64,000 nt of DNA, from positions 32,001 through 96,000 of IMG/VR virus record IMGVR_UViG_3300032093_000021. The stretch is one strand, 5' to 3'. The translations under genes were made by a program, and so were the position numbers. Positions 1 through 64,000 of this stretch are shown piece after piece. This DNA is from a virus. Position 1 is the stretch's first letter. Each line of letters begins with the position of its first letter. The notes under the pieces were generated by a model, which saw only the letters and a list, made by a program, of their open reading frames with translations, ran no database searches and was not told where the DNA came from.

Positions 1-69
1 TTTAAGTGTATCTACAGATAACTCTTCAGTTTTAACTTTGATTTGTTCAATAGTTGATAATTCTGACAT
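1..69 (-). CDS. 5' part of a small protein, possibly histone H1-like/Hc1 nucleoid protein (truncated by window edge)
   Basis: Manual translation from ATG at 69: MSELSTIEQIKVKTEELSVDTLK..., open to the window edge; resembles the N-terminus of Bacteroidota/phage Hc1-like proteins, but the diagnostic GNK-AGTRARK motif would lie outside the window. Confidence 0.45.
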   Translation of the reverse strand, partial: MSELSTIEQIKVKTEELSVDTLK

Positions 70-132
70 TTTTTTAAATTTTATCGTTTATTGTATATAA
101 CAATAGGGTTTTTTTGATTTCAAGTAAATACA

Positions 133-606
133 TTATGAATAATCACTCATGTTTTTATCTAATAATTTATAAACCTCAGTAAAAAGATCTAGGTCAGGTT
201 TAGTAAATGGAAAATCTCTATCAAATAACTCTTCAAAAAACTTTCCCAAAGAGTTTCTTATTGACATATTTTTTTGATTATAAAACACTTCAGTCAAAAA
301 AACTAAAAAATAATCATAATGATCTCCTCTATCATTGAATTCAATATTTTCTTTTTTAAATGAATTTATTGTTGTTTCCCAACACCAATCAAAATGTTTT
401 TTTTTATCTTCATCAGACAAAATTATCTTGGTTTCATTTGGTAAACTCTCGTCACCCAAATAAGTTTCGCTAATCAACATTATCAATGATGTACAAAAAT
501 CGTAAAAAAGTTCACATTTTTCAGTAATAATGTTGTTAACATTCATCCAAACTTGCACTTCATCTTCCGGTATAGGTTTCATCACCCAAGAAAAAAAATT
601 CTCCAT
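133..606 (-). CDS. hypothetical protein
   Basis: 157-aa ORF with normal composition, co-oriented with neighbours; no recognisable motif. Confidence 0.75.
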   Translation of the reverse strand: MENFFSWVMKPIPEDEVQVWMNVNNIITEKCELFYDFCTSLIMLISETYLGDESLPNETKIILSDEDKKKHFDWCWETTINSFKKENIEFNDRGDHYDYFLVFLTEVFYNQKNMSIRNSLGKFFEELFDRDFPFTKPDLDLFTEVYKLLDKNMSDYS

Positions 607-627
607 AGAAATTTATCTATGGAGAAT
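590..627 (-). terminator. 12-bp hairpin plus U-tract overlapping the start codon of 133..606
   Basis: Perfect inverted repeat attctccataga (598-609)/tctatggagaat (616-627); on the minus strand it is followed by a T-run; the ATG at 606-604 lies in the 3' arm. Confidence 0.6.
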
Positions 628-655
628 ATAATCAATTAATTACTTTTTTTGTAGG

Positions 656-2551
656 TTATTGTGTTCTTTTATCGTAATTCATTAAATTCTTGATCTTGTT
701 AAATTCTTCTGATAGTAAAATATCATTTTTTTCCTCAGTTGACTCAAGTTGATTCAGAATTTTTGTCGCCTTTGATGCGGCATCCTTACCATAATTTTGT
801 TTGAATTTTGCCGCACGACCTGAATTTCCTTTAACAATTTCAGCAGGTTGTGGAGCTTTGTTGTAAGCTATGTCCTTAACCGCCCCCAACAAATTATCCT
901 TTCTAATCTGATTTCTTTTTTTATTTACACCTGTTTCAACCGCATTTGCCCATTTTGGATTGTTACCTGTTTTAGAGGATCCTTCTATGTTAGAAGTTAT
1001 TCTATCCTCATCCGGGTGAATTTCATCATAGACGAGATTTTCTTGACCCGCAGCCGTAAAATTATCAATATATTCAGAAGTCGCATTGTCAGGTTGGTAT
1101 GCCATTTTTTCCATTTTAGCTAATTCACCATTACCTTTAGGAAAATGTTTGGGACTTGTTTCGTATCCCCCTTTAGATCCGTCTTTCAGATAATCTTTTA
1201 ACTTTTGCGTTACACTTTTGATATAATCATCATTTTCTTTTTTAGAACCTTTCAGGGCTTTTTCAGTTTCAGCCCATCCTTTAGGTTTTTTACCTCCGAA
1301 ATACTTATCACTTTTTTGCTCCAAAACAATCTGTTCAATTAAATTGATCATTTCTGACTCAGTTAATTCAATTGATTCTTTAACACTTTTCTTTTTATGT
1401 TCCACCCCTTTATAAGCTTTTATATTTTTTGCGAAATTAGCTTTTTTAACTAATTTAGGATCTCCACTTTTCATCGCTTTATCTATACAAGATTTAGTAA
1501 CTTCACCACCACAATATTCTTTGAATGAACCTTCAGTTCCTTTTTTCTCCATTTTTTTCACTGCTTTTTGGATGAATTTTTCGGCTTCATCCAAGTTTGA
1601 TCTATCTGTATAAGTTTTTCCACCTAACTTAAATTTTCCACCTTTTTTTGTTTTTCTTAAAGCATTTGTAAAAGCGTTTCCCTCTTCCATCTCATCAGTT
1701 TCACCTAAACCTAATTTACCTTTTATTTTGTTTAAAAAAGAACTTTTTTTAGGTTCTTCAAATTCAATATCTTCAACACCATTATATCTTCTTTTACCTA
1801 ATGGAACGTCTTCAGATTCAATATCCTGAAAATCATAATCAGTTTTTTTACCTCTGTCGTACATACCACCTGTTTTCTCATGAAAATGATCAGAATCAAT
1901 ATTATCGTAATATCCAATTCCTTCTTCTAATTCATCATCAAAATCAGACACAAAACGTTCAACATCTTTATCACCCATTAAATGACTTCCAGCTTTTTTA
2001 CCTCTGAAAGAGTGCATTGGTTCTCCTTCTCCCGGATATTCGTCTGTATATTCCAAGTCATCTTCAAATGAAGGTGACTTGAATTTGTATTTTCCACCTT
2101 TTTTCAATTTAGAAAGTTCAATTTCACCAACCTCTTTTTTCTTTTTTGATCCACGAAGAAGTTTGAAATCTTCTTTATCTAATCTACCATTTTTATTTCT
2201 ATCTAATCTTTTCTGACCACCATGTAATCTTTCAGTAATGCTTCCTTTACAAAACATTTGTGTTCTTTCATCGTCAGGTCCAAAGTTAGCCATATGATAT
2301 TTACAAGTTTCATCATTGTCACCTGTAGATTTATCAGTTATGTCCGTTTCCCCACCATCCATTTCAGATTCATCTTCCTCAGATATATCTGTCCCTGAAA
2401 TAGTCACAGGACCTTGTGGATTCCAATCTTCTGATGTTGCCGCTTGAGGTCCAGTCCAACCGGCAGCATCAATTTTATTACTCAATTCTTCTGTTTTTTC
2501 CTCTAAAGATTCTTTCATAGCAACTTTTATTAATTTATCAATATGATTCAT
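656..2551 (-). CDS. large low-complexity charged protein, putative head-associated/internal virion protein
   Basis: Probable start MNHIDKL at 2551 (no overlap with upstream gene, TATTTAT motif 13 nt upstream); alternating acidic and basic modules, EF-hand-like LDRNKNGRLDKED, LTESEMINLIEQIVLEQ and LLSEEFNKIKNLM helices. Confidence 0.6.
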   Translation of the reverse strand: MNHIDKLIKVAMKESLEEKTEELSNKIDAAGWTGPQAATSEDWNPQGPVTISGTDISEEDESEMDGGETDITDKSTGDNDETCKYHMANFGPDDERTQMFCKGSITERLHGGQKRLDRNKNGRLDKEDFKLLRGSKKKKEVGEIELSKLKKGGKYKFKSPSFEDDLEYTDEYPGEGEPMHSFRGKKAGSHLMGDKDVERFVSDFDDELEEGIGYYDNIDSDHFHEKTGGMYDRGKKTDYDFQDIESEDVPLGKRRYNGVEDIEFEEPKKSSFLNKIKGKLGLGETDEMEEGNAFTNALRKTKKGGKFKLGGKTYTDRSNLDEAEKFIQKAVKKMEKKGTEGSFKEYCGGEVTKSCIDKAMKSGDPKLVKKANFAKNIKAYKGVEHKKKSVKESIELTESEMINLIEQIVLEQKSDKYFGGKKPKGWAETEKALKGSKKENDDYIKSVTQKLKDYLKDGSKGGYETSPKHFPKGNGELAKMEKMAYQPDNATSEYIDNFTAAGQENLVYDEIHPDEDRITSNIEGSSKTGNNPKWANAVETGVNKKRNQIRKDNLLGAVKDIAYNKAPQPAEIVKGNSGRAAKFKQNYGKDAASKATKILNQLESTEEKNDILLSEEFNKIKNLMNYDKRTQ

Positions 2552-2573
2552 AGTTTTTTTTTTAATAAATATT

Positions 2574-3485
2574 TCAATAGTTTGGTTTATTTCTCTTAGT
2601 TTCCAATTCATTTTGGATAATTGATTTAATCACATCAGGAGAAACATTATATTTTAAACTTACGTCTTCAATTACTTTTTTTACTTTTTCATTTTCATAT
2701 ATTTTTAAAGCTTTAATATCTCCCTGATTACAATAAGGGAAAGTTTTACATTTTTTCTTTATTGTTACAAAATTTCCACCCGGTATTTGGGTTTTTGACC
2801 TCCCTCTCCAATCTTTTTTTGAGGTTGATTTTGCCCAAGCTGCGGTTGTTACGTAAGATCCTGATGAACCAGACCCAGTGGCTTCCTTGGTTTCAGTTTT
2901 TTTCCCTTTTTTTTTCTTCTTTGATTGTTCTTCTTTTTCTTTAAATTCGTCTAACATGTTTTTTACTTTTGATAAAGTCTCATCAGAAACTTTATCACTC
3001 CTTTTGATATACCCATATAAATCTTCAAAACTGAAAGCATACGCATCCATTATCAAAAATAAAAGTTGTCTATATAAATCTCTATCTTCATTTTTTAAGA
3101 TTTTTAAAACTTCATCTGCCTTCTCATATTCATCAACTTTCATAACCTCTTCTAAATTAGTTTTTTCTGTTGATATTGGAGGTGCGAATGATCCTGCCGC
3201 GGAAGCTGAAGTTGCTTCTTTATTCTCAATTTTTTTTAACTTGTTATAATATTCTAAATCTTCATACAAATGATCCATGGCTATTTTTTTAGCCACTTGT
3301 TTGTTATCAGTATGTTCCATTTCAATTTTAGTCCCTTGAATAATTGCGTCCTTAACTTTTTTTTCAACCAAAGAAATGTCTTTCCCTTTTTTATGATTTT
3401 TCTTAACAATCTCATCAAAGGTTTTGTTTTTGATTGAAGATTTCTTCAATGCTTTTTCTATTAAATAATTTAAAACTTTACTCAT
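2574..3485 (-). CDS. DUF5661-like domain protein
   Basis: GTKIEMEHTDNKQVAKKIAMDHLYEDLEYYNKLKKIE matches the DUF5661 pattern (G..EMEHT...A..IA.DHL.E...YY..L); start at 3485 gives an ATGA overlap with the upstream stop. Confidence 0.65.
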   Translation of the reverse strand: MSKVLNYLIEKALKKSSIKNKTFDEIVKKNHKKGKDISLVEKKVKDAIIQGTKIEMEHTDNKQVAKKIAMDHLYEDLEYYNKLKKIENKEATSASAAGSFAPPISTEKTNLEEVMKVDEYEKADEVLKILKNEDRDLYRQLLFLIMDAYAFSFEDLYGYIKRSDKVSDETLSKVKNMLDEFKEKEEQSKKKKKGKKTETKEATGSGSSGSYVTTAAWAKSTSKKDWRGRSKTQIPGGNFVTIKKKCKTFPYCNQGDIKALKIYENEKVKKVIEDVSLKYNVSPDVIKSIIQNELETKRNKPNY

Positions 3486-4129
3486 TTTTTTAATTTGATT
3501 TTCCAATATATTCCTCCCTGTATTGAAGGCACCAAAGCGTTTGTAATCCCAATTCCTAAACTATACATGTTATCAGATTTTGTTTTCAAAACAAAATTAG
3601 GTCCGAAAAAGTTGAACCCTTGTCTAGTAACCCCAACTAATCCTCCTACATAAACCTGATTAACAGGTAGCTTAACAACAATAATACTATCTTTTATTAC
3701 AATTTGATTGATGTCAGATTTTAAAGTCCTACCTTTTATCTTGTTCTCTTGAACTGTATCAACCAATGTTATGGTACCCAAACTATCCTCCAATTTTATC
3801 GTATCTTTATAAACTCTTTTAGAATAGTAATCTTTCAATATAGCGGCAGTATCTACATCGGCGGGGACATCAATATAAACAGGAGTTTCAACGTAAATAG
3901 TTTGACCTGGTTTATACACTGTTTGAGTTTTTGGAATATACTGTGTATCTATAACTCTTTGGATTACAGTATATTTTTTTCCTCCAACCTTTATTGTATC
4001 TCCCGGTTTTACAGGTGGTTTAGGCGTACAAAGTTTCAATAAAAGAATGACAATAATTAAACAAATTATCATCAAGGTTTTCAAATCCAAGTATTCATAA
4101 AATTTTTTAGAGTTCTTCTTCATCTTCAC
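3482..4129 (-). CDS. membrane-anchored envelope protein/lipoprotein (possible spanin-like)
   Basis: N-terminal hydrophobic helix LMIICLIIVILLLKLC, many D-T/S-hydrophobic repeats, C-terminal amphipathic beta strands ending GGIYWKIKLKK. Confidence 0.5.
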   Translation of the reverse strand: MKMKKNSKKFYEYLDLKTLMIICLIIVILLLKLCTPKPPVKPGDTIKVGGKKYTVIQRVIDTQYIPKTQTVYKPGQTIYVETPVYIDVPADVDTAAILKDYYSKRVYKDTIKLEDSLGTITLVDTVQENKIKGRTLKSDINQIVIKDSIIVVKLPVNQVYVGGLVGVTRQGFNFFGPNFVLKTKSDNMYSLGIGITNALVPSIQGGIYWKIKLKK

Positions 4130-4730
4130 CTCCTTTTTGCATAGTTTTTTTCCTTGATGCCAATACCTTAGCCCATTTAGATTTGAACTTTTCGTAATAA
4201 GCCTGTAACTTTCTCATTGTTTCCAAAAAGTTTTCATCAACTTTCATCATCGTCCCGTTTATATAAATTCCATTGTTTTCACCAATTGTGAAATAAAATT
4301 CCATGTCAAAATCTATAATCTTTCCACCCCATTCTACATCCTTTGTATATACATTCAAGTTTTCAAAATCTACGAGATCAGATACTTCATTGATAAATTC
4401 ATCCATAGTTTCCTGAAACGCCACTTTTTCATCTGTCGTTAGTTCCAAATCACTTTGGTCTCTACCATGTAAAGTTATCATTCCACCTGAAATTCTATAA
4501 GCTTGTTGCTTATCGTCTTTCATTTTTTCTTTTTCCGAATCAATTTTTTCTTCAGTACTTTTAATTGGATTAATTTTTTGGAATACATCGGATCCTGATT
4601 TTTCATCATCTTGTTCCATTAAAATACCATACTTTTTTTTAATTGAGTAATTTTCCTCATTTAAATTAGATTTAAGCATCTTGTTAGATGCCTTCAATAA
4701 CTTTTTTATTTCATCATACGAATTGCTCAT
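4107..4730 (-). CDS. hypothetical phage protein
   Basis: ATG at 4730 (MSNSYDEIKK); 207 aa; TATTTAT motif 14 nt upstream. Confidence 0.7.
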   Translation of the reverse strand: MSNSYDEIKKLLKASNKMLKSNLNEENYSIKKKYGILMEQDDEKSGSDVFQKINPIKSTEEKIDSEKEKMKDDKQQAYRISGGMITLHGRDQSDLELTTDEKVAFQETMDEFINEVSDLVDFENLNVYTKDVEWGGKIIDFDMEFYFTIGENNGIYINGTMMKVDENFLETMRKLQAYYEKFKSKWAKVLASRKKTMQKGGEDEEEL

Positions 4731-5319
4731 TCTCAAAATATTTTATAAATAAATCAAAATCAAATGCCGGACTTAAATCTGTAGATTTGGAGTTGAAATT
4801 ACTTTTTGATATTATACCATTATATCTTTCAACACCTTCCACTTTTGTATTATGACCGACACATTTTTTATCAATAGAGAAATCATCCGTTAACTTATTA
4901 CACAATTCAGCACAACTTTTAAGTTGTTCTTCAGTATAAGGTTGCCAAAAGAAATAATCTCTCCATTTTCTTTCAAAAATTTCTCCTTTATAAATATCAC
5001 CAATCCAGTTAACGTAATAATCTGTTAGTGGTCTTTTTTCTAACCAACCCAAATTTTCAAGAACCACTATAATTGAGTTCTTATTTATAGATTCTTTTTT
5101 GAAAAATGAAGAATAAGTGTCGTCCGGAATCAAGTTATATATAATTCCCTCTCTACTTATTACATAATTAGGAATTTTATTGTATTTTTTGTTGTGTCTT
5201 TCTTTTAATGAGGTAATATAATATCTAATATCACGTGAAGTGTTAGCCAAAATAATTTGTTTTTTTTTCTTATTTTGACTGATATAACTTAAATTTTCAA
5301 TTTTTTCAATATTAAACAT
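4714..5319 (-). CDS. N-acetylmuramoyl-L-alanine amidase (Amidase_2/PGRP fold)-like protein, possibly catalytically degenerate
   Basis: Motif order QIIL(AN)T, PNYVISREGII, NKNSIIVVLE, YTEEQLKS, VGH, TDLSP matches Amidase_2; the first Zn-ligand His is absent. Confidence 0.7.
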   Translation of the reverse strand: MFNIEKIENLSYISQNKKKKQIILANTSRDIRYYITSLKERHNKKYNKIPNYVISREGIIYNLIPDDTYSSFFKKESINKNSIIVVLENLGWLEKRPLTDYYVNWIGDIYKGEIFERKWRDYFFWQPYTEEQLKSCAELCNKLTDDFSIDKKCVGHNTKVEGVERYNGIISKSNFNSKSTDLSPAFDFDLFIKYFENEQFV

Positions 5320-5320
5320 T

Positions 5321-6010
5321 CTATTTTGTGTAAACTAATCTTTTTACTTTTTCATCTTCAATATTTTCCTGTTCTTTTGTTTCTTGATCCGATTCTTTTT
5401 TACCTAGTAAAATTTCTTCAGCTTTATCTATCTCCTCTTTACTTGGCATATTAACAATTAAATCTTTATCATAGTTCTCCTTTTCTATTTTTCCGGCGAT
5501 TTTACTCAACTCTTCAATATCAACATCAGTTGTTTTTTTCTTATTTTTTTCCTCTTCTTCAAACTTAACTAACATGTGTAAAAACGATAAAGATATTAGC
5601 GGCAACATTCCCCCCGAGAAGAAAGCCAAGAATCTTTTATGACCTATTAAATCTCCGGATTCAACCCCCATCAAACTAACCAACGGATCTACAAGATCAA
5701 CCCAGTCCCTAAAAATAGGATTGTTTATATCAATAAACTGATATGCAAAAAATATGTTTCCTATGAACTGAATGAGTGTTACAATACCGAATGGGAAGTA
5801 AACCTTTCTACCCATATTTGCGGATATAGCCGCTAATGCAGATAAGGCGGCAATCTCAATACCTACTGAAAGATATATAGCCCAACTAAACGGATTAGAT
5901 ATTCCATACCATTTTGTTACGTGAGATATTGACACCAACGCAACCAAAATTATCGGAACTAAAAATGAAACATATATAATGTTTTTAATATTTCTTTGAA
6001 ACCAATTCAT
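5321..6010 (-). CDS. multi-pass membrane protein (holin candidate)
   Basis: About four hydrophobic helices followed by a highly charged C-terminal tail; adjacent to the amidase-like gene. Confidence 0.55.
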   Translation of the reverse strand: MNWFQRNIKNIIYVSFLVPIILVALVSISHVTKWYGISNPFSWAIYLSVGIEIAALSALAAISANMGRKVYFPFGIVTLIQFIGNIFFAYQFIDINNPIFRDWVDLVDPLVSLMGVESGDLIGHKRFLAFFSGGMLPLISLSFLHMLVKFEEEEKNKKKTTDVDIEELSKIAGKIEKENYDKDLIVNMPSKEEIDKAEEILLGKKESDQETKEQENIEDEKVKRLVYTK

Positions 6011-6291
6011 TATTTACTTCTTAATCTTTTTATCTCCTCATCTATTTGAGTTTGTCTTTGAACGTCGAGGATCTTTCTGTCAGTAGCTTGGATCATTCTT
6101 TTTTCCGCTTCCAATCCACTAATTCTTAATTCAACTTCCAACTCCTTTTTTGTATAAGTAGAATCTTTAATCAGTTGAATCTCTTTTCTGATTTTAGTTA
6201 ACTCTCTTGAGTCTCCACATGTCTTAACTAATGTTAATAATGAAATAGCTAAGATTATGTTTGCAAAATTTTCAGTTATAAATTTTTTCAT
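6010..6291 (-). CDS. small lipoprotein/membrane-anchored coiled-coil protein (spanin candidate)
   Basis: Hydrophobic N-terminus ending in LLTLVKTCG (possible lipidated Cys), then a coiled-coil-like helix. Confidence 0.5.
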   Translation of the reverse strand: MKKFITENFANIILAISLLTLVKTCGDSRELTKIRKEIQLIKDSTYTKKELEVELRISGLEAEKRMIQATDRKILDVQRQTQIDEEIKRLRSK

Positions 6292-6317
6292 ATTTAAAAG
6301 TTTTATTATAATAAAAT

Positions 6318-6349
6318 AAAAAAAAATGGACTATTATAAATAGTCCATT
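6318..6349 (-). terminator. Rho-independent terminator after the sigma factor gene, containing the TATTTAT motif
   Basis: Stem aatggactat (6325-6334)/atagtccatt (6340-6349), followed on the minus strand by a long T-run. Confidence 0.75.
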
Positions 6350-6355
6350 CTCATA

Positions 6356-7156
6356 TTAAAGGTAATCAAAGAGTACCGAACTCTCATTCCTGAGCTTCCT
6401 TAGTGCTTTTTCTTTAATTTGTCTAACTCTTTCTTTGGTTAAATCAAAATCAGTTCCAATATCTTCTAAAGTTCTATTGTTTCCGGTAAGTCCGAAGTAA
6501 TCCTCAATAATAATTCTTTCTCTATCATCTAAAACATTGAGGATATCAATCAGTTTTTGTTTTAGAATATCTTGGTTATTAAAAGATTCATCAGGTGAAA
6601 CCGCATTTGGGTTTGTAACAATATCCATTAATGTGTCTCCCTCCTCATTTATAGAATTATCAATTTGGAGAATTGATGGGAGATTTGCGAACTTGTCAGA
6701 CAATTCAGTAATACCTTGTTCTACCGCCTTCTTTTCCTTATGAAGTTCTTGAACAATATTCACCGGGAGACGGATTGTTCTTGCGTTTTCATTCAGAGAT
6801 TGAAGAATTGATTGTCTAACCCACCAAACAGCGTAAGATATAAATCTGAGGTTTTTGGTCCAATCAAAGTTCTTGATTGCTTTGATGAGTCCAAGATTAC
6901 CTTCGGCGATAAGATCATTCAGATCTAACCCTTGGTTTTGGTATTGCTTTGCCACGGTAATAACGAATCGGAGATTACCCTCAACTATTTCCTTTTCAAT
7001 TTCTTCCTTAACTTGTTTGGACACTCTACCTGAAGACATAATAGAGGATAACTCTCTTTCTCTTTCAGGTGTCATAACCTTAATCTTGCGAAGGTCTTTC
7101 AAATAGGAATAGATTTCTTCCTGATTAATCGGTGCACTTTCTGTTTTTTCTTTCAT
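6356..7156 (-). CDS. phage-encoded RNA polymerase sigma-70 factor, RpoD/SigA-like (Bacteroidota type)
   Basis: Region 1.2 YLKDL; region 2 NLRFVITVAKQYQNQG..DLIAEGNLGLIKA..FD...RFISYAVWWVRQSI; RTIRLPVN; region 4 RTLEDIG..FDLTKERVRQIKEKALRKLR; no region 1.1. Confidence 0.95.
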   Translation of the reverse strand: MKEKTESAPINQEEIYSYLKDLRKIKVMTPERERELSSIMSSGRVSKQVKEEIEKEIVEGNLRFVITVAKQYQNQGLDLNDLIAEGNLGLIKAIKNFDWTKNLRFISYAVWWVRQSILQSLNENARTIRLPVNIVQELHKEKKAVEQGITELSDKFANLPSILQIDNSINEEGDTLMDIVTNPNAVSPDESFNNQDILKQKLIDILNVLDDRERIIIEDYFGLTGNNRTLEDIGTDFDLTKERVRQIKEKALRKLRNESSVLFDYL

Positions 7157-7158
7157 TC

Positions 7159-7695
7159 TTATTTTATTTTATGTAAAAAGTTTTTCTCATCTTCAGTTAA
7201 CGAATCCAACCCGGAATCGTTTATCTTATCCAAAATATCATTTAAATTATATTCCTCAACGAATTTTGGTTTTAAGTAATCATAATAATCATCATCTTCA
7301 TCTTCTTCACTTTCAATTATATCTAATAATTCCTCAAGTAATGGATCATATTGATCGTTACTAGTTTGAAAAACCAAATTTGCAGTTTCTAAACACAAAA
7401 AATCTTCCATAATTAATTTTTCATCCTCTTTGTTGTTGGATAGAAAATTTAATGTGATTTTGTCGTCATTTTGACATAGAATATAATTATACTGACATTT
7501 TGTCATTATACTATCTATGGACTCTTTCGCAAAACTCTGATTGAAAGTAGTTGCAAAATGTAGAACAAAAGATGCATTAACAATTCTATACTTGATTAGT
7601 GGTGCGGAATTTAGTTCCACGATTTCATTTGCCACATTTTGGATCTGTTCAAGTGTAAGATCCGGTTCTAATACGATTAGAAAATACTTTGTCAT
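7159..7695 (-). CDS. hypothetical protein with C-terminal DUF6576-like motif
   Basis: C-terminal LNDILDKINDSGLDSLTEDEKNFL matches the 'D.ILDKI...G..SLT..EK.FL' motif. Confidence 0.6.
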   Translation of the reverse strand: MTKYFLIVLEPDLTLEQIQNVANEIVELNSAPLIKYRIVNASFVLHFATTFNQSFAKESIDSIMTKCQYNYILCQNDDKITLNFLSNNKEDEKLIMEDFLCLETANLVFQTSNDQYDPLLEELLDIIESEEDEDDDYYDYLKPKFVEEYNLNDILDKINDSGLDSLTEDEKNFLHKIK

Positions 7696-10067
7696 TGAAT
7701 TACTTTACTGATGTTATCAATTTTTGTTATCTTGACCACACTGTTCGCCCAGTTGGATATTAGTGGGTTATGCGAAATTACGAATATTTTCTCAAAGTAT
7801 TCTTTTATTTTCACAAAAAATTCTCCAACTAAATCCAAATTTTCATTAGAAATTTTCCCGAATACCTCATCCATCACAATTATGTTTGGTTTAGGTAATG
7901 AACAAACCTTACTCAATACTGATCTTAAAGCCAGTGACGCTATCGTTCTTTCATAACCGGATCCGGAGGACATGAGTTTCTCAACACCGGTCGAGTTATC
8001 AATCATCCAAAACTCAACCTCATTTTTATCTGAGATCTTAATTTCCATTCTGAAGTAACAACTATCCTGAAGAAGTCGTTGTAGTTCTGAATTTATAAAT
8101 GGCATCATCGTTTTAAGGATTGTTTTGGTGATACCATTCTTTCCAAATATCTCAAGATAAATTTTGTAGATCTTTTCCTTCTCCGACTCTTCTTTTATCT
8201 TCTCAATAAAATCTTTGTTTTGTTGTATTTTGCGTTCGTCATTTTTAATGAAGTTGTTATTGGTTATGATACCTGCCTCATACTTTCTTCTTTCTTGTTC
8301 CAACTCATCCAATCTAACATTTGATTTAACGATCTTACTATCAATTTCATTGTTCTTCTTGATCTTTTCTTGAGCGTCGTTATATCTTTTTACTTTATCA
8401 TTTGACCTCTCCAACTTCAACTCATATGATTCTATCTCAAGGTCCAACTTACCTTTAACCAATTTGTTTCTTTCGTAGTTATCAAATTGTGTTTTAAGAA
8501 CCGCTAGATCACTTTCTTTAGCGTTCAGATCTGATAGTTTGGACTCAAGAGTTTCCTTTTCGTCCTTGATATCTTTTAACTGGTCTATCTTTTTCTTGGT
8601 CAATTCCGCATCTATCAACTTGATACCACAATGATCACACTTGAGTCCATCCTTAAACTTGTTAATGAGCTCTTCTATTTCAGATATCTTATTCTCTAAA
8701 CCACCGATCTTCAATCTCAAATCAAGAATTTCTTCTTTTATCTTATCGTGAACTGTTTCTTCATAAAAACTTGATGGTTCAACCAGTTCAACCTCATTTG
8801 ATTGTTTGGTCAGTTGTTGAATTTTACCTTCAAAGTTTCTAATGTCTGACTGAACAGATTCCAAGTTCATAATAATCAAGTCCGGATCAATATCGGTATG
8901 TTTTGAACCCTGAAGATTCTCCTTATACTCCTTACCCTTACTAATCCTGTCATTAACATCCTCAACACTATTTTGTAAAGATGTAATCTCTTGTCTCAAT
9001 TCACCAATCTTGGTTTCACACTCCTCTATTTCCTGTTTTAATTTCTCAGAATTATAGATGTTAGAAATCATTGTCTTGGAGAAGTCAGAATAAAGTTCTT
9101 TACAGGTCTCTTCTTTTCTTTTGAGATACTCCAACCCTAAAAACTTAGTAAGGATCTGTCCTCTTGCAGTTGGTTTAGAATCAATCAGGTCCTCCAAGTT
9201 TGTAGCCGTGGTAAGAATGGTTGATAAGAAATCCTCTTGTTCTCCGATTGAAGATTTGATAAACTTCTCGGTTTCTTTTCTCTGTTCCCCGGTGAAATTA
9301 AGTAATTGTCCATCGGGTAATTTCTTAAAGAAATCAAGATCTGTTTTAACATTCCATTCACCGGACTTAGCCTTCTTTCTTTCAATAGTCCGGGCGATGA
9401 TATAGTCCTCACCATCAATGGTAATCTCACCTCTTACGGATACCTTGTTCTTGTCAGTAAATCTATTAAAGATCTCCTCAGCTTTCTGTGTTTTAGTCGT
9501 AGTGTTGAAAAATAAGAACATCAACAGATCAACAGATAAAACAGTCTTACCACCGAAGTTTGGTGGGTCAGATTCAACTACTGTAATACCATTACACTTT
9601 TCAAAGTCAATAACCTGATTCTCACCATAAGATAAGAAGTTAGAAAACTCAATCCTCCGGATATACCACCTCTTAAATGCCGTTGATTCATCTGATTCGG
9701 CAATAAGTTTGTTCTCCACCGCAACATCCAAGTTAAGAATATTATCAAGGTGTTTGTCCTGACCCTTTGACTTCAAGTGTGACTTAACAAGTTCTATCTG
9801 ATAGTTCTTATCCATCACATTGAATGTTACATCAACGGTCTGAACTCCTTCTTCAGCGGCGGTCTTAACCTTTGTAATTACATTTACATTGGTTGTCGCA
9901 TACTTCTTTTGAAAGTATTGTTTAACACTTCTGATCTTCTCTTGAGAAAAGTTTTCTACATAATCCTCCCAAATAATTTGGATATAAGGATTATCTAATG
10001 TATCTACTTTTAAGTTGTGTGCCATTTTTTTATATTCAAAAACTGGTGGTGGATTGAATAAATCCAT
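7692..10067 (-). CDS. sbcC: Rad50/SbcC/gp46-like recombination ATPase with ~130-aa N-terminal extension
   Basis: IEFSNFLSYG, Walker A NFGGKT, long coiled coils with Zn-hook CDHC, signature-like SGSGYE, Walker B IIVMDEVFG, H-loop ISH. Confidence 0.92.
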   Translation of the reverse strand: MDLFNPPPVFEYKKMAHNLKVDTLDNPYIQIIWEDYVENFSQEKIRSVKQYFQKKYATTNVNVITKVKTAAEEGVQTVDVTFNVMDKNYQIELVKSHLKSKGQDKHLDNILNLDVAVENKLIAESDESTAFKRWYIRRIEFSNFLSYGENQVIDFEKCNGITVVESDPPNFGGKTVLSVDLLMFLFFNTTTKTQKAEEIFNRFTDKNKVSVRGEITIDGEDYIIARTIERKKAKSGEWNVKTDLDFFKKLPDGQLLNFTGEQRKETEKFIKSSIGEQEDFLSTILTTATNLEDLIDSKPTARGQILTKFLGLEYLKRKEETCKELYSDFSKTMISNIYNSEKLKQEIEECETKIGELRQEITSLQNSVEDVNDRISKGKEYKENLQGSKHTDIDPDLIIMNLESVQSDIRNFEGKIQQLTKQSNEVELVEPSSFYEETVHDKIKEEILDLRLKIGGLENKISEIEELINKFKDGLKCDHCGIKLIDAELTKKKIDQLKDIKDEKETLESKLSDLNAKESDLAVLKTQFDNYERNKLVKGKLDLEIESYELKLERSNDKVKRYNDAQEKIKKNNEIDSKIVKSNVRLDELEQERRKYEAGIITNNNFIKNDERKIQQNKDFIEKIKEESEKEKIYKIYLEIFGKNGITKTILKTMMPFINSELQRLLQDSCYFRMEIKISDKNEVEFWMIDNSTGVEKLMSSGSGYERTIASLALRSVLSKVCSLPKPNIIVMDEVFGKISNENLDLVGEFFVKIKEYFEKIFVISHNPLISNWANSVVKITKIDNISKVIQ

Positions 10068-10076
10068 TGTGAAAAA

Positions 10077-10322
10077 TTAAAGGTGTGGATCTACACTTGG
10101 TGCCGCTAAATTAAGTTGCACTGATTCTGATGTTTCTACCGGTTCTTGTTCTTGATCTTCGGTCATACCTGAGAAACTTTCTCTCATTTTTTCAAGTTGT
10201 TCCATCATAGCATCGTTGAACATCTTTTCTGTCTTTTTTCTCAAACCTGCAATTTTGTTATTGCGATTTTTTACTCTTCTTCTGTGGGCCTTTGCTCCAC
10301 CTCTTTTAGCTGATTTCGCCAT
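10077..10322 (-). CDS. small protein with basic N-terminus and acidic C-terminus
   Basis: 81-aa ORF, MAKSAKRGGAKAHRRRVK...; fits operon spacing. Confidence 0.65.
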   Translation of the reverse strand: MAKSAKRGGAKAHRRRVKNRNNKIAGLRKKTEKMFNDAMMEQLEKMRESFSGMTEDQEQEPVETSESVQLNLAAPSVDPHL

Positions 10323-10627
10323 TTTGTTGTATCTTTTGTTTTGTTTATAAGTTCTTTTATATGTTCACTTTTTCCGAATATTAAATCGTGAATTCTCAAA
10401 CTACCTTCCAATCGTTTATATCTCTGGTAAAGATCTTCGTGTATGTTCTTAAAAAATATGTCAATTTTTTTTTCTTGAAAACCTTTTAAGATTACACACT
10501 CTTTATTAAAATCATTCTCACCCACCAAAGATAAGACAAAAAAGAATTCATCGGCATTTATTTGGTTTTTTTCGTTAATTTTTTTCTTTGCTAATTTGTA
10601 AGCAATTTCTGACCAATCAACCGCCAT
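10271..10627 (-). CDS. hypothetical protein
   Basis: 118-aa ORF in operon. Confidence 0.6.
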   Translation of the reverse strand: MAVDWSEIAYKLAKKKINEKNQINADEFFFVLSLVGENDFNKECVILKGFQEKKIDIFFKNIHEDLYQRYKRLEGSLRIHDLIFGKSEHIKELINKTKDTTKWRNQLKEVEQRPTEEE

Positions 10628-10629
10628 GA

Positions 10630-10989
10630 TTAAATAATGTTGTTCTGATTTGGTCTGTTTTCTTCAAACCATTCAACCACCGCATTTATCGCCCAAACGG
10701 CTCCGGATGATAATATACCATCAAAAAACCAAGAAACTAACGGTGATACACCCAATAATTCTTGTACTGGTGAGTAAACAAACCAACCCAAGAAAAATCC
10801 ACCCCACGTAGAAAAACACATAGGACAGGATAAGATCCCGGAAATGAACTCTCCAACACTTTGTAAAGGAGCATTCTCATTTTCACCCCATTTTCTAATT
10901 CCATCTCTGAGTCCCTGAAAGATTGATCCATAAACCATAATGTTCATAAGACCATAACTCATAATAAACCATAATAATAATTGTGTCAT
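10630..10989 (-). CDS. membrane protein, DUF1360-like
   Basis: Three hydrophobic segments with the GILSCPMCFSTW motif (CPxC.s.W typical of DUF1360). Confidence 0.65.
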   Translation of the reverse strand: MTQLLLWFIMSYGLMNIMVYGSIFQGLRDGIRKWGENENAPLQSVGEFISGILSCPMCFSTWGGFFLGWFVYSPVQELLGVSPLVSWFFDGILSSGAVWAINAVVEWFEENRPNQNNII

Positions 10990-11001
10990 AATTTGTATAT
11001 T

Positions 11002-11544
11002 TTAGAAAGTTTGTGATAAATTTGAACCGACCATATATCTTGATTTAAGGAACTCCGGACTTGGAGCCATAACCACAGATTCAAGATCGGATATTTTTTT
11101 GTCTTTGTCAACTAACTGTCCCCTCAAACTCTGAAGAGTTTCTGATAACATTGAGTTCTTTTTTTGGAGATCTTGGAAATTTTTTTCCAATTCTTGTATT
11201 TTAGTGGAAAATTTTTGTCTTTCTTCCTCCAATTGTTGATTTTCTTGGAAAATTTTCGCTTGTTCCTCTATTTTTAATAGATATTGTTTTCTTTCTTCCT
11301 GCCAAAAAGAGTCGTCAACAACCACTTTTTCCACAATTTTCTCTACCGGAACTTCTACGATCTTGTCAATGAAAACCGGTTCACTATTTCCATAAAGCCC
11401 ATACTTCTCAATATACAGACCTTTTTTGAAACAAGAAAAAAGAAAATTATCAATGTTTTCTATTTCATTTAATTTACAAAAAGCAATTACATCATCCCCA
11501 TCTATCTTGGGTATATTAAGCGTTAACAAGTCGTTCTGTTCCAT
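11002..11544 (-). CDS. coiled-coil hypothetical protein
   Basis: KIVEVPVEKIVEKVV repeat followed by heptad-rich helix. Confidence 0.65.
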   Translation of the reverse strand: MEQNDLLTLNIPKIDGDDVIAFCKLNEIENIDNFLFSCFKKGLYIEKYGLYGNSEPVFIDKIVEVPVEKIVEKVVVDDSFWQEERKQYLLKIEEQAKIFQENQQLEEERQKFSTKIQELEKNFQDLQKKNSMLSETLQSLRGQLVDKDKKISDLESVVMAPSPEFLKSRYMVGSNLSQTF

Positions 11545-12295
11545 TTTCTAAATTATCAAAAGAGTTTATATAAAAAGATAAGAAAGGTTTTGGATTTTCC
11601 AAATCTGTGAAAGTATATTTATCTTTTTCCACATCGTAAAGACCAAATCCGTGTTTGGAGATTGTCTCACCGAAATTCTGTTGAATGGTTGACCCGATCA
11701 TATATGCCTTCTTTCCTCCCGGAATATCAAACACCTGTCTTTTGTGGATATCGCCACACAGTACTAGATCACATCCTTTGAACTTGTCAGAATCAAATCC
11801 CTCGTCAAACTTATATCCGATGTCTGTTGATAACCCTCTAACAGGTCCGTGAAATAAACCGATCTTTCTTTTGTCAGATGGTTCAATAACTGGTGGGAGG
11901 TTGTGTTCTGTTAAGGAATATACAACCCATTCAATATTGTCGTCTACATACACACCTCTGTCCTTGTAATAAACTATATTCTCGTTATCAAGAGAGTCAA
12001 TGATCGGTGTAAGAGCATCAAGTCGGGACATATTATTCTCCAAGAAGTCGTGGTTCCCTATGATGAGGACTGTCTTTGCAATTTTGGAACATTCTGTTAG
12101 GACCCAAGATACCATCTCAATAAGTTCAGGTGTCATTTGGTTTTTGGAATGAACAAGGTCTCCGGTGAATACGATTCTATCCGGGGCAATTTCTCCAAAC
12201 TGTTTTAACATCTTACCTATAATGCCCCGGTATAGATCGTGATCTTTGAATAATCTGATATGAAGATCAGAGAAGTGAACTATTTTGTTAATCAT
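11516..12295 (-). CDS. sbcD: Mre11/SbcD/gp47-like metallophosphoesterase nuclease (catalytic domain only)
   Basis: Five phosphoesterase motifs: SDLH, TGD, GNHD, FHG, GDIHK, plus GSTIQQNFGE; near the Rad50-like gene. Confidence 0.88.
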   Translation of the reverse strand: MINKIVHFSDLHIRLFKDHDLYRGIIGKMLKQFGEIAPDRIVFTGDLVHSKNQMTPELIEMVSWVLTECSKIAKTVLIIGNHDFLENNMSRLDALTPIIDSLDNENIVYYKDRGVYVDDNIEWVVYSLTEHNLPPVIEPSDKRKIGLFHGPVRGLSTDIGYKFDEGFDSDKFKGCDLVLCGDIHKRQVFDIPGGKKAYMIGSTIQQNFGETISKHGFGLYDVEKDKYTFTDLENPKPFLSFYINSFDNLENGTERLVNA

Positions 12296-12305
12296 TTTAA
12301 TTTTT

Positions 12306-12458
12306 TTATAGTTTCTTAAAATAAGTTTGTGGCAAATTTACATCATTTTTTTTAATATAAAATGAGTTCATATTCATCCACCTTTGTTGTTTATTGTTTT
12401 CACAAATGAAATATAACTTTGAAAGTGTATGAAATACAATATCTCCGACTATGATCAT
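12306..12458 (-). CDS. small hypothetical protein (50 aa, not in ORF track)
   Basis: Manual translation MIIVGDIVFHTLSKLYFICENNKQQRWMNMNSFYIKKNDVNLPQTYFKKL*; fills the 12295-12479 gap on the coding strand. Confidence 0.55.
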   Translation of the reverse strand: MIIVGDIVFHTLSKLYFICENNKQQRWMNMNSFYIKKNDVNLPQTYFKKL

Positions 12459-12478
12459 TTATTAATAATTTTAATTGG

Positions 12479-13138
12479 TTATTCAAATATCCATTCTCCT
12501 TTCATCACTCCGTTGATGATTTTTGTTTTAACACAACCGCAATTATGTCCTGGTGCGTCCATAAAACAACCATTATTGTCATTACCAGTACATTCAACTT
12601 CTATTTCACAATTAAATCCAACAGGTAGTTTTGATTGTGATATGGATTGTATTGTTTTTTCTACTAGATCTTTTATTAAAGATTCTTCTACTAGATCTTT
12701 TATTAAAGATTCTGTTACTGTTTTTCCAATCATATTCCAACAAGCTATTTCAACAGCATCTCTCATATCCTCCTCTGTGAATTTATATTTCTCTTTGGCT
12801 TTGTTGTAACCTATTCCAAATCCAAAAGACCAATCACCTCTGTTTACAGAAACCTCTTGACCACCCGTAAGTTCTTCCCATAAATTATCTCCTATACACT
12901 CAATAGTAGGGAATGTCATCGGTAATGGTGGTAGTAAATCTACTCCATCTAAAATTGGTGAGTTGTTTAGCGATAGGTGGGCAATTATTTTTTTGCAGTC
13001 TCCGAATACTTTTTGACATGGATTATCGTTAGCGTATCTAAATACACCATAACTATCTGTCACCCAATCCCCTTCTTTAATCTCCTCATCAGAAGTGATT
13101 AGTATGTAGTTGTTTGTTTTGATAACTAAATGTGTCAT
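12479..13138 (-). CDS. hypothetical protein
   Basis: 219-aa ORF with ATGA-type overlap; contains a 9-aa tandem duplication. Confidence 0.65.
   Translation of the reverse strand: MTHLVIKTNNYILITSDEEIKEGDWVTDSYGVFRYANDNPCQKVFGDCKKIIAHLSLNNSPILDGVDLLPPLPMTFPTIECIGDNLWEELTGGQEVSVNRGDWSFGFGIGYNKAKEKYKFTEEDMRDAVEIACWNMIGKTVTESLIKDLVEESLIKDLVEKTIQSISQSKLPVGFNCEIEVECTGNDNNGCFMDAPGHNCGCVKTKIINGVMKGEWIFE
12659..12712. repeat. perfect 27-nt tandem duplication
   Basis: ttctactagatcttttattaaagattc x2, encoding ESLIKDLVE x2. Confidence 0.9.
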
Positions 13139-13650
13139 TTATTAAGGATTTTGATAAGTTTTTCTTTTATTCCTGTCTGTTTGATTCCTTCATTCTCTTT
13201 GGGTGTTAATACAAAGTTATCACCCAAAAATAAACTCATATCCAAATCATCCACACTAACCCAACTTGTGACATTTTTATTATTATCTAACCATTGTTGG
13301 ATTTCCAATGACCTGAGAAGTTCTAATGTGCCGGACTGATCAACTATTGGAGTAAAATCCAAGGGTTTTTTGACAACACCCATAAGATCATAATATACAC
13401 CCATATCTTCCAATGATCCGTGAAGTTTCCAATCAGAACTAACAACGATTTCAGCCCCGGTTTCAGTTAAAACTTCGTTAAGAACTTTAACCGCCTTTTT
13501 ATCAAAATTATCAAATCTATGTTCTACGGGAACTTCTCTTAATGTCATAGACATTTTTCTCCCACCCCACTTCTTTTGTTTTTTGAGTCGGGAACCCCAA
13601 TTGTTTGACAAGCAAACAACACCATCGTGATCTAAAAATAGGACTTTCAT
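13135..13650 (-). CDS. HAD-superfamily protein (HAD_SAK_2, RNA-repair-associated type)
   Basis: KVLFLDHDGVV (DxDGV), IVVSSDWK, R..EIQQWL, WVSVDD motifs. Confidence 0.85.
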   Translation of the reverse strand: MKVLFLDHDGVVCLSNNWGSRLKKQKKWGGRKMSMTLREVPVEHRFDNFDKKAVKVLNEVLTETGAEIVVSSDWKLHGSLEDMGVYYDLMGVVKKPLDFTPIVDQSGTLELLRSLEIQQWLDNNKNVTSWVSVDDLDMSLFLGDNFVLTPKENEGIKQTGIKEKLIKILNK

Positions 13651-13654
13651 ATCA

Positions 13655-13662
13655 CAAAGATA
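13655..13662 (-). promoter_or_regulatory. Bacteroidota sigmaA -7 element TATCTTTG
   Basis: Minus strand CCTTATCTTTGTGATATG matches TAnnTTTG, only 4 nt before the ATG at 13650. Confidence 0.55.
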
Positions 13663-13670
13663 AGGATTTT

Positions 13671-13985
13671 TTATATTGAAAATATATTTTCTTTTGGATT
13701 ATAATCAAAAACACTTTTGGAACCACCATTTGTGGCTTTGACATTAATATAAGGATTGGTCCCGCTACTTTGTATACTGATACCAGTATGCGTTGTTAAT
13801 TTATTATTCAATATCTCGCCAATCGCATCATAAACTCCTTTAAGTTCATCCGGTGTCATGCGAACTGTCAATGTCTCATCTTGTTTTGTAAGATTTATAA
13901 ATCCAGTGTCTTCATTTACACCAACCACAACAACCGATTCGTCTATAATAATTCGTTTGTCAATTAGTTTTGATTCTTTTTTCAT
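13671..13985 (-). CDS. hypothetical protein
   Basis: 104-aa ORF in a translationally coupled array. Confidence 0.65.
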   Translation of the reverse strand: MKKESKLIDKRIIIDESVVVVGVNEDTGFINLTKQDETLTVRMTPDELKGVYDAIGEILNNKLTTHTGISIQSSGTNPYINVKATNGGSKSVFDYNPKENIFSI

Positions 13986-14152
13986 TGTTTTCTTTTTATA
14001 AATCTAAAATATATAGTAGCTATTCCTAATCCTATTGTTAATACTTTTTTATATTCATAATAATCTGTGGATTGATACCCAATACCTAAATCAAACCACC
14101 ATTCTTTATGATCTAAAGTATTCCAAGCAATTTCAATTTTCATCTCAGTCAT
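13982..14152 (-). CDS. small hypothetical protein (56 aa, not in ORF track)
   Basis: MTEMKIEIAWNTLDHKEWWFDLGIGYQSTDYYEYKKVLTIGLGIATIYFRFIKRKQ*; ATGA overlaps at both ends. Confidence 0.7.
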   Translation of the reverse strand: MTEMKIEIAWNTLDHKEWWFDLGIGYQSTDYYEYKKVLTIGLGIATIYFRFIKRKQ

Positions 14153-14322
14153 TGTTTTGAATTTGTAAAAGGTTTACCTTTTTTTTCTATCCATAAGTTT
14201 AACTCATTGTATAAAACAATATCATCATTAAATGTTGGCCCGAATCCTCTGAACATATACAATAATTGTTTCGCCCACCACAGTTTGAACTTGAATGGTA
14301 ATTTATAATAATATTTTTTCAT
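14149..14322 (-). CDS. small hypothetical protein (57 aa, not in ORF track)
   Basis: MKKYYYKLPFKFKLWWAKQLLYMFRGFGPTFNDDIVLYNELNLWIEKKGKPFTNSKQ*; ATGA overlaps at both ends. Confidence 0.7.
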   Translation of the reverse strand: MKKYYYKLPFKFKLWWAKQLLYMFRGFGPTFNDDIVLYNELNLWIEKKGKPFTNSKQ

Positions 14323-14645
14323 TGTTTTTCTTTTAATTTATCAATATACCATTCAATACCTTCAATGAAACCATCTGCATATTGGACACTTTCAATCTGA
14401 GATCTAAACTTAGCTTCCTCTTCAATTTCTTCTAAATTTATTTTATTAGGTTTACCCATATTATATCCCCTCATAAATCCATTTATGAAAAAATGCTTAT
14501 CCTCTTCTGTGCAACCATCACATCCTTCCCAAGATTCCATGGCAAGGTCATATACTTCTTTCATATTACCAATCATTTTATCCACCTTCTCTGCTATGTG
14601 TGGCGGCATCCCATCTAATAATCTTTCATTCAATTTGTCATTCAT
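14319..14645 (-). CDS. hypothetical protein
   Basis: 108-aa ORF with WEGCDGC and repeated GF..G motifs. Confidence 0.65.
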   Translation of the reverse strand: MNDKLNERLLDGMPPHIAEKVDKMIGNMKEVYDLAMESWEGCDGCTEEDKHFFINGFMRGYNMGKPNKINLEEIEEEAKFRSQIESVQYADGFIEGIEWYIDKLKEKQ

Positions 14646-14648
14646 AAT

Positions 14649-14855
14649 TTACCAATTTTCGTAATCTGTTAAATTAATGTCAAGTTCCGGAACATCTTCT
14701 CTGCCTGCCATTACGATAGTTCCAATACCGGTGGGGATGAACTTAAACCAATACCCACCGCCAGCAGCTCCAAAATGTCCTTCAGGAATAATCGGTAAAG
14801 AATTTTTCCAAACACGATATCTAGCTTCTTGATCTTCTGTTAATTCAAATTTCAT
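14649..14855 (-). CDS. hypothetical protein
   Basis: 68 aa, GAAGGGYWFKFIPTGIG motif of a kind common in small phage proteins. Confidence 0.65.
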   Translation of the reverse strand: MKFELTEDQEARYRVWKNSLPIIPEGHFGAAGGGYWFKFIPTGIGTIVMAGREDVPELDINLTDYENW

Positions 14856-15115
14856 AACTTTTCAATTTCTTCTTTTACTAATCTCCAATAAGATTTATAA
14901 TTCCGGTGCGTCTCTGAAAATACTGTTGATTTCAAATGAACATCATCTTCAGCAATTTCAATTAACTTATCAACCGCAATTAAAGCACATTCTTTAGCAT
15001 ATTGATTTTTATACATTGGATAATCTTCTCCACCGGTATAATTGGTCGCCCACGATGTTGAGATTCCCATGCTACTTACTAAATAAATTGCTTGCGCTTT
15101 CGGTGTCATACTCAT
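14852..15115 (-). CDS. hypothetical protein
   Basis: 87 aa; MTPK.(Q)A..L...AKECALIAVD...YW..VKEEIEKL pattern familiar from Bacteroidota phage small proteins. Confidence 0.65.
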   Translation of the reverse strand: MSMTPKAQAIYLVSSMGISTSWATNYTGGEDYPMYKNQYAKECALIAVDKLIEIAEDDVHLKSTVFSETHRNYKSYWRLVKEEIEKL

Positions 15116-15365
15116 TTTTTTTGATTAATTCAAACAATTCTTCGGTTTCATCAGGTATCTCAAGAAACCTAATATGATGGTGTTTTCCTTCCACCTCCAA
15201 GAATTCATACCAAGGACCTGATGCAAAGTTGATACCTGTTTTCTCCCTCATTTCCTCACCACTGACCACATCTATAACGTGATAGATTGATCCTTTATGG
15301 GTACGGATACTACCATAACCTTCTTCATCAACACATAAGGAATTCTCAATACAGATTACTCTCAT
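15072..15365 (-). CDS. hypothetical protein
   Basis: 97 aa, MRVICI...KGSIY N-terminus. Confidence 0.6.
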   Translation of the reverse strand: MRVICIENSLCVDEEGYGSIRTHKGSIYHVIDVVSGEEMREKTGINFASGPWYEFLEVEGKHHHIRFLEIPDETEELFELIKKNEYDTESASNLFSK

Positions 15366-15367
15366 AG

Positions 15368-15580
15368 TTATAACTTTATTTTAATTTCAGTATTGATTTT
15401 TTCTCTCCATGATTCGTCTTCAGGTAGTTTTATATTTTCCAGATATTCTTGTAAATACAAATTTAACACTCTCAAATGATAGATATACTCTTCACTATTT
15501 GAAGAATTTAATTGTGTGGTTGAAATTGCCGTATCAAATATATGTCTAACAATTTGACTACTTAATTCTTTATCTTTCAT
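15368..15580 (-). CDS. hypothetical protein
   Basis: 70-aa ORF in array. Confidence 0.6.
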   Translation of the reverse strand: MKDKELSSQIVRHIFDTAISTTQLNSSNSEEYIYHLRVLNLYLQEYLENIKLPEDESWREKINTEIKIKL

Positions 15581-15903
15581 ATCTTTTCCAAATCTTCTTT
15601 TAATCTTTTAAGAAATGTTTCCTCCCCATCATCACCGGACAGAAGCCAGTCAATCCTATGAGCATAAACCTCAGCCTTACGAAGAATATCTACCGCTTCT
15701 TTGAACTTCTCAATTACCTCATCGGGATATTTGTAATGATACATATCCTCCGGATACTTCACATACCAGTCCGGATCTCTCCAACCTTCGTCTTTGAGTT
15801 CTCTTTCAGTTTTCTTTGCTCCGTTTTTTTCAATAACGGATTCAATAGAATCGGAAATATTCCTAATTCTGTATTGATCGTAGTCGAATCTTCCTCCTGA
15901 CAT
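15577..15903 (-). CDS. hypothetical phage protein
   Basis: 108 aa, MSGGRFDY...IDWLLSGDDGEE pattern. Confidence 0.7.
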   Translation of the reverse strand: MSGGRFDYDQYRIRNISDSIESVIEKNGAKKTERELKDEGWRDPDWYVKYPEDMYHYKYPDEVIEKFKEAVDILRKAEVYAHRIDWLLSGDDGEETFLKRLKEDLEKI

Positions 15904-15921
15904 AAAATTTGTTTTAGATTA

Positions 15922-15929
15922 CAAATATA
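15922..15929 (-). promoter_or_regulatory. Bacteroidota sigmaA -7 element TATATTTG
   Basis: Minus strand CATATATTTGTAATC in the gap upstream of 15903. Confidence 0.5.
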
Positions 15930-15932
15930 TGA

Positions 15933-16130
15933 CTATTTCTTTTCCTGAAAAAATATTTCTTCACAAATAATTCTTTTGTCCGGGTCCAATAATATACCCT
16001 CAAAGAACTTTTTGAGATTGTTTCTACCTAAAAGAGTGATTTTTTCTTGTAAATCCTGCTCAGTGGAGTCAGGTCTCATTGTAACGTCCTCTAACTTGAT
16101 CTTTACTGTATATTCTGCTTCATATTTCAT
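15933..16130 (-). CDS. hypothetical protein
   Basis: 65 aa, ATGA overlap. Confidence 0.55.
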   Translation of the reverse strand: MKYEAEYTVKIKLEDVTMRPDSTEQDLQEKITLLGRNNLKKFFEGILLDPDKRIICEEIFFQEKK

Positions 16131-16375
16131 ACAGATTCAATTTTTGATTCTTCATCGTTGTTATCAAACAACTTGAAGTCATCGTTCACATATCCACAAG
16201 AATCACATTTGTAAGTTGGAAATGGAACAAGTGTATCTTCCGAAGAACCGGTTAGTAATTTTGATACTTTTTTTAGAATAACAACTTCTCTGAAGTAAGT
16301 GTGACCACAAGATTCACAAGCTACCGTAGGTTGTTGTCTTAAATCAATTTTGGGTTTTAATAAATCGTTGCTCAT
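16127..16375 (-). CDS. small Zn-ribbon protein
   Basis: CESCG...CDSCG pairs. Confidence 0.7.
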   Translation of the reverse strand: MSNDLLKPKIDLRQQPTVACESCGHTYFREVVILKKVSKLLTGSSEDTLVPFPTYKCDSCGYVNDDFKLFDNNDEESKIESV

Positions 16376-16386
16376 ATTTTTTATTT

Positions 16387-16417
16387 TAAAGATAATAAAT
16401 TTATTTGACTTTTCAAA
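16387..16417 (-). promoter_or_regulatory. Bacteroidota-like promoter variant TTTG-N19-TATCTTTA
   Basis: Minus strand TTTG AAAAGTCAAATAAATTTAT TATCTTTA upstream of 16375. Confidence 0.4.
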
Positions 16418-17255
16418 TTAAATATTTTTTCATATCCATTTCAAGGACTGTCCCCATAATTTGTTTGGGTATTCTATACTCCTTGAAATCAGAATCATCC
16501 TGTAGTAATACTATGATACCCCCAAACACCCTCATATTCTCATATTTGGTTCCTTTCATCATCTCAAGGAATAACTTCACATATAAAGGTAATTGAACGT
16601 AATAGTGACCAAGAGCCGTGTCATCAACATCAGTGAATGGATCTTTCATTTTCTTTGTAAATCTATTTGATTCAAAGTTCTTGGGTTTGTTTGTCTTCCA
16701 ATCAGTTATAAGAAGTCCATATTCGGTCTTATCTTTGCTTTCAACTAACCACAACTTATCAGGCTGTCCGGTATATCCCAAATCAGGATGTCCCAAGACA
16801 GTTTCTGTATCAAGTAATGCTACATTCCTCTCTTTCATTAGTTTCAAATACTTTGACCCAGCAGAAATCATACTATCACTTTTCATCATCTGAATTACAT
16901 CACACTCAAATATCGGTTCTCTCACATCTTTGTAGTTATCATACTGCTCAATAAGTTTCTTTTCCAAAACGTAGTGAACCCTTGATCCCATATTTGTTGC
17001 ATATCTTCCGGATGCCGCCCATTCAGCTATTAACTCCTCTTGTTTCTGTGGATCTCCCCCGGATTTATTATATGCCGCTTGTTCAGTTGGAAACTCAGTA
17101 TAAAACTTCTTTAATACCTTTGATACCGATGGATAGTCAGTCCTACCATTCATAGTATAGATATGATCTTCCTCCTTAAAGGTTAGCCCAAACTCCTTTT
17201 GCTTCATGGCAATTGTTTCCCTAATGTCTTTTGCAATTTCGTGTAAATCTCTCAT
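16413..17255 (-). CDS. PD-(D/E)xK exonuclease (Cas4/RecB-like)
   Basis: PSVSKVL, GSRVH, E...GQPDKL, ITDWKTNK, HYYVQLPLY; start MRDLHEI at 17255 overlaps the primase stop (ATGA). Confidence 0.85.
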   Translation of the reverse strand: MRDLHEIAKDIRETIAMKQKEFGLTFKEEDHIYTMNGRTDYPSVSKVLKKFYTEFPTEQAAYNKSGGDPQKQEELIAEWAASGRYATNMGSRVHYVLEKKLIEQYDNYKDVREPIFECDVIQMMKSDSMISAGSKYLKLMKERNVALLDTETVLGHPDLGYTGQPDKLWLVESKDKTEYGLLITDWKTNKPKNFESNRFTKKMKDPFTDVDDTALGHYYVQLPLYVKLFLEMMKGTKYENMRVFGGIIVLLQDDSDFKEYRIPKQIMGTVLEMDMKKYLI

Positions 17256-18148
17256 CTCATTTTGTAATAATAATCGTTTATGTTTCCCCTCAGATCGCAT
17301 ACATCCTTATCCTCGGGTAGTTTAACTATTTTGACTCTATCATATAACGCCCCGCCATTCAGTTCCCTATAAAGCTTAGTAGCGTTCGTCCAGGCGTCAC
17401 CATCAAGACAAATTATAACATTTTTTTTTGACTTCGTATATAAGGACTCAAAAAGATATTCTGATAAATGTTTTCCAAGCATTGGGATTGGATTAGGTAG
17501 GAAGAACGCATCAAACACACCCTCAACAATGTAAATGTCTTCATCCCAATTTATTAGATGTTCGTTGAATATGATCTTGTCTTTCTCAGCTTGAGGGTTC
17601 TTATATTTGAACTTTGTATTACCCCAACTTCTTGCAACATAATAGTTTAGAACATTATTCTGATCATAGGACGGCACAATAATCCTTCCGGAACATTCTC
17701 CTTTATCACAGAATCCGATCTGATACTTCTCAATAATTTCGTCTGTAATACCCCGACTTGATAAATAATTTTTGGCCTGCTTATACACAGGATAGATGGG
17801 GTTTGAATCTTTGAATTTGGTATATCCTTCCGGTAGTGTGAGTTTCTTTGCTTTCTTCTCCCTGACCTTAATCTCTTCAGGCCTTACAAGGAGATATAAC
17901 TTCTTTTGTTTCTTGGTCCCATAGGTGTCAAACAACTTACCCAAAGGTCCGTGAGTTCCTTCAGTATCACCACAACTCCAGCAGTGATAAACCGATTTAT
18001 CCAAGTTAACCTCAAAATTACCTTTACCCCTACCCGCATCACAAACCGGACAGTTATAGGAATACTGGTGAGTGGAGTTATTGGTCTTTTTAGGATCACC
18101 CAAGACCTCTTCCAATAAATTTAATATTACTTCAATTTCTTGTTCCAT
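17252..18148 (-). CDS. dnaG: DNA primase (Zn-finger plus TOPRIM)
   Basis: CPVC...HCWSC Zn finger, YLSSRGI, RIIVP, KYKNP, TOPRIM IVEGVFD and LDGDA, KDVCD. Confidence 0.9.
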   Translation of the reverse strand: MEQEIEVILNLLEEVLGDPKKTNNSTHQYSYNCPVCDAGRGKGNFEVNLDKSVYHCWSCGDTEGTHGPLGKLFDTYGTKKQKKLYLLVRPEEIKVREKKAKKLTLPEGYTKFKDSNPIYPVYKQAKNYLSSRGITDEIIEKYQIGFCDKGECSGRIIVPSYDQNNVLNYYVARSWGNTKFKYKNPQAEKDKIIFNEHLINWDEDIYIVEGVFDAFFLPNPIPMLGKHLSEYLFESLYTKSKKNVIICLDGDAWTNATKLYRELNGGALYDRVKIVKLPEDKDVCDLRGNINDYYYKMR

Positions 18149-18164
18149 TTGTGGATATACACCA

Positions 18165-18196
18165 CAAAAATAAGTATTGTTTGGTAAATTACCAAA
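18165..18196 (-). promoter_or_regulatory. canonical Bacteroidota sigmaA promoter TTTG-N20-TATTTTTG upstream of primase
   Basis: Minus strand TTTG GTAATTTACCAAACAATACT TATTTTTG; both boxes and the spacing fit the -33/-7 consensus. Confidence 0.65.
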
Positions 18197-18782
18197 TCCC
18201 TTTTTCTTTCATATAACCCAAAGCACAAGTGTAAGCATCGCTTTGGTCAAAGTTCTCTTTCTTTAATGTATTATTTTTTGTATAGTGCCAAACGATCTGT
18301 GGTTCCCTTTTCGCCACAAGTTCCCAAATAATCATCTTCTTATCAATATCTTTTGGAAACCCTCCGAATAGAACAAACTTGTTTGCATCATTCTTCTTGA
18401 CAAGATGGGGAAATGCAAATTTTCTTGAATTGTATGTGGATATAAATTGGGGGATAATACCCAACACGTCATATATCTCTCTAAATATTAAAGTATTATA
18501 TCTAAGTAGTGTTCCTACTGTATAAACGTTGTTTGAGTTAAGTAACGGTTCCTCTATTACAACATCAGTAATTCCAAGTTCCTTATACCCGATCAATTTA
18601 CTTCTGAACATCTCGGCTTTTACCAAAAGTTCTTCCATTTTGTTTTCTCTTTTAGGTTTGGGAATTGGTGAAATGTGTGTAAGTTCCAATAGTTCTTTTG
18701 TCTCCATATCAAATAGAGCCCATCCAATAGTTTTGGTTGAAATGTCAAGACCCAATACCTTGGGGTTGTTTTTTATTTCCAT
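18189..18782 (-). CDS. RuvC-like Holliday junction resolvase
   Basis: VLGLDISTKTIGWA, VVIEEP, IDKK, FDQSDAY acidic catalytic set; likely start MEIKNNPK at 18782. Confidence 0.85.
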   Translation of the reverse strand: MEIKNNPKVLGLDISTKTIGWALFDMETKELLELTHISPIPKPKRENKMEELLVKAEMFRSKLIGYKELGITDVVIEEPLLNSNNVYTVGTLLRYNTLIFREIYDVLGIIPQFISTYNSRKFAFPHLVKKNDANKFVLFGGFPKDIDKKMIIWELVAKREPQIVWHYTKNNTLKKENFDQSDAYTCALGYMKEKGIW

Positions 18783-18807
18783 ATTGTAAAATACTAAACT
18801 ATCAAGA

Positions 18808-21024
18808 TTAGAAGTCAAGTTTAACTGCAATTTGTTGAGTGCCTTGCCTTAACACCGGTGATTGAAGTTTTGTCACAACTACTAAGTCTTTATCAACATC
18901 ATATAATCCAACTTCTGAAATATAAGAAGGTGAACCAGATTTCCATGTAGGGTTACTTGTATTTGTGAATTGAGTTTGTGAAAGATTCACTAAGAACTTC
19001 ATCTCATAAATTGTAGCTTGAATATCGGTCTCTATATTTCCATAGAAAAAATATTCGTCACCAAATGTTAATTTGTCCTTTTCTAACGGGAAAGGATCTG
19101 GTAAATCAATAAAATTATCTAAATTATAAGTTGGTGCGTTTTGATAAGCATTGTGACTTATTGTAAAAGTCGTACCGGTCATCCCACTCACCGTGATATA
19201 ACCATTAATACTTGAACCTGAAAGTTGATTTGTGAAATCAAGTAATTTCCAAGATGAAGAATTTGGTCTTGTTTTTGTGTCACCTGTTTGAACTAATATT
19301 TGAAACTGTTGAGCATTGAATCCTTGCATACAACAATCAGTCAAAAATGGAAACTCATTTCCAAATTTAACCGTTACGTCTTGTCTTTGGTTGGTGTAAC
19401 ATGTCTGTGGACCGGTTATTTTACTATAATAATTACAATGTAGTGAATTAGTGAATGCGGAGGAACTGAATCTATAGGTAAGATACAAAACCTGATTTTC
19501 ATTACCAAGTAAGCCTATGTCGTCATTATTATCATCACATACATTAGGAACAACTAAAGACAATTTTGGAGCTGGTAAAGTCCAGTTTCTGTTTGATTTA
19601 TAACTCATCGCGGCAATTATTTCATCATCATCAAAAACAATTTGTTTCAAATCAGGAAATACTTTACCTACTCTACTTGGATTACCATCACCATTAAGAT
19701 GGGTATCCCAAAGATGGAAATATCTCAATCCGGGTTCGTTCATATCATTGTTTTTGGATGATTGAAGATATCTTACATCAAAATAATTTGCATTACCAAC
19801 ATTAGGATCAACATAAAAAGTTTCGCCTATCGTTTTAGTAGATGATTTATGCCACATCAACCATGGTATTGTTACCTTGAAGTTTCTCGCCATTCCCAAA
19901 GTATCCACTGCTAAAGGATCAAAAGGCTCCATTGCAAATTTCTCACCATAAAAACTATCAATCGCATTGTTTGTATAATGCACTATAGCAATTGATTTTT
20001 GTTCTTCAGGTTCCAAATAAATTTTTTCATCATATGAGTTATAAAAAAATGTATCCGTACTCTGAGCATTCAAGGTGTTGTTAATATAAAAAGTTTGTCC
20101 TGACTTATTTTGGTATCCGAAATATTCTTTACTCCCAATATACTCTCTTGACCCGAAATTTCTAAAATCTTCATTTAATGATGGGTTGATGCCAGCCGGG
20201 TTTTCCGACCAAACGATGTTCATATTCCAAATTTTAACGTCAGTGTTTCCCAAATCACATATTGACTCAAAATTAATAACATCAGGAGGCCAATAACCCA
20301 TTGGGGTGTTATAGTCATAAATTTCAGTAATTCCCGACGGATAAAATAATATTTTCGCATCTTTGCAACATGTTGCTGAGTTATAATATTTTGGTATTTC
20401 TCTATCAAATTTTACAATAGTTCCTCCTGTAGTTGCACTCACCTCTTGAACTTTATAAGTGAGTATTGGTATGTTCTTATTTATGTTACCACAATGTCCG
20501 GATGCATCAAAATATATGACCGCAAAATCTCCAACTTTTGGTGTTCCTGTTGTTGGACTACAAAATGAATTTTGAAGATAATATCCGTTAACATTACAAT
20601 TCAAACATGAATTTATTTTATAATTTGAATTAACAGTATACGCAGAGGTTGTTTTTGCACTCCAAGGTATTGTATTACCTGTTTCAAAAAAACCTCTGGG
20701 TGCCGCTGTATTGTAAACTGAATCAATCTGCGAATCCATGGTGGCAATTCCATAAGTAGAACCTGTTGCACCATTAACATAATAAGGATACTTGACATTC
20801 ATCTTATTGGCTTGTGGTTCTTGTGTAATGTTTTGAGCGTTGTAGGCCGCCTCCAAAATTACATTATTAGCCTGATCATAACCGGGTATTGAGTTATATG
20901 AAAGTTCACTATCTCCAACCTGAAAGTATCTTATATCTAATTTACCTTGTGAAAGTTTTTGTCTACCTACATCTGTAAATCTTGTATTTAATAATCCTGA
21001 TGTATTTTTAATGATGTACGCCAT
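18808..21024 (-). CDS. virion structural protein (tail collar/fibre-attachment-like)
   Basis: N-terminal FTDVGRQKLSQG and C-terminal YISEVGLYDVDKDLVVVTKL...VKLDF resemble the two halves of tail-collar-fibre domains. Confidence 0.55.
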   Translation of the reverse strand: MAYIIKNTSGLLNTRFTDVGRQKLSQGKLDIRYFQVGDSELSYNSIPGYDQANNVILEAAYNAQNITQEPQANKMNVKYPYYVNGATGSTYGIATMDSQIDSVYNTAAPRGFFETGNTIPWSAKTTSAYTVNSNYKINSCLNCNVNGYYLQNSFCSPTTGTPKVGDFAVIYFDASGHCGNINKNIPILTYKVQEVSATTGGTIVKFDREIPKYYNSATCCKDAKILFYPSGITEIYDYNTPMGYWPPDVINFESICDLGNTDVKIWNMNIVWSENPAGINPSLNEDFRNFGSREYIGSKEYFGYQNKSGQTFYINNTLNAQSTDTFFYNSYDEKIYLEPEEQKSIAIVHYTNNAIDSFYGEKFAMEPFDPLAVDTLGMARNFKVTIPWLMWHKSSTKTIGETFYVDPNVGNANYFDVRYLQSSKNNDMNEPGLRYFHLWDTHLNGDGNPSRVGKVFPDLKQIVFDDDEIIAAMSYKSNRNWTLPAPKLSLVVPNVCDDNNDDIGLLGNENQVLYLTYRFSSSAFTNSLHCNYYSKITGPQTCYTNQRQDVTVKFGNEFPFLTDCCMQGFNAQQFQILVQTGDTKTRPNSSSWKLLDFTNQLSGSSINGYITVSGMTGTTFTISHNAYQNAPTYNLDNFIDLPDPFPLEKDKLTFGDEYFFYGNIETDIQATIYEMKFLVNLSQTQFTNTSNPTWKSGSPSYISEVGLYDVDKDLVVVTKLQSPVLRQGTQQIAVKLDF

Positions 21025-21041
21025 ATTGGATAAATATTATG

Positions 21042-22367
21042 TTATTGAAAAATTTGTGGACTCTGATTTATGATAACTTGATTTTCTTCCATCTCACAAC
21101 AATCACAACTATATTCAATTTCATCAAAATATGATAGAATTCCAAGTTGAGCCTTCGTAAAACATGGCCCAACTAAAGAACCACTTTGTTGTGTATCTAT
21201 TCCGTAAACAAATCTAACAAGAAAAGAGTCATTTTTTTCTAGTGTAATTTGCCCAGTACTATACTGTCGGACACCGGACAATACAGAATATGTTGGATTA
21301 CAATCGGAGGGGAATACAACGCTTAATGGTTGATTCAAAATTTCATTTACCGGTTGATTAATACTATTTTTTTGGACAGTGTTTCCTGTAGTGTCAAAAT
21401 AAGCAACACCAGGTTGAGAATATGATAAATCATATTGAATCACATAATTAAAAGTGATATTCTCACCTACCGGGATCAAAGATGTATCATAAACTACCTC
21501 CGCCTCATAGTATTGTATAAATCCTATTTTTGAAAGTTGTTTGAGGGTAGTTGATTGCGATTGAACAGAAAATTTATTTACCGGAGGTGAATCAACAACC
21601 ACAACCTCACTCAATAATGTATTATTTGAGCTTTTAGCATATACTGTGTATGTACCAGGTAATAAACTGTTAAAAACACCTAAATTTTGGAAATTACTAT
21701 TATCCAAGGAATATTGCCAGCTACCGGTACTCCCCAATGCTGTTGCAAAAATTGAACCATTTGCCGATTTACAATCAGCATCATAACTTATCGCATTAAG
21801 AAAACTGAATGTTGATACAAAAGAACTACAAGTCCCCGTTTGCGATACCACAACAAAATCGCCTGATGAAGAACCTACAGCATTCCAATTTGTTTGAGGT
21901 ATCTCATCAAAATCAGTGGATCTGAAAACACACCCTTTATTCGTATATCCAGAAAAATCCCAATAACCATTAGTATTCCATACCAAACTACCTGAGTTTC
22001 CGGAATACACAGGTTTTGTATTTATCGTAGTATTATTATAACAAAAATCAAAGTTAGATTGTGTTGAATTTTCCAAGTCAAATATCAATAAACAAATACA
22101 CGGATAAACGTTATCCTCGGGCTCTAGTTCAAAAACAACTTGATTTTTACATTTTTTACCATTGTTGTATAAAATTAAACTATTTACATTGCTTGGAGTT
22201 TTCACTAATACACCTGTTGTTGATAGTAAACTTAAGGACAATCCCGATAAGTTTGCATTAGTTGGGTACTCTTTCGCTATGAATGCCGGATTTACTATAT
22301 CATAATATATTGAGTATAATCCTGGCGACGTTCCTCCTGTAATTTTTATTTGATAAAATCTATCCAT
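21042..22367 (-). CDS. putative fibre/adhesin protein with SprB-like repeat
   Basis: C...NGSI...A.G..G.WQYSLD...Q...F..LLPGTYTVY SprB-type repeat; S/T/N/C-rich beta composition. Confidence 0.6.
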   Translation of the reverse strand: MDRFYQIKITGGTSPGLYSIYYDIVNPAFIAKEYPTNANLSGLSLSLLSTTGVLVKTPSNVNSLILYNNGKKCKNQVVFELEPEDNVYPCICLLIFDLENSTQSNFDFCYNNTTINTKPVYSGNSGSLVWNTNGYWDFSGYTNKGCVFRSTDFDEIPQTNWNAVGSSSGDFVVVSQTGTCSSFVSTFSFLNAISYDADCKSANGSIFATALGSTGSWQYSLDNSNFQNLGVFNSLLPGTYTVYAKSSNNTLLSEVVVVDSPPVNKFSVQSQSTTLKQLSKIGFIQYYEAEVVYDTSLIPVGENITFNYVIQYDLSYSQPGVAYFDTTGNTVQKNSINQPVNEILNQPLSVVFPSDCNPTYSVLSGVRQYSTGQITLEKNDSFLVRFVYGIDTQQSGSLVGPCFTKAQLGILSYFDEIEYSCDCCEMEENQVIINQSPQIFQ

Positions 22368-22371
22368 GTTA

Positions 22372-24153
22372 TTATATTAAACCATTATCTATTATTATCC
22401 AATTATTAGGTGCCGAAGTTAAAATACTTTTAGCAGAACTTGCGATGTTGTTGTAGTTCTGTGAAACATTCATCTGAACATTCGGTTTCAGAGTCAATAC
22501 TGACCAATCTATTAACAGATTATTGTAGTTTGTTATACTAAAACTACTTCCTGATAAAAATCCACTCAAGTTTGTAACATTTATTGGTTTCCATGTTTGT
22601 AAAGTTTGGTTAAAATTTGAAGAATTTCTAAACATATCCTCCATTGTAGTTACACCTGTGACATTCCAAGTTGATAGATCTTTGTTAAATTGTGAAGCTC
22701 CTTCAAACATACTTTCCATAGTCGTAACTTTAGATACATCCCACGATCCAATTGGTTGATTAAATGAAACAGCATTTGTAAATACCCCTTCCATCAAAGT
22801 GACAGCACTTGTAGTCCAACCACTTATATTGGGGGATCCTAAATTATTAAAGATTGATGCCCCATTAAACATATTTCTGAATGTTTTAACATTACTTACA
22901 TCCCAATTACTCAAATCCTGATTAAACATAACCGCACTTCCAAACATTGATCTCAAACCTTGACTGAAACCACAACAAGTATTCACTTTTTTTACATTCC
23001 AATTACCTAATGGTTGATTAAATTTGTCTGTTGAGAAAAACATATGTCCCATCTCTTCAGCCGATGAAGTATTCCAATTATTTATAGTTGGAGACGAATT
23101 ATTGTTGAATTTTTTTGCATCATGGAACATATAACCAAAGAATTTTACTTTTGAAACATTCCATTTTCCAATGTTCCTATTAAAGTTATATGCATTATAA
23201 AACATATAATTCATTTTAGTTACACTTGATGTGTCCCAATCATTTATTGTATCACTTCCGTTATTGTCAAAATTTGTTGCCCCTGCAAACATAAATTGCA
23301 TATCAGCACAAAATAATGTTTTCCAATTCCCTATATTTTTATTAAATTGAGTTGCACTTTCAAACATGCTTTGCATCGTGGTTACATTGTTTGTTGTCCA
23401 ACCACTTAAGTCTGAATTGAAAACAGTTGCATTTTTGAAGGTATAACTCATGTTATTTACCTTTGAAGTGTCCCATTGGCTTACCTTATTTATACTTGAT
23501 AGACTTGTACACGACTCAAATAAACTTGAAAACGATGTCATACCTGAAGTGTTTAGGGTATCAACAACATTCGGAATATTGAGATTGGTACAAGCCGAAA
23601 AATGCCCTGTTGAATTCCCGAGCTGTATGGGTCCCCACTTTAAAATTTCCAATAATTTTAATCTATCGGAAGGATCTATTTTATAGTTCCACCCTATAAA
23701 GTTACCCGGAAAACTATAAATTTTTATTTCATATACACCAGTTGATGCATAGGTATGTGTTTTTTTAACATCATTCCAATTTTTTATATTATCCCAAGGC
23801 CCCCCATCTCCCCAATCAACATATATGTCGTAAATACCTGAAGATATTAGTGGTAATTTCACTTGATTATTACTGGTTGTTCCGGGTTTGGTTGTATCTA
23901 TTTTGAAATGAAAATATTGCGGTTCTTCAATTTCTATTTCAGCGCATAGATTGTTATTGTCTACAATTTTGAGTTTTGTGGTGCCAATAGGTATATTATT
24001 TAAGATCAATGGACAATTTGGTAACGTCAATTGAGAAACAGTCGTTGAGGTTATTTCAGAGATATAATAATCCTGATTGCCATAAATGACTATAGGATCT
24101 ACCAAGTTATTGGCACCAATATCATCCAAACAAATTGCAACTTCAAATGTCAT
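22372..24153 (-). CDS. BspA-family (DUF285) leucine-rich-repeat protein with PKD-like domain
   Basis: VDWGDG...THTY...GVYEIKI PKD-like motif, then many WxVSxVxxMxxMFxxAxxFNxxL/I repeats. Confidence 0.9.
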   Translation of the reverse strand: MTFEVAICLDDIGANNLVDPIVIYGNQDYYISEITSTTVSQLTLPNCPLILNNIPIGTTKLKIVDNNNLCAEIEIEEPQYFHFKIDTTKPGTTSNNQVKLPLISSGIYDIYVDWGDGGPWDNIKNWNDVKKTHTYASTGVYEIKIYSFPGNFIGWNYKIDPSDRLKLLEILKWGPIQLGNSTGHFSACTNLNIPNVVDTLNTSGMTSFSSLFESCTSLSSINKVSQWDTSKVNNMSYTFKNATVFNSDLSGWTTNNVTTMQSMFESATQFNKNIGNWKTLFCADMQFMFAGATNFDNNGSDTINDWDTSSVTKMNYMFYNAYNFNRNIGKWNVSKVKFFGYMFHDAKKFNNNSSPTINNWNTSSAEEMGHMFFSTDKFNQPLGNWNVKKVNTCCGFSQGLRSMFGSAVMFNQDLSNWDVSNVKTFRNMFNGASIFNNLGSPNISGWTTSAVTLMEGVFTNAVSFNQPIGSWDVSKVTTMESMFEGASQFNKDLSTWNVTGVTTMEDMFRNSSNFNQTLQTWKPINVTNLSGFLSGSSFSITNYNNLLIDWSVLTLKPNVQMNVSQNYNNIASSAKSILTSAPNNWIIIDNGLI

Positions 24154-24155
24154 AT

Positions 24156-25523
24156 TTATCCTATTTTGAAAACATATCCGTTTATTCCTGTTGAATTATT
24201 ACAACTCAAATGTTTCTTTTGGTTGATTGATGCTTTGAAGTCGCAATTCACAATTTCAATAATAGTACAAAATTCTTTCTTAATGAAATCTCCATACTTG
24301 TCAATTACTTCAATCAAATATGTCCCTTCAGGTTGTCCGACCAAGGTTTTTTGGTTTACTTTGTCTCCTGATGGTGTTGTCCAAGTGTAACTATAAGGCT
24401 GTGTCCCACCTGTGACATTTACTGATAATACACCTAAAGTTGTGCTTGTTTGGTTAATAACATTACAACTAATCCCCATTTCAAGAATTGTTATAATTTC
24501 ACACCCTGTTGCTGTAGATCCTGGTGGTATTGGAGATGGTGCTGATGAGCAATCTTGACACTCCAAATCATTACAATCTGATGTGATTATAACACCACCT
24601 ATGTCATTTAGGTTAATTACCTTTGTTTGTGGTGATGGTTCGGGTATAACAGTATAACAGAAATTAGATGGATTTATACTTAAAGTAAATCCAATATTAT
24701 ATTTGGTTCCTGATACTAATTTATATATTAAATTATCACAACAACCTGAAACATAATTACTTTTTGGAATAACAGGGATAACTGGATTACAGACTGAGTT
24801 ATTACATCCGTTCGCCAAAATACTGCCGGCGGTTGCAATGGATGGAGATGGTGAATCAGCCGCTATTAGAGAATAACATTGTCCACTCAATAAAACAGTG
24901 TCACCAATTTTATAAACATTAGATTCCGGTATACTAAGTATAACAATATCATTTGTCTTACAATTTTCAAATGGGTGATCTCCTTCCGCAACGTAACAAT
25001 TTGTATTATCTTGAAGACAAGAATCACAATCCTTAAATCCGTATTTACCTATTACATTATTTACCGATAAAGTCGGAACTGATACCACAACAGGTGTCAC
25101 AACTTCAAAGCATTGAGTAAATACATTAAAATTTTGATCGGTAACTTGTAAGTTCAATACCATTCCAACAGGTGCCGCAAAACCCAAAATTGTTGTTAAA
25201 TTATTAGCCTTAAAAATGGTTATTTCATCACCACAACATTTTTTCAAATATACACTCGTTGAACAAAAATCAACTTGATACAAAGCTGGATTTGGAGTAC
25301 TCAAAGAATATGGTCTGAATTTATTTTCAGAAGCAAGGTATCCTGATTCACCTAATGTTATTGTGCATGCCGAATTAGTAAAAGCTGTGCAGTTTACTAT
25401 CAAATTAGGATCGTCATCAAAATTACAACTCAAATAATAGTCATATGAATTAACCCAATAGTTAACGCACGCAACTTGTTGTGAATCTATGTCAAACCCT
25501 AACTTTGTTTTAATACACGACAT
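24156..25523 (-). CDS. Cys-rich putative fibre/adhesin protein with C-terminal SprB-like repeat
   Basis: Repeated CC/CxxC modules; GVLSVNVTGGTQPYSYTW...GTYLIEVID. Confidence 0.6.
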   Translation of the reverse strand: MSCIKTKLGFDIDSQQVACVNYWVNSYDYYLSCNFDDDPNLIVNCTAFTNSACTITLGESGYLASENKFRPYSLSTPNPALYQVDFCSTSVYLKKCCGDEITIFKANNLTTILGFAAPVGMVLNLQVTDQNFNVFTQCFEVVTPVVVSVPTLSVNNVIGKYGFKDCDSCLQDNTNCYVAEGDHPFENCKTNDIVILSIPESNVYKIGDTVLLSGQCYSLIAADSPSPSIATAGSILANGCNNSVCNPVIPVIPKSNYVSGCCDNLIYKLVSGTKYNIGFTLSINPSNFCYTVIPEPSPQTKVINLNDIGGVIITSDCNDLECQDCSSAPSPIPPGSTATGCEIITILEMGISCNVINQTSTTLGVLSVNVTGGTQPYSYTWTTPSGDKVNQKTLVGQPEGTYLIEVIDKYGDFIKKEFCTIIEIVNCDFKASINQKKHLSCNNSTGINGYVFKIG

Positions 25524-25744
25524 TATATGTTAACTTTGTTTTTTATTTCACACTCGTTATTATCAATCACTTTTATACCGACCTCAGTTAATGATAAATA
25601 GGGTGCTGGTACTAAAAATTGATATGGAATATTCACATTGTTTATAGTTGAAATGAAAATACAATTACCATATGTATTATCGCACAAATAGACATCGTAA
25701 GGTGATGATCCGCTTAAAGATGTTATGGTTATTAATTTTGACAT
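25523..25744 (-). CDS. small stand-alone beta domain homologous to the N-terminus of neighbouring fibre proteins
   Basis: ITITSLSGSSPYDVYLCD...IKVIDNNEC is similar to [18 protein letters not shown]...IKVIDSFGC at 32628. Confidence 0.7.
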   Translation of the reverse strand: MSKLITITSLSGSSPYDVYLCDNTYGNCIFISTINNVNIPYQFLVPAPYLSLTEVGIKVIDNNECEIKNKVNI

Positions 25745-25757
25745 ATTTTATAATTTT

Positions 25758-28700
25758 TTATACACAAGGTATACATGTTCCTCCGTAAGAGAAGAATCCA
25801 ACCGCATCTATTGTTCCATAGTTACAACTTGTGTTTTCTCCTAAACTCAAATAAGAGGTTCCATCAAATAGAGTCCCATTACTATTGTAATATGTTTCGC
25901 CAGGTTGTAAACCAGCAATTGGGGTGTAAGTATAAAGTGTTACAGTACCTGATCCACTATTTCCACAACCCGCAGTTGGGTTAATATAAGCAATGAAAGA
26001 AAATGATGGTAGATTGTTTTGTGTTGGTGTTTGTGTGGGAGTTGGCGTCGGTACCGGTACTGAACAACAAGGACCATAGATTAAGGATGAAATTGGTCCT
26101 GATACCGATCCTTTCAAAATGCAACCTGCAATAACATCAGGTCCTATTGACACTGACTGATTTTGTGGTGTTCCATCACAATCTATCCAAGATACCGTAC
26201 CGGGTGTATCTACATCAAAACTAGCACCATTAGCACAAGAACATGTAGTTGGTGTCGGTGTTTGTGTTGGAGTTTTTGTTTGAGTTGGAGTATTAGTAGG
26301 AGTTTTAGTATTAGTTGGAGTATTTGTTGGCGTTTGAGTATTAGTAGCGGTATTGGTAGGCGTATTACTATTAGTTGGCGTATTTGTTGGCGTTTGAGTA
26401 TTAGTAGCGGTATTGGTAGGCGTTTGAGTATTAGTAGCGGTATTGGTAGGCGTATTACTATTAGTTGGCGTATTAGTAGGAGTTTGGGTGCTTGTAGGTG
26501 TTAAGCTTGGACAAGGTCCTGAAATTGAATTTAATATTCCAAATGATCCGCTTGGTATCAAAACTTGTACCCATGTGTAAACACCTGAAACTACAGGAGA
26601 TATTGGGTTTTCATTATATTGATATAAAATTCCGGAACCTAAACTTGATCTTAATTCCCATCTATTATTTGATATTGACCAAAACACATTGAATGTAAAT
26701 ACGGATGATTGGTCTGTAAAAGTAAATGATTGTTTTCCATTTACTACAGATCCCGGACTCACATTAATTGATTGTGATCCAACAAAAGTCTCTGATGCGA
26801 TTTGGAAACAGATTCCGCCTAAAGTATTTGATGGAGTATTCGTTTGTGTTGGTGTAGGAGTGCTTGTTGGTGTGTTTGATGGATCAGGAGGACAAGACGA
26901 ACAATCTGTTCCAAGTATAGATACGACGGAATTCAATACCGCATTAGTTGATATTGATTTTTTGCCCTCATAATACACACAATATGATTGATTATCAATA
27001 ATCGCATTCATCGTGTATCCCGAATCTATAGTAATTCCTGAAATTTGAACTTCTTCCGCCACGTAGAAATAAGCATTTGTTGCACAATTTCTCAAAGAGT
27101 TGACCTGACTACATTCAAGTTTTTCATCAAAAATCTCATAATTAACAGAACCTGTAAAACACAAACCTCTATAGATGTTTGTTGGTGTTACTGATGGGGT
27201 TGGTGTTGGTGAGGCGGTTGGTAGAGTAGTTGCACTCAGCGTCATACCTATACCAAAGCATTTTTGTGTTATTGTGGGTGTTTGCGTATTTGTTGGTGTT
27301 GGAGTTTGGGTGGTGGTAGGTGTAGGAGTGTTAGATGGACCCGGGATATTACAATCAAATATCGCATCAAAGTCAAAAACATCACATGGATTAACCGGCG
27401 GAATTGGTGGACAAACTCCTTGTGTAAGTTCGTCACATAAATCAGGACAAGAACTATTACATGGTGTTTTTCCGAATAGTATACAACTTCCACCTAATGA
27501 GCTTGATAGACACCATTTATTGATACTATAATATATGTATCCTACTGACGTAGTTCCTCCGGTATAAAAGTCATAAGTTAAATATGTTCCGGCTATTACG
27601 TATTCACCATCAAACGGAGTTACACCATTTGTGTTCAAACAATAAACATTTGGACACTGATCAGTCGGACTTGGTGTTGGAGTATTAGTAGGTGTTTCTG
27701 TAGGAGTTGAAGTATTAGTGGGAGTATTGGTTGGAGTTTCAGTATTAGTGGGAGTTGGGGTGTTAGTTGGTGTGTTTGTTGATGTTTCGGTGTTTGTTTG
27801 AGTTTGAGTATTGGTTGGAGTGTTAGTTGATGTTTCGGTGTTTGTTTGAGTTTGAGTATTTGTTGGAGTATTAGTTGGGGTTTCTGTCGGAGTTTCAGTA
27901 TTAGTGGGAGTATTGGTTGGAGTTTCAGTATTAGTGGGAGTATTGGTTGGAGTTTCAGTATTAGTGGGAGTATTGGTTGGAGTTTCAGTATTAGTGGGTG
28001 TATTGGTTGGAGTTTCATCCGGGGTAGGTGTATTAGTTGGAGTTTCAGTATTAGTGGGAGTATTGGTTGGAGTTTCAGTATTAGTAGGGGTATTGGTTGG
28101 AGTTTCAGTATTAGTAGGGGTATTGGTTGGAGTTTCAGTGGGTGTATTTGTGGGCGTTTCTGTTGCAGTTGGAGTATTAGTCGGAGTTTCGGTTGGAGTT
28201 TCAGTATTAGTAGGTGTGTTAGTAGGTGTTGGTGTAGGACAAGTTATAGATTCACTTGTTAAGCAGTTAACACAAGATGAATAAAAAGTTGATGATATTG
28301 AGGTGTATAACGGTAACCCTATTTCATTAGTTATAACCTCAGCACAACCTGAAAATGATGTGGTATCCAAATAATAAACTTCTCCGACTGAAAGTTCTCC
28401 GGGTATGTTTGATACATTAAATTTATTATTTTCATCACAACAATCCTTAAACGAATAAAAAAAAGGTAGTGGCGATTCTGTTGGGGTTGGTGTGTTAGTA
28501 GGTGTATTAGTTGGAGTTTCAGTATTAGTAGGTGTGTTAGTAGGTGTCGGTGTAGGACACGGACCAATTGCCGAAAATAAAATATCCCCCGTAAGAGTGC
28601 TCGGAGATCCAAAGTCGTCGCAGTTACAAAAATACTGAGTTTCAAGTGGTCCAATCGTTAATAAACCTATAACGCCAGGATCACAACCATAATATTGACC

Positions 28701-29069
28701 TGTAGAAGTACTTCCGAGTTGATTTTGGGCAGAATATTCAGTACATGTGTTACATACCGGAGTTACTGTGGGTGTCGGTGTCGGAGTAGATGACGGACAA
28801 GAACCACCATCAGAGTAAAAACTTGCAGATGCGGTTGTCTTGAAATCGGATGTATAGTAATATATATCAGGAATTCCAAAGTCCGAGTCGTAACATTGGG
28901 ACGCTTGGTACAAACCTGCAGAATCAAAGTATTCTGTCACTAAAACTCCCAAACAATTATAATAATCAATATAAACACGTCCGTTTATAAAAGGAGGAGT
29001 TCCACTATTCAAGACCGCAGCGGATATATCTGCAGAATCTATAGAAATATTCAATATATTACATGCCAT
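25758..29069 (-). CDS. Cys-rich modular protein with long Thr/Pro mucin-like linkers (putative fibre/adhesin)
   Basis: 1103 aa; globular Cys-rich modules separated by (TPTNTETP)n tracts; no signal peptide. Confidence 0.75.
26250..26500. repeat. Thr/Pro-coding tandem repeats
   Basis: 30-nt-based units such as cgtttgagtattagtagcggtattggtagg recur near-identically. Confidence 0.85.
27665..28240. repeat. 30-nt tandem repeat array encoding [10 protein letters not shown]
   Basis: agtttcagtattagtgggagtattggttgg is exact at 27891, 27921 and 27951, near-exact at 27981 and 28041-28130. Confidence 0.9.
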
Positions 29070-29085
29070 AAATTAAACTTCAATA

Positions 29086-30066
29086 TTATAAATAATCCGA
29101 ATTTTGTTTTTGAAATAAAGATTTCAAAACTTCAGTATATTTTATTGTGGAACTTCTTTTATCAACGTATTCAAAAAAGTTTTCATTTTCCCTAAGTTTT
29201 TGAATAGGGTCACATTCAATAAATTCTCCTTTAAAAAATTTATTATTTTTTTCTATTTCAAGGACTCCAGCCATATGTAATATTGGTTTTTTATAGTAAA
29301 TATCAATATCATCTGTAGCCCACGAAAAATCCAAATCCTCAATTATTTTTGTTTCTTTTTTTAAACACCATAAATTCCAAATCAATGCCCACATTTCAGC
29401 AGTCCAAACTTGGATCCCTTTAGATACCGGATGAGTATTTGTAAACTCCACTAAATAGTTATACAGGCTATTTGAATCATTATATATTTTGAACCAATTT
29501 TTATAATTTGTTTTTTTTATTATATACTGACCACCTCCTGTATTATCATTATTTTTAATTACACAATCCAATCCGATACCAAAAATATCTATCATTCCAT
29601 TGATGAATTCATTACTTTTCAATCCATAATTTTTTGAATACAGGTCATCGCAATATTTAAGATAATCGTAAGATAAATAAGATTTTGTGTCGGCTAAATA
29701 ACATACATTGTCTTTCAGGTATTTTTCATAATTAGGTTTTTCCCGGAAAATAATGTCCGCATCATGTAAAAAAAAACACTCACCATATTTTGGAAAACTT
29801 TTTAACCATTGTGAAATCAAATATGGTTTTATACTTGGAATATAATTTTTAGTGTCTCGTTTATCTTCATAAAAATGAACATTGAACCCTTCTTTTCTTA
29901 ATTCCATAGCTCTTTTGGATGGTTTGTTTGTGTTTACCATACCAAAAATCATATGTATATCTGATGGGTTTACACCTTTTTCAACAAAATTATGACTATA
30001 AACTTCGCACTGCCAATGAAAATACTGAACATCAGGTTGTGCGGTTACATAAATTAATTTGGACAT
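29086..30066 (-). CDS. GT-A fold glycosyltransferase resembling peptidyl-serine/hydroxyproline O-glycosyltransferases (GT96/GT95-like)
   Basis: Colinear motifs YFHWQ, YIPSIKPYLISQWL, LHDADIIF (DxD), GGGQYII, WTAEMWA, ILHMAG. Confidence 0.7.
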   Translation of the reverse strand: MSKLIYVTAQPDVQYFHWQCEVYSHNFVEKGVNPSDIHMIFGMVNTNKPSKRAMELRKEGFNVHFYEDKRDTKNYIPSIKPYLISQWLKSFPKYGECFFLHDADIIFREKPNYEKYLKDNVCYLADTKSYLSYDYLKYCDDLYSKNYGLKSNEFINGMIDIFGIGLDCVIKNNDNTGGGQYIIKKTNYKNWFKIYNDSNSLYNYLVEFTNTHPVSKGIQVWTAEMWALIWNLWCLKKETKIIEDLDFSWATDDIDIYYKKPILHMAGVLEIEKNNKFFKGEFIECDPIQKLRENENFFEYVDKRSSTIKYTEVLKSLFQKQNSDYL

Positions 30067-30132
30067 ATAAACTAAAAAATAATATTTTATGTTTCAATCT
30101 AAATAGAATATTCTATGATATATTTATGATAT

Positions 30133-30312
30133 ATGAAACTTTTGAAAACTATACAAAAATTAGTTGAAGACGCAGAAAGAGATTATTATATCGCTTGTGA
30201 TAGGTGTGCTGATGAAAAAACAATTAAGAGATTAGAAAAAAATTATTTAGATAGTCTAAAACTGATGGAAAAAATAAATAAAATAGATACACCAAAAAAA
30301 GAAAATCTATAA
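30133..30312 (+). CDS. small plus-strand protein (59 aa, not in ORF track)
   Basis: [59 protein letters not shown]; fills the 30066-30307 gap and is preceded by TATTTAT (30121-30127) on the same strand. Confidence 0.65.
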
Positions 30313-32628
30313 TCCCCCATCTATTATAACCCAATTATAAGGACTTCCTGTAAGAGTGTTTCTACCTGATTGTCCTGCAACAGTATACTTTATAGTTCCA
30401 AAATTTATAGTCAATCCGGATTTTAATATCTTGCTTGACCAACTATTTAATAAACTATCATAATTTGCAGTTGAATAGTTTGAGAATGTTTTACCTGTCA
30501 TAAATCCTGTAAACGCAGTAACAGAAGATGCTGACCAACCACTTATAGGTTGGTTGAAAGCGATTGCATCATTGAACATATTAGTCATGTCCCTAACATT
30601 ACTAACATTCCAAGAATCTATTGGTTGATTGAATAATGAAGCACCCCTAAACATAGAAGTCATGTCTGTAACATTTGAGACGTTCCAACCGGATATTGAG
30701 GTAGATCCGGAATTGTTGAAAGATGAGTTTGATGCAAACATGGAATTCATGTTTGTTGCGGCAGATGTATTCCAACTACCGATATTTTGGTTAAACCCTG
30801 AACATGAAAGCATGGATGAAAAATTAGTCACCTTAGAAGTATTCCAGCTACCAATCGGTTGATTGAAACTTGTCCCTAAAAAAGTTGACCCAAAATCAAC
30901 AACGTTGCCCGTACTCCATCCACTTATTGAAGGGCTTCCTCCATTATTAAACGCAGATCCGAATGTTCTTCTAAAAAAAGTTGCCGCGGAAACATTCCAA
31001 GCTCCGATATCTTGATTGAATGGTGAACTGGCAAATGTGCTATGAAATCCATTACTGTTTGCAAACGAAGTTGTGACATTTCTTACATCCCAACTACCTA
31101 TGGGTTGATTAAAAGATGTTGCATAAAACATATGACCCATTTGAGTTGCCGCGGATGTTGTCCAACCACTAATAGAAGGGTTATTATTATTGTTAAATAA
31201 TGTTGCTTGTCCAAACATATAACCGAAAGCCTGAACTTTGGATACATTCCAAGAACCAACATTCCTATTGAATTTGACCGCATTGAAAAACATATAATTC
31301 ATGGCAGTGGCCGCAGAAGTAACCCAATTGTTAATTGAATTATTACCAGCATTATCAAAATTTGCAGCATTTTCAAACATCGTATTGAAGGTTGTGACTT
31401 TTGATGTATCCCAATTACCGATATTTTTATTAAACGTATTACAAGATGAAAACATTGATGCCATGGTTGTTACCGCGGATGTTGTCCATCCACTCAAATC
31501 GTCGTTAAAGAATGTACATCCTTGAAACATATTGCTCATGTTTGTAACATTTGAAGTGTTCCAAGAATTGACATTATTTATTGTAGTGAGACTTGTACAT
31601 GATCTAAACATTTGGGTCAGGTTTGTAGATCCACTTAAATTTATTACATCTGTTGTTCCTGTAAGTCTTAAATTGGAACAACCATAAAAGTAAGACCCCA
31701 AAAATGTCGCCCCTGTTGATTGAAGTTGTACAGGTCCCCACCTATTAACATGTAACATTTTTAACCTATCTCCCGAGTTATTAAATCTGAAACCTCTGAA
31801 ATTTCCCGGATAAGCGTATACCGTAACGTCATAAATTCCGGGAGTTGTATATGTATGTGCGGTTAATGGACTATTCCAAGTTGTTATATAATCTGTAGGG
31901 CCCGAATCTCCCCAATCAACTATCATATTATAAGTTCCCGCACTAACTAATGGAAGTGCAAACTGATTTGATGGCGAACTACCGACACTAGTTAATGTTG
32001 TGTTTATCCTCGCTTGGAAAGATGGTAAAATTACAGTTGGTGTTGGAGTTTGAGTTGGAGTTTGGGTTGGAGTTTCTGTATTAGTTGGAGTATTAGTTGG
32101 GGTTTCTGATGCTGTTTGTGTTGGAGTTTCTGTATTAGTGGGTGTTGGTGTTTCAGTATTTGTTGGTGTTTGAGTTGGGGTTTCTGTGTTAGTTGGAGTG
32201 GGTGTTTCGGTATTTGTTGGTGTATTGGTTGGTGTTTCGCTTGATGTTTGAGTTGGTGTTCCAGTATTAGTTGGGGTTGGTGTTTCTGTATTTGTAGGTG
32301 TGTTTGTTGGAGTTACACTTGATGTTTGAGTTGGTGTTTCAGTATTAGTTGGGGTTTGTGTTGTTGTTTGAGTTGGGGTTACAGTATTTGTAGGGGTTGG
32401 AGTGGGGGGCGAAATACAGTCATCAATCAATATCGCCTCACAACCAAATGAATCAATTACTTTTATTAAAACGGCAGGAGAATTAGTGAATGTGGATGAA
32501 AGATTTATATTTATTGGTAAAACTATATAGTTACCATAATCTTCGCACACACTTTGATTTACATCACACACAATTACTTGATATGGCGATGTACCGGTGA
32601 CACTTAATATTTCAATTGACGCGGGTAT
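30307..32628 (-). CDS. BspA-family (DUF285) repeat protein with Thr/Pro linker and PKD-like domain; probable AUA start
   Basis: Paralog of 22372..24153; the frame extends upstream of the GTG at 32571 to ATA at 32628 ([22 protein letters not shown]), restoring the N-terminal module shared with 25523..25744. Confidence 0.85.
32036..32410. repeat. Thr/Pro mucin-like coding repeats
   Basis: (TPTNTETPT)n tract of ~120 codons. Confidence 0.85.
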
Positions 32629-32653
32629 ATTTTAAAATTTAAAAATTTATAGT

Positions 32654-35600
32654 TTATGAAGTACACGGACTACATCCTCCCGCACAATATCCTGTCCTAC
32701 AATATTCACTTGATATTGAACTAAAAGTTCCGGGAGAATACGCTGCGAACCCTCTAATACAAATACACTGTCCCGCCGGTACAATATGACTTGCGGATGT
32801 TATTGAACTACATAATTTGCCCGTGATTGATTGAGTTCCGAATCCTAGCGCTTGATATGTGATACAAGGTTCAAATTGAAACACCGGTGATTCCGCACTT
32901 GTACTTGAAGGACATATCGCCTTAATTTTGAAATCAATTGGGAAATAATCTTTAGGAGTACTATTAACTGCACTTGTAACGTCCACCGTTAGAGGTCCGT
33001 AACTACTTATTGATACAAATGTTGACGAATATGTTGATTGGTAAGATTTTTTGTAATAAACTATCGCATTGGTTACACAACTATTTGAACAAGCTCCAAC
33101 ACTAAATGTCAGTTGGTACTGTCCGGATATAGTTGTTTGAACAGAAGATATGGTTGGTGTACAACAAGCTCCGCCGCATCCCGCAATATTAGTTTGCGAT
33201 GGGGTTATTGATGTGGTAGGTGTCTGTGTTTGTGTTTGAGTTTGCGTTGGTGTAGATGTTTGAGTTGTGGTTTGAGTTGGGGTTTGAGTAGGTGTTGGTG
33301 TTTGAGTTGAGGTTTCAGTCGGTGTCGGAGTGGGAGTTTGACTTGTTGGTGTTTGTGTGGGAGTTTCATTGGGGGTTGGCGTAGGTGTAGGAGTATTACT
33401 TGTAGAAGTCTGAGTTGGCGTATTAGTTGGTGTTTCTGTATTGGTTGGAGTGTTAGTTTGTGTTGGAGTGTTTGTTGGAGTTTCGGTATTAGTAGGTGTG
33501 TTTGTTGGAGTTTGAGTGTTGGTGGGTGTATTAGTTGGAGTTGGTGTTGGTTCCACACAACATATATCATAATCAATTTCCAAACTAACTTTTATATTTT
33601 TGTTAGACAATAAATAGGAACAATCAGAACTTACTTTGATGGTATTGTTGGTCACATCTATTATAACAGAACCAATACCCGTAATTCCTTCTAATACACT
33701 CTTCAATCCATTGATATAATCTTGATCCGAAGGATAAGACAATAAACTTGTAGTTGTGAATAAATTTTTAGTATAAGCAGTTCCAGCAACATCAACCTCT
33801 AAATAAAATACCGCACTATTTAGTTTACAATTAGTTTCACCTGAAATCAGATCAAGATAACCTTGATTTAACATTTCAAACATCCCATTTTTTGTTGCGG
33901 CAGTTTGGGTGAAAATACCATCACATACTTCGTATGTTTGATAAGAAAAATATTTTTTTTGACAAACAACGTTGGTATTTTTAGTTGTTGAACAATTATT
34001 TGAATCTGTTAATTTTAAAGAGTATGTTCCAGCAGTTAAACCTGTCACATATATACCGGTTTGTCCATTAACGTTTGAAGACCATTGAAATGTGTATGGT
34101 GGAACTCCTGATGTAATAAGAGATGTGATAGTTCCTTCTGAACCAGAACCACAACCCGTGGATAATAATGTAAAATCAACTGATTGAGTAGTTTTGACTT
34201 GAATGACATTTTTTTGAGAACATCCTGTAGAATCCTTGACTTCTAAGTTATAAATTCCTGCCGTTAATGCATTGAAGGAATGAGTAGTGTTTGATGTATT
34301 TAAGAATGTCAATCCATTCAAGTAATATGAGTAAATTCCTGGTGTATCTACATTTATAGTAACACTTCCGTTAGATAACCCACATGAAGCATCTGAAACA
34401 GAAGTAGATATATTAAATTTATTTGTATTGGTTATTGTAAAGGTGTTTTGGTAAATACAAGCGCTAGGATTAGTGATTTTTATTGTATATACACCTGTAC
34501 TAAGATTAGTAAATGTTCTTGAAATGGAATTAGTTGTGACAGATTGGGTGTTACCTGATGAATCAGTCAGTTGGTATGTATAAGGCGTTAATCCGCCAAG
34601 TAAAGTTATATTAACACTTCCGTCATTACTATTACAAGTTGATCCGCTTGGTGTTAAGTTCACAACACTAAAAGCATCAATTGTGGATAAGCTAGTTGTA
34701 CCAGTAACACTACACAAACCCGCATCAACAACCACAACTGTATAACTTCCTTGTCCTAAATTACTAAATGCTACAGATTGTGAGTAAGTTATATCGTAAG
34801 CACCATTTGAAAGTGAATAATAATAAGGTCCGGTCCCCCCGCTTATATTAACAATTATTTGACCATCTGATTGAAAGCAACCAGGTGATGTAGTTATGTA
34901 ATTGATGATTGATAATGGATTAACACTGCCAACAACAGTTGACTTTGTTTTCACACATCCTTGAGAATCTGTTATCGTAACGTCATAAACGCCCGGTGTC
35001 AATCCTGATATAGATGGTGTTGTCTGTAGATTAGACCACAAGTAACTATAAGGTGGAGTCCCTGTCTGACCGGTAACATAAATTCTTCCTGTTGGGCTGC
35101 CAGCACAAAATGAATTATTAACAACGAAGAACCCAAAATCAAGTTCATCAGATCCTTGAACAATGCAAGACGAAGTTGTTCCTGAACACCCCCCCTGATC
35201 AAATACATTAACATAATACGTATCGGCGGAAAGATTTGTAAAATAATAATAACCAATTACTGAAGATGCCGAAGTGATATAACCATTACTTAAACTATAA
35301 AGATAGTAATTAGCATTTGAACTTGTTGTGGTTGCCGTAACTCCGAGTTGTCCATTGTTCAAACCACAACTTGTATCAATTGATTCAGTATTTAAACAAA
35401 CTCCTGACGATATTGATAAGGAAACATATTGTGTGTTGGGGGATCCAGGTGTGGTAGAATCTGTAATAAGAACTAAATAAGTACCGGCCGATAAGTTTTG
35501 TCTTAATGAAGTCGTAACAGGAGCATCAATACCCAAATTTGGAATTTGCCAATCAATAATATATGGTGACACCCCTGATGTTGGAGTCAAACTCAAGGCC

Positions 35601-35656
35601 CCAACATTTAGATTCTGACAATCTCCAGTAACCGAACTATTAAATAAAATACTCAT
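32654..35656 (-). CDS. SprB-repeat adhesin-like protein with Thr/Pro linker and Cys-rich C-terminus
   Basis: About seven C...G.I.V...GG..PY.Y.W/L...NL..G.Y.V.V.D..GC repeats, then a TPT tract. Confidence 0.8.
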   Translation of the reverse strand: MSILFNSSVTGDCQNLNVGALSLTPTSGVSPYIIDWQIPNLGIDAPVTTSLRQNLSAGTYLVLITDSTTPGSPNTQYVSLSISSGVCLNTESIDTSCGLNNGQLGVTATTTSSNANYYLYSLSNGYITSASSVIGYYYFTNLSADTYYVNVFDQGGCSGTTSSCIVQGSDELDFGFFVVNNSFCAGSPTGRIYVTGQTGTPPYSYLWSNLQTTPSISGLTPGVYDVTITDSQGCVKTKSTVVGSVNPLSIINYITTSPGCFQSDGQIIVNISGGTGPYYYSLSNGAYDITYSQSVAFSNLGQGSYTVVVVDAGLCSVTGTTSLSTIDAFSVVNLTPSGSTCNSNDGSVNITLLGGLTPYTYQLTDSSGNTQSVTTNSISRTFTNLSTGVYTIKITNPSACIYQNTFTITNTNKFNISTSVSDASCGLSNGSVTINVDTPGIYSYYLNGLTFLNTSNTTHSFNALTAGIYNLEVKDSTGCSQKNVIQVKTTQSVDFTLLSTGCGSGSEGTITSLITSGVPPYTFQWSSNVNGQTGIYVTGLTAGTYSLKLTDSNNCSTTKNTNVVCQKKYFSYQTYEVCDGIFTQTAATKNGMFEMLNQGYLDLISGETNCKLNSAVFYLEVDVAGTAYTKNLFTTTSLLSYPSDQDYINGLKSVLEGITGIGSVIIDVTNNTIKVSSDCSYLLSNKNIKVSLEIDYDICCVEPTPTPTNTPTNTQTPTNTPTNTETPTNTPTQTNTPTNTETPTNTPTQTSTSNTPTPTPTPNETPTQTPTSQTPTPTPTETSTQTPTPTQTPTQTTTQTSTPTQTQTQTQTPTTSITPSQTNIAGCGGACCTPTISSVQTTISGQYQLTFSVGACSNSCVTNAIVYYKKSYQSTYSSTFVSISSYGPLTVDVTSAVNSTPKDYFPIDFKIKAICPSSTSAESPVFQFEPCITYQALGFGTQSITGKLCSSITSASHIVPAGQCICIRGFAAYSPGTFSSISSEYCRTGYCAGGCSPCTS
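33195..33555. repeat. Thr/Pro/Gln mucin-like coding repeats
   Basis: ([14 protein letters not shown])n tract. Confidence 0.85.
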
Positions 35657-38601
35657 TAATTACAACTTATTGAAAAATCAATCCCTATGTTTATAGTAAG
35701 ATTTTTATTATTCAGGTAACTATCACAACCCGAATTATAAATATATAAAGTATTTCCACTAATTGAATAATATAAACCTTGTTGAATCAATTGAGGTAAA
35801 TAACTATCCAAAGAATTTTTCCAAATTTGATTATTTGGGACATCTAAATTACCTTCACCAACATAAAATAATTCATTTATCAAATTTTGCCCATCAAGTT
35901 TTAGATTCAAATACCAATTTGTCTTCAATGTGTTCAAGCTACAAACCAAAGAATTTGTAGATTGGTAATTGTTGACTATGTCACTTAAAATCACATTAAA
36001 CGGTTGTGTGGGATAAACACTACAACTAACACTTTCATCAAAACAATTATAATCATATAAAGAAGTAATGAAGAAACACGGATCACAAGGTACAGGTATA
36101 ATCGGACATCCTCTCTGCAATCTATAAACAAACTTTTGTCTATGGAATATTGAGTTTTCAAACTTCATTCCGGTCATCCAAATAGTTGTTGCCGGAATCA
36201 TTTGTTCTACCAACCTAACCCAATAGTCACCGAGACCATTCACATAATCAATCATTGTTTTATATGTGAAATTATCATTCGGAATATTGACAGTTTGTAA
36301 TGATTCCAAGTATCTGAAATAAATTGATTGTAAAGTCGGATACCCCCCTGTTTTTCCGTCAGAAATGAATTGTCTATTTCTAACATTAATCATATTCAAC
36401 CAAAAAGTTTGAGCAAACTCAAAGAAAGATCTTCTTTGTGGTTGTGGATTTATAACTGTCCAATCCACACCGTCAGGTTTAGGATATGGCGATGTCAATC
36501 CGGTACTTGGTATTGGATAATCGTATTTGTTAGACATTGCCCACACATCATAAACCAATCCTTGTCCGGGATTCATGAATATATCAACGTTTTTAACGTT
36601 TAAGATATATTTTTCATTTTCAACATAGTAGTAAGCATCAAACTTTACTGAAGAATTCCCTACTCTCAAATCTGTGTCAGATGATGGCCAACTTTTTTTA
36701 TTATCTTGAGTTTTGATTAACTTGAAACCTTCAGATATGAATGGAAAACTCCTAAATCTATCCAAATATTTTTGCCCGTATGAGAATGGTTCAAAACTTG
36801 TTTGTACATCAGTGTTCTGACCTGTAAAGGTACTAGCGGTTGCATTCACTTGTTGTGAACTTTGGTGTTCTTTTGTTAACTCAAACCAACCGGCCCCTTT
36901 TTGAAAATAAAAATCCTCAGTATCTATCGGTGCCTTTGGGTAACCATCATCATCAACAGGAAATTGGTCCCTATCCAAACTTACCGCGAGATATGTTTCA
37001 TCTATTGTGAATGCAGTATACACATTCCCATATATTGTAAAAGTAGAATTTGGTCCTGTTAAAAAGTTTGGTGTTTCCCTCACAAAAATACCATCTGAAA
37101 TGTCAAGATATTTGGAGTCAAAGTCCTTCATATTGATCCTTTGCCCCGCTATATAGATATATTCATTGAACTCAACTAAAGCCTCAGGTGCTCCTACTAA
37201 TCTGAGTAAGAATTCTATTGATTTTCTTGTTCCTTTTGATTTGAATAGATATGCGGAATTTAATATCAAGTTACGATAAAATTGATAATTAAGCTCAGTT
37301 GGAGTTAACGCTCTTGAAAATCCAGGATATTCTATTTTATTTGTATTACCAAATACTGATGATAGAAAATCATCACTAGATATTGGTGAAACATTTATTT
37401 TCCATCCTAAAGTTTCCGATAAGTTTTTTAGTAATAGTGATGGTATATCATTCTTAATAGTATAATTCACAGAATTCATATGAGCTAAAGCGTCAATGAA
37501 TTTTTTCGTTTCATCAAAACTTCTACCGTATAAATCTAATATTTTTTGGACTTTTCTATCCGGAGTATCAAATTCTTTAAATGATTCCGTTGTTAAAAAC
37601 CTTGATACTAAATTAGTTTTGAAAGTATCAAATAGTTCCGAAATTTCATTCAAATTTGTCAAATAAAACTCAAAACTTGGTGATTTAATATCTAAGTTCC
37701 AAACACCATCCAAAGGCCATGTTACATTCTTTACTTCCGTAACTATTTCACCTTCATTAGTTTCAAAAGGGACCTTAAAACTAGCAGTATATTTGGGAGT
37801 TACAAGCCTGTTCAGTAAAAATTGTTCTACCTCGTCAAAATTTTCAATAAAGGATCTATCAGCAAAAAAATCATTAGGCCTGATTATCAAATCATCAGTG
37901 GAATTTTTTTGATTAGGAAATGGATTACCTTCAACAATAAAAGTTACATAACCATAAAACAAACTTTCCGATGGCTCCATGAAAAGAACATTATATTCGC
38001 CATCACCTACATATAGTGAATATTTTTCAAAATTAACTGTCAGATCACGGAGAGGGCTGACTGTTATTTCTCTTGCCAATAAATTCCTTGTAGAATTAAC
38101 TGAAAAATCAACACCAAAAGGATTTATTATTTCATCAACCTGTAACTGAAAGGTTGTTGTATTTTCCAAAAAATCAAACTCAATATTTACCGCAGTATAT
38201 CCGGTTGTGAAATTAGGTTTTAAATTATAACTTTCTATTGATGCCGGAAAAAAATTGATGATTTTTTGGACTGAAGAAGAAATTCTTTTGGATAAAGATC
38301 CGTAAAGGTTAAATTTTGTTATTTCACTTAAATCAAAATTTGGAAACACCCTAAACTCTTTCGCCGCAATCTCTCTAGACTGATTGACTGTGAGAACATT
38401 CAACGAATCCAAAGTAATTGGTTCAGAAAATAAACCTATGTTAAAATTCCTATTGGATTTTTCAGTTATATTTGTGGTAAATTCAAAGTTTCCTTGAGTT
38501 AATCCACCCCCTTGCACTATTTGTAACCCGACTATATTGTCGGAAAATGTGCCAGCACCGCTTGATGGTCTTGGAGGATATCTAAAAAACTTTCTAGCCA
38601 T
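35656..38601 (-). CDS. virion structural protein, baseplate wedge-like
   Basis: AYLFKSKGTRKSIEFLLRLVG resembles the KGT..I...L motif of P2 gpI/T4 gp7-type wedge proteins; structural cluster. Confidence 0.55.
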   Translation of the reverse strand: MARKFFRYPPRPSSGAGTFSDNIVGLQIVQGGGLTQGNFEFTTNITEKSNRNFNIGLFSEPITLDSLNVLTVNQSREIAAKEFRVFPNFDLSEITKFNLYGSLSKRISSSVQKIINFFPASIESYNLKPNFTTGYTAVNIEFDFLENTTTFQLQVDEIINPFGVDFSVNSTRNLLAREITVSPLRDLTVNFEKYSLYVGDGEYNVLFMEPSESLFYGYVTFIVEGNPFPNQKNSTDDLIIRPNDFFADRSFIENFDEVEQFLLNRLVTPKYTASFKVPFETNEGEIVTEVKNVTWPLDGVWNLDIKSPSFEFYLTNLNEISELFDTFKTNLVSRFLTTESFKEFDTPDRKVQKILDLYGRSFDETKKFIDALAHMNSVNYTIKNDIPSLLLKNLSETLGWKINVSPISSDDFLSSVFGNTNKIEYPGFSRALTPTELNYQFYRNLILNSAYLFKSKGTRKSIEFLLRLVGAPEALVEFNEYIYIAGQRINMKDFDSKYLDISDGIFVRETPNFLTGPNSTFTIYGNVYTAFTIDETYLAVSLDRDQFPVDDDGYPKAPIDTEDFYFQKGAGWFELTKEHQSSQQVNATASTFTGQNTDVQTSFEPFSYGQKYLDRFRSFPFISEGFKLIKTQDNKKSWPSSDTDLRVGNSSVKFDAYYYVENEKYILNVKNVDIFMNPGQGLVYDVWAMSNKYDYPIPSTGLTSPYPKPDGVDWTVINPQPQRRSFFEFAQTFWLNMINVRNRQFISDGKTGGYPTLQSIYFRYLESLQTVNIPNDNFTYKTMIDYVNGLGDYWVRLVEQMIPATTIWMTGMKFENSIFHRQKFVYRLQRGCPIIPVPCDPCFFITSLYDYNCFDESVSCSVYPTQPFNVILSDIVNNYQSTNSLVCSLNTLKTNWYLNLKLDGQNLINELFYVGEGNLDVPNNQIWKNSLDSYLPQLIQQGLYYSISGNTLYIYNSGCDSYLNNKNLTINIGIDFSISCN

Positions 38602-39509
38602 TATTGAGTTATAGTTGTAAAGTTTTTACTAAAATCAATGTTATTACCTCTATCTTGTCTAACCTCATATAGTAACTCGTTGAAGTTGTTTCTAATCTCA
38701 TAAAGATTGTATTGTTTATATATGTTGTTATCAGAGTCATAGATAGTATATATACCGTCGTCAATTGACTTGGTTTGATTACCATAAAGCGCGATTGACA
38801 ATGTTGAAATATCTTGGTCAACTAATTCTATATCCATGGTTATTGGATTAAAGAATGTATTTGTTATAATTATATTTTGGTTTGGTTGACCAATGAAGGG
38901 AGTCGCATTAGGTTTGTTTGTTGGTGAAGACGAAGGTGATAAAGTTAAAAACATTAAATTAGTTGTACCATCAACATATCTATATCTAACCGCTTTTTGT
39001 GATGTATTTGTTAAGTTTTGTATCACCGGCTCACAAAAAAAGTTTGATGTTACTATTCTGAAGAAATTAGGTATTTTAGTTCCATCATCATTAAGATACT
39101 CAATCCTGAACCCAACTAATCCTTGAGCCACAAATTTATTTCTGAATTGACTTGGGACATTGTCCAAATTGATAACCAAACCTTTTACATTTGGAAGTGC
39201 CGATAACACACCACAATCCGTTATACTTGTTCTGATTTGTGCGGGTCTTATGTATAAAGTGTAGATCCCTAACCTATTGAACTCTTCTGAAGGTAATCTG
39301 AGATTATAAAGACCACCCAATATTTCAATGTCAGGATTTCCTCCGGTGTTAATATTATTGAAATATGGTCTTAATATGTTTGTTGCATTTAATCTTTTCA
39401 AAACAAAATCGTCCGTAACATCCCTTGAAGGTGTATAATTTAATATTATTTCAACATCCTCAGGAGAAACGTCCGCCGGTCTTATTGTTCCATATGTGCC
39501 TACAGCCAT
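38601..39509 (-). CDS. putative virion structural protein
   Basis: 302 aa, N/T/I-rich; in baseplate cluster; TATTTAT motif upstream. Confidence 0.55.
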   Translation of the reverse strand: MAVGTYGTIRPADVSPEDVEIILNYTPSRDVTDDFVLKRLNATNILRPYFNNINTGGNPDIEILGGLYNLRLPSEEFNRLGIYTLYIRPAQIRTSITDCGVLSALPNVKGLVINLDNVPSQFRNKFVAQGLVGFRIEYLNDDGTKIPNFFRIVTSNFFCEPVIQNLTNTSQKAVRYRYVDGTTNLMFLTLSPSSSPTNKPNATPFIGQPNQNIIITNTFFNPITMDIELVDQDISTLSIALYGNQTKSIDDGIYTIYDSDNNIYKQYNLYEIRNNFNELLYEVRQDRGNNIDFSKNFTTITQ

Positions 39510-39544
39510 AAATTAATTTTTATATAAATAGTTTATATTTTTTT

Positions 39545-40723
39545 TTATTGAGTTCGTAAATCAAAGAATCCATACCCATAATTTTGCAAGTCCCCGATAT
39601 TATCAACTTCACCTAACCTTTCAACTCTCTCCAAAGCACTATTCTTACCTCTTTCTATAAAAATATCGGATTGTATTTGTGGATCAGAAATTACGTTTAA
39701 CAAAGCTTCATTTTTAGTCATAGCTGATTGAACCATCCAATTAGAGGTTAAACCACTACTATTGATAGTATATATTGTCGTTGAGTTATCAAAATCAATA
39801 TAATTGACACCTTGTATTGTATAAGCAGTAAATGAGGATGGTTGAGTTATATCTGATGTAATAACACCCCAACAATTATCCCCATCTTTTCTCACACAAA
39901 TCCCAGTCTTAAATGGATTCTTACCATATTGTCTAAGTTCCTCAATTCTTGATTTTGTTATTCCACTAACAATTATTGGTAATGTAGTGTAATTATCAGA
40001 AGTCTGTTCACTTATCAAATTCACCGAATCACCTGAAAATATAAAATCATAAGAAACCGGTGTTGCTGACCAAGACCCTATGTTTGGTGTAAAAAAGGCC
40101 TCTCCCTTAGGATCGTCAATCACCATTTTTTTATAAGGAACGACCACACTTTTACTTATTGTATTGGTTCCCCAAGGTGTTTTTTGAATTAATGTTATCT
40201 TATATTGTTTCGGAACATTTGATGGATAAGTGTGTGATACAAAATTAGGAGCAAAGTTAGTTATTGTTTGTTTTGGTGACCCATCACCCCAATCTACCTG
40301 ATAAGATGACAAAGCCAAAAAGTTTTTTAAATTCTTTTCAGAAGTGTTATAAATGTTATATGTGTAGGGTGTATTTGTTTTAGATGTGAAAATAAAATTA
40401 GTAACCACATCTTTTTGTATTATAGCCCCATCAAACACTGAATAAACACCCATATCTACATTATTTTGTCTAAACAAAATAGGTATAGTTAAACCAGTTA
40501 ATATGGACGATCCATTGGTTCCTCCGCTTAGAATATCGGTCATAGCACTATATACAGTTGTGATTCCTGTGTTTGCGCCAATACCTTCAGGTATAACAGT
40601 AATAAAACAACAATTACCGGTTATTGCAGTAATAACGTAGGTTGACGAAGTGTATGGTACACTAACTAAATCACTTAGTATATTTTCAGGCGAAATTTTT
40701 ATATAGTATTTATCTTCAGTCAT
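39545..40723 (-). CDS. putative structural protein with PKD-like domain
   Basis: YQVDWGDGS...SHTY...YKITL motif. Confidence 0.6.
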   Translation of the reverse strand: MTEDKYYIKISPENILSDLVSVPYTSSTYVITAITGNCCFITVIPEGIGANTGITTVYSAMTDILSGGTNGSSILTGLTIPILFRQNNVDMGVYSVFDGAIIQKDVVTNFIFTSKTNTPYTYNIYNTSEKNLKNFLALSSYQVDWGDGSPKQTITNFAPNFVSHTYPSNVPKQYKITLIQKTPWGTNTISKSVVVPYKKMVIDDPKGEAFFTPNIGSWSATPVSYDFIFSGDSVNLISEQTSDNYTTLPIIVSGITKSRIEELRQYGKNPFKTGICVRKDGDNCWGVITSDITQPSSFTAYTIQGVNYIDFDNSTTIYTINSSGLTSNWMVQSAMTKNEALLNVISDPQIQSDIFIERGKNSALERVERLGEVDNIGDLQNYGYGFFDLRTQ

Positions 40724-41541
40724 TATGGATTGACATATTCATACCATTTTATGGAGTTCCCACTACCACCTACATTCAAGTTCGTTTGAGTGTCATACAC
40801 TTTATAAGTGTAATCTGAGTAATCTAATTCAACTCTATAATAGAAATAGTTTTCAGGCTTGAAATTAAAATAATTTGTCCCCCCAATCTGAGTTTGTTTC
40901 CTATTCATCATCTTTATGTAAATTCCTGATTTAGCATCAAAGAATTTTGCCGACATATAAAAAGTTTTAAGATTCAAAAAATCTCTTCTTTTTAACCAAT
41001 AAATAAAAAATCCTTCTTTATCACCAACATAATCTAATTTGAATATTGGTCTTTTAATTTTCACGTTTTTAAGTGAACCTATATTTGTAGTCAAGGTGGA
41101 TCCTTGTTGCGTTGGAATTATTATTGTAAAATAATTTGTTTGCCCGCTTTGTAGTGGACTATCATAGAAATCTAACTTAAAAAAAGATTTTTTGAAAGGA
41201 TTGGCAAAGTAATATATTTCTCTTTCCGGAAATCCTTGAACTCTGTAATCCGCCTCCCATACGGCATTTGCAATACTTGGAGCCGTAACTGCAGTACTGA
41301 CAAAATAAAATTCATAATTGATATCAGTCAAATTTGCATTTACAGGATTTGTTTTGTTTGAATGTGCAAATCTAGTCACTTCAAAATCTTTGTCAAGATT
41401 CAGAACATCTCTGCTTGTTTTCTCTTGGAAAGTATCCAAATCCATACCTCTATCAAGAAAATCCCATTTCATTTCAATTGGGATATTGACACCCTTTTCT
41501 TGGACTTCAGAAAACAACAATTTATATTTATTCACACTCAT
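40723..41541 (-). CDS. putative structural protein
   Basis: Aromatic-rich ORF in the structural operon. Confidence 0.55.
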   Translation of the reverse strand: MSVNKYKLLFSEVQEKGVNIPIEMKWDFLDRGMDLDTFQEKTSRDVLNLDKDFEVTRFAHSNKTNPVNANLTDINYEFYFVSTAVTAPSIANAVWEADYRVQGFPEREIYYFANPFKKSFFKLDFYDSPLQSGQTNYFTIIIPTQQGSTLTTNIGSLKNVKIKRPIFKLDYVGDKEGFFIYWLKRRDFLNLKTFYMSAKFFDAKSGIYIKMMNRKQTQIGGTNYFNFKPENYFYYRVELDYSDYTYKVYDTQTNLNVGGSGNSIKWYEYVNP

Positions 41542-43237
41542 CAATCAATGGATTTCCAATTGCATTTATGTCTTGCTTGACTGTCCCTTCAGGTCTCAAT
41601 CTAAAAATTATTTTTGAGGTTGGGTAATGTGTTCCGTTTATGAATGGATAATTTAATCCCAATCCTTTTTCATCAACGTAACCATAAGTATATATGTCTC
41701 TCCAAATTAATCTATCTGTGGATTGAATGTAAAAAGCATAATCGGGAGCCCCTTCCACTTCATCAATCAAAGCTTCCTCCAAATAATCTGAATATACTCT
41801 TATAGGTATTGAATTGTGTGGTTTATAATAATACCCATCAGGGTTTGTTGTATTCAGATTATTTAATGTAAAATAATCATTGTTGAAATATAGTTTGTGA
41901 AAAAAATCGGAGAGTAAATACTCATTTTGTTCCAACTGATTAAATTCACAAAAACCACCACTTATTACATCGTTCAATCCTAAATCTCTATTATAATAAA
42001 ATGTTCTACCATTTGAAACATAATTACCAAGTTGAATATTGGTAAGATTGACTTGATTGTTCGCATTGGACCAATATGGTGATACTGTATTTGTAATATT
42101 AAACTCATATCCTTCTCTTAACCCTACGTTATTGAATATTGGTTTATTAAACCAACCAAAATAACCTCGGTTTATAATTGTGACGAACACCTCTGTAATT
42201 GGTCTTTTCAGATTATCTCTCAGAGGTGCAATATCAATATCTCTTTTGAAAGTTAGATTATACGATTGATTACCATGTCTTTGCGTAATTCTTGCGGATC
42301 CCGGAGGGGTTATTTTATCAAACTGAAATCTATTTTTTACCCCAAAACCATTTTGTTCAAATCCCGATTTAACCAAAACCGCGTCATCCGCTTTAGTTAA
42401 AATTCTATGTTTTCTAACATAATATATTGATTTTGAATCACCTGAATTGTTTATGTCAACAATCCTTTTTAAAGTTCCAACACCTCCGTTCGGTAATGCA
42501 GAATTTAAGGTAGATTGTGTTAAATTGATAATAAATTTATCAGAATTAAATCCGTTGTTTCCTAATGAATAAACCTCCTCAAGATATATATTACCATTGT
42601 AATTTATTTCAACATATTGTCCAGGTTGGAAATTATGAGGGACAGGACAAACTAACGAAATCAAATCTTGACCATTGAAATCAAATGGTTTATTAATTTG
42701 AAAAGGGATCCCTTCTGACGCTACCCATGTTTTACTCACATTAGAAGATGGATAATATAATAATCTTTTATTGAAATCGTTCTCAAAAGGATAACTTAAA
42801 TAGAAGTTCCAATTATAAAAAGATGATTCTTCATTTATAAAATTAAGATGCACATTTGGATTTTGTGTGTATCCAACAACATTATTATCCGTTCTCATCA
42901 AATCAAATTCTTTATATTGTGGATATCCTGACCAAATTTGAGTGACAAATGAATCATCAGGATTCAAGTAATACAATTGATCTGTGAATTTAGAATATGG
43001 TGAGGTCCCAATATATGAATTAAAAAATAAAAAATCTATATTAGCCGTAAATCTAAAAATAGAACTGCTTTGCCTTTCCTCGTCAAACACATCAACCAAA
43101 CTTAATACCACACTTCTGTCATACTCCTCCATTTCCTTTTCGGTGTTTGACAATGGTAAATTAAGGTTAATATCTGTATTAATAGATGACTTAAATCTTT
43201 CTTTACCTAAAACTATTCTAGTATCAATTCTATTCAT
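41528..43237 (-). CDS. putative structural protein
   Basis: 569-aa ORF overlapping neighbours in the structural operon. Confidence 0.55.
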   Translation of the reverse strand: MNRIDTRIVLGKERFKSSINTDINLNLPLSNTEKEMEEYDRSVVLSLVDVFDEERQSSSIFRFTANIDFLFFNSYIGTSPYSKFTDQLYYLNPDDSFVTQIWSGYPQYKEFDLMRTDNNVVGYTQNPNVHLNFINEESSFYNWNFYLSYPFENDFNKRLLYYPSSNVSKTWVASEGIPFQINKPFDFNGQDLISLVCPVPHNFQPGQYVEINYNGNIYLEEVYSLGNNGFNSDKFIINLTQSTLNSALPNGGVGTLKRIVDINNSGDSKSIYYVRKHRILTKADDAVLVKSGFEQNGFGVKNRFQFDKITPPGSARITQRHGNQSYNLTFKRDIDIAPLRDNLKRPITEVFVTIINRGYFGWFNKPIFNNVGLREGYEFNITNTVSPYWSNANNQVNLTNIQLGNYVSNGRTFYYNRDLGLNDVISGGFCEFNQLEQNEYLLSDFFHKLYFNNDYFTLNNLNTTNPDGYYYKPHNSIPIRVYSDYLEEALIDEVEGAPDYAFYIQSTDRLIWRDIYTYGYVDEKGLGLNYPFINGTHYPTSKIIFRLRPEGTVKQDINAIGNPLIDECE

Positions 43238-46200
43238 CGGCTAATAATATTTCTATGTATTTTTGTCTAAATTTATTTAACGCCGTCCTATTTTTATTTA
43301 ATCCAAAATAGAAATACCATGGAGCACCACCAATGAACGGATTTGGCGTATTTTGGTTCAAACTATAAATAGCATCTTGTATCAGAATAGATCCGTTAGT
43401 CCAATTATTAGGTGTTGTTGCACTTGCAACAAATGAAACACCATCTTCATTTACTCCTCCAACATTTGTAAAATCATCAGGTGATTTATAGTCAAGCATC
43501 GTATAATTTTGACCAACTATTAAAGTTCCGCTAGTCAACGTTGTTGGTGGTTGTTGATAATTGAAAAGATATCCTCTATAGTCCCAATCACTGAATGTAT
43601 TACCTCTTGGATATGGACTATTTTCTCTGTCTAAACTTTGATACCCTTCTTGGTATATGTCTAGCATAGTTGTTGCCCAGTTATTAAATTGTGTCCCAAA
43701 TAAATTCCCACCATCAATATTCCATCTATAATGTGGAACTATTTGCGTCTTTTTAGGTAAGTCATTATATACAAAAGTTCCTGATGGTAATGGTGTTGGT
43801 CTGAATCTTATGATTCTCATTGGTGATACGTAATCTCTTAATTGAATATCTTCGTTTGTTGAATCAAAATAAATTCCAATCACCGCACCCCCACCTATAG
43901 CACCTCCAGCAATCACAGCATCAGGATTAGGATTATCTGTTCTATAAAAACTAGAATCAAAAGGAACAATTCCAAATTGAGAATTTACTGCCGCCGCTTG
44001 AGCAAAGTCCCCATCTACCTTTTTACCAGGTCTAGAAAATAAAGTTGTTAATGTATTTGCACCCCCGAACAACCCTTGGAATGTTGTTGGTTGTGTCATT
44101 CGTGATGCAGAAAATAAAATAATAACATCTTCAATATCGTTATAACTTGATGGTTGTAATTGATCCATTATATATCCATAATATCTATCATTTAAAATTA
44201 CCTCTTTCAAAAAGGAATCCCTTGGGCCTAAGTTAATTATTGTTGTAGGATACTTTAGATTTCTTTGGTTAGCCCCAAATTGAGTTTGTTTTTGTGATAC
44301 AGGTGGAGATCCTATAAATTTATACTCATTCGTGATAGGGTCAAGCGCCGCAGGTGAAGACCTATAGTAAAAATTATTACTTTCATTTTGTAATACCAAA
44401 AGTTGTCTAGGAAAAACTCTTTTACTTACTTGATTAAATTTATTATAGAATGTATTAACTTTGAAAGGAAACGCATAGAGATTTCCATTTACCCAATTAT
44501 TTATAAAAGTATTTGCAAGTACCCCTTGGCATAATCCATAATAAAATCTAAATCTATAGTTCCACTCCAAAATCTGATTAATATCTCCATCTTTTCCAAA
44601 TAAACCTATTAAAGGTTTTGTAACAATCCAATAACAACCATTTCTGACTTTATCTTCCTTACAATTTTGTTGGACTGTCATTGAGTTTCCCTGACTTTGA
44701 TAACAACTTAAATCTCTCATACCAGTACAACTGAAACTATCTAAAATAGTTGATTCATACCCTTTATTATCGCTTGAAAATTCAGGATCAAAGTCATTAT
44801 TATATTGAGGTGAACTTGGTTGATTATTTGCGGCTGTTGGGTCATCCCCCGGGATGACATAAAAATCATCCCATGATGCATGTTGTAAAACACCTCCATC
44901 TGGTAGTTTAGGCAATCTGTCAGCTCTCATTACTATATTCTGAGAATTATTCATACTTGTTTGAAATGTAGAATAAGTAGGTCTTATTAAATTCCTACCA
45001 TCACCATTTCTGAATTCATAGGTTGATCCATGTATTGATTCGTTCAGATCATATTTTGCATCTCTTCTTTCCAAGTTAGTAACGACCGTACTACCTAATG
45101 AATCTTGATCAGTTTGTAAAACAAGACCCATGTTTACAGAAGTAAGATTTGATCTGTTTCCTGCATATATTTTCAATATAATTCTATCTGTTGGGTTCAT
45201 TGGAACCGCATTATTAATATAAACCGGAAGTCTATCCCTTTGACTACTGGGTGGTAGAAACAAAGTATCAAAGTTATTACTTATAAGAGTTTCAGTTACC
45301 CCATCCCACTTAAATACCCTTAAAATAAAGTATATACCATTTAGATAAACAGATGACATTCTTACATAAAAATTCCACCATCCTTGTGGTATTAAATTCA
45401 CATTAGGTACTCCAACAGGTGTTACAAAATTCATAATATTAACGAATCTCACTAAATCTCCAGTACCCCATGATGATGGATTGGTACCTGTAGCTATAAA
45501 TGTAGTACCTTCGTTATTATTTGGTGCACCTACATTTGTAAAATTAGCACCACCGGAATTGTCGCGAATTCTGTAAATATTACCAATAGTCAAAGCTCCA
45601 CCACTTTGTGTGTCGGGTAAATTTGTTGTGACAACATTATTCCCAATCGCCCTTTGTGTTGAAGTTTCTTTGTATGTTGGTATTGTACCATTAACTAAAC
45701 TATTCAAGAAAAAAACTTTTCCGTCGGCAATTTGATCCGCCAAATCAAAGAACAAAGGATTCCCTTCATTGGCTCTTAAATCGCTAACACCATTAAAGTT
45801 TCCAAATTGTGTGTTGTTATTTATGTTTAAGTTTATTCCATCAACATTACCTGAAGGTGGTGGTCCCAAACTTGAATATTGTGAGGTGAGATTTGATATA
45901 TATGGTATAAAATTACCTGGCTTGAAAACATATGATGGGTAAAATAATTTTAAACCTTGTGAGCTTGTGTTATTATCAGTAATTTCATTGTGATTTGCCA
46001 TTACCATATTACCTGAACTCGTAGTATTTTGTATAGGAATATTTAATCTTAATTTATTTGTAATTTTTATTTGATCATGGTTATCAAACCCAAATAATCT
46101 ACCTAACTCAATAGTCGTATCAATTTTTTCGGAATACACATCAACACCTCTTTGCGCTATAACAACATAAGAATCTAAATTTAACAACTTGCTGAATTCC

Positions 46201-48785
46201 CCGTAAGTAAATCTTGGATTCACCGCAAGTCCATCTTCATAGATATAAAGTTTACCATTGAAAATTTCAGCTAATGAACCAGCTCTTGCCTCAGGTTTTG
46301 ATAAGTTAATAAATTGTGATATTGTCATAGATGTTAGAACTTGATAATATTCCACATCCGATGGTAAACCATATAAACGAATATCTCCTGCCCAATTTAA
46401 TGAAATAGTTTGAGTAATGTTATTGATTCTATTAGCGGGATCGGCATGTTTTATTGTTATTGAAGGTGAAAAGGTTGTTACCCCTGTTGTCCCATTTGTT
46501 CCCCAAAGATTTGGTAATGTATGACCACTGATGTTAGGGTCAGCACTTGTTGTTGGGTCAACGAATGTCATAAGACTGGCTCCGGATGTACTACCTGTAA
46601 AAGCAGAACCAAATGACGATATAAAAACAATAATGTTATCATATATTTCCGGATTATTCCCATATTTTAACTTGATTTGATTATTTCCACCCTGATCATC
46701 ATAAAAATTTGATTTAACATTGAACGCGTTTATTCTTGCGGCAAAACTCAAATCTTTGGTAGACAATAATCCGGATTTAAATTCATTTCCATATAGTATC
46801 GGAATTATGTTATCAACATCGTTACTTGTTAAATTAGGAAAATAATCTTTTACGTTATTTGAATTTATATCTACAAATGGATTTTCATCTGTTGGACTAT
46901 TTGAATTGAATCCAGTCATCCCCGGATCATATGTTTCAACATTAAATGGTGGTAATTTAGCCTGTGGTGTTGTTCCTGAACCATCCTCATTACCTGGGTC
47001 TTTACAATCACAAATGTCACAATCAGGATAACTTAACATGGGTAATGATAACGGCCCCATAGGGGGATCTTGGTCACAGTTAATTTTTGCCAACATTCTC
47101 CTAAATGGGTACCCCCCCAATATTTTCCAATTTTTCAACGCACACAAAAAACCTAAAATAATTCTAAAAATTAAATTAACAATAAAGGCTAAATAACTAT
47201 ATACAATAACAAAAGGAATTATAATGGTTGTAAGGATTACCAATAAAATATTGAATATTCTCCATATCAAGCTCGTATAAAAAAACGCATCATTGACGGG
47301 GTATTTATTTGTGGTATCTTCGCAAGTATCTTCATCTATTCTTTTTATACCAATAAATCTTTGTTTATTCCTTCTCCTTTTTTCTTGGTCCATAAACTGT
47401 GCAACCGAATAAACTTTATTATATTCAAATTCATAAAAATAATCGTCACAATTTATTATACTCAAAATATCAGGATTTGTTACTGAGACATTTCCGGTAG
47501 TATACGCACTCCAATCTAATCCAAAGGCATAAGATGATTGAGCTTCTTGAAATGCGCTTTGACCCAAATTACCAGTCAACGGATCAACGTTTTGTTGATT
47601 TATATCCCAACCCCTTTCTTTTACATTCGGAACTAAAAAGTATCCCCTTTTGAAATCCTCATTTATATTTTTTGATTGTTGCCACTTAATTTTGAACCTA
47701 TATTTAGCCTTGGTAGGGACCCCAATTTTCGGATTATCTGACAATATTTGTTCACCGAATTCATTAGTAGTAACATAGTCCGCATTCATTGGTAAATCAA
47801 ATAACCAAACTCCATCTTCATCAATTACTTTCCCCCCATTAGGAAGTTCCGCTTGTTCAAGAATTGGTAAACCATTTTCATCTTCAAAAATTGTTTGGGT
47901 GATGGCAATTATTTCTCCCGGACCCGCAATCATTGAACATAAATTTCCTGTTGTCTTTTTGGCGACACCATTAGCCTTTAACCCTGTTCTTTCTGTGGAA
48001 CTCATTAGGGAACCCATAAAAACCGCAGTTGGTTCCAATTTGATATTTGCTTCAGCGGTTAAATCAAAATCAGTCCTTGTAATTCCAATTTGGCAGGTAT
48101 CGGGTTCACCCCAAAAAGGTAATATATCAATATTTTTATTTATCACCACAATTTGTGGTAGTTCACTGAAATTTGTTGATGCTCTGAATCTTGGACCGTC
48201 AAACTGCTCCTCCGTTGCTAACCCAATTCTAATCAAATCTTGTGGTGAAAGAGAAAAAGATCCTATATCAGATAAATCAATATTTAATACAATTGTTTGA
48301 TTTCCCAATGGAACACCGAAAATCATGTAGTCACCGCTTTCATTTGTTGTGACAGTATACTTATAATACTTATTATAAATTTCAATAGCAGTTTCGTCAA
48401 TTACAGAATCTAATCTTGACGGAAAAGTTCCAGTTGGAACATGACCGGGATAAGATGGTAAATATGGTAAGAGATTATACTTGAATCCATCTTCGTTTTG
48501 TTGATCCAAATCTTTATATGGATAAATTGAAGATATGATTGGATTCAAACTATCTTCATCGGATACAGGAATGAAAACAGATACCTTTGCATTTGGTATA
48601 CCATACCCTTGATTGGCAAAAACTCTTCCCGCTAATACTCCATAATCCGAACACATTCTTTCATAAACGTCCTGTTGTCTAATCTTTAATGAAAGTATTT
48701 CTAATTGTTCAAAATCCTGATCAACTTGTAAAACAATATTCTTATCATCACCCGGAGTGGTTCTTATTCTGTAGGACTTACCCAT
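43230..48785 (-). CDS. very large putative baseplate/tail protein with internal hydrophobic hairpin
   Basis: 1851 aa; N-terminal GRVFAN.GYGIPNAKVSVF...TNESGDY (carboxypeptidase-regulatory-like Ig fold); ~45-aa hydrophobic stretch; follows the gp6-like gene. Confidence 0.6.
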   Translation of the reverse strand: MGKSYRIRTTPGDDKNIVLQVDQDFEQLEILSLKIRQQDVYERMCSDYGVLAGRVFANQGYGIPNAKVSVFIPVSDEDSLNPIISSIYPYKDLDQQNEDGFKYNLLPYLPSYPGHVPTGTFPSRLDSVIDETAIEIYNKYYKYTVTTNESGDYMIFGVPLGNQTIVLNIDLSDIGSFSLSPQDLIRIGLATEEQFDGPRFRASTNFSELPQIVVINKNIDILPFWGEPDTCQIGITRTDFDLTAEANIKLEPTAVFMGSLMSSTERTGLKANGVAKKTTGNLCSMIAGPGEIIAITQTIFEDENGLPILEQAELPNGGKVIDEDGVWLFDLPMNADYVTTNEFGEQILSDNPKIGVPTKAKYRFKIKWQQSKNINEDFKRGYFLVPNVKERGWDINQQNVDPLTGNLGQSAFQEAQSSYAFGLDWSAYTTGNVSVTNPDILSIINCDDYFYEFEYNKVYSVAQFMDQEKRRRNKQRFIGIKRIDEDTCEDTTNKYPVNDAFFYTSLIWRIFNILLVILTTIIIPFVIVYSYLAFIVNLIFRIILGFLCALKNWKILGGYPFRRMLAKINCDQDPPMGPLSLPMLSYPDCDICDCKDPGNEDGSGTTPQAKLPPFNVETYDPGMTGFNSNSPTDENPFVDINSNNVKDYFPNLTSNDVDNIIPILYGNEFKSGLLSTKDLSFAARINAFNVKSNFYDDQGGNNQIKLKYGNNPEIYDNIIVFISSFGSAFTGSTSGASLMTFVDPTTSADPNISGHTLPNLWGTNGTTGVTTFSPSITIKHADPANRINNITQTISLNWAGDIRLYGLPSDVEYYQVLTSMTISQFINLSKPEARAGSLAEIFNGKLYIYEDGLAVNPRFTYGEFSKLLNLDSYVVIAQRGVDVYSEKIDTTIELGRLFGFDNHDQIKITNKLRLNIPIQNTTSSGNMVMANHNEITDNNTSSQGLKLFYPSYVFKPGNFIPYISNLTSQYSSLGPPPSGNVDGINLNINNNTQFGNFNGVSDLRANEGNPLFFDLADQIADGKVFFLNSLVNGTIPTYKETSTQRAIGNNVVTTNLPDTQSGGALTIGNIYRIRDNSGGANFTNVGAPNNNEGTTFIATGTNPSSWGTGDLVRFVNIMNFVTPVGVPNVNLIPQGWWNFYVRMSSVYLNGIYFILRVFKWDGVTETLISNNFDTLFLPPSSQRDRLPVYINNAVPMNPTDRIILKIYAGNRSNLTSVNMGLVLQTDQDSLGSTVVTNLERRDAKYDLNESIHGSTYEFRNGDGRNLIRPTYSTFQTSMNNSQNIVMRADRLPKLPDGGVLQHASWDDFYVIPGDDPTAANNQPSSPQYNNDFDPEFSSDNKGYESTILDSFSCTGMRDLSCYQSQGNSMTVQQNCKEDKVRNGCYWIVTKPLIGLFGKDGDINQILEWNYRFRFYYGLCQGVLANTFINNWVNGNLYAFPFKVNTFYNKFNQVSKRVFPRQLLVLQNESNNFYYRSSPAALDPITNEYKFIGSPPVSQKQTQFGANQRNLKYPTTIINLGPRDSFLKEVILNDRYYGYIMDQLQPSSYNDIEDVIILFSASRMTQPTTFQGLFGGANTLTTLFSRPGKKVDGDFAQAAAVNSQFGIVPFDSSFYRTDNPNPDAVIAGGAIGGGAVIGIYFDSTNEDIQLRDYVSPMRIIRFRPTPLPSGTFVYNDLPKKTQIVPHYRWNIDGGNLFGTQFNNWATTMLDIYQEGYQSLDRENSPYPRGNTFSDWDYRGYLFNYQQPPTTLTSGTLIVGQNYTMLDYKSPDDFTNVGGVNEDGVSFVASATTPNNWTNGSILIQDAIYSLNQNTPNPFIGGAPWYFYFGLNKNRTALNKFRQKYIEILLADE

Positions 48786-48873
48786 TAAAATCTTTTAATT
48801 TATAAATAGTTATAGCATCATTTTTTAATGATGTCACATTAAAACATAATTGATAATGAGAATAAATAAATTA

Positions 48874-50715
48874 TTAAGAAATGGATACCGATTGGAAATT
48901 TTTAACCCTAATTCTTATATCTTTATTAGGAAATCTAATCTGATAAATTTGATTTGGAAGTGCAAAAATTGTACCATCAACTGGTTTGATCTCTCTCGTT
49001 TCTTTATTCAAATATTCCATAGATGTTTCAGATGAAGAATATTGTCCCCCCACATTGTTGAAAACTTGAATTGATGTAATTGATATAACACCATTTTCAT
49101 CTTGTATCAATCTATTTACATCTGAAAGATTTATATTTTGTCCTAACTGACGATCTAATGGATTAAAATAAGTAGTGATCTTATTGATTATTGAAGTTAT
49201 AACCGACCCTTGATTTTGTGTTGAATCTAAAACAACAGATATATCAAATGAAAGATCTATAACTTCGGCAGTTTCTACAGATATATAATCATTTAACATT
49301 CTGTAATTAGAAAGGTATTCAGCAATATTTGATACCAATGTGTTAGATACAATTTGAGTCAATGCACCTGATGTGTCGTAACTCAATATTTTGACTCTGA
49401 CTTTATTTTCCTCTTCAACTATTGCAACTTTAGCCGGCGCTCCAAATTGAGAAGGCATTTTTCTGATTATTGCTTCATAATCATTAATAGTTACTGCCCT
49501 ATTCTGAGCTGAAAAATTAAAAGACACGAAGTTTCTTACTTCTTCTAAAGTTGGAAGTCCCGCACCACCAATTGCCGCGGTAACGTTGTTACAAGATAAT
49601 GAATTAATGACAGAGGTGTTAATCTGTTCTGAAGGTCCTGTAACTGCAAAGTTGATAGTTCCAATCTGATTTATAACATTCACACCTAAATTAGTTGCCA
49701 AACCTCCACCTACTCTATATTGAATAAATAAAGTTGTATTTGGTGTTAATGTACTTCCCAACGAAAAATTATTCAAATATGACTGAATTGGTTGAGTATT
49801 GATGCCGGTTCTAGCAAATTCTCTCAATTGATCCTCGGCTGATGTGTTACCACCTCCAAAAGTCATTTTAAGAAATCCTTCAGGTGTAAACTCCGTAATA
49901 AATCTATTACTTGTGGAAATATATTTACCTACCTTTATTCCCGCATCATCACTTGGTTTTGTATTATCAGCAATAAAAACTTTATCTTGAGCTAACGCAT
50001 CAACCTCATACCATTTTCCTTGATTTGATAAAAATTCAGAATCAGTCGGAACGTTGGCATAGTTAGTTCCATCTTTTTGTATTACTGCAGTTACACCTAA
50101 AACGTTTTTTTCAGGAAGAAATATTTCAAAAAACGGTCTAACTTCTGTTGGTGTTATTGATTGTCTAAAGACTTTTGTGATACCATTTACCACAACTTCC
50201 CTTTTAACAATAGTATAATTAACCAAAATATTGTTAGCATTAAAATTCGGGATTTTCAATCTATTGGGAAACCCTTGAGCGTTATATGGTGATGCGAAAT
50301 CAATATCATTTACCGTTTCAAATACTTGTCCCGCCCCTTGAACTTGACTACCTCTTCTTATTATTCCTTCATATCTTTCATCATCTTTGTCACCAAACAC
50401 AGGAACTGTTATTGAGAAATCAACTAAAGCAACTGATGGTCTTTGACCTGGAAGTTTTAACCCATATGTTCTTGCGATGTTGAAAATAGAAGATTTTTGT
50501 TGAGCGTATTGTAGAACTGTTTCCTGAATACTTCTATCAATATGGAAATGCAAATTATCTGTAATCGCAGCATTTAGGTCTAAAAAGACAGAAAAAACTC
50601 CAGCGTCATTGAAATTATCAATAAGATCCGGATAGTATGTTCTAGCGAAATTTATTAATTCAGTTCTTATCCCCTGAAAATCTCTTGTTGTATATGATAT
50701 CCTTTTTTCTGCCAT
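48874..50715 (-). CDS. baseplate wedge subunit, T4 gp6/baseplate J-like
   Basis: RISYTTRDFQGIRTEL, AQQKSSIFNIARTYG, YRVGGG..TN, SAQNRAVTINDY; start MAEKRIS at 50715. Confidence 0.85.
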   Translation of the reverse strand: MAEKRISYTTRDFQGIRTELINFARTYYPDLIDNFNDAGVFSVFLDLNAAITDNLHFHIDRSIQETVLQYAQQKSSIFNIARTYGLKLPGQRPSVALVDFSITVPVFGDKDDERYEGIIRRGSQVQGAGQVFETVNDIDFASPYNAQGFPNRLKIPNFNANNILVNYTIVKREVVVNGITKVFRQSITPTEVRPFFEIFLPEKNVLGVTAVIQKDGTNYANVPTDSEFLSNQGKWYEVDALAQDKVFIADNTKPSDDAGIKVGKYISTSNRFITEFTPEGFLKMTFGGGNTSAEDQLREFARTGINTQPIQSYLNNFSLGSTLTPNTTLFIQYRVGGGLATNLGVNVINQIGTINFAVTGPSEQINTSVINSLSCNNVTAAIGGAGLPTLEEVRNFVSFNFSAQNRAVTINDYEAIIRKMPSQFGAPAKVAIVEEENKVRVKILSYDTSGALTQIVSNTLVSNIAEYLSNYRMLNDYISVETAEVIDLSFDISVVLDSTQNQGSVITSIINKITTYFNPLDRQLGQNINLSDVNRLIQDENGVISITSIQVFNNVGGQYSSSETSMEYLNKETREIKPVDGTIFALPNQIYQIRFPNKDIRIRVKNFQSVSIS

Positions 50716-50719
50716 AATA

Positions 50720-51181
50720 TTAAATATTAAGAACAACGAAATCTTTACTGCCAAAAACACCGTCCGTTACAACATACTCTATTCTAACCTTAGCAGTATA
50801 TTCACTTTGATTCAAATTCGGCATTGAAAATTCCCTGTTTGTTGCATCTCCTTCAGTGGTAACAACAAATGTTTCTTCCTCACTTGAAGCCGCTGTTATT
50901 TTTACATCAGTTATTTTTAAGTTTGGAATAAATTTTTCACACGCATCCCTAATATCCGCCTCTATATTATTAAAAGTAGGATTATCTAAAGGATCAAATA
51001 TAAATTCATATAACTTTGTACCGAAGTCAGGTAAAAAATATCTTGAACCTTTCCTTGTTAATAACAAATGAATGAGATCAGATCTGATTTCATCATCACT
51101 TGTATCAGTTAGTTTTAGATATTTTCCTACCTGTGAATCATTGAAAGGAAATGCAACCCCAAATGTTTTACCATCCGCCAT
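50720..51181 (-). CDS. baseplate wedge subunit, T4 gp25/GPW-like
   Basis: IRSDLIHLLLTRKGSRYFLPDFGTKLYEFIFDP motif. Confidence 0.9.
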   Translation of the reverse strand: MADGKTFGVAFPFNDSQVGKYLKLTDTSDDEIRSDLIHLLLTRKGSRYFLPDFGTKLYEFIFDPLDNPTFNNIEADIRDACEKFIPNLKITDVKITAASSEEETFVVTTEGDATNREFSMPNLNQSEYTAKVRIEYVVTDGVFGSKDFVVLNI

Positions 51182-51199
51182 ACTGATAAATATTCACTT

Positions 51200-51601
51200 C
51201 TATTTTTTTGATGAAGTTTTCCTAAATTTTATTAACATAGACATTGCTTTAAATTCTCCGGCCGCTCTCTCAATAGATGGAATTGTATCCGGATCTCCTC
51301 TTAACGCAAATTGTTTTTCCACCATTGATGATTCCATAAGAGCATTATACAATATATCAATTTCTTCCTTCGGTAAATAACCCAGTAAATTTGTATGTAA
51401 ATCTTGAGATAACCTTTGCATTATAACACAATTATCGTGGGGGTATTCATCTCTTGATAGTTTCTCAGCTGTATCATTTAATACATTGGATATATCATTC
51501 AAAATGCTTGATATCTTTTCAATACTTTCTTTTTCTACTTCGTCCCTTTGTCTTACGAAGTCAATAACATTCTTACAAATATCAATTATTTCTGAGATCA
51601 T
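51200..51601 (-). CDS. hypothetical helical protein
   Basis: 133-aa ORF between DUF5522-like and gp25-like genes. Confidence 0.6.
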   Translation of the reverse strand: MISEIIDICKNVIDFVRQRDEVEKESIEKISSILNDISNVLNDTAEKLSRDEYPHDNCVIMQRLSQDLHTNLLGYLPKEEIDILYNALMESSMVEKQFALRGDPDTIPSIERAAGEFKAMSMLIKFRKTSSKK

Positions 51602-51779
51602 CTCTTACGTTTGTATTACCTTTTATTCCCACCGGTTCAAAAGGACAATGTAGACAAGTTTTTCCGCAACAATGTCCCCTCTGAAGATGGTATTCTTCAG
51701 TAAATACTAACAAACCTTTTTCATTTATGTAGTATAAAGATTGATCTAACTTAATCTTCTTTTTTAATTCTTCTTTCAT
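51582..51779 (-). CDS. DUF5522-like Cys-rich small protein
   Basis: YYINEKGLLVFTEEYHLQRGHCCGKTCLHCPF. Confidence 0.8.
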   Translation of the reverse strand: MKEELKKKIKLDQSLYYINEKGLLVFTEEYHLQRGHCCGKTCLHCPFEPVGIKGNTNVRDDLRNN

Positions 51780-52266
51780 TTTGAATTTTTTTTAAGATTG
51801 GTGATAATTGAATAAATTCTTCGTATGTAAACCTATCTGATTTTAATCTATTACATTCCCAACAACACGTTACTACATTATCTTTGGTGTAATTTAAGTT
51901 GTTATCTTTTCTATCTAATTGATGCGCTCTACTATTCGTTTTACCCCAAACTCTAGAATACTCTTCATAAATGAGCGGTTCACCACAATAATGACATTCT
52001 TTAATTTTAATTATTTCTAAAAACTCTTCAAAAGTTAACTCAACTAATTTATTTTCTTTTTTATGTAACTTTAGTTCATTATATATGTATTTGTATGGTT
52101 CTTTCAATTGAGTACATCTCATACATTTCCCCGAATGTCTTTTAAGTGAAGATGACTGTATAGTTAATTCTTTTTTACATCCCACACATTCAAAAATGTA
52201 ATTATAATATCTATTTTTTCCTTTTACAATTTTTTCTTTTCTTAACGCATTTTCTTTTAATAACAT
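51751..52266 (-). CDS. free-standing HNH endonuclease (putative homing endonuclease)
   Basis: N-terminal CVGC/CMRC, CHYCG, LDRKDNNLNYTKDNVVTCCWECNRLKS; likely start MLLKEN at 52266. Confidence 0.85.
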   Translation of the reverse strand: MLLKENALRKEKIVKGKNRYYNYIFECVGCKKELTIQSSSLKRHSGKCMRCTQLKEPYKYIYNELKLHKKENKLVELTFEEFLEIIKIKECHYCGEPLIYEEYSRVWGKTNSRAHQLDRKDNNLNYTKDNVVTCCWECNRLKSDRFTYEEFIQLSPILKKIQNERRIKKED

Positions 52267-52294
52267 TATAGGTGTTTTATTATAAATATCACCA

Positions 52295-52327
52295 ATAATA
52301 GAAAAGGTCGGAAACATCCGACCTTTT
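52295..52327 (-). terminator. Rho-independent terminator after RNR
   Basis: 11-bp stem aaaaggtcgga (52302-52312)/tccgacctttt (52317-52327) with A/T runs on both sides. Confidence 0.75.
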
Positions 52328-52346
52328 AATTTTATAGACCAAGCGT

Positions 52347-54206
52347 TTATTTTATTTCACAATTTCCCGCGAAACAAGCCAACTCACCACTTAAATCTGT
52401 TTCATCTGTAAGTTCAACAACTTTACTTAAATCCACATTTGATAGTGTTTTATACATTTTTTCAAATGTTTCTTTATCACAGTCTTCAAAAGGGGCTTGT
52501 TTATAAGTGTGATCGGAAAATGGTAATACTGATAAACCATTGTAATATTCCCGGTTCTCCCACATCCATTCACCAGCCAATTCCCAATCTTCAGGTTTGA
52601 GACTAATTGTTGCAGATACGTTGTGGGTATTCTCACCTTTTCTGTGTCCAGGTCTAACCCACTCTTGAGTAATTTTTTTAACTCTCTCAAGAAGTTGGAA
52701 TGGACTTTCGGTTCTTAGAATTGCCCCTTCCGGAGCTTTTTGAGGAACCGATATAACCGCAGTATCGTGAGGTCTAAAATATTCATCCTCAACAAGTTCA
52801 GGGTGATTTACATAAAGGTAAGTATAGATGGATTCGTTTTTACCAACACGAATTCTTCTGATATAATAATCATTATGCCAAGCGTGGATACCTGATGAAG
52901 TTCCAAGAACTAAAGATGAAGTTCCGGATGGTTTCACCGTAGTTGTTCTAGCCGCTTTATTTATACCAATTAATTCAGCAACTCTAGCATTTTCTTCTTT
53001 CACTATTTTTGATGCCGCTTTCATATCATAACCTAAAACAACACCAGAACCAATACCTGTCATTCCAACACCGATAAGAGCATCCTTTTCTGTTGTTCTT
53101 CTCCAAATATCTCTGAGATAATGGAAATCAGTATAGCCCGCTTGAAGCGTTCCAATAAATGTCGCCGCTTTAACTCTATTGTTGAAATCTTCTTGAGATT
53201 CAATATCGGACGCGTTAACTTCACAAAGGTTACAGAACTGATTTGGTCTTAGTGCGATTTCACAACAAGGGTTAGTCCCCCAATCTTTATCATTTGTGAA
53301 GTAAATGCCTGGTTCACCAGCCCCTGATGCTTCAACTCTTTTCCAAAGATCAATAAAGAAATCTTTTGTAATTTTATGTCTCAAAAGAACGGCCGAATTA
53401 TTTGCTCTTCCTCTTTGAGGATTTTGTTCCCACCAACTTCCTGATTTACAAGATATCATTTCATTGTCATCAGCACTGAATAAGGAGATAAGAGCCGCGC
53501 GTCGGATTCCTCCGCTAAGGACCGCATCTGCAATATGACATATCATATCGTGAACTTCAATCGTAGTCAGTTTTCCACCATCATTTTTGGAATCTAAAAT
53601 GCTTTGGAGTTTGTGAATACAATCTTTGAGGGGTTGGGGTCCGGGGGCTTTACCACCAGATGTGATTAACCTTGCACCTTTTGGTCTAATATCAGAATAA
53701 TCAAACTCAGGTGTTGATAATTGTTCTCCAAAATAAGATTTGAATAATACTTTAATAGCATCTGCCCAACCTTCAATTGAATCACCGATTAGGAATCTTC
53801 TTTTTCTATTAGCGTTTGGTTTTCTAATTTCAGGAAGTTGGTCAACGTGATGTTTTTGAACAGAATATCCAACTCCGGTTCCTCCAAGAAGTAAGAACAT
53901 TGTCTCTGAAAAACTATCTAATGAATCAATAGGAAGATATGCGCAGTTATATATCCTGTTTGGACTAATTTCAATTGGTTTACCACCAAACTGCATAGAC
54001 CTCATAGAAGGTAATACCTTTTTAGCATATACGTATTTGTATACCTCTCTGATTTCACTTTCAAGTTTTGGATATTTCTTGATGTGCATGTTCATATTTC
54101 TTGTTACGAGTTCTTCCCAAGTTTCTCTTCTTTTGAGTTCGGGAACGAACTTTGCGTATTTCATGTAGACAGTAATGTCAGACAAAATCTTTTGCGATTC
54201 ATCCAT
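52347..54206 (-). CDS. nrdJ: class II (adenosylcobalamin-dependent) ribonucleotide reductase, monomeric RTPR type
   Basis: NCAY, GTGVG, GGIRRAALI, TNPCCEIAL (thiyl-radical Cys), TTVKPSGT, C-terminal CFAGNCEIK redox pair; no NrdB gene nearby. Confidence 0.92.
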   Translation of the reverse strand: MDESQKILSDITVYMKYAKFVPELKRRETWEELVTRNMNMHIKKYPKLESEIREVYKYVYAKKVLPSMRSMQFGGKPIEISPNRIYNCAYLPIDSLDSFSETMFLLLGGTGVGYSVQKHHVDQLPEIRKPNANRKRRFLIGDSIEGWADAIKVLFKSYFGEQLSTPEFDYSDIRPKGARLITSGGKAPGPQPLKDCIHKLQSILDSKNDGGKLTTIEVHDMICHIADAVLSGGIRRAALISLFSADDNEMISCKSGSWWEQNPQRGRANNSAVLLRHKITKDFFIDLWKRVEASGAGEPGIYFTNDKDWGTNPCCEIALRPNQFCNLCEVNASDIESQEDFNNRVKAATFIGTLQAGYTDFHYLRDIWRRTTEKDALIGVGMTGIGSGVVLGYDMKAASKIVKEENARVAELIGINKAARTTTVKPSGTSSLVLGTSSGIHAWHNDYYIRRIRVGKNESIYTYLYVNHPELVEDEYFRPHDTAVISVPQKAPEGAILRTESPFQLLERVKKITQEWVRPGHRKGENTHNVSATISLKPEDWELAGEWMWENREYYNGLSVLPFSDHTYKQAPFEDCDKETFEKMYKTLSNVDLSKVVELTDETDLSGELACFAGNCEIK

Positions 54207-54226
54207 AGTTTTAATTTTTAATAAAT

Positions 54227-55615
54227 TTATTTATTTGTTTTTTGAGATTCTCTCTCTTTTCTTCTTTCCAAGAGTTCCTTTACTCTTTCTTTGTTTTTTT
54301 CTTCTTTTTGTTCTTCGAAACCAAGGAATGTTACGGAGCTTTCTGTATCAATTTCCAATAGTTCATTGTCAAACTTACAGTTCTCAAATACTATACCATC
54401 TGATCCAATTCTTGATTTGGTGATGGCAATTGTAGCCAATTTCATTTCTTTTTGTTGTAAAGTTTTTGCGACTGAAATGATAACGTGTCCTACTTGTGCT
54501 TTTTTAATAGATCCACCCATTTGGTCGGTGGTGACAACCTCAGAAGATATAGAGCTTCTGTTACCCTGTGTTGCAGTCCATCCAACAAGATTGAGTTCGT
54601 GACACATAGCTTCAAATCCTCTCATAACAGATCCTTCACTTTTCCACTCATCACCCAAGTTCTTGTCCGGGACAATACAATCTATATAATCCAATACAAC
54701 CATATCAACTTTTGTTCCTTCCGCCACCATCTTTCTTACCTGATTCTTAATCTGAGAAAGTGTCAAAGTGTCAGATGGTAATTTTTTTAATATGAGTTCA
54801 TTGGGCATTTTTTCTTTTATATCAATCACCTTTTTCAATACCTCTTCTTTCTTATTTGACAACTCATCAGGAGAAATTCCGGTCCAAAGGGTGAAATGTT
54901 TTCTTTGAATGATCTTTAAGTTGTCCTCAAAGAATATCTGTAAAACATTGTATCCCAAATTGTAAGCGTGGTTCGCCATTTTAGTGAGTAAGGTTGATTT
55001 ACCTACTCCGGTTGGAGCAAGTATTACACCTATTTCTCCTTTCGCCAGTCCTCCTTTTAATAACTTGTCAATAGAAGGTATACCCATAGGTATTGGGTGT
55101 CTAAAATCGTCGTTTAATACCTCGTCAAGGTTATTAAAAACACTCTCAGTTCCCTTCTCTATCTCACCCACCTGAAGAGCACCTCTAACCATCTCTTCAA
55201 GAGCGTCATAATTCTCAAATTCACCCCCATCAATGATCTTTTGGGCCTTGGTTATTGCCTTCTGCAGTTCTTGCTGCTTACAGAATTTCAACGCTTTTTC
55301 CTGAACAAATGAAACACCCTCGAAAGGTGCTTCATTTATTTTTTTAAGTGTGTCAAGTATAATTTTGACTGCCAGATCTTGTTTGATTTCCGATTTTGTT
55401 ATCTGTTCAATAGTGTCAAAAGAAGGACTTGATTCATACTTTTTGTGGTATTCTTTAATCATCTGAATGATGATTTTGAAATACTTGTTTTCAAAGTAAT
55501 TTGGTTCTATAACATCTATTATTGAACGGGAAAAATCTTTATCTAATATGATCTGGTTAAGTAGTTGTATTTGAAAAGTGTCGCCTAAATAGTTAAAATT
55601 TTTGTCAGAATTCAT
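54227..55615 (-). CDS. dnaB: replicative DNA helicase, DnaB/T4 gp41 family
   Basis: Walker A LAPTGVGKST, FFED, VVLDYID, TATQGNR, KSR. Confidence 0.92.
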   Translation of the reverse strand: MNSDKNFNYLGDTFQIQLLNQIILDKDFSRSIIDVIEPNYFENKYFKIIIQMIKEYHKKYESSPSFDTIEQITKSEIKQDLAVKIILDTLKKINEAPFEGVSFVQEKALKFCKQQELQKAITKAQKIIDGGEFENYDALEEMVRGALQVGEIEKGTESVFNNLDEVLNDDFRHPIPMGIPSIDKLLKGGLAKGEIGVILAPTGVGKSTLLTKMANHAYNLGYNVLQIFFEDNLKIIQRKHFTLWTGISPDELSNKKEEVLKKVIDIKEKMPNELILKKLPSDTLTLSQIKNQVRKMVAEGTKVDMVVLDYIDCIVPDKNLGDEWKSEGSVMRGFEAMCHELNLVGWTATQGNRSSISSEVVTTDQMGGSIKKAQVGHVIISVAKTLQQKEMKLATIAITKSRIGSDGIVFENCKFDNELLEIDTESSVTFLGFEEQKEEKNKERVKELLERRKERESQKTNK

Positions 55616-55644
55616 ATGTATAGTCCGTTATAATTTAATAAATA

Positions 55645-56097
55645 TTACACCTCAAGCGGAAGTCCAAGGTAATCAAAAGTTAATTTTCTTTCGGAAAAAA
55701 TGTCAGTTAGATCCCTTAATATACTTTTTAGGTACGGGCGGACATCTACAGTGTATCTTACCTTCGGCGGGTATAGTTTCGCGTCAAACTGTCTATGACA
55801 AATTGTCTCATTATCAATCTTAATATACATATTGAAGTTCTCCGGACCCTCAGTCATTGACGTGTTCATAATGGTTGGGTCTTGGATGATGTAATCCATA
55901 TTGTCCAACATATACGTGGTTGTTTTCATCTTCAAACTATACTGAAGTTGGTTTTGAATACCACTCATCAACTCATATAACTCCCAAGAGTTCTTAACCC
56001 GGTGGTTATAACCTTTCACGTTAAAAAATCTTTGGACAATGATGATGTCATTTAATGTCAACAAAAATTCCAATTTAATTGCGTCCTGTTCTTTCAT
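55645..56097 (-). CDS. hypothetical phage protein
   Basis: 150-aa ORF between exonuclease and helicase. Confidence 0.7.
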   Translation of the reverse strand: MKEQDAIKLEFLLTLNDIIIVQRFFNVKGYNHRVKNSWELYELMSGIQNQLQYSLKMKTTTYMLDNMDYIIQDPTIMNTSMTEGPENFNMYIKIDNETICHRQFDAKLYPPKVRYTVDVRPYLKSILRDLTDIFSERKLTFDYLGLPLEV

Positions 56098-57104
56098 ACT
56101 TTTTTGTTTTTGTGTTTTGATTTTTCTTTTCTTGTTATTTTTAAAAATGGCTTTAAGAAGTTAATCCAAGCGTCGTCTTGTTTTGGTAGATACTTAAACA
56201 ATCCATCCTCCATCATCATCTTCATCAGGTTCTTATATCCTCTATCCTCCGGATCCAAACTATCTGAATAATAAGTTTGAACCATTTCTTTTGCCTGTTC
56301 TGTTAATAAAGGATTAGAGAGATCAATAATACTTTCATTTATCTGAAAGAATTCGTCACCATAAATTCCGGATTTCGTCTTTCCGGTTAGAAGATTCTTG
56401 ATTGCTGAGTTGTTTTTATCTTGTTCAAAAATTTGTTCCGCTCTTGTTAAAATATCGGAAATAGTTATCTTATCTTCAAGTATTTCGGGAAATAATTTTA
56501 CTAAAGTTTTTTCACCCATATAGTATATACCATCTATATTGTCAGACCTGTCTCCTGATAGAATCTTGAATGTTGAAACATTATAATGTGGAACTTCAAC
56601 TTCTTTCATAGGGATTTTATCTCCAACCTTATAGGTTTTCTTTGTATTAGGTGAGTAGATTGATACTTTGTCGGATATCAGTTGTGTAAGGTCTCTGTCG
56701 GCTGAAAAGATGACCTTATTTTCGTCTTCAGAGATTGAACAGTAATATGCGATCATATCGTCTGCCTCGTTGCCATCAACGTCTAATTGCCTTATAAACA
56801 CCTCCTCCAAATACTGTTTGATTCTTTGTTTCTGTCTTTCAAAAGACGCTAACTTATTTTCTTCTAATGGAGTTCTCCGGTTGAGTTTATATTGGGGGTA
56901 GATAAGTTTTCTTTTGGATGCGGACTCTTCACCATCCCAAAATACAACAACCTTATCAAAGTTTTGTTCCTCAACGAATTTTCTGATTGTATTTAGAAAG
57001 TGAAATATTCCACCAACGTGTTCCCCTTTATGGTAGAACTCTTTTACTCCGTGGAACCCTATTTTTAATAAATTATTTCCGTCAACTAATAATGTCTTGA
57101 TCAC
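56094..57104 (-). CDS. 5'-3' exonuclease/flap endonuclease (T4 RNase H/PolA N-terminal type)
   Basis: LLVDGNN, VFWDG, YKLNR, EADD, SADRDL, GDRSDNIDGI motifs. Confidence 0.92.
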   Translation of the reverse strand: MIKTLLVDGNNLLKIGFHGVKEFYHKGEHVGGIFHFLNTIRKFVEEQNFDKVVVFWDGEESASKRKLIYPQYKLNRRTPLEENKLASFERQKQRIKQYLEEVFIRQLDVDGNEADDMIAYYCSISEDENKVIFSADRDLTQLISDKVSIYSPNTKKTYKVGDKIPMKEVEVPHYNVSTFKILSGDRSDNIDGIYYMGEKTLVKLFPEILEDKITISDILTRAEQIFEQDKNNSAIKNLLTGKTKSGIYGDEFFQINESIIDLSNPLLTEQAKEMVQTYYSDSLDPEDRGYKNLMKMMMEDGLFKYLPKQDDAWINFLKPFLKITRKEKSKHKNKKV

Positions 57105-57136
57105 ACATCCTTGTTAAAAGATTAGAAAATGTTTTT

Positions 57137-57167
57137 ATAAGTATAATACAAAAATAACTTAAATCAA
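57137..57167 (-). promoter_or_regulatory. putative promoter TTGATT-N16-TATACT(TAT), also containing TATTTTTG
   Basis: Shares ATTATACTTATA with the promoter upstream of SSB; lies just downstream of the recA terminator. Confidence 0.45.
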
Positions 57168-57195
57168 ATAAAAAACCCCTCACTAAGGAGGGGTT
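57168..57195 (-). terminator. Rho-independent terminator after recA/uvsX
   Basis: Stem aacccctc (57174-57181)/gaggggtt (57188-57195) followed by a T-run on the minus strand. Confidence 0.75.
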
Positions 57196-57199
57196 AATT

Positions 57200-58189
57200 T
57201 TATTCAGAAACTTCTTCAGATTCTTCAAGTTTAATTTCTCCGTCTCCGGATAAGATACCATTCCAATACTGAGAGTATTCTTTTTTGTATTTCTCCAAGG
57301 CATCTTTGTCGTCAGCAATATATCCCTGCGGAACCGCAATGATCTTACCATCTTTATAACCAAGACCATTTACGTGGTTTTTAAGAATTGATACTTTAGT
57401 TCTGATGGCATAAGATACTGTTCTACCATTTTTGGTTGCGGTGATGTGATTAATACCCGCTTTCTTTTGGTTACCAAATAAGAACACCAATGATGACGCC
57501 AACCATATCGCCTCTCCACCTTTTGCTTTGATCTCAGGTTGTCCAAATGGATTGTCAGGAAGTTCAACCCAAGGCTGATTAACCACAACAAGAGTATTAT
57601 AATATGGATAATCTTCTTTCTTAGATTTTGTTATTCTTGAGTGGATTCCCATACCGATCTTATCAGCAAGAACACTAGCATTATGTTGCTTACCTCCCTT
57701 TCCATCGTAAGTCATCTTACAAGGAATACTACCAATAGAATCCCAACAAATAAGAAGGTTATATGGAACTTCTCCTTTTTCTTGTGCATCTAACAACTCA
57801 TTAATGAAATCGGTTGCCTGTTCAATATAATCAAATGAATCATTGAATATAAAGTCACCATCCCATTCTCCGTTTTCATTTTTTTGAGCTTTCAATCCGA
57901 GTTCAACTGCGTGTTCCCAACTCCATTTTCTTTCAGTGATAATGAATACCGGAAGATCTCCTCTTTTTTGAGCATCTGCCGCGGCTAAGATCATAGCTGT
58001 TGTCTTACTACTATTGGTATGCCCCAAGAACATATTCACCCCACCCATTACAGGTCCGGGTATACCACAAGCATTATGAAACGCCTCACCACAATTGTAG
58101 TAGTTTGTTTCTTTGTATTTTGTTTTGGTTGAGAATTTGTCTTTTATACTACTAATCCCACCAATATCTTTTTTCTTAATTCCTGCCAT
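57200..58189 (-). CDS. uvsX: RecA/UvsX-like recombinase
   Basis: GIPG, variant Walker A LGHTNSSKTT, ITE, Walker B ICWDSIG, VVVNQ, KGGEA, KNH. Confidence 0.85.
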   Translation of the reverse strand: MAGIKKKDIGGISSIKDKFSTKTKYKETNYYNCGEAFHNACGIPGPVMGGVNMFLGHTNSSKTTAMILAAADAQKRGDLPVFIITERKWSWEHAVELGLKAQKNENGEWDGDFIFNDSFDYIEQATDFINELLDAQEKGEVPYNLLICWDSIGSIPCKMTYDGKGGKQHNASVLADKIGMGIHSRITKSKKEDYPYYNTLVVVNQPWVELPDNPFGQPEIKAKGGEAIWLASSLVFLFGNQKKAGINHITATKNGRTVSYAIRTKVSILKNHVNGLGYKDGKIIAVPQGYIADDKDALEKYKKEYSQYWNGILSGDGEIKLEESEEVSE

Positions 58190-58192
58190 AAT

Positions 58193-58993
58193 TTATTTTT
58201 TATTTTCTTCTAAAAATTTATCTATCTCTGATTCAGTTAATGAGAGGTTTTTAATCTTTTCTTCAAAAAGTTTCATAAACTCATCTTCAAGTTCAATTGG
58301 TATATACTTTCTTTTGAGTTCCATTTTGATTGTTTGCCCATTTTCAGTATCAATTACCGGATTCATATAAAATACCATTTTGTATTTTGGTTCTTCCATA
58401 ACAACCGACAATGGTGGTGTATCTTGTTTTTTCCCATCAACATCATCAAAAAATCCTCTAACTAAAACTGCTCTTTCACCTTTAACCCTATAGTCTTCAG
58501 GGTTATCTAACACCTTATCAAGTAAATCGTGAAGGTGTTGTCTTAAAATCGCCTCTCCATTCGCCATTTGTAGATCTTGAGCCATTTCAGGACTGAACTC
58601 AATAAGAATTTTTTTCTTAGGTTCAAATGTTTTTGGATCATATAATGCGGGTGTTATTGCTGCACCATCTTTAACAGGTTCGTGAAGTTTTTTAGGATCA
58701 TACATTTCAGGTGTAAGAGCAAAAGACAGAATATATCCGTTCCCTTTGAACTTTGACACATCAGATAATTTATATGTTGCTGCCGTTATCGTTCTACCTT
58801 CAAGTACAAAACTAGGAGAATTAATTATTTCAAGTGATGTTAATCCACTAAACTCCGGAAATTGTAATATCTTATCTTTGATTGGTTCCAAATCTTTTTT
58901 CCCATAAAGAGTATTATCAACCACACCAAAAGGTAAATGGTCTTTTTTATCATAGTTTTTTACTAACTCACTAATTAAATCTCTAATTTCCAT
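58193..58993 (-). CDS. hypothetical protein
   Basis: 266-aa ORF with internal TP..YDP repeat. Confidence 0.7.
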   Translation of the reverse strand: MEIRDLISELVKNYDKKDHLPFGVVDNTLYGKKDLEPIKDKILQFPEFSGLTSLEIINSPSFVLEGRTITAATYKLSDVSKFKGNGYILSFALTPEMYDPKKLHEPVKDGAAITPALYDPKTFEPKKKILIEFSPEMAQDLQMANGEAILRQHLHDLLDKVLDNPEDYRVKGERAVLVRGFFDDVDGKKQDTPPLSVVMEEPKYKMVFYMNPVIDTENGQTIKMELKRKYIPIELEDEFMKLFEEKIKNLSLTESEIDKFLEENKK

Positions 58994-59005
58994 AACATAA
59001 TTTTA

Positions 59006-59037
59006 ATGAAAAAAGGGTGAGGTTTTAACTCACCCTT
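59006..59037 (-). terminator. Rho-independent terminator after SSB
   Basis: Stem aagggtgag (59013-59021)/ctcaccctt (59029-59037) plus T-run on the minus strand. Confidence 0.75.
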
Positions 59038-59052
59038 GGTTTAGTTCATAGA

Positions 59053-59901
59053 TTAGAACGGCAATTCAGAATCTGGATCTTCGTCCTCCTGTGGATCAAC
59101 AGTTTTCGGTTTGGAACTTTTGAAAGTTACTTCACCTTCTTCATCGTTACCATAGACATAACCACCTTTGTCAGAATCCCATCTTGGTGTTTCGCCTCTT
59201 GCGATTGCTTCCAAATACTCGGTTGGTTTTTTGGAATAAACATCTCTCCAAGTGAGTTCGTCTTCCAACCAAAGTTTAGCAGTTTCTTTATCTTCAGATA
59301 CCGGAGAAGGATCATCATACATTACAGTTTGAATTGTAGTGTATTCCTTACCTTTTGGAGTTTTTGCCTTTGTGAGTTCAATGATGAGATCTCTTCCTTT
59401 TTCAGGATCAGTGATATCACCCTTTGCTCTCCAAATAGGAATGATTTTATCTAAAACACCTTCGTTCTTATAATTGTGTTTGAATCTCCAAAACTTAACA
59501 CCATCTTCAGGTTTATCTCTATCAATAACCTTAACGATGTAGAACTTTCTTGCCTTATATTGTTTAGCAAGTTCTTTGTCGGAATCTTTACCGGTGCCAC
59601 TCAACTCTTCATAAACTTCGTTTAATGGAGATTTTTCGTTGTCGTTCTTTGCCGGATCGTAGAGTTTATTCCACTGACCACCAACCTGAACTTCGTGAAA
59701 CCAAGCTTCAACAAATGGGGAACTACCGTCTTTTGTGGGGAGAATTCTAATTCTTTTTTGTGCGGATTTTTCGTTTTGAGTAAGTATTGCCGCGAAATAC
59801 TTTTTCATTCTTTCCTCTTGAGTCATCTTACTTGACCCGGAAGAACCTGACTGTTTTGACTTTTCGTACTGAGCTAAGACAGAATCTAATGTAGACATCA
59901 T
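59053..59901 (-). CDS. single-stranded DNA-binding protein, T4 gp32-like
   Basis: RIRILP, PF...FH, GVKFWRF, DITDP.KGRDL, acidic C-terminal tail EDEDPDSELPF. Confidence 0.8.
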   Translation of the reverse strand: MMSTLDSVLAQYEKSKQSGSSGSSKMTQEERMKKYFAAILTQNEKSAQKRIRILPTKDGSSPFVEAWFHEVQVGGQWNKLYDPAKNDNEKSPLNEVYEELSGTGKDSDKELAKQYKARKFYIVKVIDRDKPEDGVKFWRFKHNYKNEGVLDKIIPIWRAKGDITDPEKGRDLIIELTKAKTPKGKEYTTIQTVMYDDPSPVSEDKETAKLWLEDELTWRDVYSKKPTEYLEAIARGETPRWDSDKGGYVYGNDEEGEVTFKSSKPKTVDPQEDEDPDSELPF

Positions 59902-59920
59902 AAAATTTAATTTAATAAAA

Positions 59921-59969
59921 AAAGGTTTAATTACGATATAAGTATAATCTAAATTAAACCTTTAGTCAA
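59921..59969 (-). promoter_or_regulatory. promoter TTGACT-N17-TATACT overlapped by a 12-bp inverted repeat
   Basis: -35 at 59969-59964, -10 at 59946-59941; inverted repeat aaaggtttaatt (59921-59932)/aattaaaccttt (59952-59963) followed by a T-run. Confidence 0.6.
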
Positions 59970-59970
59970 A

Positions 59971-60651
59971 TTAAATTCCAAAATTCTTATCCATGTCTAC
60001 ACTGAAGGAATCTCTAATATCCTTGTCGGAGAAGTTTTCTACCTCATCTGATGTAAGAACATACTCATTTTTTCCTGACCTTTGAATATCTTGTTGTTTG
60101 TCGTCAAAGAAATCTGTCAATTTTTGATTAAAAGGTCCAGAATCTAAACTTCTAAGTTCTAATTTTTCTTGCGGAGTTTTTGGTCTATATCTTTCAACAG
60201 CTTGTTCCAATGAATTAATTTTATTGACTAAATTATCCATTTCAGCAAGTTTGGATTCAAGTTTTTGAAGTTGTCCAAATAACTCTTCAAAGTAAGAATC
60301 TTGTTTTTCTTTCATATCCTTCTGAGAAGTAACTAATTCGGTAATATCCAATTCCTCAGTATCTCCACCTTCCTTCTCTGACTCACCTTTATTGTCAACC
60401 TTTTCTACATCAGGATCATTTTCAACATCAACAACCTCAGTTCCTCCTGTTGTTGCCCCCTCAGCACCGGGAGCTGGCGCCGCACCTCCGGGTGGAGGGG
60501 GAGCTTCTCCTCCGGGCGGTGGAGGAACATCTCCTCCTGGCGGAGGGGGTATATCACCTCCGGGTGGTGGGGGAACATCTTGCTCATTTATATATTTATT
60601 GATTTTCTTAAATCTATAAATTTCTTCTATAATTTTTTTATCAATACTCAT
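59971..60651 (-). CDS. proline-rich, acidic coiled-coil protein (putative head/scaffold-associated)
   Basis: KIIEEIYRFKKINKYINEQ, then (PPPPGG[D/E/A])x4, acidic linker and coiled coil. Confidence 0.65.
   Translation of the reverse strand: MSIDKKIIEEIYRFKKINKYINEQDVPPPPGGDIPPPPGGDVPPPPGGEAPPPPGGAAPAPGAEGATTGGTEVVDVENDPDVEKVDNKGESEKEGGDTEELDITELVTSQKDMKEKQDSYFEELFGQLQKLESKLAEMDNLVNKINSLEQAVERYRPKTPQEKLELRSLDSGPFNQKLTDFFDDKQQDIQRSGKNEYVLTSDEVENFSDKDIRDSFSVDMDKNFGI
60480..60580. repeat. 24-nt GC-rich tandem repeat encoding PPPPGG(D/E)x
   Basis: Four degenerate units DVPPPPGG/DIPPPPGG/DVPPPPGG/EAPPPPGG. Confidence 0.85.
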
Positions 60652-60654
60652 TTT

Positions 60655-60879
60655 TTAATCATTTAAAAGTCGTTTAACCCCAGTAAGAGTCTCTACTTGA
60701 ACCTTCTTATTTTTGTTGATCATATCGTCAACTCTTTCAATTAATCCGTCTTTCATTCTGACAGTATAACAATCTCCACTATCTAAATCACAAACTTGTT
60801 TAGTTCCATTTCCTAAATCTTTTTCAGTGGTTCTTGTGTTTTTACCAAGATAACTATCTAATATTAATTTTACATTCAT
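60655..60879 (-). CDS. hypothetical protein
   Basis: Likely start MNVKLIL at 60879; TATTTAT motif 15 nt upstream. Confidence 0.65.
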   Translation of the reverse strand: MNVKLILDSYLGKNTRTTEKDLGNGTKQVCDLDSGDCYTVRMKDGLIERVDDMINKNKKVQVETLTGVKRLLND

Positions 60880-60945
60880 AAAATTTCGTTTACATATAAA
60901 TATATCAGTAATAACAAATGTTACCATATAATAATACTAATAAAA

Positions 60946-63900
60946 CTAAGTATTATTATATGACCTATTAATTGTTGCACCATTACTAAATTTTATCTTA
61001 AATTGAACTCCAGGTTTATCATATGAATCTACCGCAACTTGAGCTTCTGGTTTAGTGGGATCACAAAAGTTAATGTCAGTATCCCATATTATTGATGTTT
61101 GGCTATTTGGTATGACTCCGAGTTCACATTTTTTATCATCTCCTGAACATCCGAAACCATCAAAAGATTTAGATAAGATAGTTACACCATTTGCACAAGT
61201 AGTGTTAAATTTAGTCAAAGATAAGGTTCCTATTTTAGTGTCTGTACCTCCACTACTTATTATGACATCTGCACTAACGTTATTAGATAATTTCAATGTC
61301 CTATTAGTATTACCTCCCGGTGTTTTTGCCTCAGCCGTGAATATCAATTCATAATAAACATCTGAACCATTTAATCCTACCTTTCCAACACCTAGTTGAC
61401 TAATAACAAAGTTATCATCAAATTCAGGTACACCATTTGGTGTAGGACTTGGTGTAGGACTTGGAGTTGAGCTTGGTTTAGGTGTTGAATATATATTTAG
61501 TGTTCTAGCTAATTTGTCCGCATCTTTCACTTTAGATAATAGCTGATCATACAAACTTTTATTGTTCTTCTTGAAGTCATCATAAAAAGCGTCCGGTTTT
61601 GGATCCTTATTCCAATTTAATATCCAAAGTTTTAGATAAGATTCGGGATTCGTCAAATCTACTTGCTTAGTAAAATGACTCCATCTTGCAGATGTCAACA
61701 AAATCATATTTTTTGAATTTTCAAATGAAGCATATGGTATACTTTTCTTTTCATTTGCAGGAATCTGACAAGCATATTGGTTTTTAATTAATTTGGATGA
61801 ACTTTCCCCATAATAGATTCCCAACTCAACACCCGAAAAATTGTTATTAAAGGAACCAAAGTTACCACTTTTATCCCAAGAATATAAATAAATGGTGATG
61901 AATGTCATGATTCTTTTCTTTTGTGCCTCGTCATCATTTCCTGGAACCTCACTGATAATTTCTTTTGCCATATCACTTGAGTTCTTGACAGCTTGCGTAT
62001 CCTGTGTTGTGATCGTATAATTAGAATATTTAGAATTCAATAATTTTTTACAATCATCTTTTGGATCCAGTGTTTGTCCCCAAGATACGTTATACTCTAC
62101 ATATGAAGTTGACGCGGTTGACGCACTAGATGATTGTGTCGTTTTAACTTCTTTTCTTTGGAGTTTTTCTTTCAAGGATAGGTATAATTGCTTATACATA
62201 GCTTGTAGATAATTTTTGATTTCAGGGTAACTGAACATTTGTTGTCTGGTACCTTTGAAATCAGTATTGAATGATCCCGGACTTATTTTGTGACTTACTT
62301 CTGTTATCCAATATGGTCCCGTGAACATAGGAACGTGTTTCAAGTTAAAATACATCTCAGGTTGAATCATAGCATTACCCATAGAACTTACTGAACACGT
62401 ATAAGCTCTTTTTGAATATAGGTCCCATAAGGAAACATTCTGTGAAGAAAAATCACCTCCGGAATATTTTTTTATCAATCTTTCGTTTGCTAGAACAGAT
62501 TCTAAAGTTTCTTTACCGGCATCCTGTCCAACACTGATACTTTTGAAAATATTCTGATTTCTTATTCCTACATCAACATTGAACGCCACAACTTTGTTTG
62601 ATAAAGCCCAATCTTTTTTATTTATCAAATCATCCAAAAGCGGAATCTCTGAAACTCTCCTAAACTCAAAAGCGTCCGACTTAAATCCAACTTCTTTATT
62701 TTTGTTCATATCCAAATGTTCACCGGGAATTGTTCTAAGAATACACACCATTTTAGGCGATGTCTTTCTCAAATCAACATTCAAAAATGTTCCAAATATT
62801 TCATTACCAAACTCTAAAGTCCCCTCTATTTTTGGTACTGCATCTTTTTGTACCTCACTAACACCATAGAAGTTTGCATAGGAGGATCTCATTGAAACAT
62901 TGAAATTATGTTTTTCTAGGAGAGATGATAATATCCCCCAAATAGTTACAGATTGATTAGATACAAAATCATTTATTACTTTTACTTTTATTACATCAAA
63001 GAAATGCTTGTCCCCTATATTCCTATTCGCCCTATCAAGTATTAAAACATCCTCCATGAGACATTTTTGGTTGAAATCAAATCCCGCAATCCACCTATCA
63101 TTCAAAGCTTTAAAACTATCCCACAAGCTTAATGGTAAAACTTCACTATTGATTGCCTGAGTTTTTAAAAAATCTTCTTTTGATTCAACCACATTTGGAA
63201 GATCGTTTTGTAAATTTTTGAAAACAAAATTTATTGTTAGATCCAAAAAGTTTTGTGTTCTTGTTATATATCCATTCAAATCGTTTGTGAAAGTTGACCA
63301 ATTATAAGCCGGATTATTCTTCTTTTTGGTTGCATATATTTTTATTAATGGTGCAAGACTTTGAACACTATCTTCGTTGAAGACAATATTTCCATCAATG
63401 AAAAAATCAGTTATATATGATCCTTGATTTGAATACCTCAGACCATCAACATTTGAAAACCCTACGTATAATTCAAGTAATTTCCAAGTTTCGGGGTAAG
63501 CCGCTCTTGATTGTTGTAAAGTTGTCCCCCCGGGAGTTGGGAGAGATCCTGATACGTAAGCGTTAAATGTGTAGGGTTCTTCAATTGCATTCACAGTTGA
63601 AAAACTATCAAACAATCTTCTATCATAACCTCCGGGATTACCAATTTTCATTATCTCATCGTATTCTAAAAATTGTTTGATGTTCGTAATAAATTTAGTG
63701 AATTGTGATTTCTGTATGTCACTAACGAATTGTTTTGATGTACTTGTTACAGGGGTATCAATTTTCAGTAGTTCTACCATCATCATTTGGAAATTCTTAA
63801 ATTTCCCACTTGCATTTATACTTAATTTTGTAATATCTATAACACTAATTGTAGTATCACCAGAATTAATAATTTGAACATCATACATTGATCTTGTATA

Positions 63901-64000
63901 ATCTAAAAACTCTTGTTCTAATTTATCTAAAACTTTTATATCAAATACAGAAAATATTTCTTCTATTGATGTGTAATCATCTTGTTTATTAAGTGAAAAG
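60946..64000 (-). CDS. 3' part of a giant baseplate hub (gp27/GpD-like) structural protein, truncated by the window edge
   Basis: Frame stays open from 63888 to the window end (FSLNKQDDYTSIEEIFS...); SMGNAMIQPEMYFNL...GPYWITEVSHKISPGSFNTDFKGTR is a typical hub C-terminal motif. Confidence 0.6.
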   Translation of the reverse strand, partial: FSLNKQDDYTSIEEIFSVFDIKVLDKLEQEFLDYTRSMYDVQIINSGDTTISVIDITKLSINASGKFKNFQMMMVELLKIDTPVTSTSKQFVSDIQKSQFTKFITNIKQFLEYDEIMKIGNPGGYDRRLFDSFSTVNAIEEPYTFNAYVSGSLPTPGGTTLQQSRAAYPETWKLLELYVGFSNVDGLRYSNQGSYITDFFIDGNIVFNEDSVQSLAPLIKIYATKKKNNPAYNWSTFTNDLNGYITRTQNFLDLTINFVFKNLQNDLPNVVESKEDFLKTQAINSEVLPLSLWDSFKALNDRWIAGFDFNQKCLMEDVLILDRANRNIGDKHFFDVIKVKVINDFVSNQSVTIWGILSSLLEKHNFNVSMRSSYANFYGVSEVQKDAVPKIEGTLEFGNEIFGTFLNVDLRKTSPKMVCILRTIPGEHLDMNKNKEVGFKSDAFEFRRVSEIPLLDDLINKKDWALSNKVVAFNVDVGIRNQNIFKSISVGQDAGKETLESVLANERLIKKYSGGDFSSQNVSLWDLYSKRAYTCSVSSMGNAMIQPEMYFNLKHVPMFTGPYWITEVSHKISPGSFNTDFKGTRQQMFSYPEIKNYLQAMYKQLYLSLKEKLQRKEVKTTQSSSASTASTSYVEYNVSWGQTLDPKDDCKKLLNSKYSNYTITTQDTQAVKNSSDMAKEIISEVPGNDDEAQKKRIMTFITIYLYSWDKSGNFGSFNNNFSGVELGIYYGESSSKLIKNQYACQIPANEKKSIPYASFENSKNMILLTSARWSHFTKQVDLTNPESYLKLWILNWNKDPKPDAFYDDFKKNNKSLYDQLLSKVKDADKLARTLNIYSTPKPSSTPSPTPSPTPNGVPEFDDNFVISQLGVGKVGLNGSDVYYELIFTAEAKTPGGNTNRTLKLSNNVSADVIISSGGTDTKIGTLSLTKFNTTCANGVTILSKSFDGFGCSGDDKKCELGVIPNSQTSIIWDTDINFCDPTKPEAQVAVDSYDKPGVQFKIKFSNGATINRSYNNT

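Follow-up and report, generated by a model that had tools for sequence, protein, structure and literature searches.

The 64,000-nt stretch analyzed here (the window), part of the 140-kb record of an uncultured freshwater virus, encodes a predicted soluble GT-A glycosyltransferase, P0001 (29086..30066, minus strand, 326 aa), which probably O-glycosylates threonine tracts on virion proteins in the cytoplasm. What was computed directly is the fold, the conservation of catalytic-type residues, the order of the genes and the association seen in genome comparisons; from these we infer the acceptor, donor and linkage as well as a biological benefit (shielding, stiffness, protease resistance). In unrelated phages, members of the same family are found only together with virion proteins carrying Thr-rich tags, and for this reason a sugar coating of the virion is very likely.

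P0001 lies among three large genes on the same strand. P0002 (25758..29069, minus strand, 1103 aa), which starts 16 nt past the stop codon of P0001, is modular and fibre-like, rich in Cys (45 residues) and equipped with six Thr/Pro tracts; phrog_15511 was its only family match. In P0003 (30307..32571, minus strand, 754 aa), a small N-terminal domain and a Thr/Pro tract are combined with five BspA-like DUF285 repeats (Pfam, E 1e-98), and in P0004 (32654..35656, minus strand, 1000 aa) a Thr/Pro tract is combined with five SprB repeats (Pfam, E 6.5e-24) and a C-terminal domain rich in Cys, of which the whole protein has 35. All four ORFs listed in the first-pass annotation were recovered on the minus strand, but the start given there for P0003 had to be corrected. 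Although its frame extends as far as 32628, the codon there is a non-canonical ATA; the first ATG, GTG or TTG is the GTG at 32571, so that the start of this middle fibre gene is uncertain. N-terminal hydrophobic stretches resembling signal peptides were not seen by inspection in P0001, P0002 and P0004, as had been noted before. Likewise, P0001 is the sole enzyme-like gene of the locus, as the families returned by Pfam and PHROGs searches of the region from 21 to 50 kb were limited to DUF285, SprB, baseplate and Hoc-like ones. Two further members of this block, a DUF285 paralogue (22372-24153) and a protein of the SprB/Hoc-like type (24156-25523), are without a Thr/Pro tract, which counts against the glycosylation reading. 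No close relative of the window was found by megablast of 20 kb of it against the phage collection.

Thr/Pro tracts were defined by 20-aa windows with at least 60% T + P + S. The six tracts of P0002 sum up to 477 residues with 186 Thr. The largest (residues 267-476; 27642..28271, minus strand) contains 96 Thr and 41 Pro and is encoded by imperfect 30/60/90-nt tandem repeats, and a second long one (residues 848-950; 26220..26528, minus strand) contains 42 Thr. In P0003, residues 48-187 (32011..32430, minus strand) form a tract with 60 Thr, and in P0004 residues 698-825 (33182..33565, minus strand) one with 58 Thr. Overall, the tract DNA consists of imperfect tandem repeats with a period of 18, 30, 60 or 90 nt. 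Among the 49 ORFs in the window, only P0002, P0003 and P0004 reach a T + P fraction of 0.72-0.78 per 40-aa window, the next highest value being 0.45. The long tracts previously described for all three large neighbours are thus real, and no other gene of the window has tracts of 128-210 residues. The whole record contains five tract ORFs, i.e., two in addition to those of the window; one of the five is the tail sheath, which carries its tract as an insertion, and another adjoins a second glycosylation locus. Flexible linkers of Thr and Pro are common, and their glycosylation is not a necessity.

P0001 matches the HMM of phrog_4417, a phage protein family of unknown function, over its full length (E 5.4e-64, residues 6-316 on profile positions 3-290 of 293). 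No Pfam (E ≤ 1) or NCBIfam family was matched. The PDB sequences yielded a single match under E 0.01, to 57 residues of the splicing factor AAR2, which was taken as chance. The motifs pointed out before are present in the order given there: YFHWQ (15-19), YIPSIKP (75-81), DADII (102-106), GGGQYII (176-182), and WTAEMWA (221-227). Across 60 homologues with 30-68% identity, D102-x-D104, H264 and K279 are invariant, as are Y75, G178 and W226, and Q180 is nearly so. The DxD is also invariant in 81 fused homologues, in which the His is nearly invariant. The AlphaFold model of P0001 (pLDDT 97.4) shows a GT-A transferase fold. On the basis of this model, P0001 can be assigned with very high confidence as a predicted GT-A glycosyltransferase with a Rossmann-like fold and a DxD metal-binding motif, probably of the retaining type. 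The protein begins directly with the first beta-strand and has no hydrophobic or membrane segment (by inspection). Within the family, fusions to a second glycosyltransferase domain were found with Glyco_transf_7C in six, PF11397 in three and GT2 in three proteins; further fusions involve O-FucT, GT25 and GT1, and one 1915-aa protein combines the P0001-type domain with GT1, FkbM and GT2.

The closest solved folds are retaining GT8-type enzymes, namely glycogenin, the Skp1 alpha-GalT Gat1, LgtC, and GlyE. With these, P0001 shares the GT8-type fold and the DxD plus C-terminal His and Lys, but the sequence identity is about 10%, the TM score reaches just 0.41-0.47 and P0001 is some 60-90 residues longer than glycogenin. 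Glyco_transf_8 was not matched by P0001 in Pfam (E ≤ 1), and none of the 60 homologues matched a GT8 model. Since the LPS-modifying GT8 enzymes LgtC and WbbM score level with the protein-modifying ones, the fold leaves the acceptor unsettled. In the ESM Atlas, the nearest annotated cluster is a chlorophyte HPAT/ShK cluster with PF23452 in 100% of its members (TM 0.73 by query, 292 residues aligned, rmsd 4.1, with predicted models on both sides), and two neighbouring viral clusters have PF23452 in 10% of their members. The predicted fold may thus reflect the proposed resemblance to GT95, but membership of P0001 in this family is at most putative, as at the sequence level the PF23452 HMM is without a match in 33 records. 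These comprise the genome itself (E ≤ 10), five phage genomes (E ≤ 1) and 27 further family-bearing records (E ≤ 0.1), an absence that is weak evidence because the PF23452 control genomes hold no family member. PF23452 was also absent from the 60 homologues in the Pfam scan, the PF23741 (DUF7164) HMM had no match in the genome, and a profile search of longer proteins returned only fused bacterial and viral forms and no plant SERGT1.

HPAT (GT95) and SERGT1 (GT96) start O-glycans on hydroxy-amino acids of Pro-rich, extended, repetitive structural proteins, the extensins. HPAT is a type II membrane-anchored enzyme of the Golgi lumen with Hyp as acceptor and UDP-L-Araf as donor. P0001, in contrast, has no such anchor, its site of action would be the cytoplasm of the bacterium instead of the Golgi, and its proposed acceptor is Thr instead of Hyp (HPAT) or Ser (SERGT1).

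The co-occurrence with T/P-rich genes in other phages was analyzed at two distances. In 73 of 80 IMG/VR loci with transferases of 48-59% identity, an ORF with a Thr/Ser/Pro tract is located at most 10 kb away, and in 67 of the 80 it is the immediate neighbour on the same strand. The distant set comprised 11 phages with a homologue: Enterococcus phages phiFL1A and VPE25, Lacticaseibacillus phage R3.3, Clostridium phage phiCTP1, Mammaliicoccus phage vB-SscS-F1, Lactobacillus phages Iacchus and 521B, Chryseobacterium phage MA9V-3, Lactococcus phages 1706 and bIL285, and Arcanobacterium phage TPWB06. All 11 have poly-Thr tracts on capsid, tail-tube or Ig-like proteins. The tract gene is located directly upstream of the transferase gene in nine of them; in the other two, VPE25 and bIL285, the tail-tube gene with the tag follows a few genes downstream. 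Direct adjacency is found in strictly lytic and temperate phages alike. In a random sample of 54 IMG/VR loci encoding runs of T7 or longer, four contain the transferase, always directly beside the poly-Thr ORF. The co-occurrence thus reaches far beyond the lineage of this virus, and these sequence comparisons indicate a very strong association between the transferase and Thr-rich genes across phages.

Furthermore, three families of capsid or tail-tube genes served as matched controls (143 loci). Transferase and Thr tail are both present in 62 loci and both missing in 81, and no locus has only one of them. Broken down by family, 12 phiFL tail-tube homologues have both and 15 neither, 14 bIL285 tail-tube homologues have both and 64 neither, and 36 R3.3 capsid homologues have both and two neither. 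The phylogenetically independent contrasts are few, five well-supported and up to eight in total, and all are concordant (sign test, p ~0.06 for the five and ~0.008 for all eight). The tags of the matched controls are pure poly-Thr and C-terminal, whereas the tracts in the window are internal with alternating T-x-T-x and P, N, E or Q; because of this difference in type, the conclusion is extended to the fibres of the window by inference. Taken together, the idea of the first-pass annotation that the phage glycosylates its own Pro-rich linkers is supported, as both of the computational checks named there, of the fold and of the co-occurrence, turned out in its favour and neither of the contrary outcomes open to computation occurred.

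Outside the window, the genome encodes a GT60-like GlcNAc-transferase (G000:132870-134138; PF11397, E 1e-69). At the same locus, beside a Thr/Pro gene, a fusion of an FkbM methyltransferase with HtrL is encoded. A 354-aa Thr/Pro protein is encoded elsewhere in the genome. As a separate observation, P0160 is an epimerase-family fragment that was not informative. GT60 enzymes, which are cytoplasmic polypeptide alpha-GlcNAc-transferases, put the first sugar on Skp1 (Gnt1) and on trypanosome mucins (the Thr-GlcNAc transferase). It is conceivable, if unlikely, that the virion is glycosylated but that the GT60-like enzyme sets the first GlcNAc on Thr and P0001 only extends the glycan. A PF11397 gene is present in five of five large freshwater relatives searched, Gat1, whose structure is close to that of P0001, is an extending enzyme of the Skp1 pathway, and the three fusions mentioned above join PF11397 to P0001-type domains; P0001 itself is not a PF11397 protein, and in this genome the PF11397 enzyme is encoded by a separate gene. 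The tract-bearing genes surround P0001 and not the GT60-like gene, and 11 complete genomes of smaller phages carry the P0001 family and poly-Thr tags without PF11397, so the family can function without a GT60 initiator. GT2 was absent from the three of these 11 that were checked for it.

Decidedly unlikely is the explanation that the tracts are plain unglycosylated linkers and that the transferase has another target, such as a polymer of the host envelope (for receptor masking or superinfection exclusion) or some small molecule. Phage transferases altering host surface glycans are well known (review, PMC12619734), the top fold matches include LgtC and WbbM, and the gene of Lactobacillus phage Iacchus adjoins a glycerophosphodiester phosphodiesterase gene. 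This explanation accounts neither for the joint gain and loss of poly-Thr tags and transferase gene, with no discordant case among the 143 loci, nor for the direct adjacency in lytic and temperate phages, and envelope glycans arise at the membrane whereas P0001 has no membrane segment (by inspection). Finally, a glycosylation of hypermodified phage DNA, as by the T4 alpha- and beta-glucosyltransferases, is extremely improbable, for although a range of phage transferases are established to glycosylate DNA (work cited in PMC12619734) and a thymidylate-synthase-family protein is encoded in the genome, the latter looks like an ordinary ThyA (match to genuine thymidylate synthases at E 1e-65, no hydroxymethylase among the top matches). 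Moreover, the transferase is located in the structural module and not in that for nucleotide metabolism, the temperate phages of 36-40 kb with the family have no annotated hypermodification genes, and no reason for the link to poly-Thr tags is offered.

According to the preferred reading, glycosylation of the virion by P0001, this soluble, metal-dependent and probably retaining GT-A enzyme would be active in the cytoplasm of the infected cell and would move a sugar from a nucleotide-sugar donor to the hydroxyl groups of Thr (or Ser) within the Thr/Pro tracts of virion proteins soon after their synthesis. P0002, P0003 and P0004 are the first candidate acceptors, probably joined by the tail-sheath insertion and the 354-aa Thr/Pro protein. 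In this way the globular adhesin modules (SprB, DUF285, and Cys-rich domains) would come to be joined by mucin-like linkers covered with glycans; that these form stiff, protease-resistant stalks is speculation. In the small phages of Gram-positive hosts, the family probably works alone on the poly-Thr C-terminal tags of major capsid and tail-tube proteins and is therefore likely to be an initiating polypeptide O-glycosyltransferase. In the jumbo lineage, the GT60-like GlcNAc-transferase and the FkbM methyltransferase/HtrL fusion probably extend or diversify the glycan.

On the serine-rich-repeat adhesins of streptococci and staphylococci, glycosylation is begun by GtfA/B and continued by GT8 enzymes, GlyE being one of them. 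The principle is shared, in that long stalks of Ser/Thr repeats, which project adhesin domains, are O-glycosylated in the cytoplasm, and GlyE is among the top fold matches of P0001. That system differs in being bacterial, in exporting its products by the accessory Sec system and in its initiation by a GT-B pair; a GtfA/B homologue was not seen here.

For the mycobacteriophages Che8, Corndog and Myrna, phage-encoded cytoplasmic glycosyltransferases are described to decorate the phages' own structural proteins, on the C-termini of capsid and tail-tube subunits (Freeman et al., 2023, as summarised in PMC12363180, PMC12619734, and PMC11256854). Virion glycosylation is known from experiments only in mycobacteriophages, where it shields the particles from antibodies. 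The poly-Thr tags of Gram-positive phages, which co-vary with the transferase gene, have the same placement, whereas the presumed acceptors in the window are long internal Thr/Pro linkers of fibre and adhesin proteins. The transferases of Maravista, which is closely related to Che8, are located near the 3′ end of the genome, while the gene described here is located inside the structural module, and the hosts are Actinomycetota there and Bacteroidota-type and Bacillota here. The expectation that the enzyme family differs from that of known phage capsid glycosylation agrees with the sequence comparison, as none of the 77 records matched by tblastn (50,697 phage records, E ≤ 1e-3) is a mycobacteriophage. 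Literature found on the P0001 family or on poly-Thr tags and phage glycosylation was confined to reviews of a general kind and the studies on mycobacteriophages. P0001 and its homologues are best read as a candidate new enzyme family for a process that has been proven in mycobacteriophages only.

Beyond this virus, it appears moderately likely that phrog_4417 is a widespread and hitherto undescribed family of phage cytoplasmic polypeptide Thr O-glycosyltransferases, distant kin of the plant extensin enzymes. Genetically encoded Thr tags or Thr/Pro linkers would then mark the capsids, tail tubes, sheaths and fibres of phages infecting Bacillota, Actinomycetota and Bacteroidota for glycosylation, and a GT60-type pathway would be added in jumbo freshwater phages for mucin-like coats. 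Some bacterial members, which are fused to radical-SAM domains or located beside C39 exporters, may have the same role for secreted peptides. As cultivable carriers exist, the question is directly testable. If true, self-glycosylation would be a common phage trait over three or more bacterial phyla and would extend to phages of Enterococcus, Staphylococcus, Lactococcus, and Lactobacillus that are well studied and of relevance to therapy; it could be read from the sequence as transferase plus Thr tag. It would matter for how phages are recognised by the immune system, how stable they are, how they adhere to mucus and how they recognise their hosts, would supply a small, transferable tag-enzyme pair for cytoplasmic O-glycosylation in bacteria, and would establish an evolutionary link to the enzymes of plant extensin glycosylation.

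The IMG/VR phage record, of which the window is a part, has a length of 140,164 bp with a completeness of 47% (CheckV estimate) and a G + C content of about 33%, and nearly all genes are located on the minus strand. Baseplate J and gp25-like proteins, a tail sheath, gp32, UvsX, DnaB/primase, a sigma factor and ribonucleotide reductase characterize a large, contractile-tailed phage. The baseplate genes are followed downstream by a cluster of large genes that encode fibre- or adhesin-like proteins; in this block, the glycosyltransferase gene P0001 (29086-30066, minus strand, 326 aa) is located between P0003 (30307-32571, minus strand, five DUF285 repeats) and P0002 (25758-29069, minus strand); P0003 is adjoined by P0004 (32654-35656, minus strand, five SprB repeats). 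This layout agrees with the first-pass annotation except for the start of P0003, which had been placed at 32628, where there is no canonical start codon; the first canonical start is the GTG at 32571. Upstream of this GTG, the frame has no stop codon over 19 codons (32571-32653), to 26 nt past the stop of the preceding gene; initiation at ATA or ATT, as a non-canonical start, or translational coupling may account for this. The 240-nt gap between P0003 and P0001 is occupied by a 59-aa ORF on the plus strand (30133-30312), on which very few ORFs are found in the record. P0002 and P0004 are unusually Cys-rich (45 and 35 Cys, respectively), which is odd for folding in the reducing cytoplasm; the residues belong to small modules that recur between the tracts described below.

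Thr/Pro tracts occur in the window in P0002, P0003 and P0004 only (T + P of 0.72-0.78 per 40 residues vs. at most 0.45 in the other 46 ORFs), so that the transferase is indeed embedded among Thr/Pro-tract genes, as had been noted from the sequence. The tracts have a length of 128-210 residues with 58-96 Thr each, and the underlying DNA consists of imperfect tandem repeats. Since a DUF285 protein (22372-24153) and an SprB/Hoc-like protein (24156-25523) of the same block are devoid of a Thr/Pro tract, such adhesin modules do not invariably come with one. Among the five ORFs of the genome that contain a tract, the fifth encodes the tail sheath (G000:C1:109377-112715 in the whole record, outside the window; 1112 aa), which carries Phage_sheath_1 and Phage_sheath_1C at its C-terminus plus a Thr/Pro-rich stretch. 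Therefore, decoration may extend from the fibres to the tail surface.

P0001 has no match in Pfam and NCBIfam and belongs to phrog_4417 (E 5e-64), a phage protein family of unknown function, with more than 1000 close relatives in metagenomes and 804 cluster representatives. According to an AlphaFold model built with 60 homologues as input (pLDDT 97.4), P0001 is a GT-A transferase; neither a membrane segment nor a signal peptide was found by inspection. D102-x-D104, H264, K279, Y75, G178 and W226 are invariant among the 60 homologues and Q180 nearly so, and in 81 longer fused homologues the DxD is invariant and the His nearly invariant. A metal and diphosphate site like that of retaining GT8-type enzymes would account for this pattern. 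In the ESM Atlas, the closest match among annotated predicted structures is a chlorophyte cluster of hydroxyproline O-arabinosyltransferases (HPAT, GT95) with PF23452 in all members (TM 0.73 over 292 residues), and in two neighbouring viral clusters 10% of the members carry PF23452. The proposed likeness to plant extensin-glycosylating enzymes thus appears at the level of the predicted fold. However, the PF23452 HMM gave no match in the phage genome or in 32 other records containing the family, and P0001 is at most a candidate member of GT95/GT96.

Among close relatives in IMG/VR (48-59% identity), a Thr/Ser/Pro-tract ORF is located within 10 kb of the transferase in 73 of 80 loci, which represent a single lineage and count as roughly one observation. 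In 67 of the 80 it is the immediate same-strand neighbour, and most loci lacking a nearby tract ORF are cut by contig ends. The family was further found in 77 GenBank phage records with mostly Gram-positive hosts. All 11 phages inspected, from different genera, carry poly-Thr tracts on proteins adjoining or near the transferase, in most cases as tags at the C-terminus of the major capsid or major tail protein. In phiFL1A, the head protein gp45 ends in TTTTTKPTTTTTKPTTTTTTT and the tail protein gp50 in TTTTTSTTTTTTSSTTTTTTT, directly followed by the transferase gp51; in Lactococcus phage 1706, with orf14 as the transferase, both orf10 and orf13 terminate in T9-10HHD. The others are R3.3, phiCTP1, vB-SscS-F1, TPWB06, VPE25, bIL285, Iacchus, 521B and Chryseobacterium phage MA9V-3. 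The major tail genes of Arcanobacterium phage TPWB06 (locus L218:4158-4920) and Mammaliicoccus phage vB-SscS-F1 (locus L096:7197-7919) end in a T9 run; a short, nearly all-Thr ORF overlaps the gene end in the former and a similar one follows after a gap in the latter, so a frameshift-extended tail tube form with a longer tag may exist. In the reverse direction, IMG/VR was sampled for DNA encoding T8 runs: among the matches listed, a run of at least T7 is located in an ORF at 54 loci, and the transferase is present in four of them, always as direct neighbour of the poly-Thr ORF (a raw share within this sample).

For matched controls, homologues of three tagged proteins were collected with only the untagged cores as queries, and each locus was scored for tail and transferase. 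Both features were present in 12 and neither in 15 homologues of the phiFL tail tube, with 14 and 64 for the bIL285 tail tube and 36 and 2 for the R3.3 capsid; none of the 143 loci had just one of the two. Core-sequence trees yielded five well-supported and in total eight independent contrasts, all concordant (sign test alone: p ~0.06 and ~0.008, respectively). These controls cover pure poly-Thr C-terminal tags, whereas the window tracts are alternating T-x-T-x internal linkers. The co-occurrence with Thr-tract genes expected from the first-pass proposal was found in close loci, distant phages and matched loci alike.

A second glycosylation locus is located outside the window (G000:C1:126035-134138, window coordinates 94035-102138). 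It comprises a GT60-like transferase with PF11397 (G000:132870-134138, 422 aa, E 1e-69) and, separated from it by four ORFs without Pfam match, an FkbM methyltransferase/HtrL_YibB fusion (G000:127126-129528, 800 aa), directly beside which a 354-aa protein with two Thr/Pro tracts is encoded (G000:126035-127099). PF11397 was found in all five large freshwater relatives searched. That P0001 is a mere extender behind the GT60 enzyme is rather unlikely: PF11397 is absent from 11 complete smaller-phage genomes carrying the family, no GT2 was found in the three of these that were checked, and phiFL1A has no other annotated transferase. In smaller phages the family therefore probably acts alone, i.e., as the initiating polypeptide transferase.

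Most extra parts in the 81 longer members are second glycosyltransferase domains (Glyco_transf_7C in six, PF11397 'GlcNAc' in three, GT2 in three, as well as O-FucT, GT25 and GT1), besides F5/8-type-C lectin domains and a radical-SAM/SPASM module. The metagenomic protein P0278 (1915 aa) joins a domain 53% identical to P0001 with GT1, an FkbM methyltransferase and GT2, uniting in one polypeptide the kinds of parts split over two loci in this phage. With such fusion partners, the family would stand for a single step in a glycan synthesis that takes several. In Sphingobacterium chromosomes (CP058555.1, locus L247:3728-11197), a 760-aa fused member is encoded beside a C39-peptidase ABC exporter, an outer-membrane factor (OEP), a GT2 and a 297-aa protein with a double-glycine leader (...LTTILGG) and a Ser/Thr-rich C-terminus; this locus may serve a glycosylated exported protein or bacteriocin. 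A PqqD-family cluster is likewise found among the structural neighbours. In bacteria, family members may glycosylate peptides or proteins destined for export, which again suggests polypeptides as acceptors. The fold of P0001 is compatible with protein and LPS acceptors alike. A non-virion acceptor, e.g., host envelope polymers, is improbable. DNA as acceptor is highly improbable, since no hypermodification gene was found in the record and its thymidylate-synthase homologue matches genuine ThyA (E 1e-65).

On the most economical reading, Thr-rich tags or linkers in the virion proteins of the phage itself are O-glycosylated by phrog_4417 enzymes. The glycans would be added in the cytoplasm before virion assembly, in the window to the Thr/Pro linkers of P0002, P0003 and P0004; the sheath insertion and the 354-aa protein are probably further acceptors, and the glycan would be lengthened or made more diverse by the GT60-like/FkbM/HtrL locus. 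In the mycobacteriophages Che8, Corndog and Myrna, phage-encoded transferases glycosylate the virion at the C-termini of capsid and tail-tube proteins, as stated in PMC12363180, PMC12619734 and PMC11256854 with reference to Freeman et al. (2023). BLAST finds no relative of P0001 in mycobacteriophages, and its putative acceptors in the window phage are, in contrast, long mucin-like fibre linkers. No description of the phrog_4417 family or of the pairing of a poly-Thr tag with a transferase was found in the literature searched.
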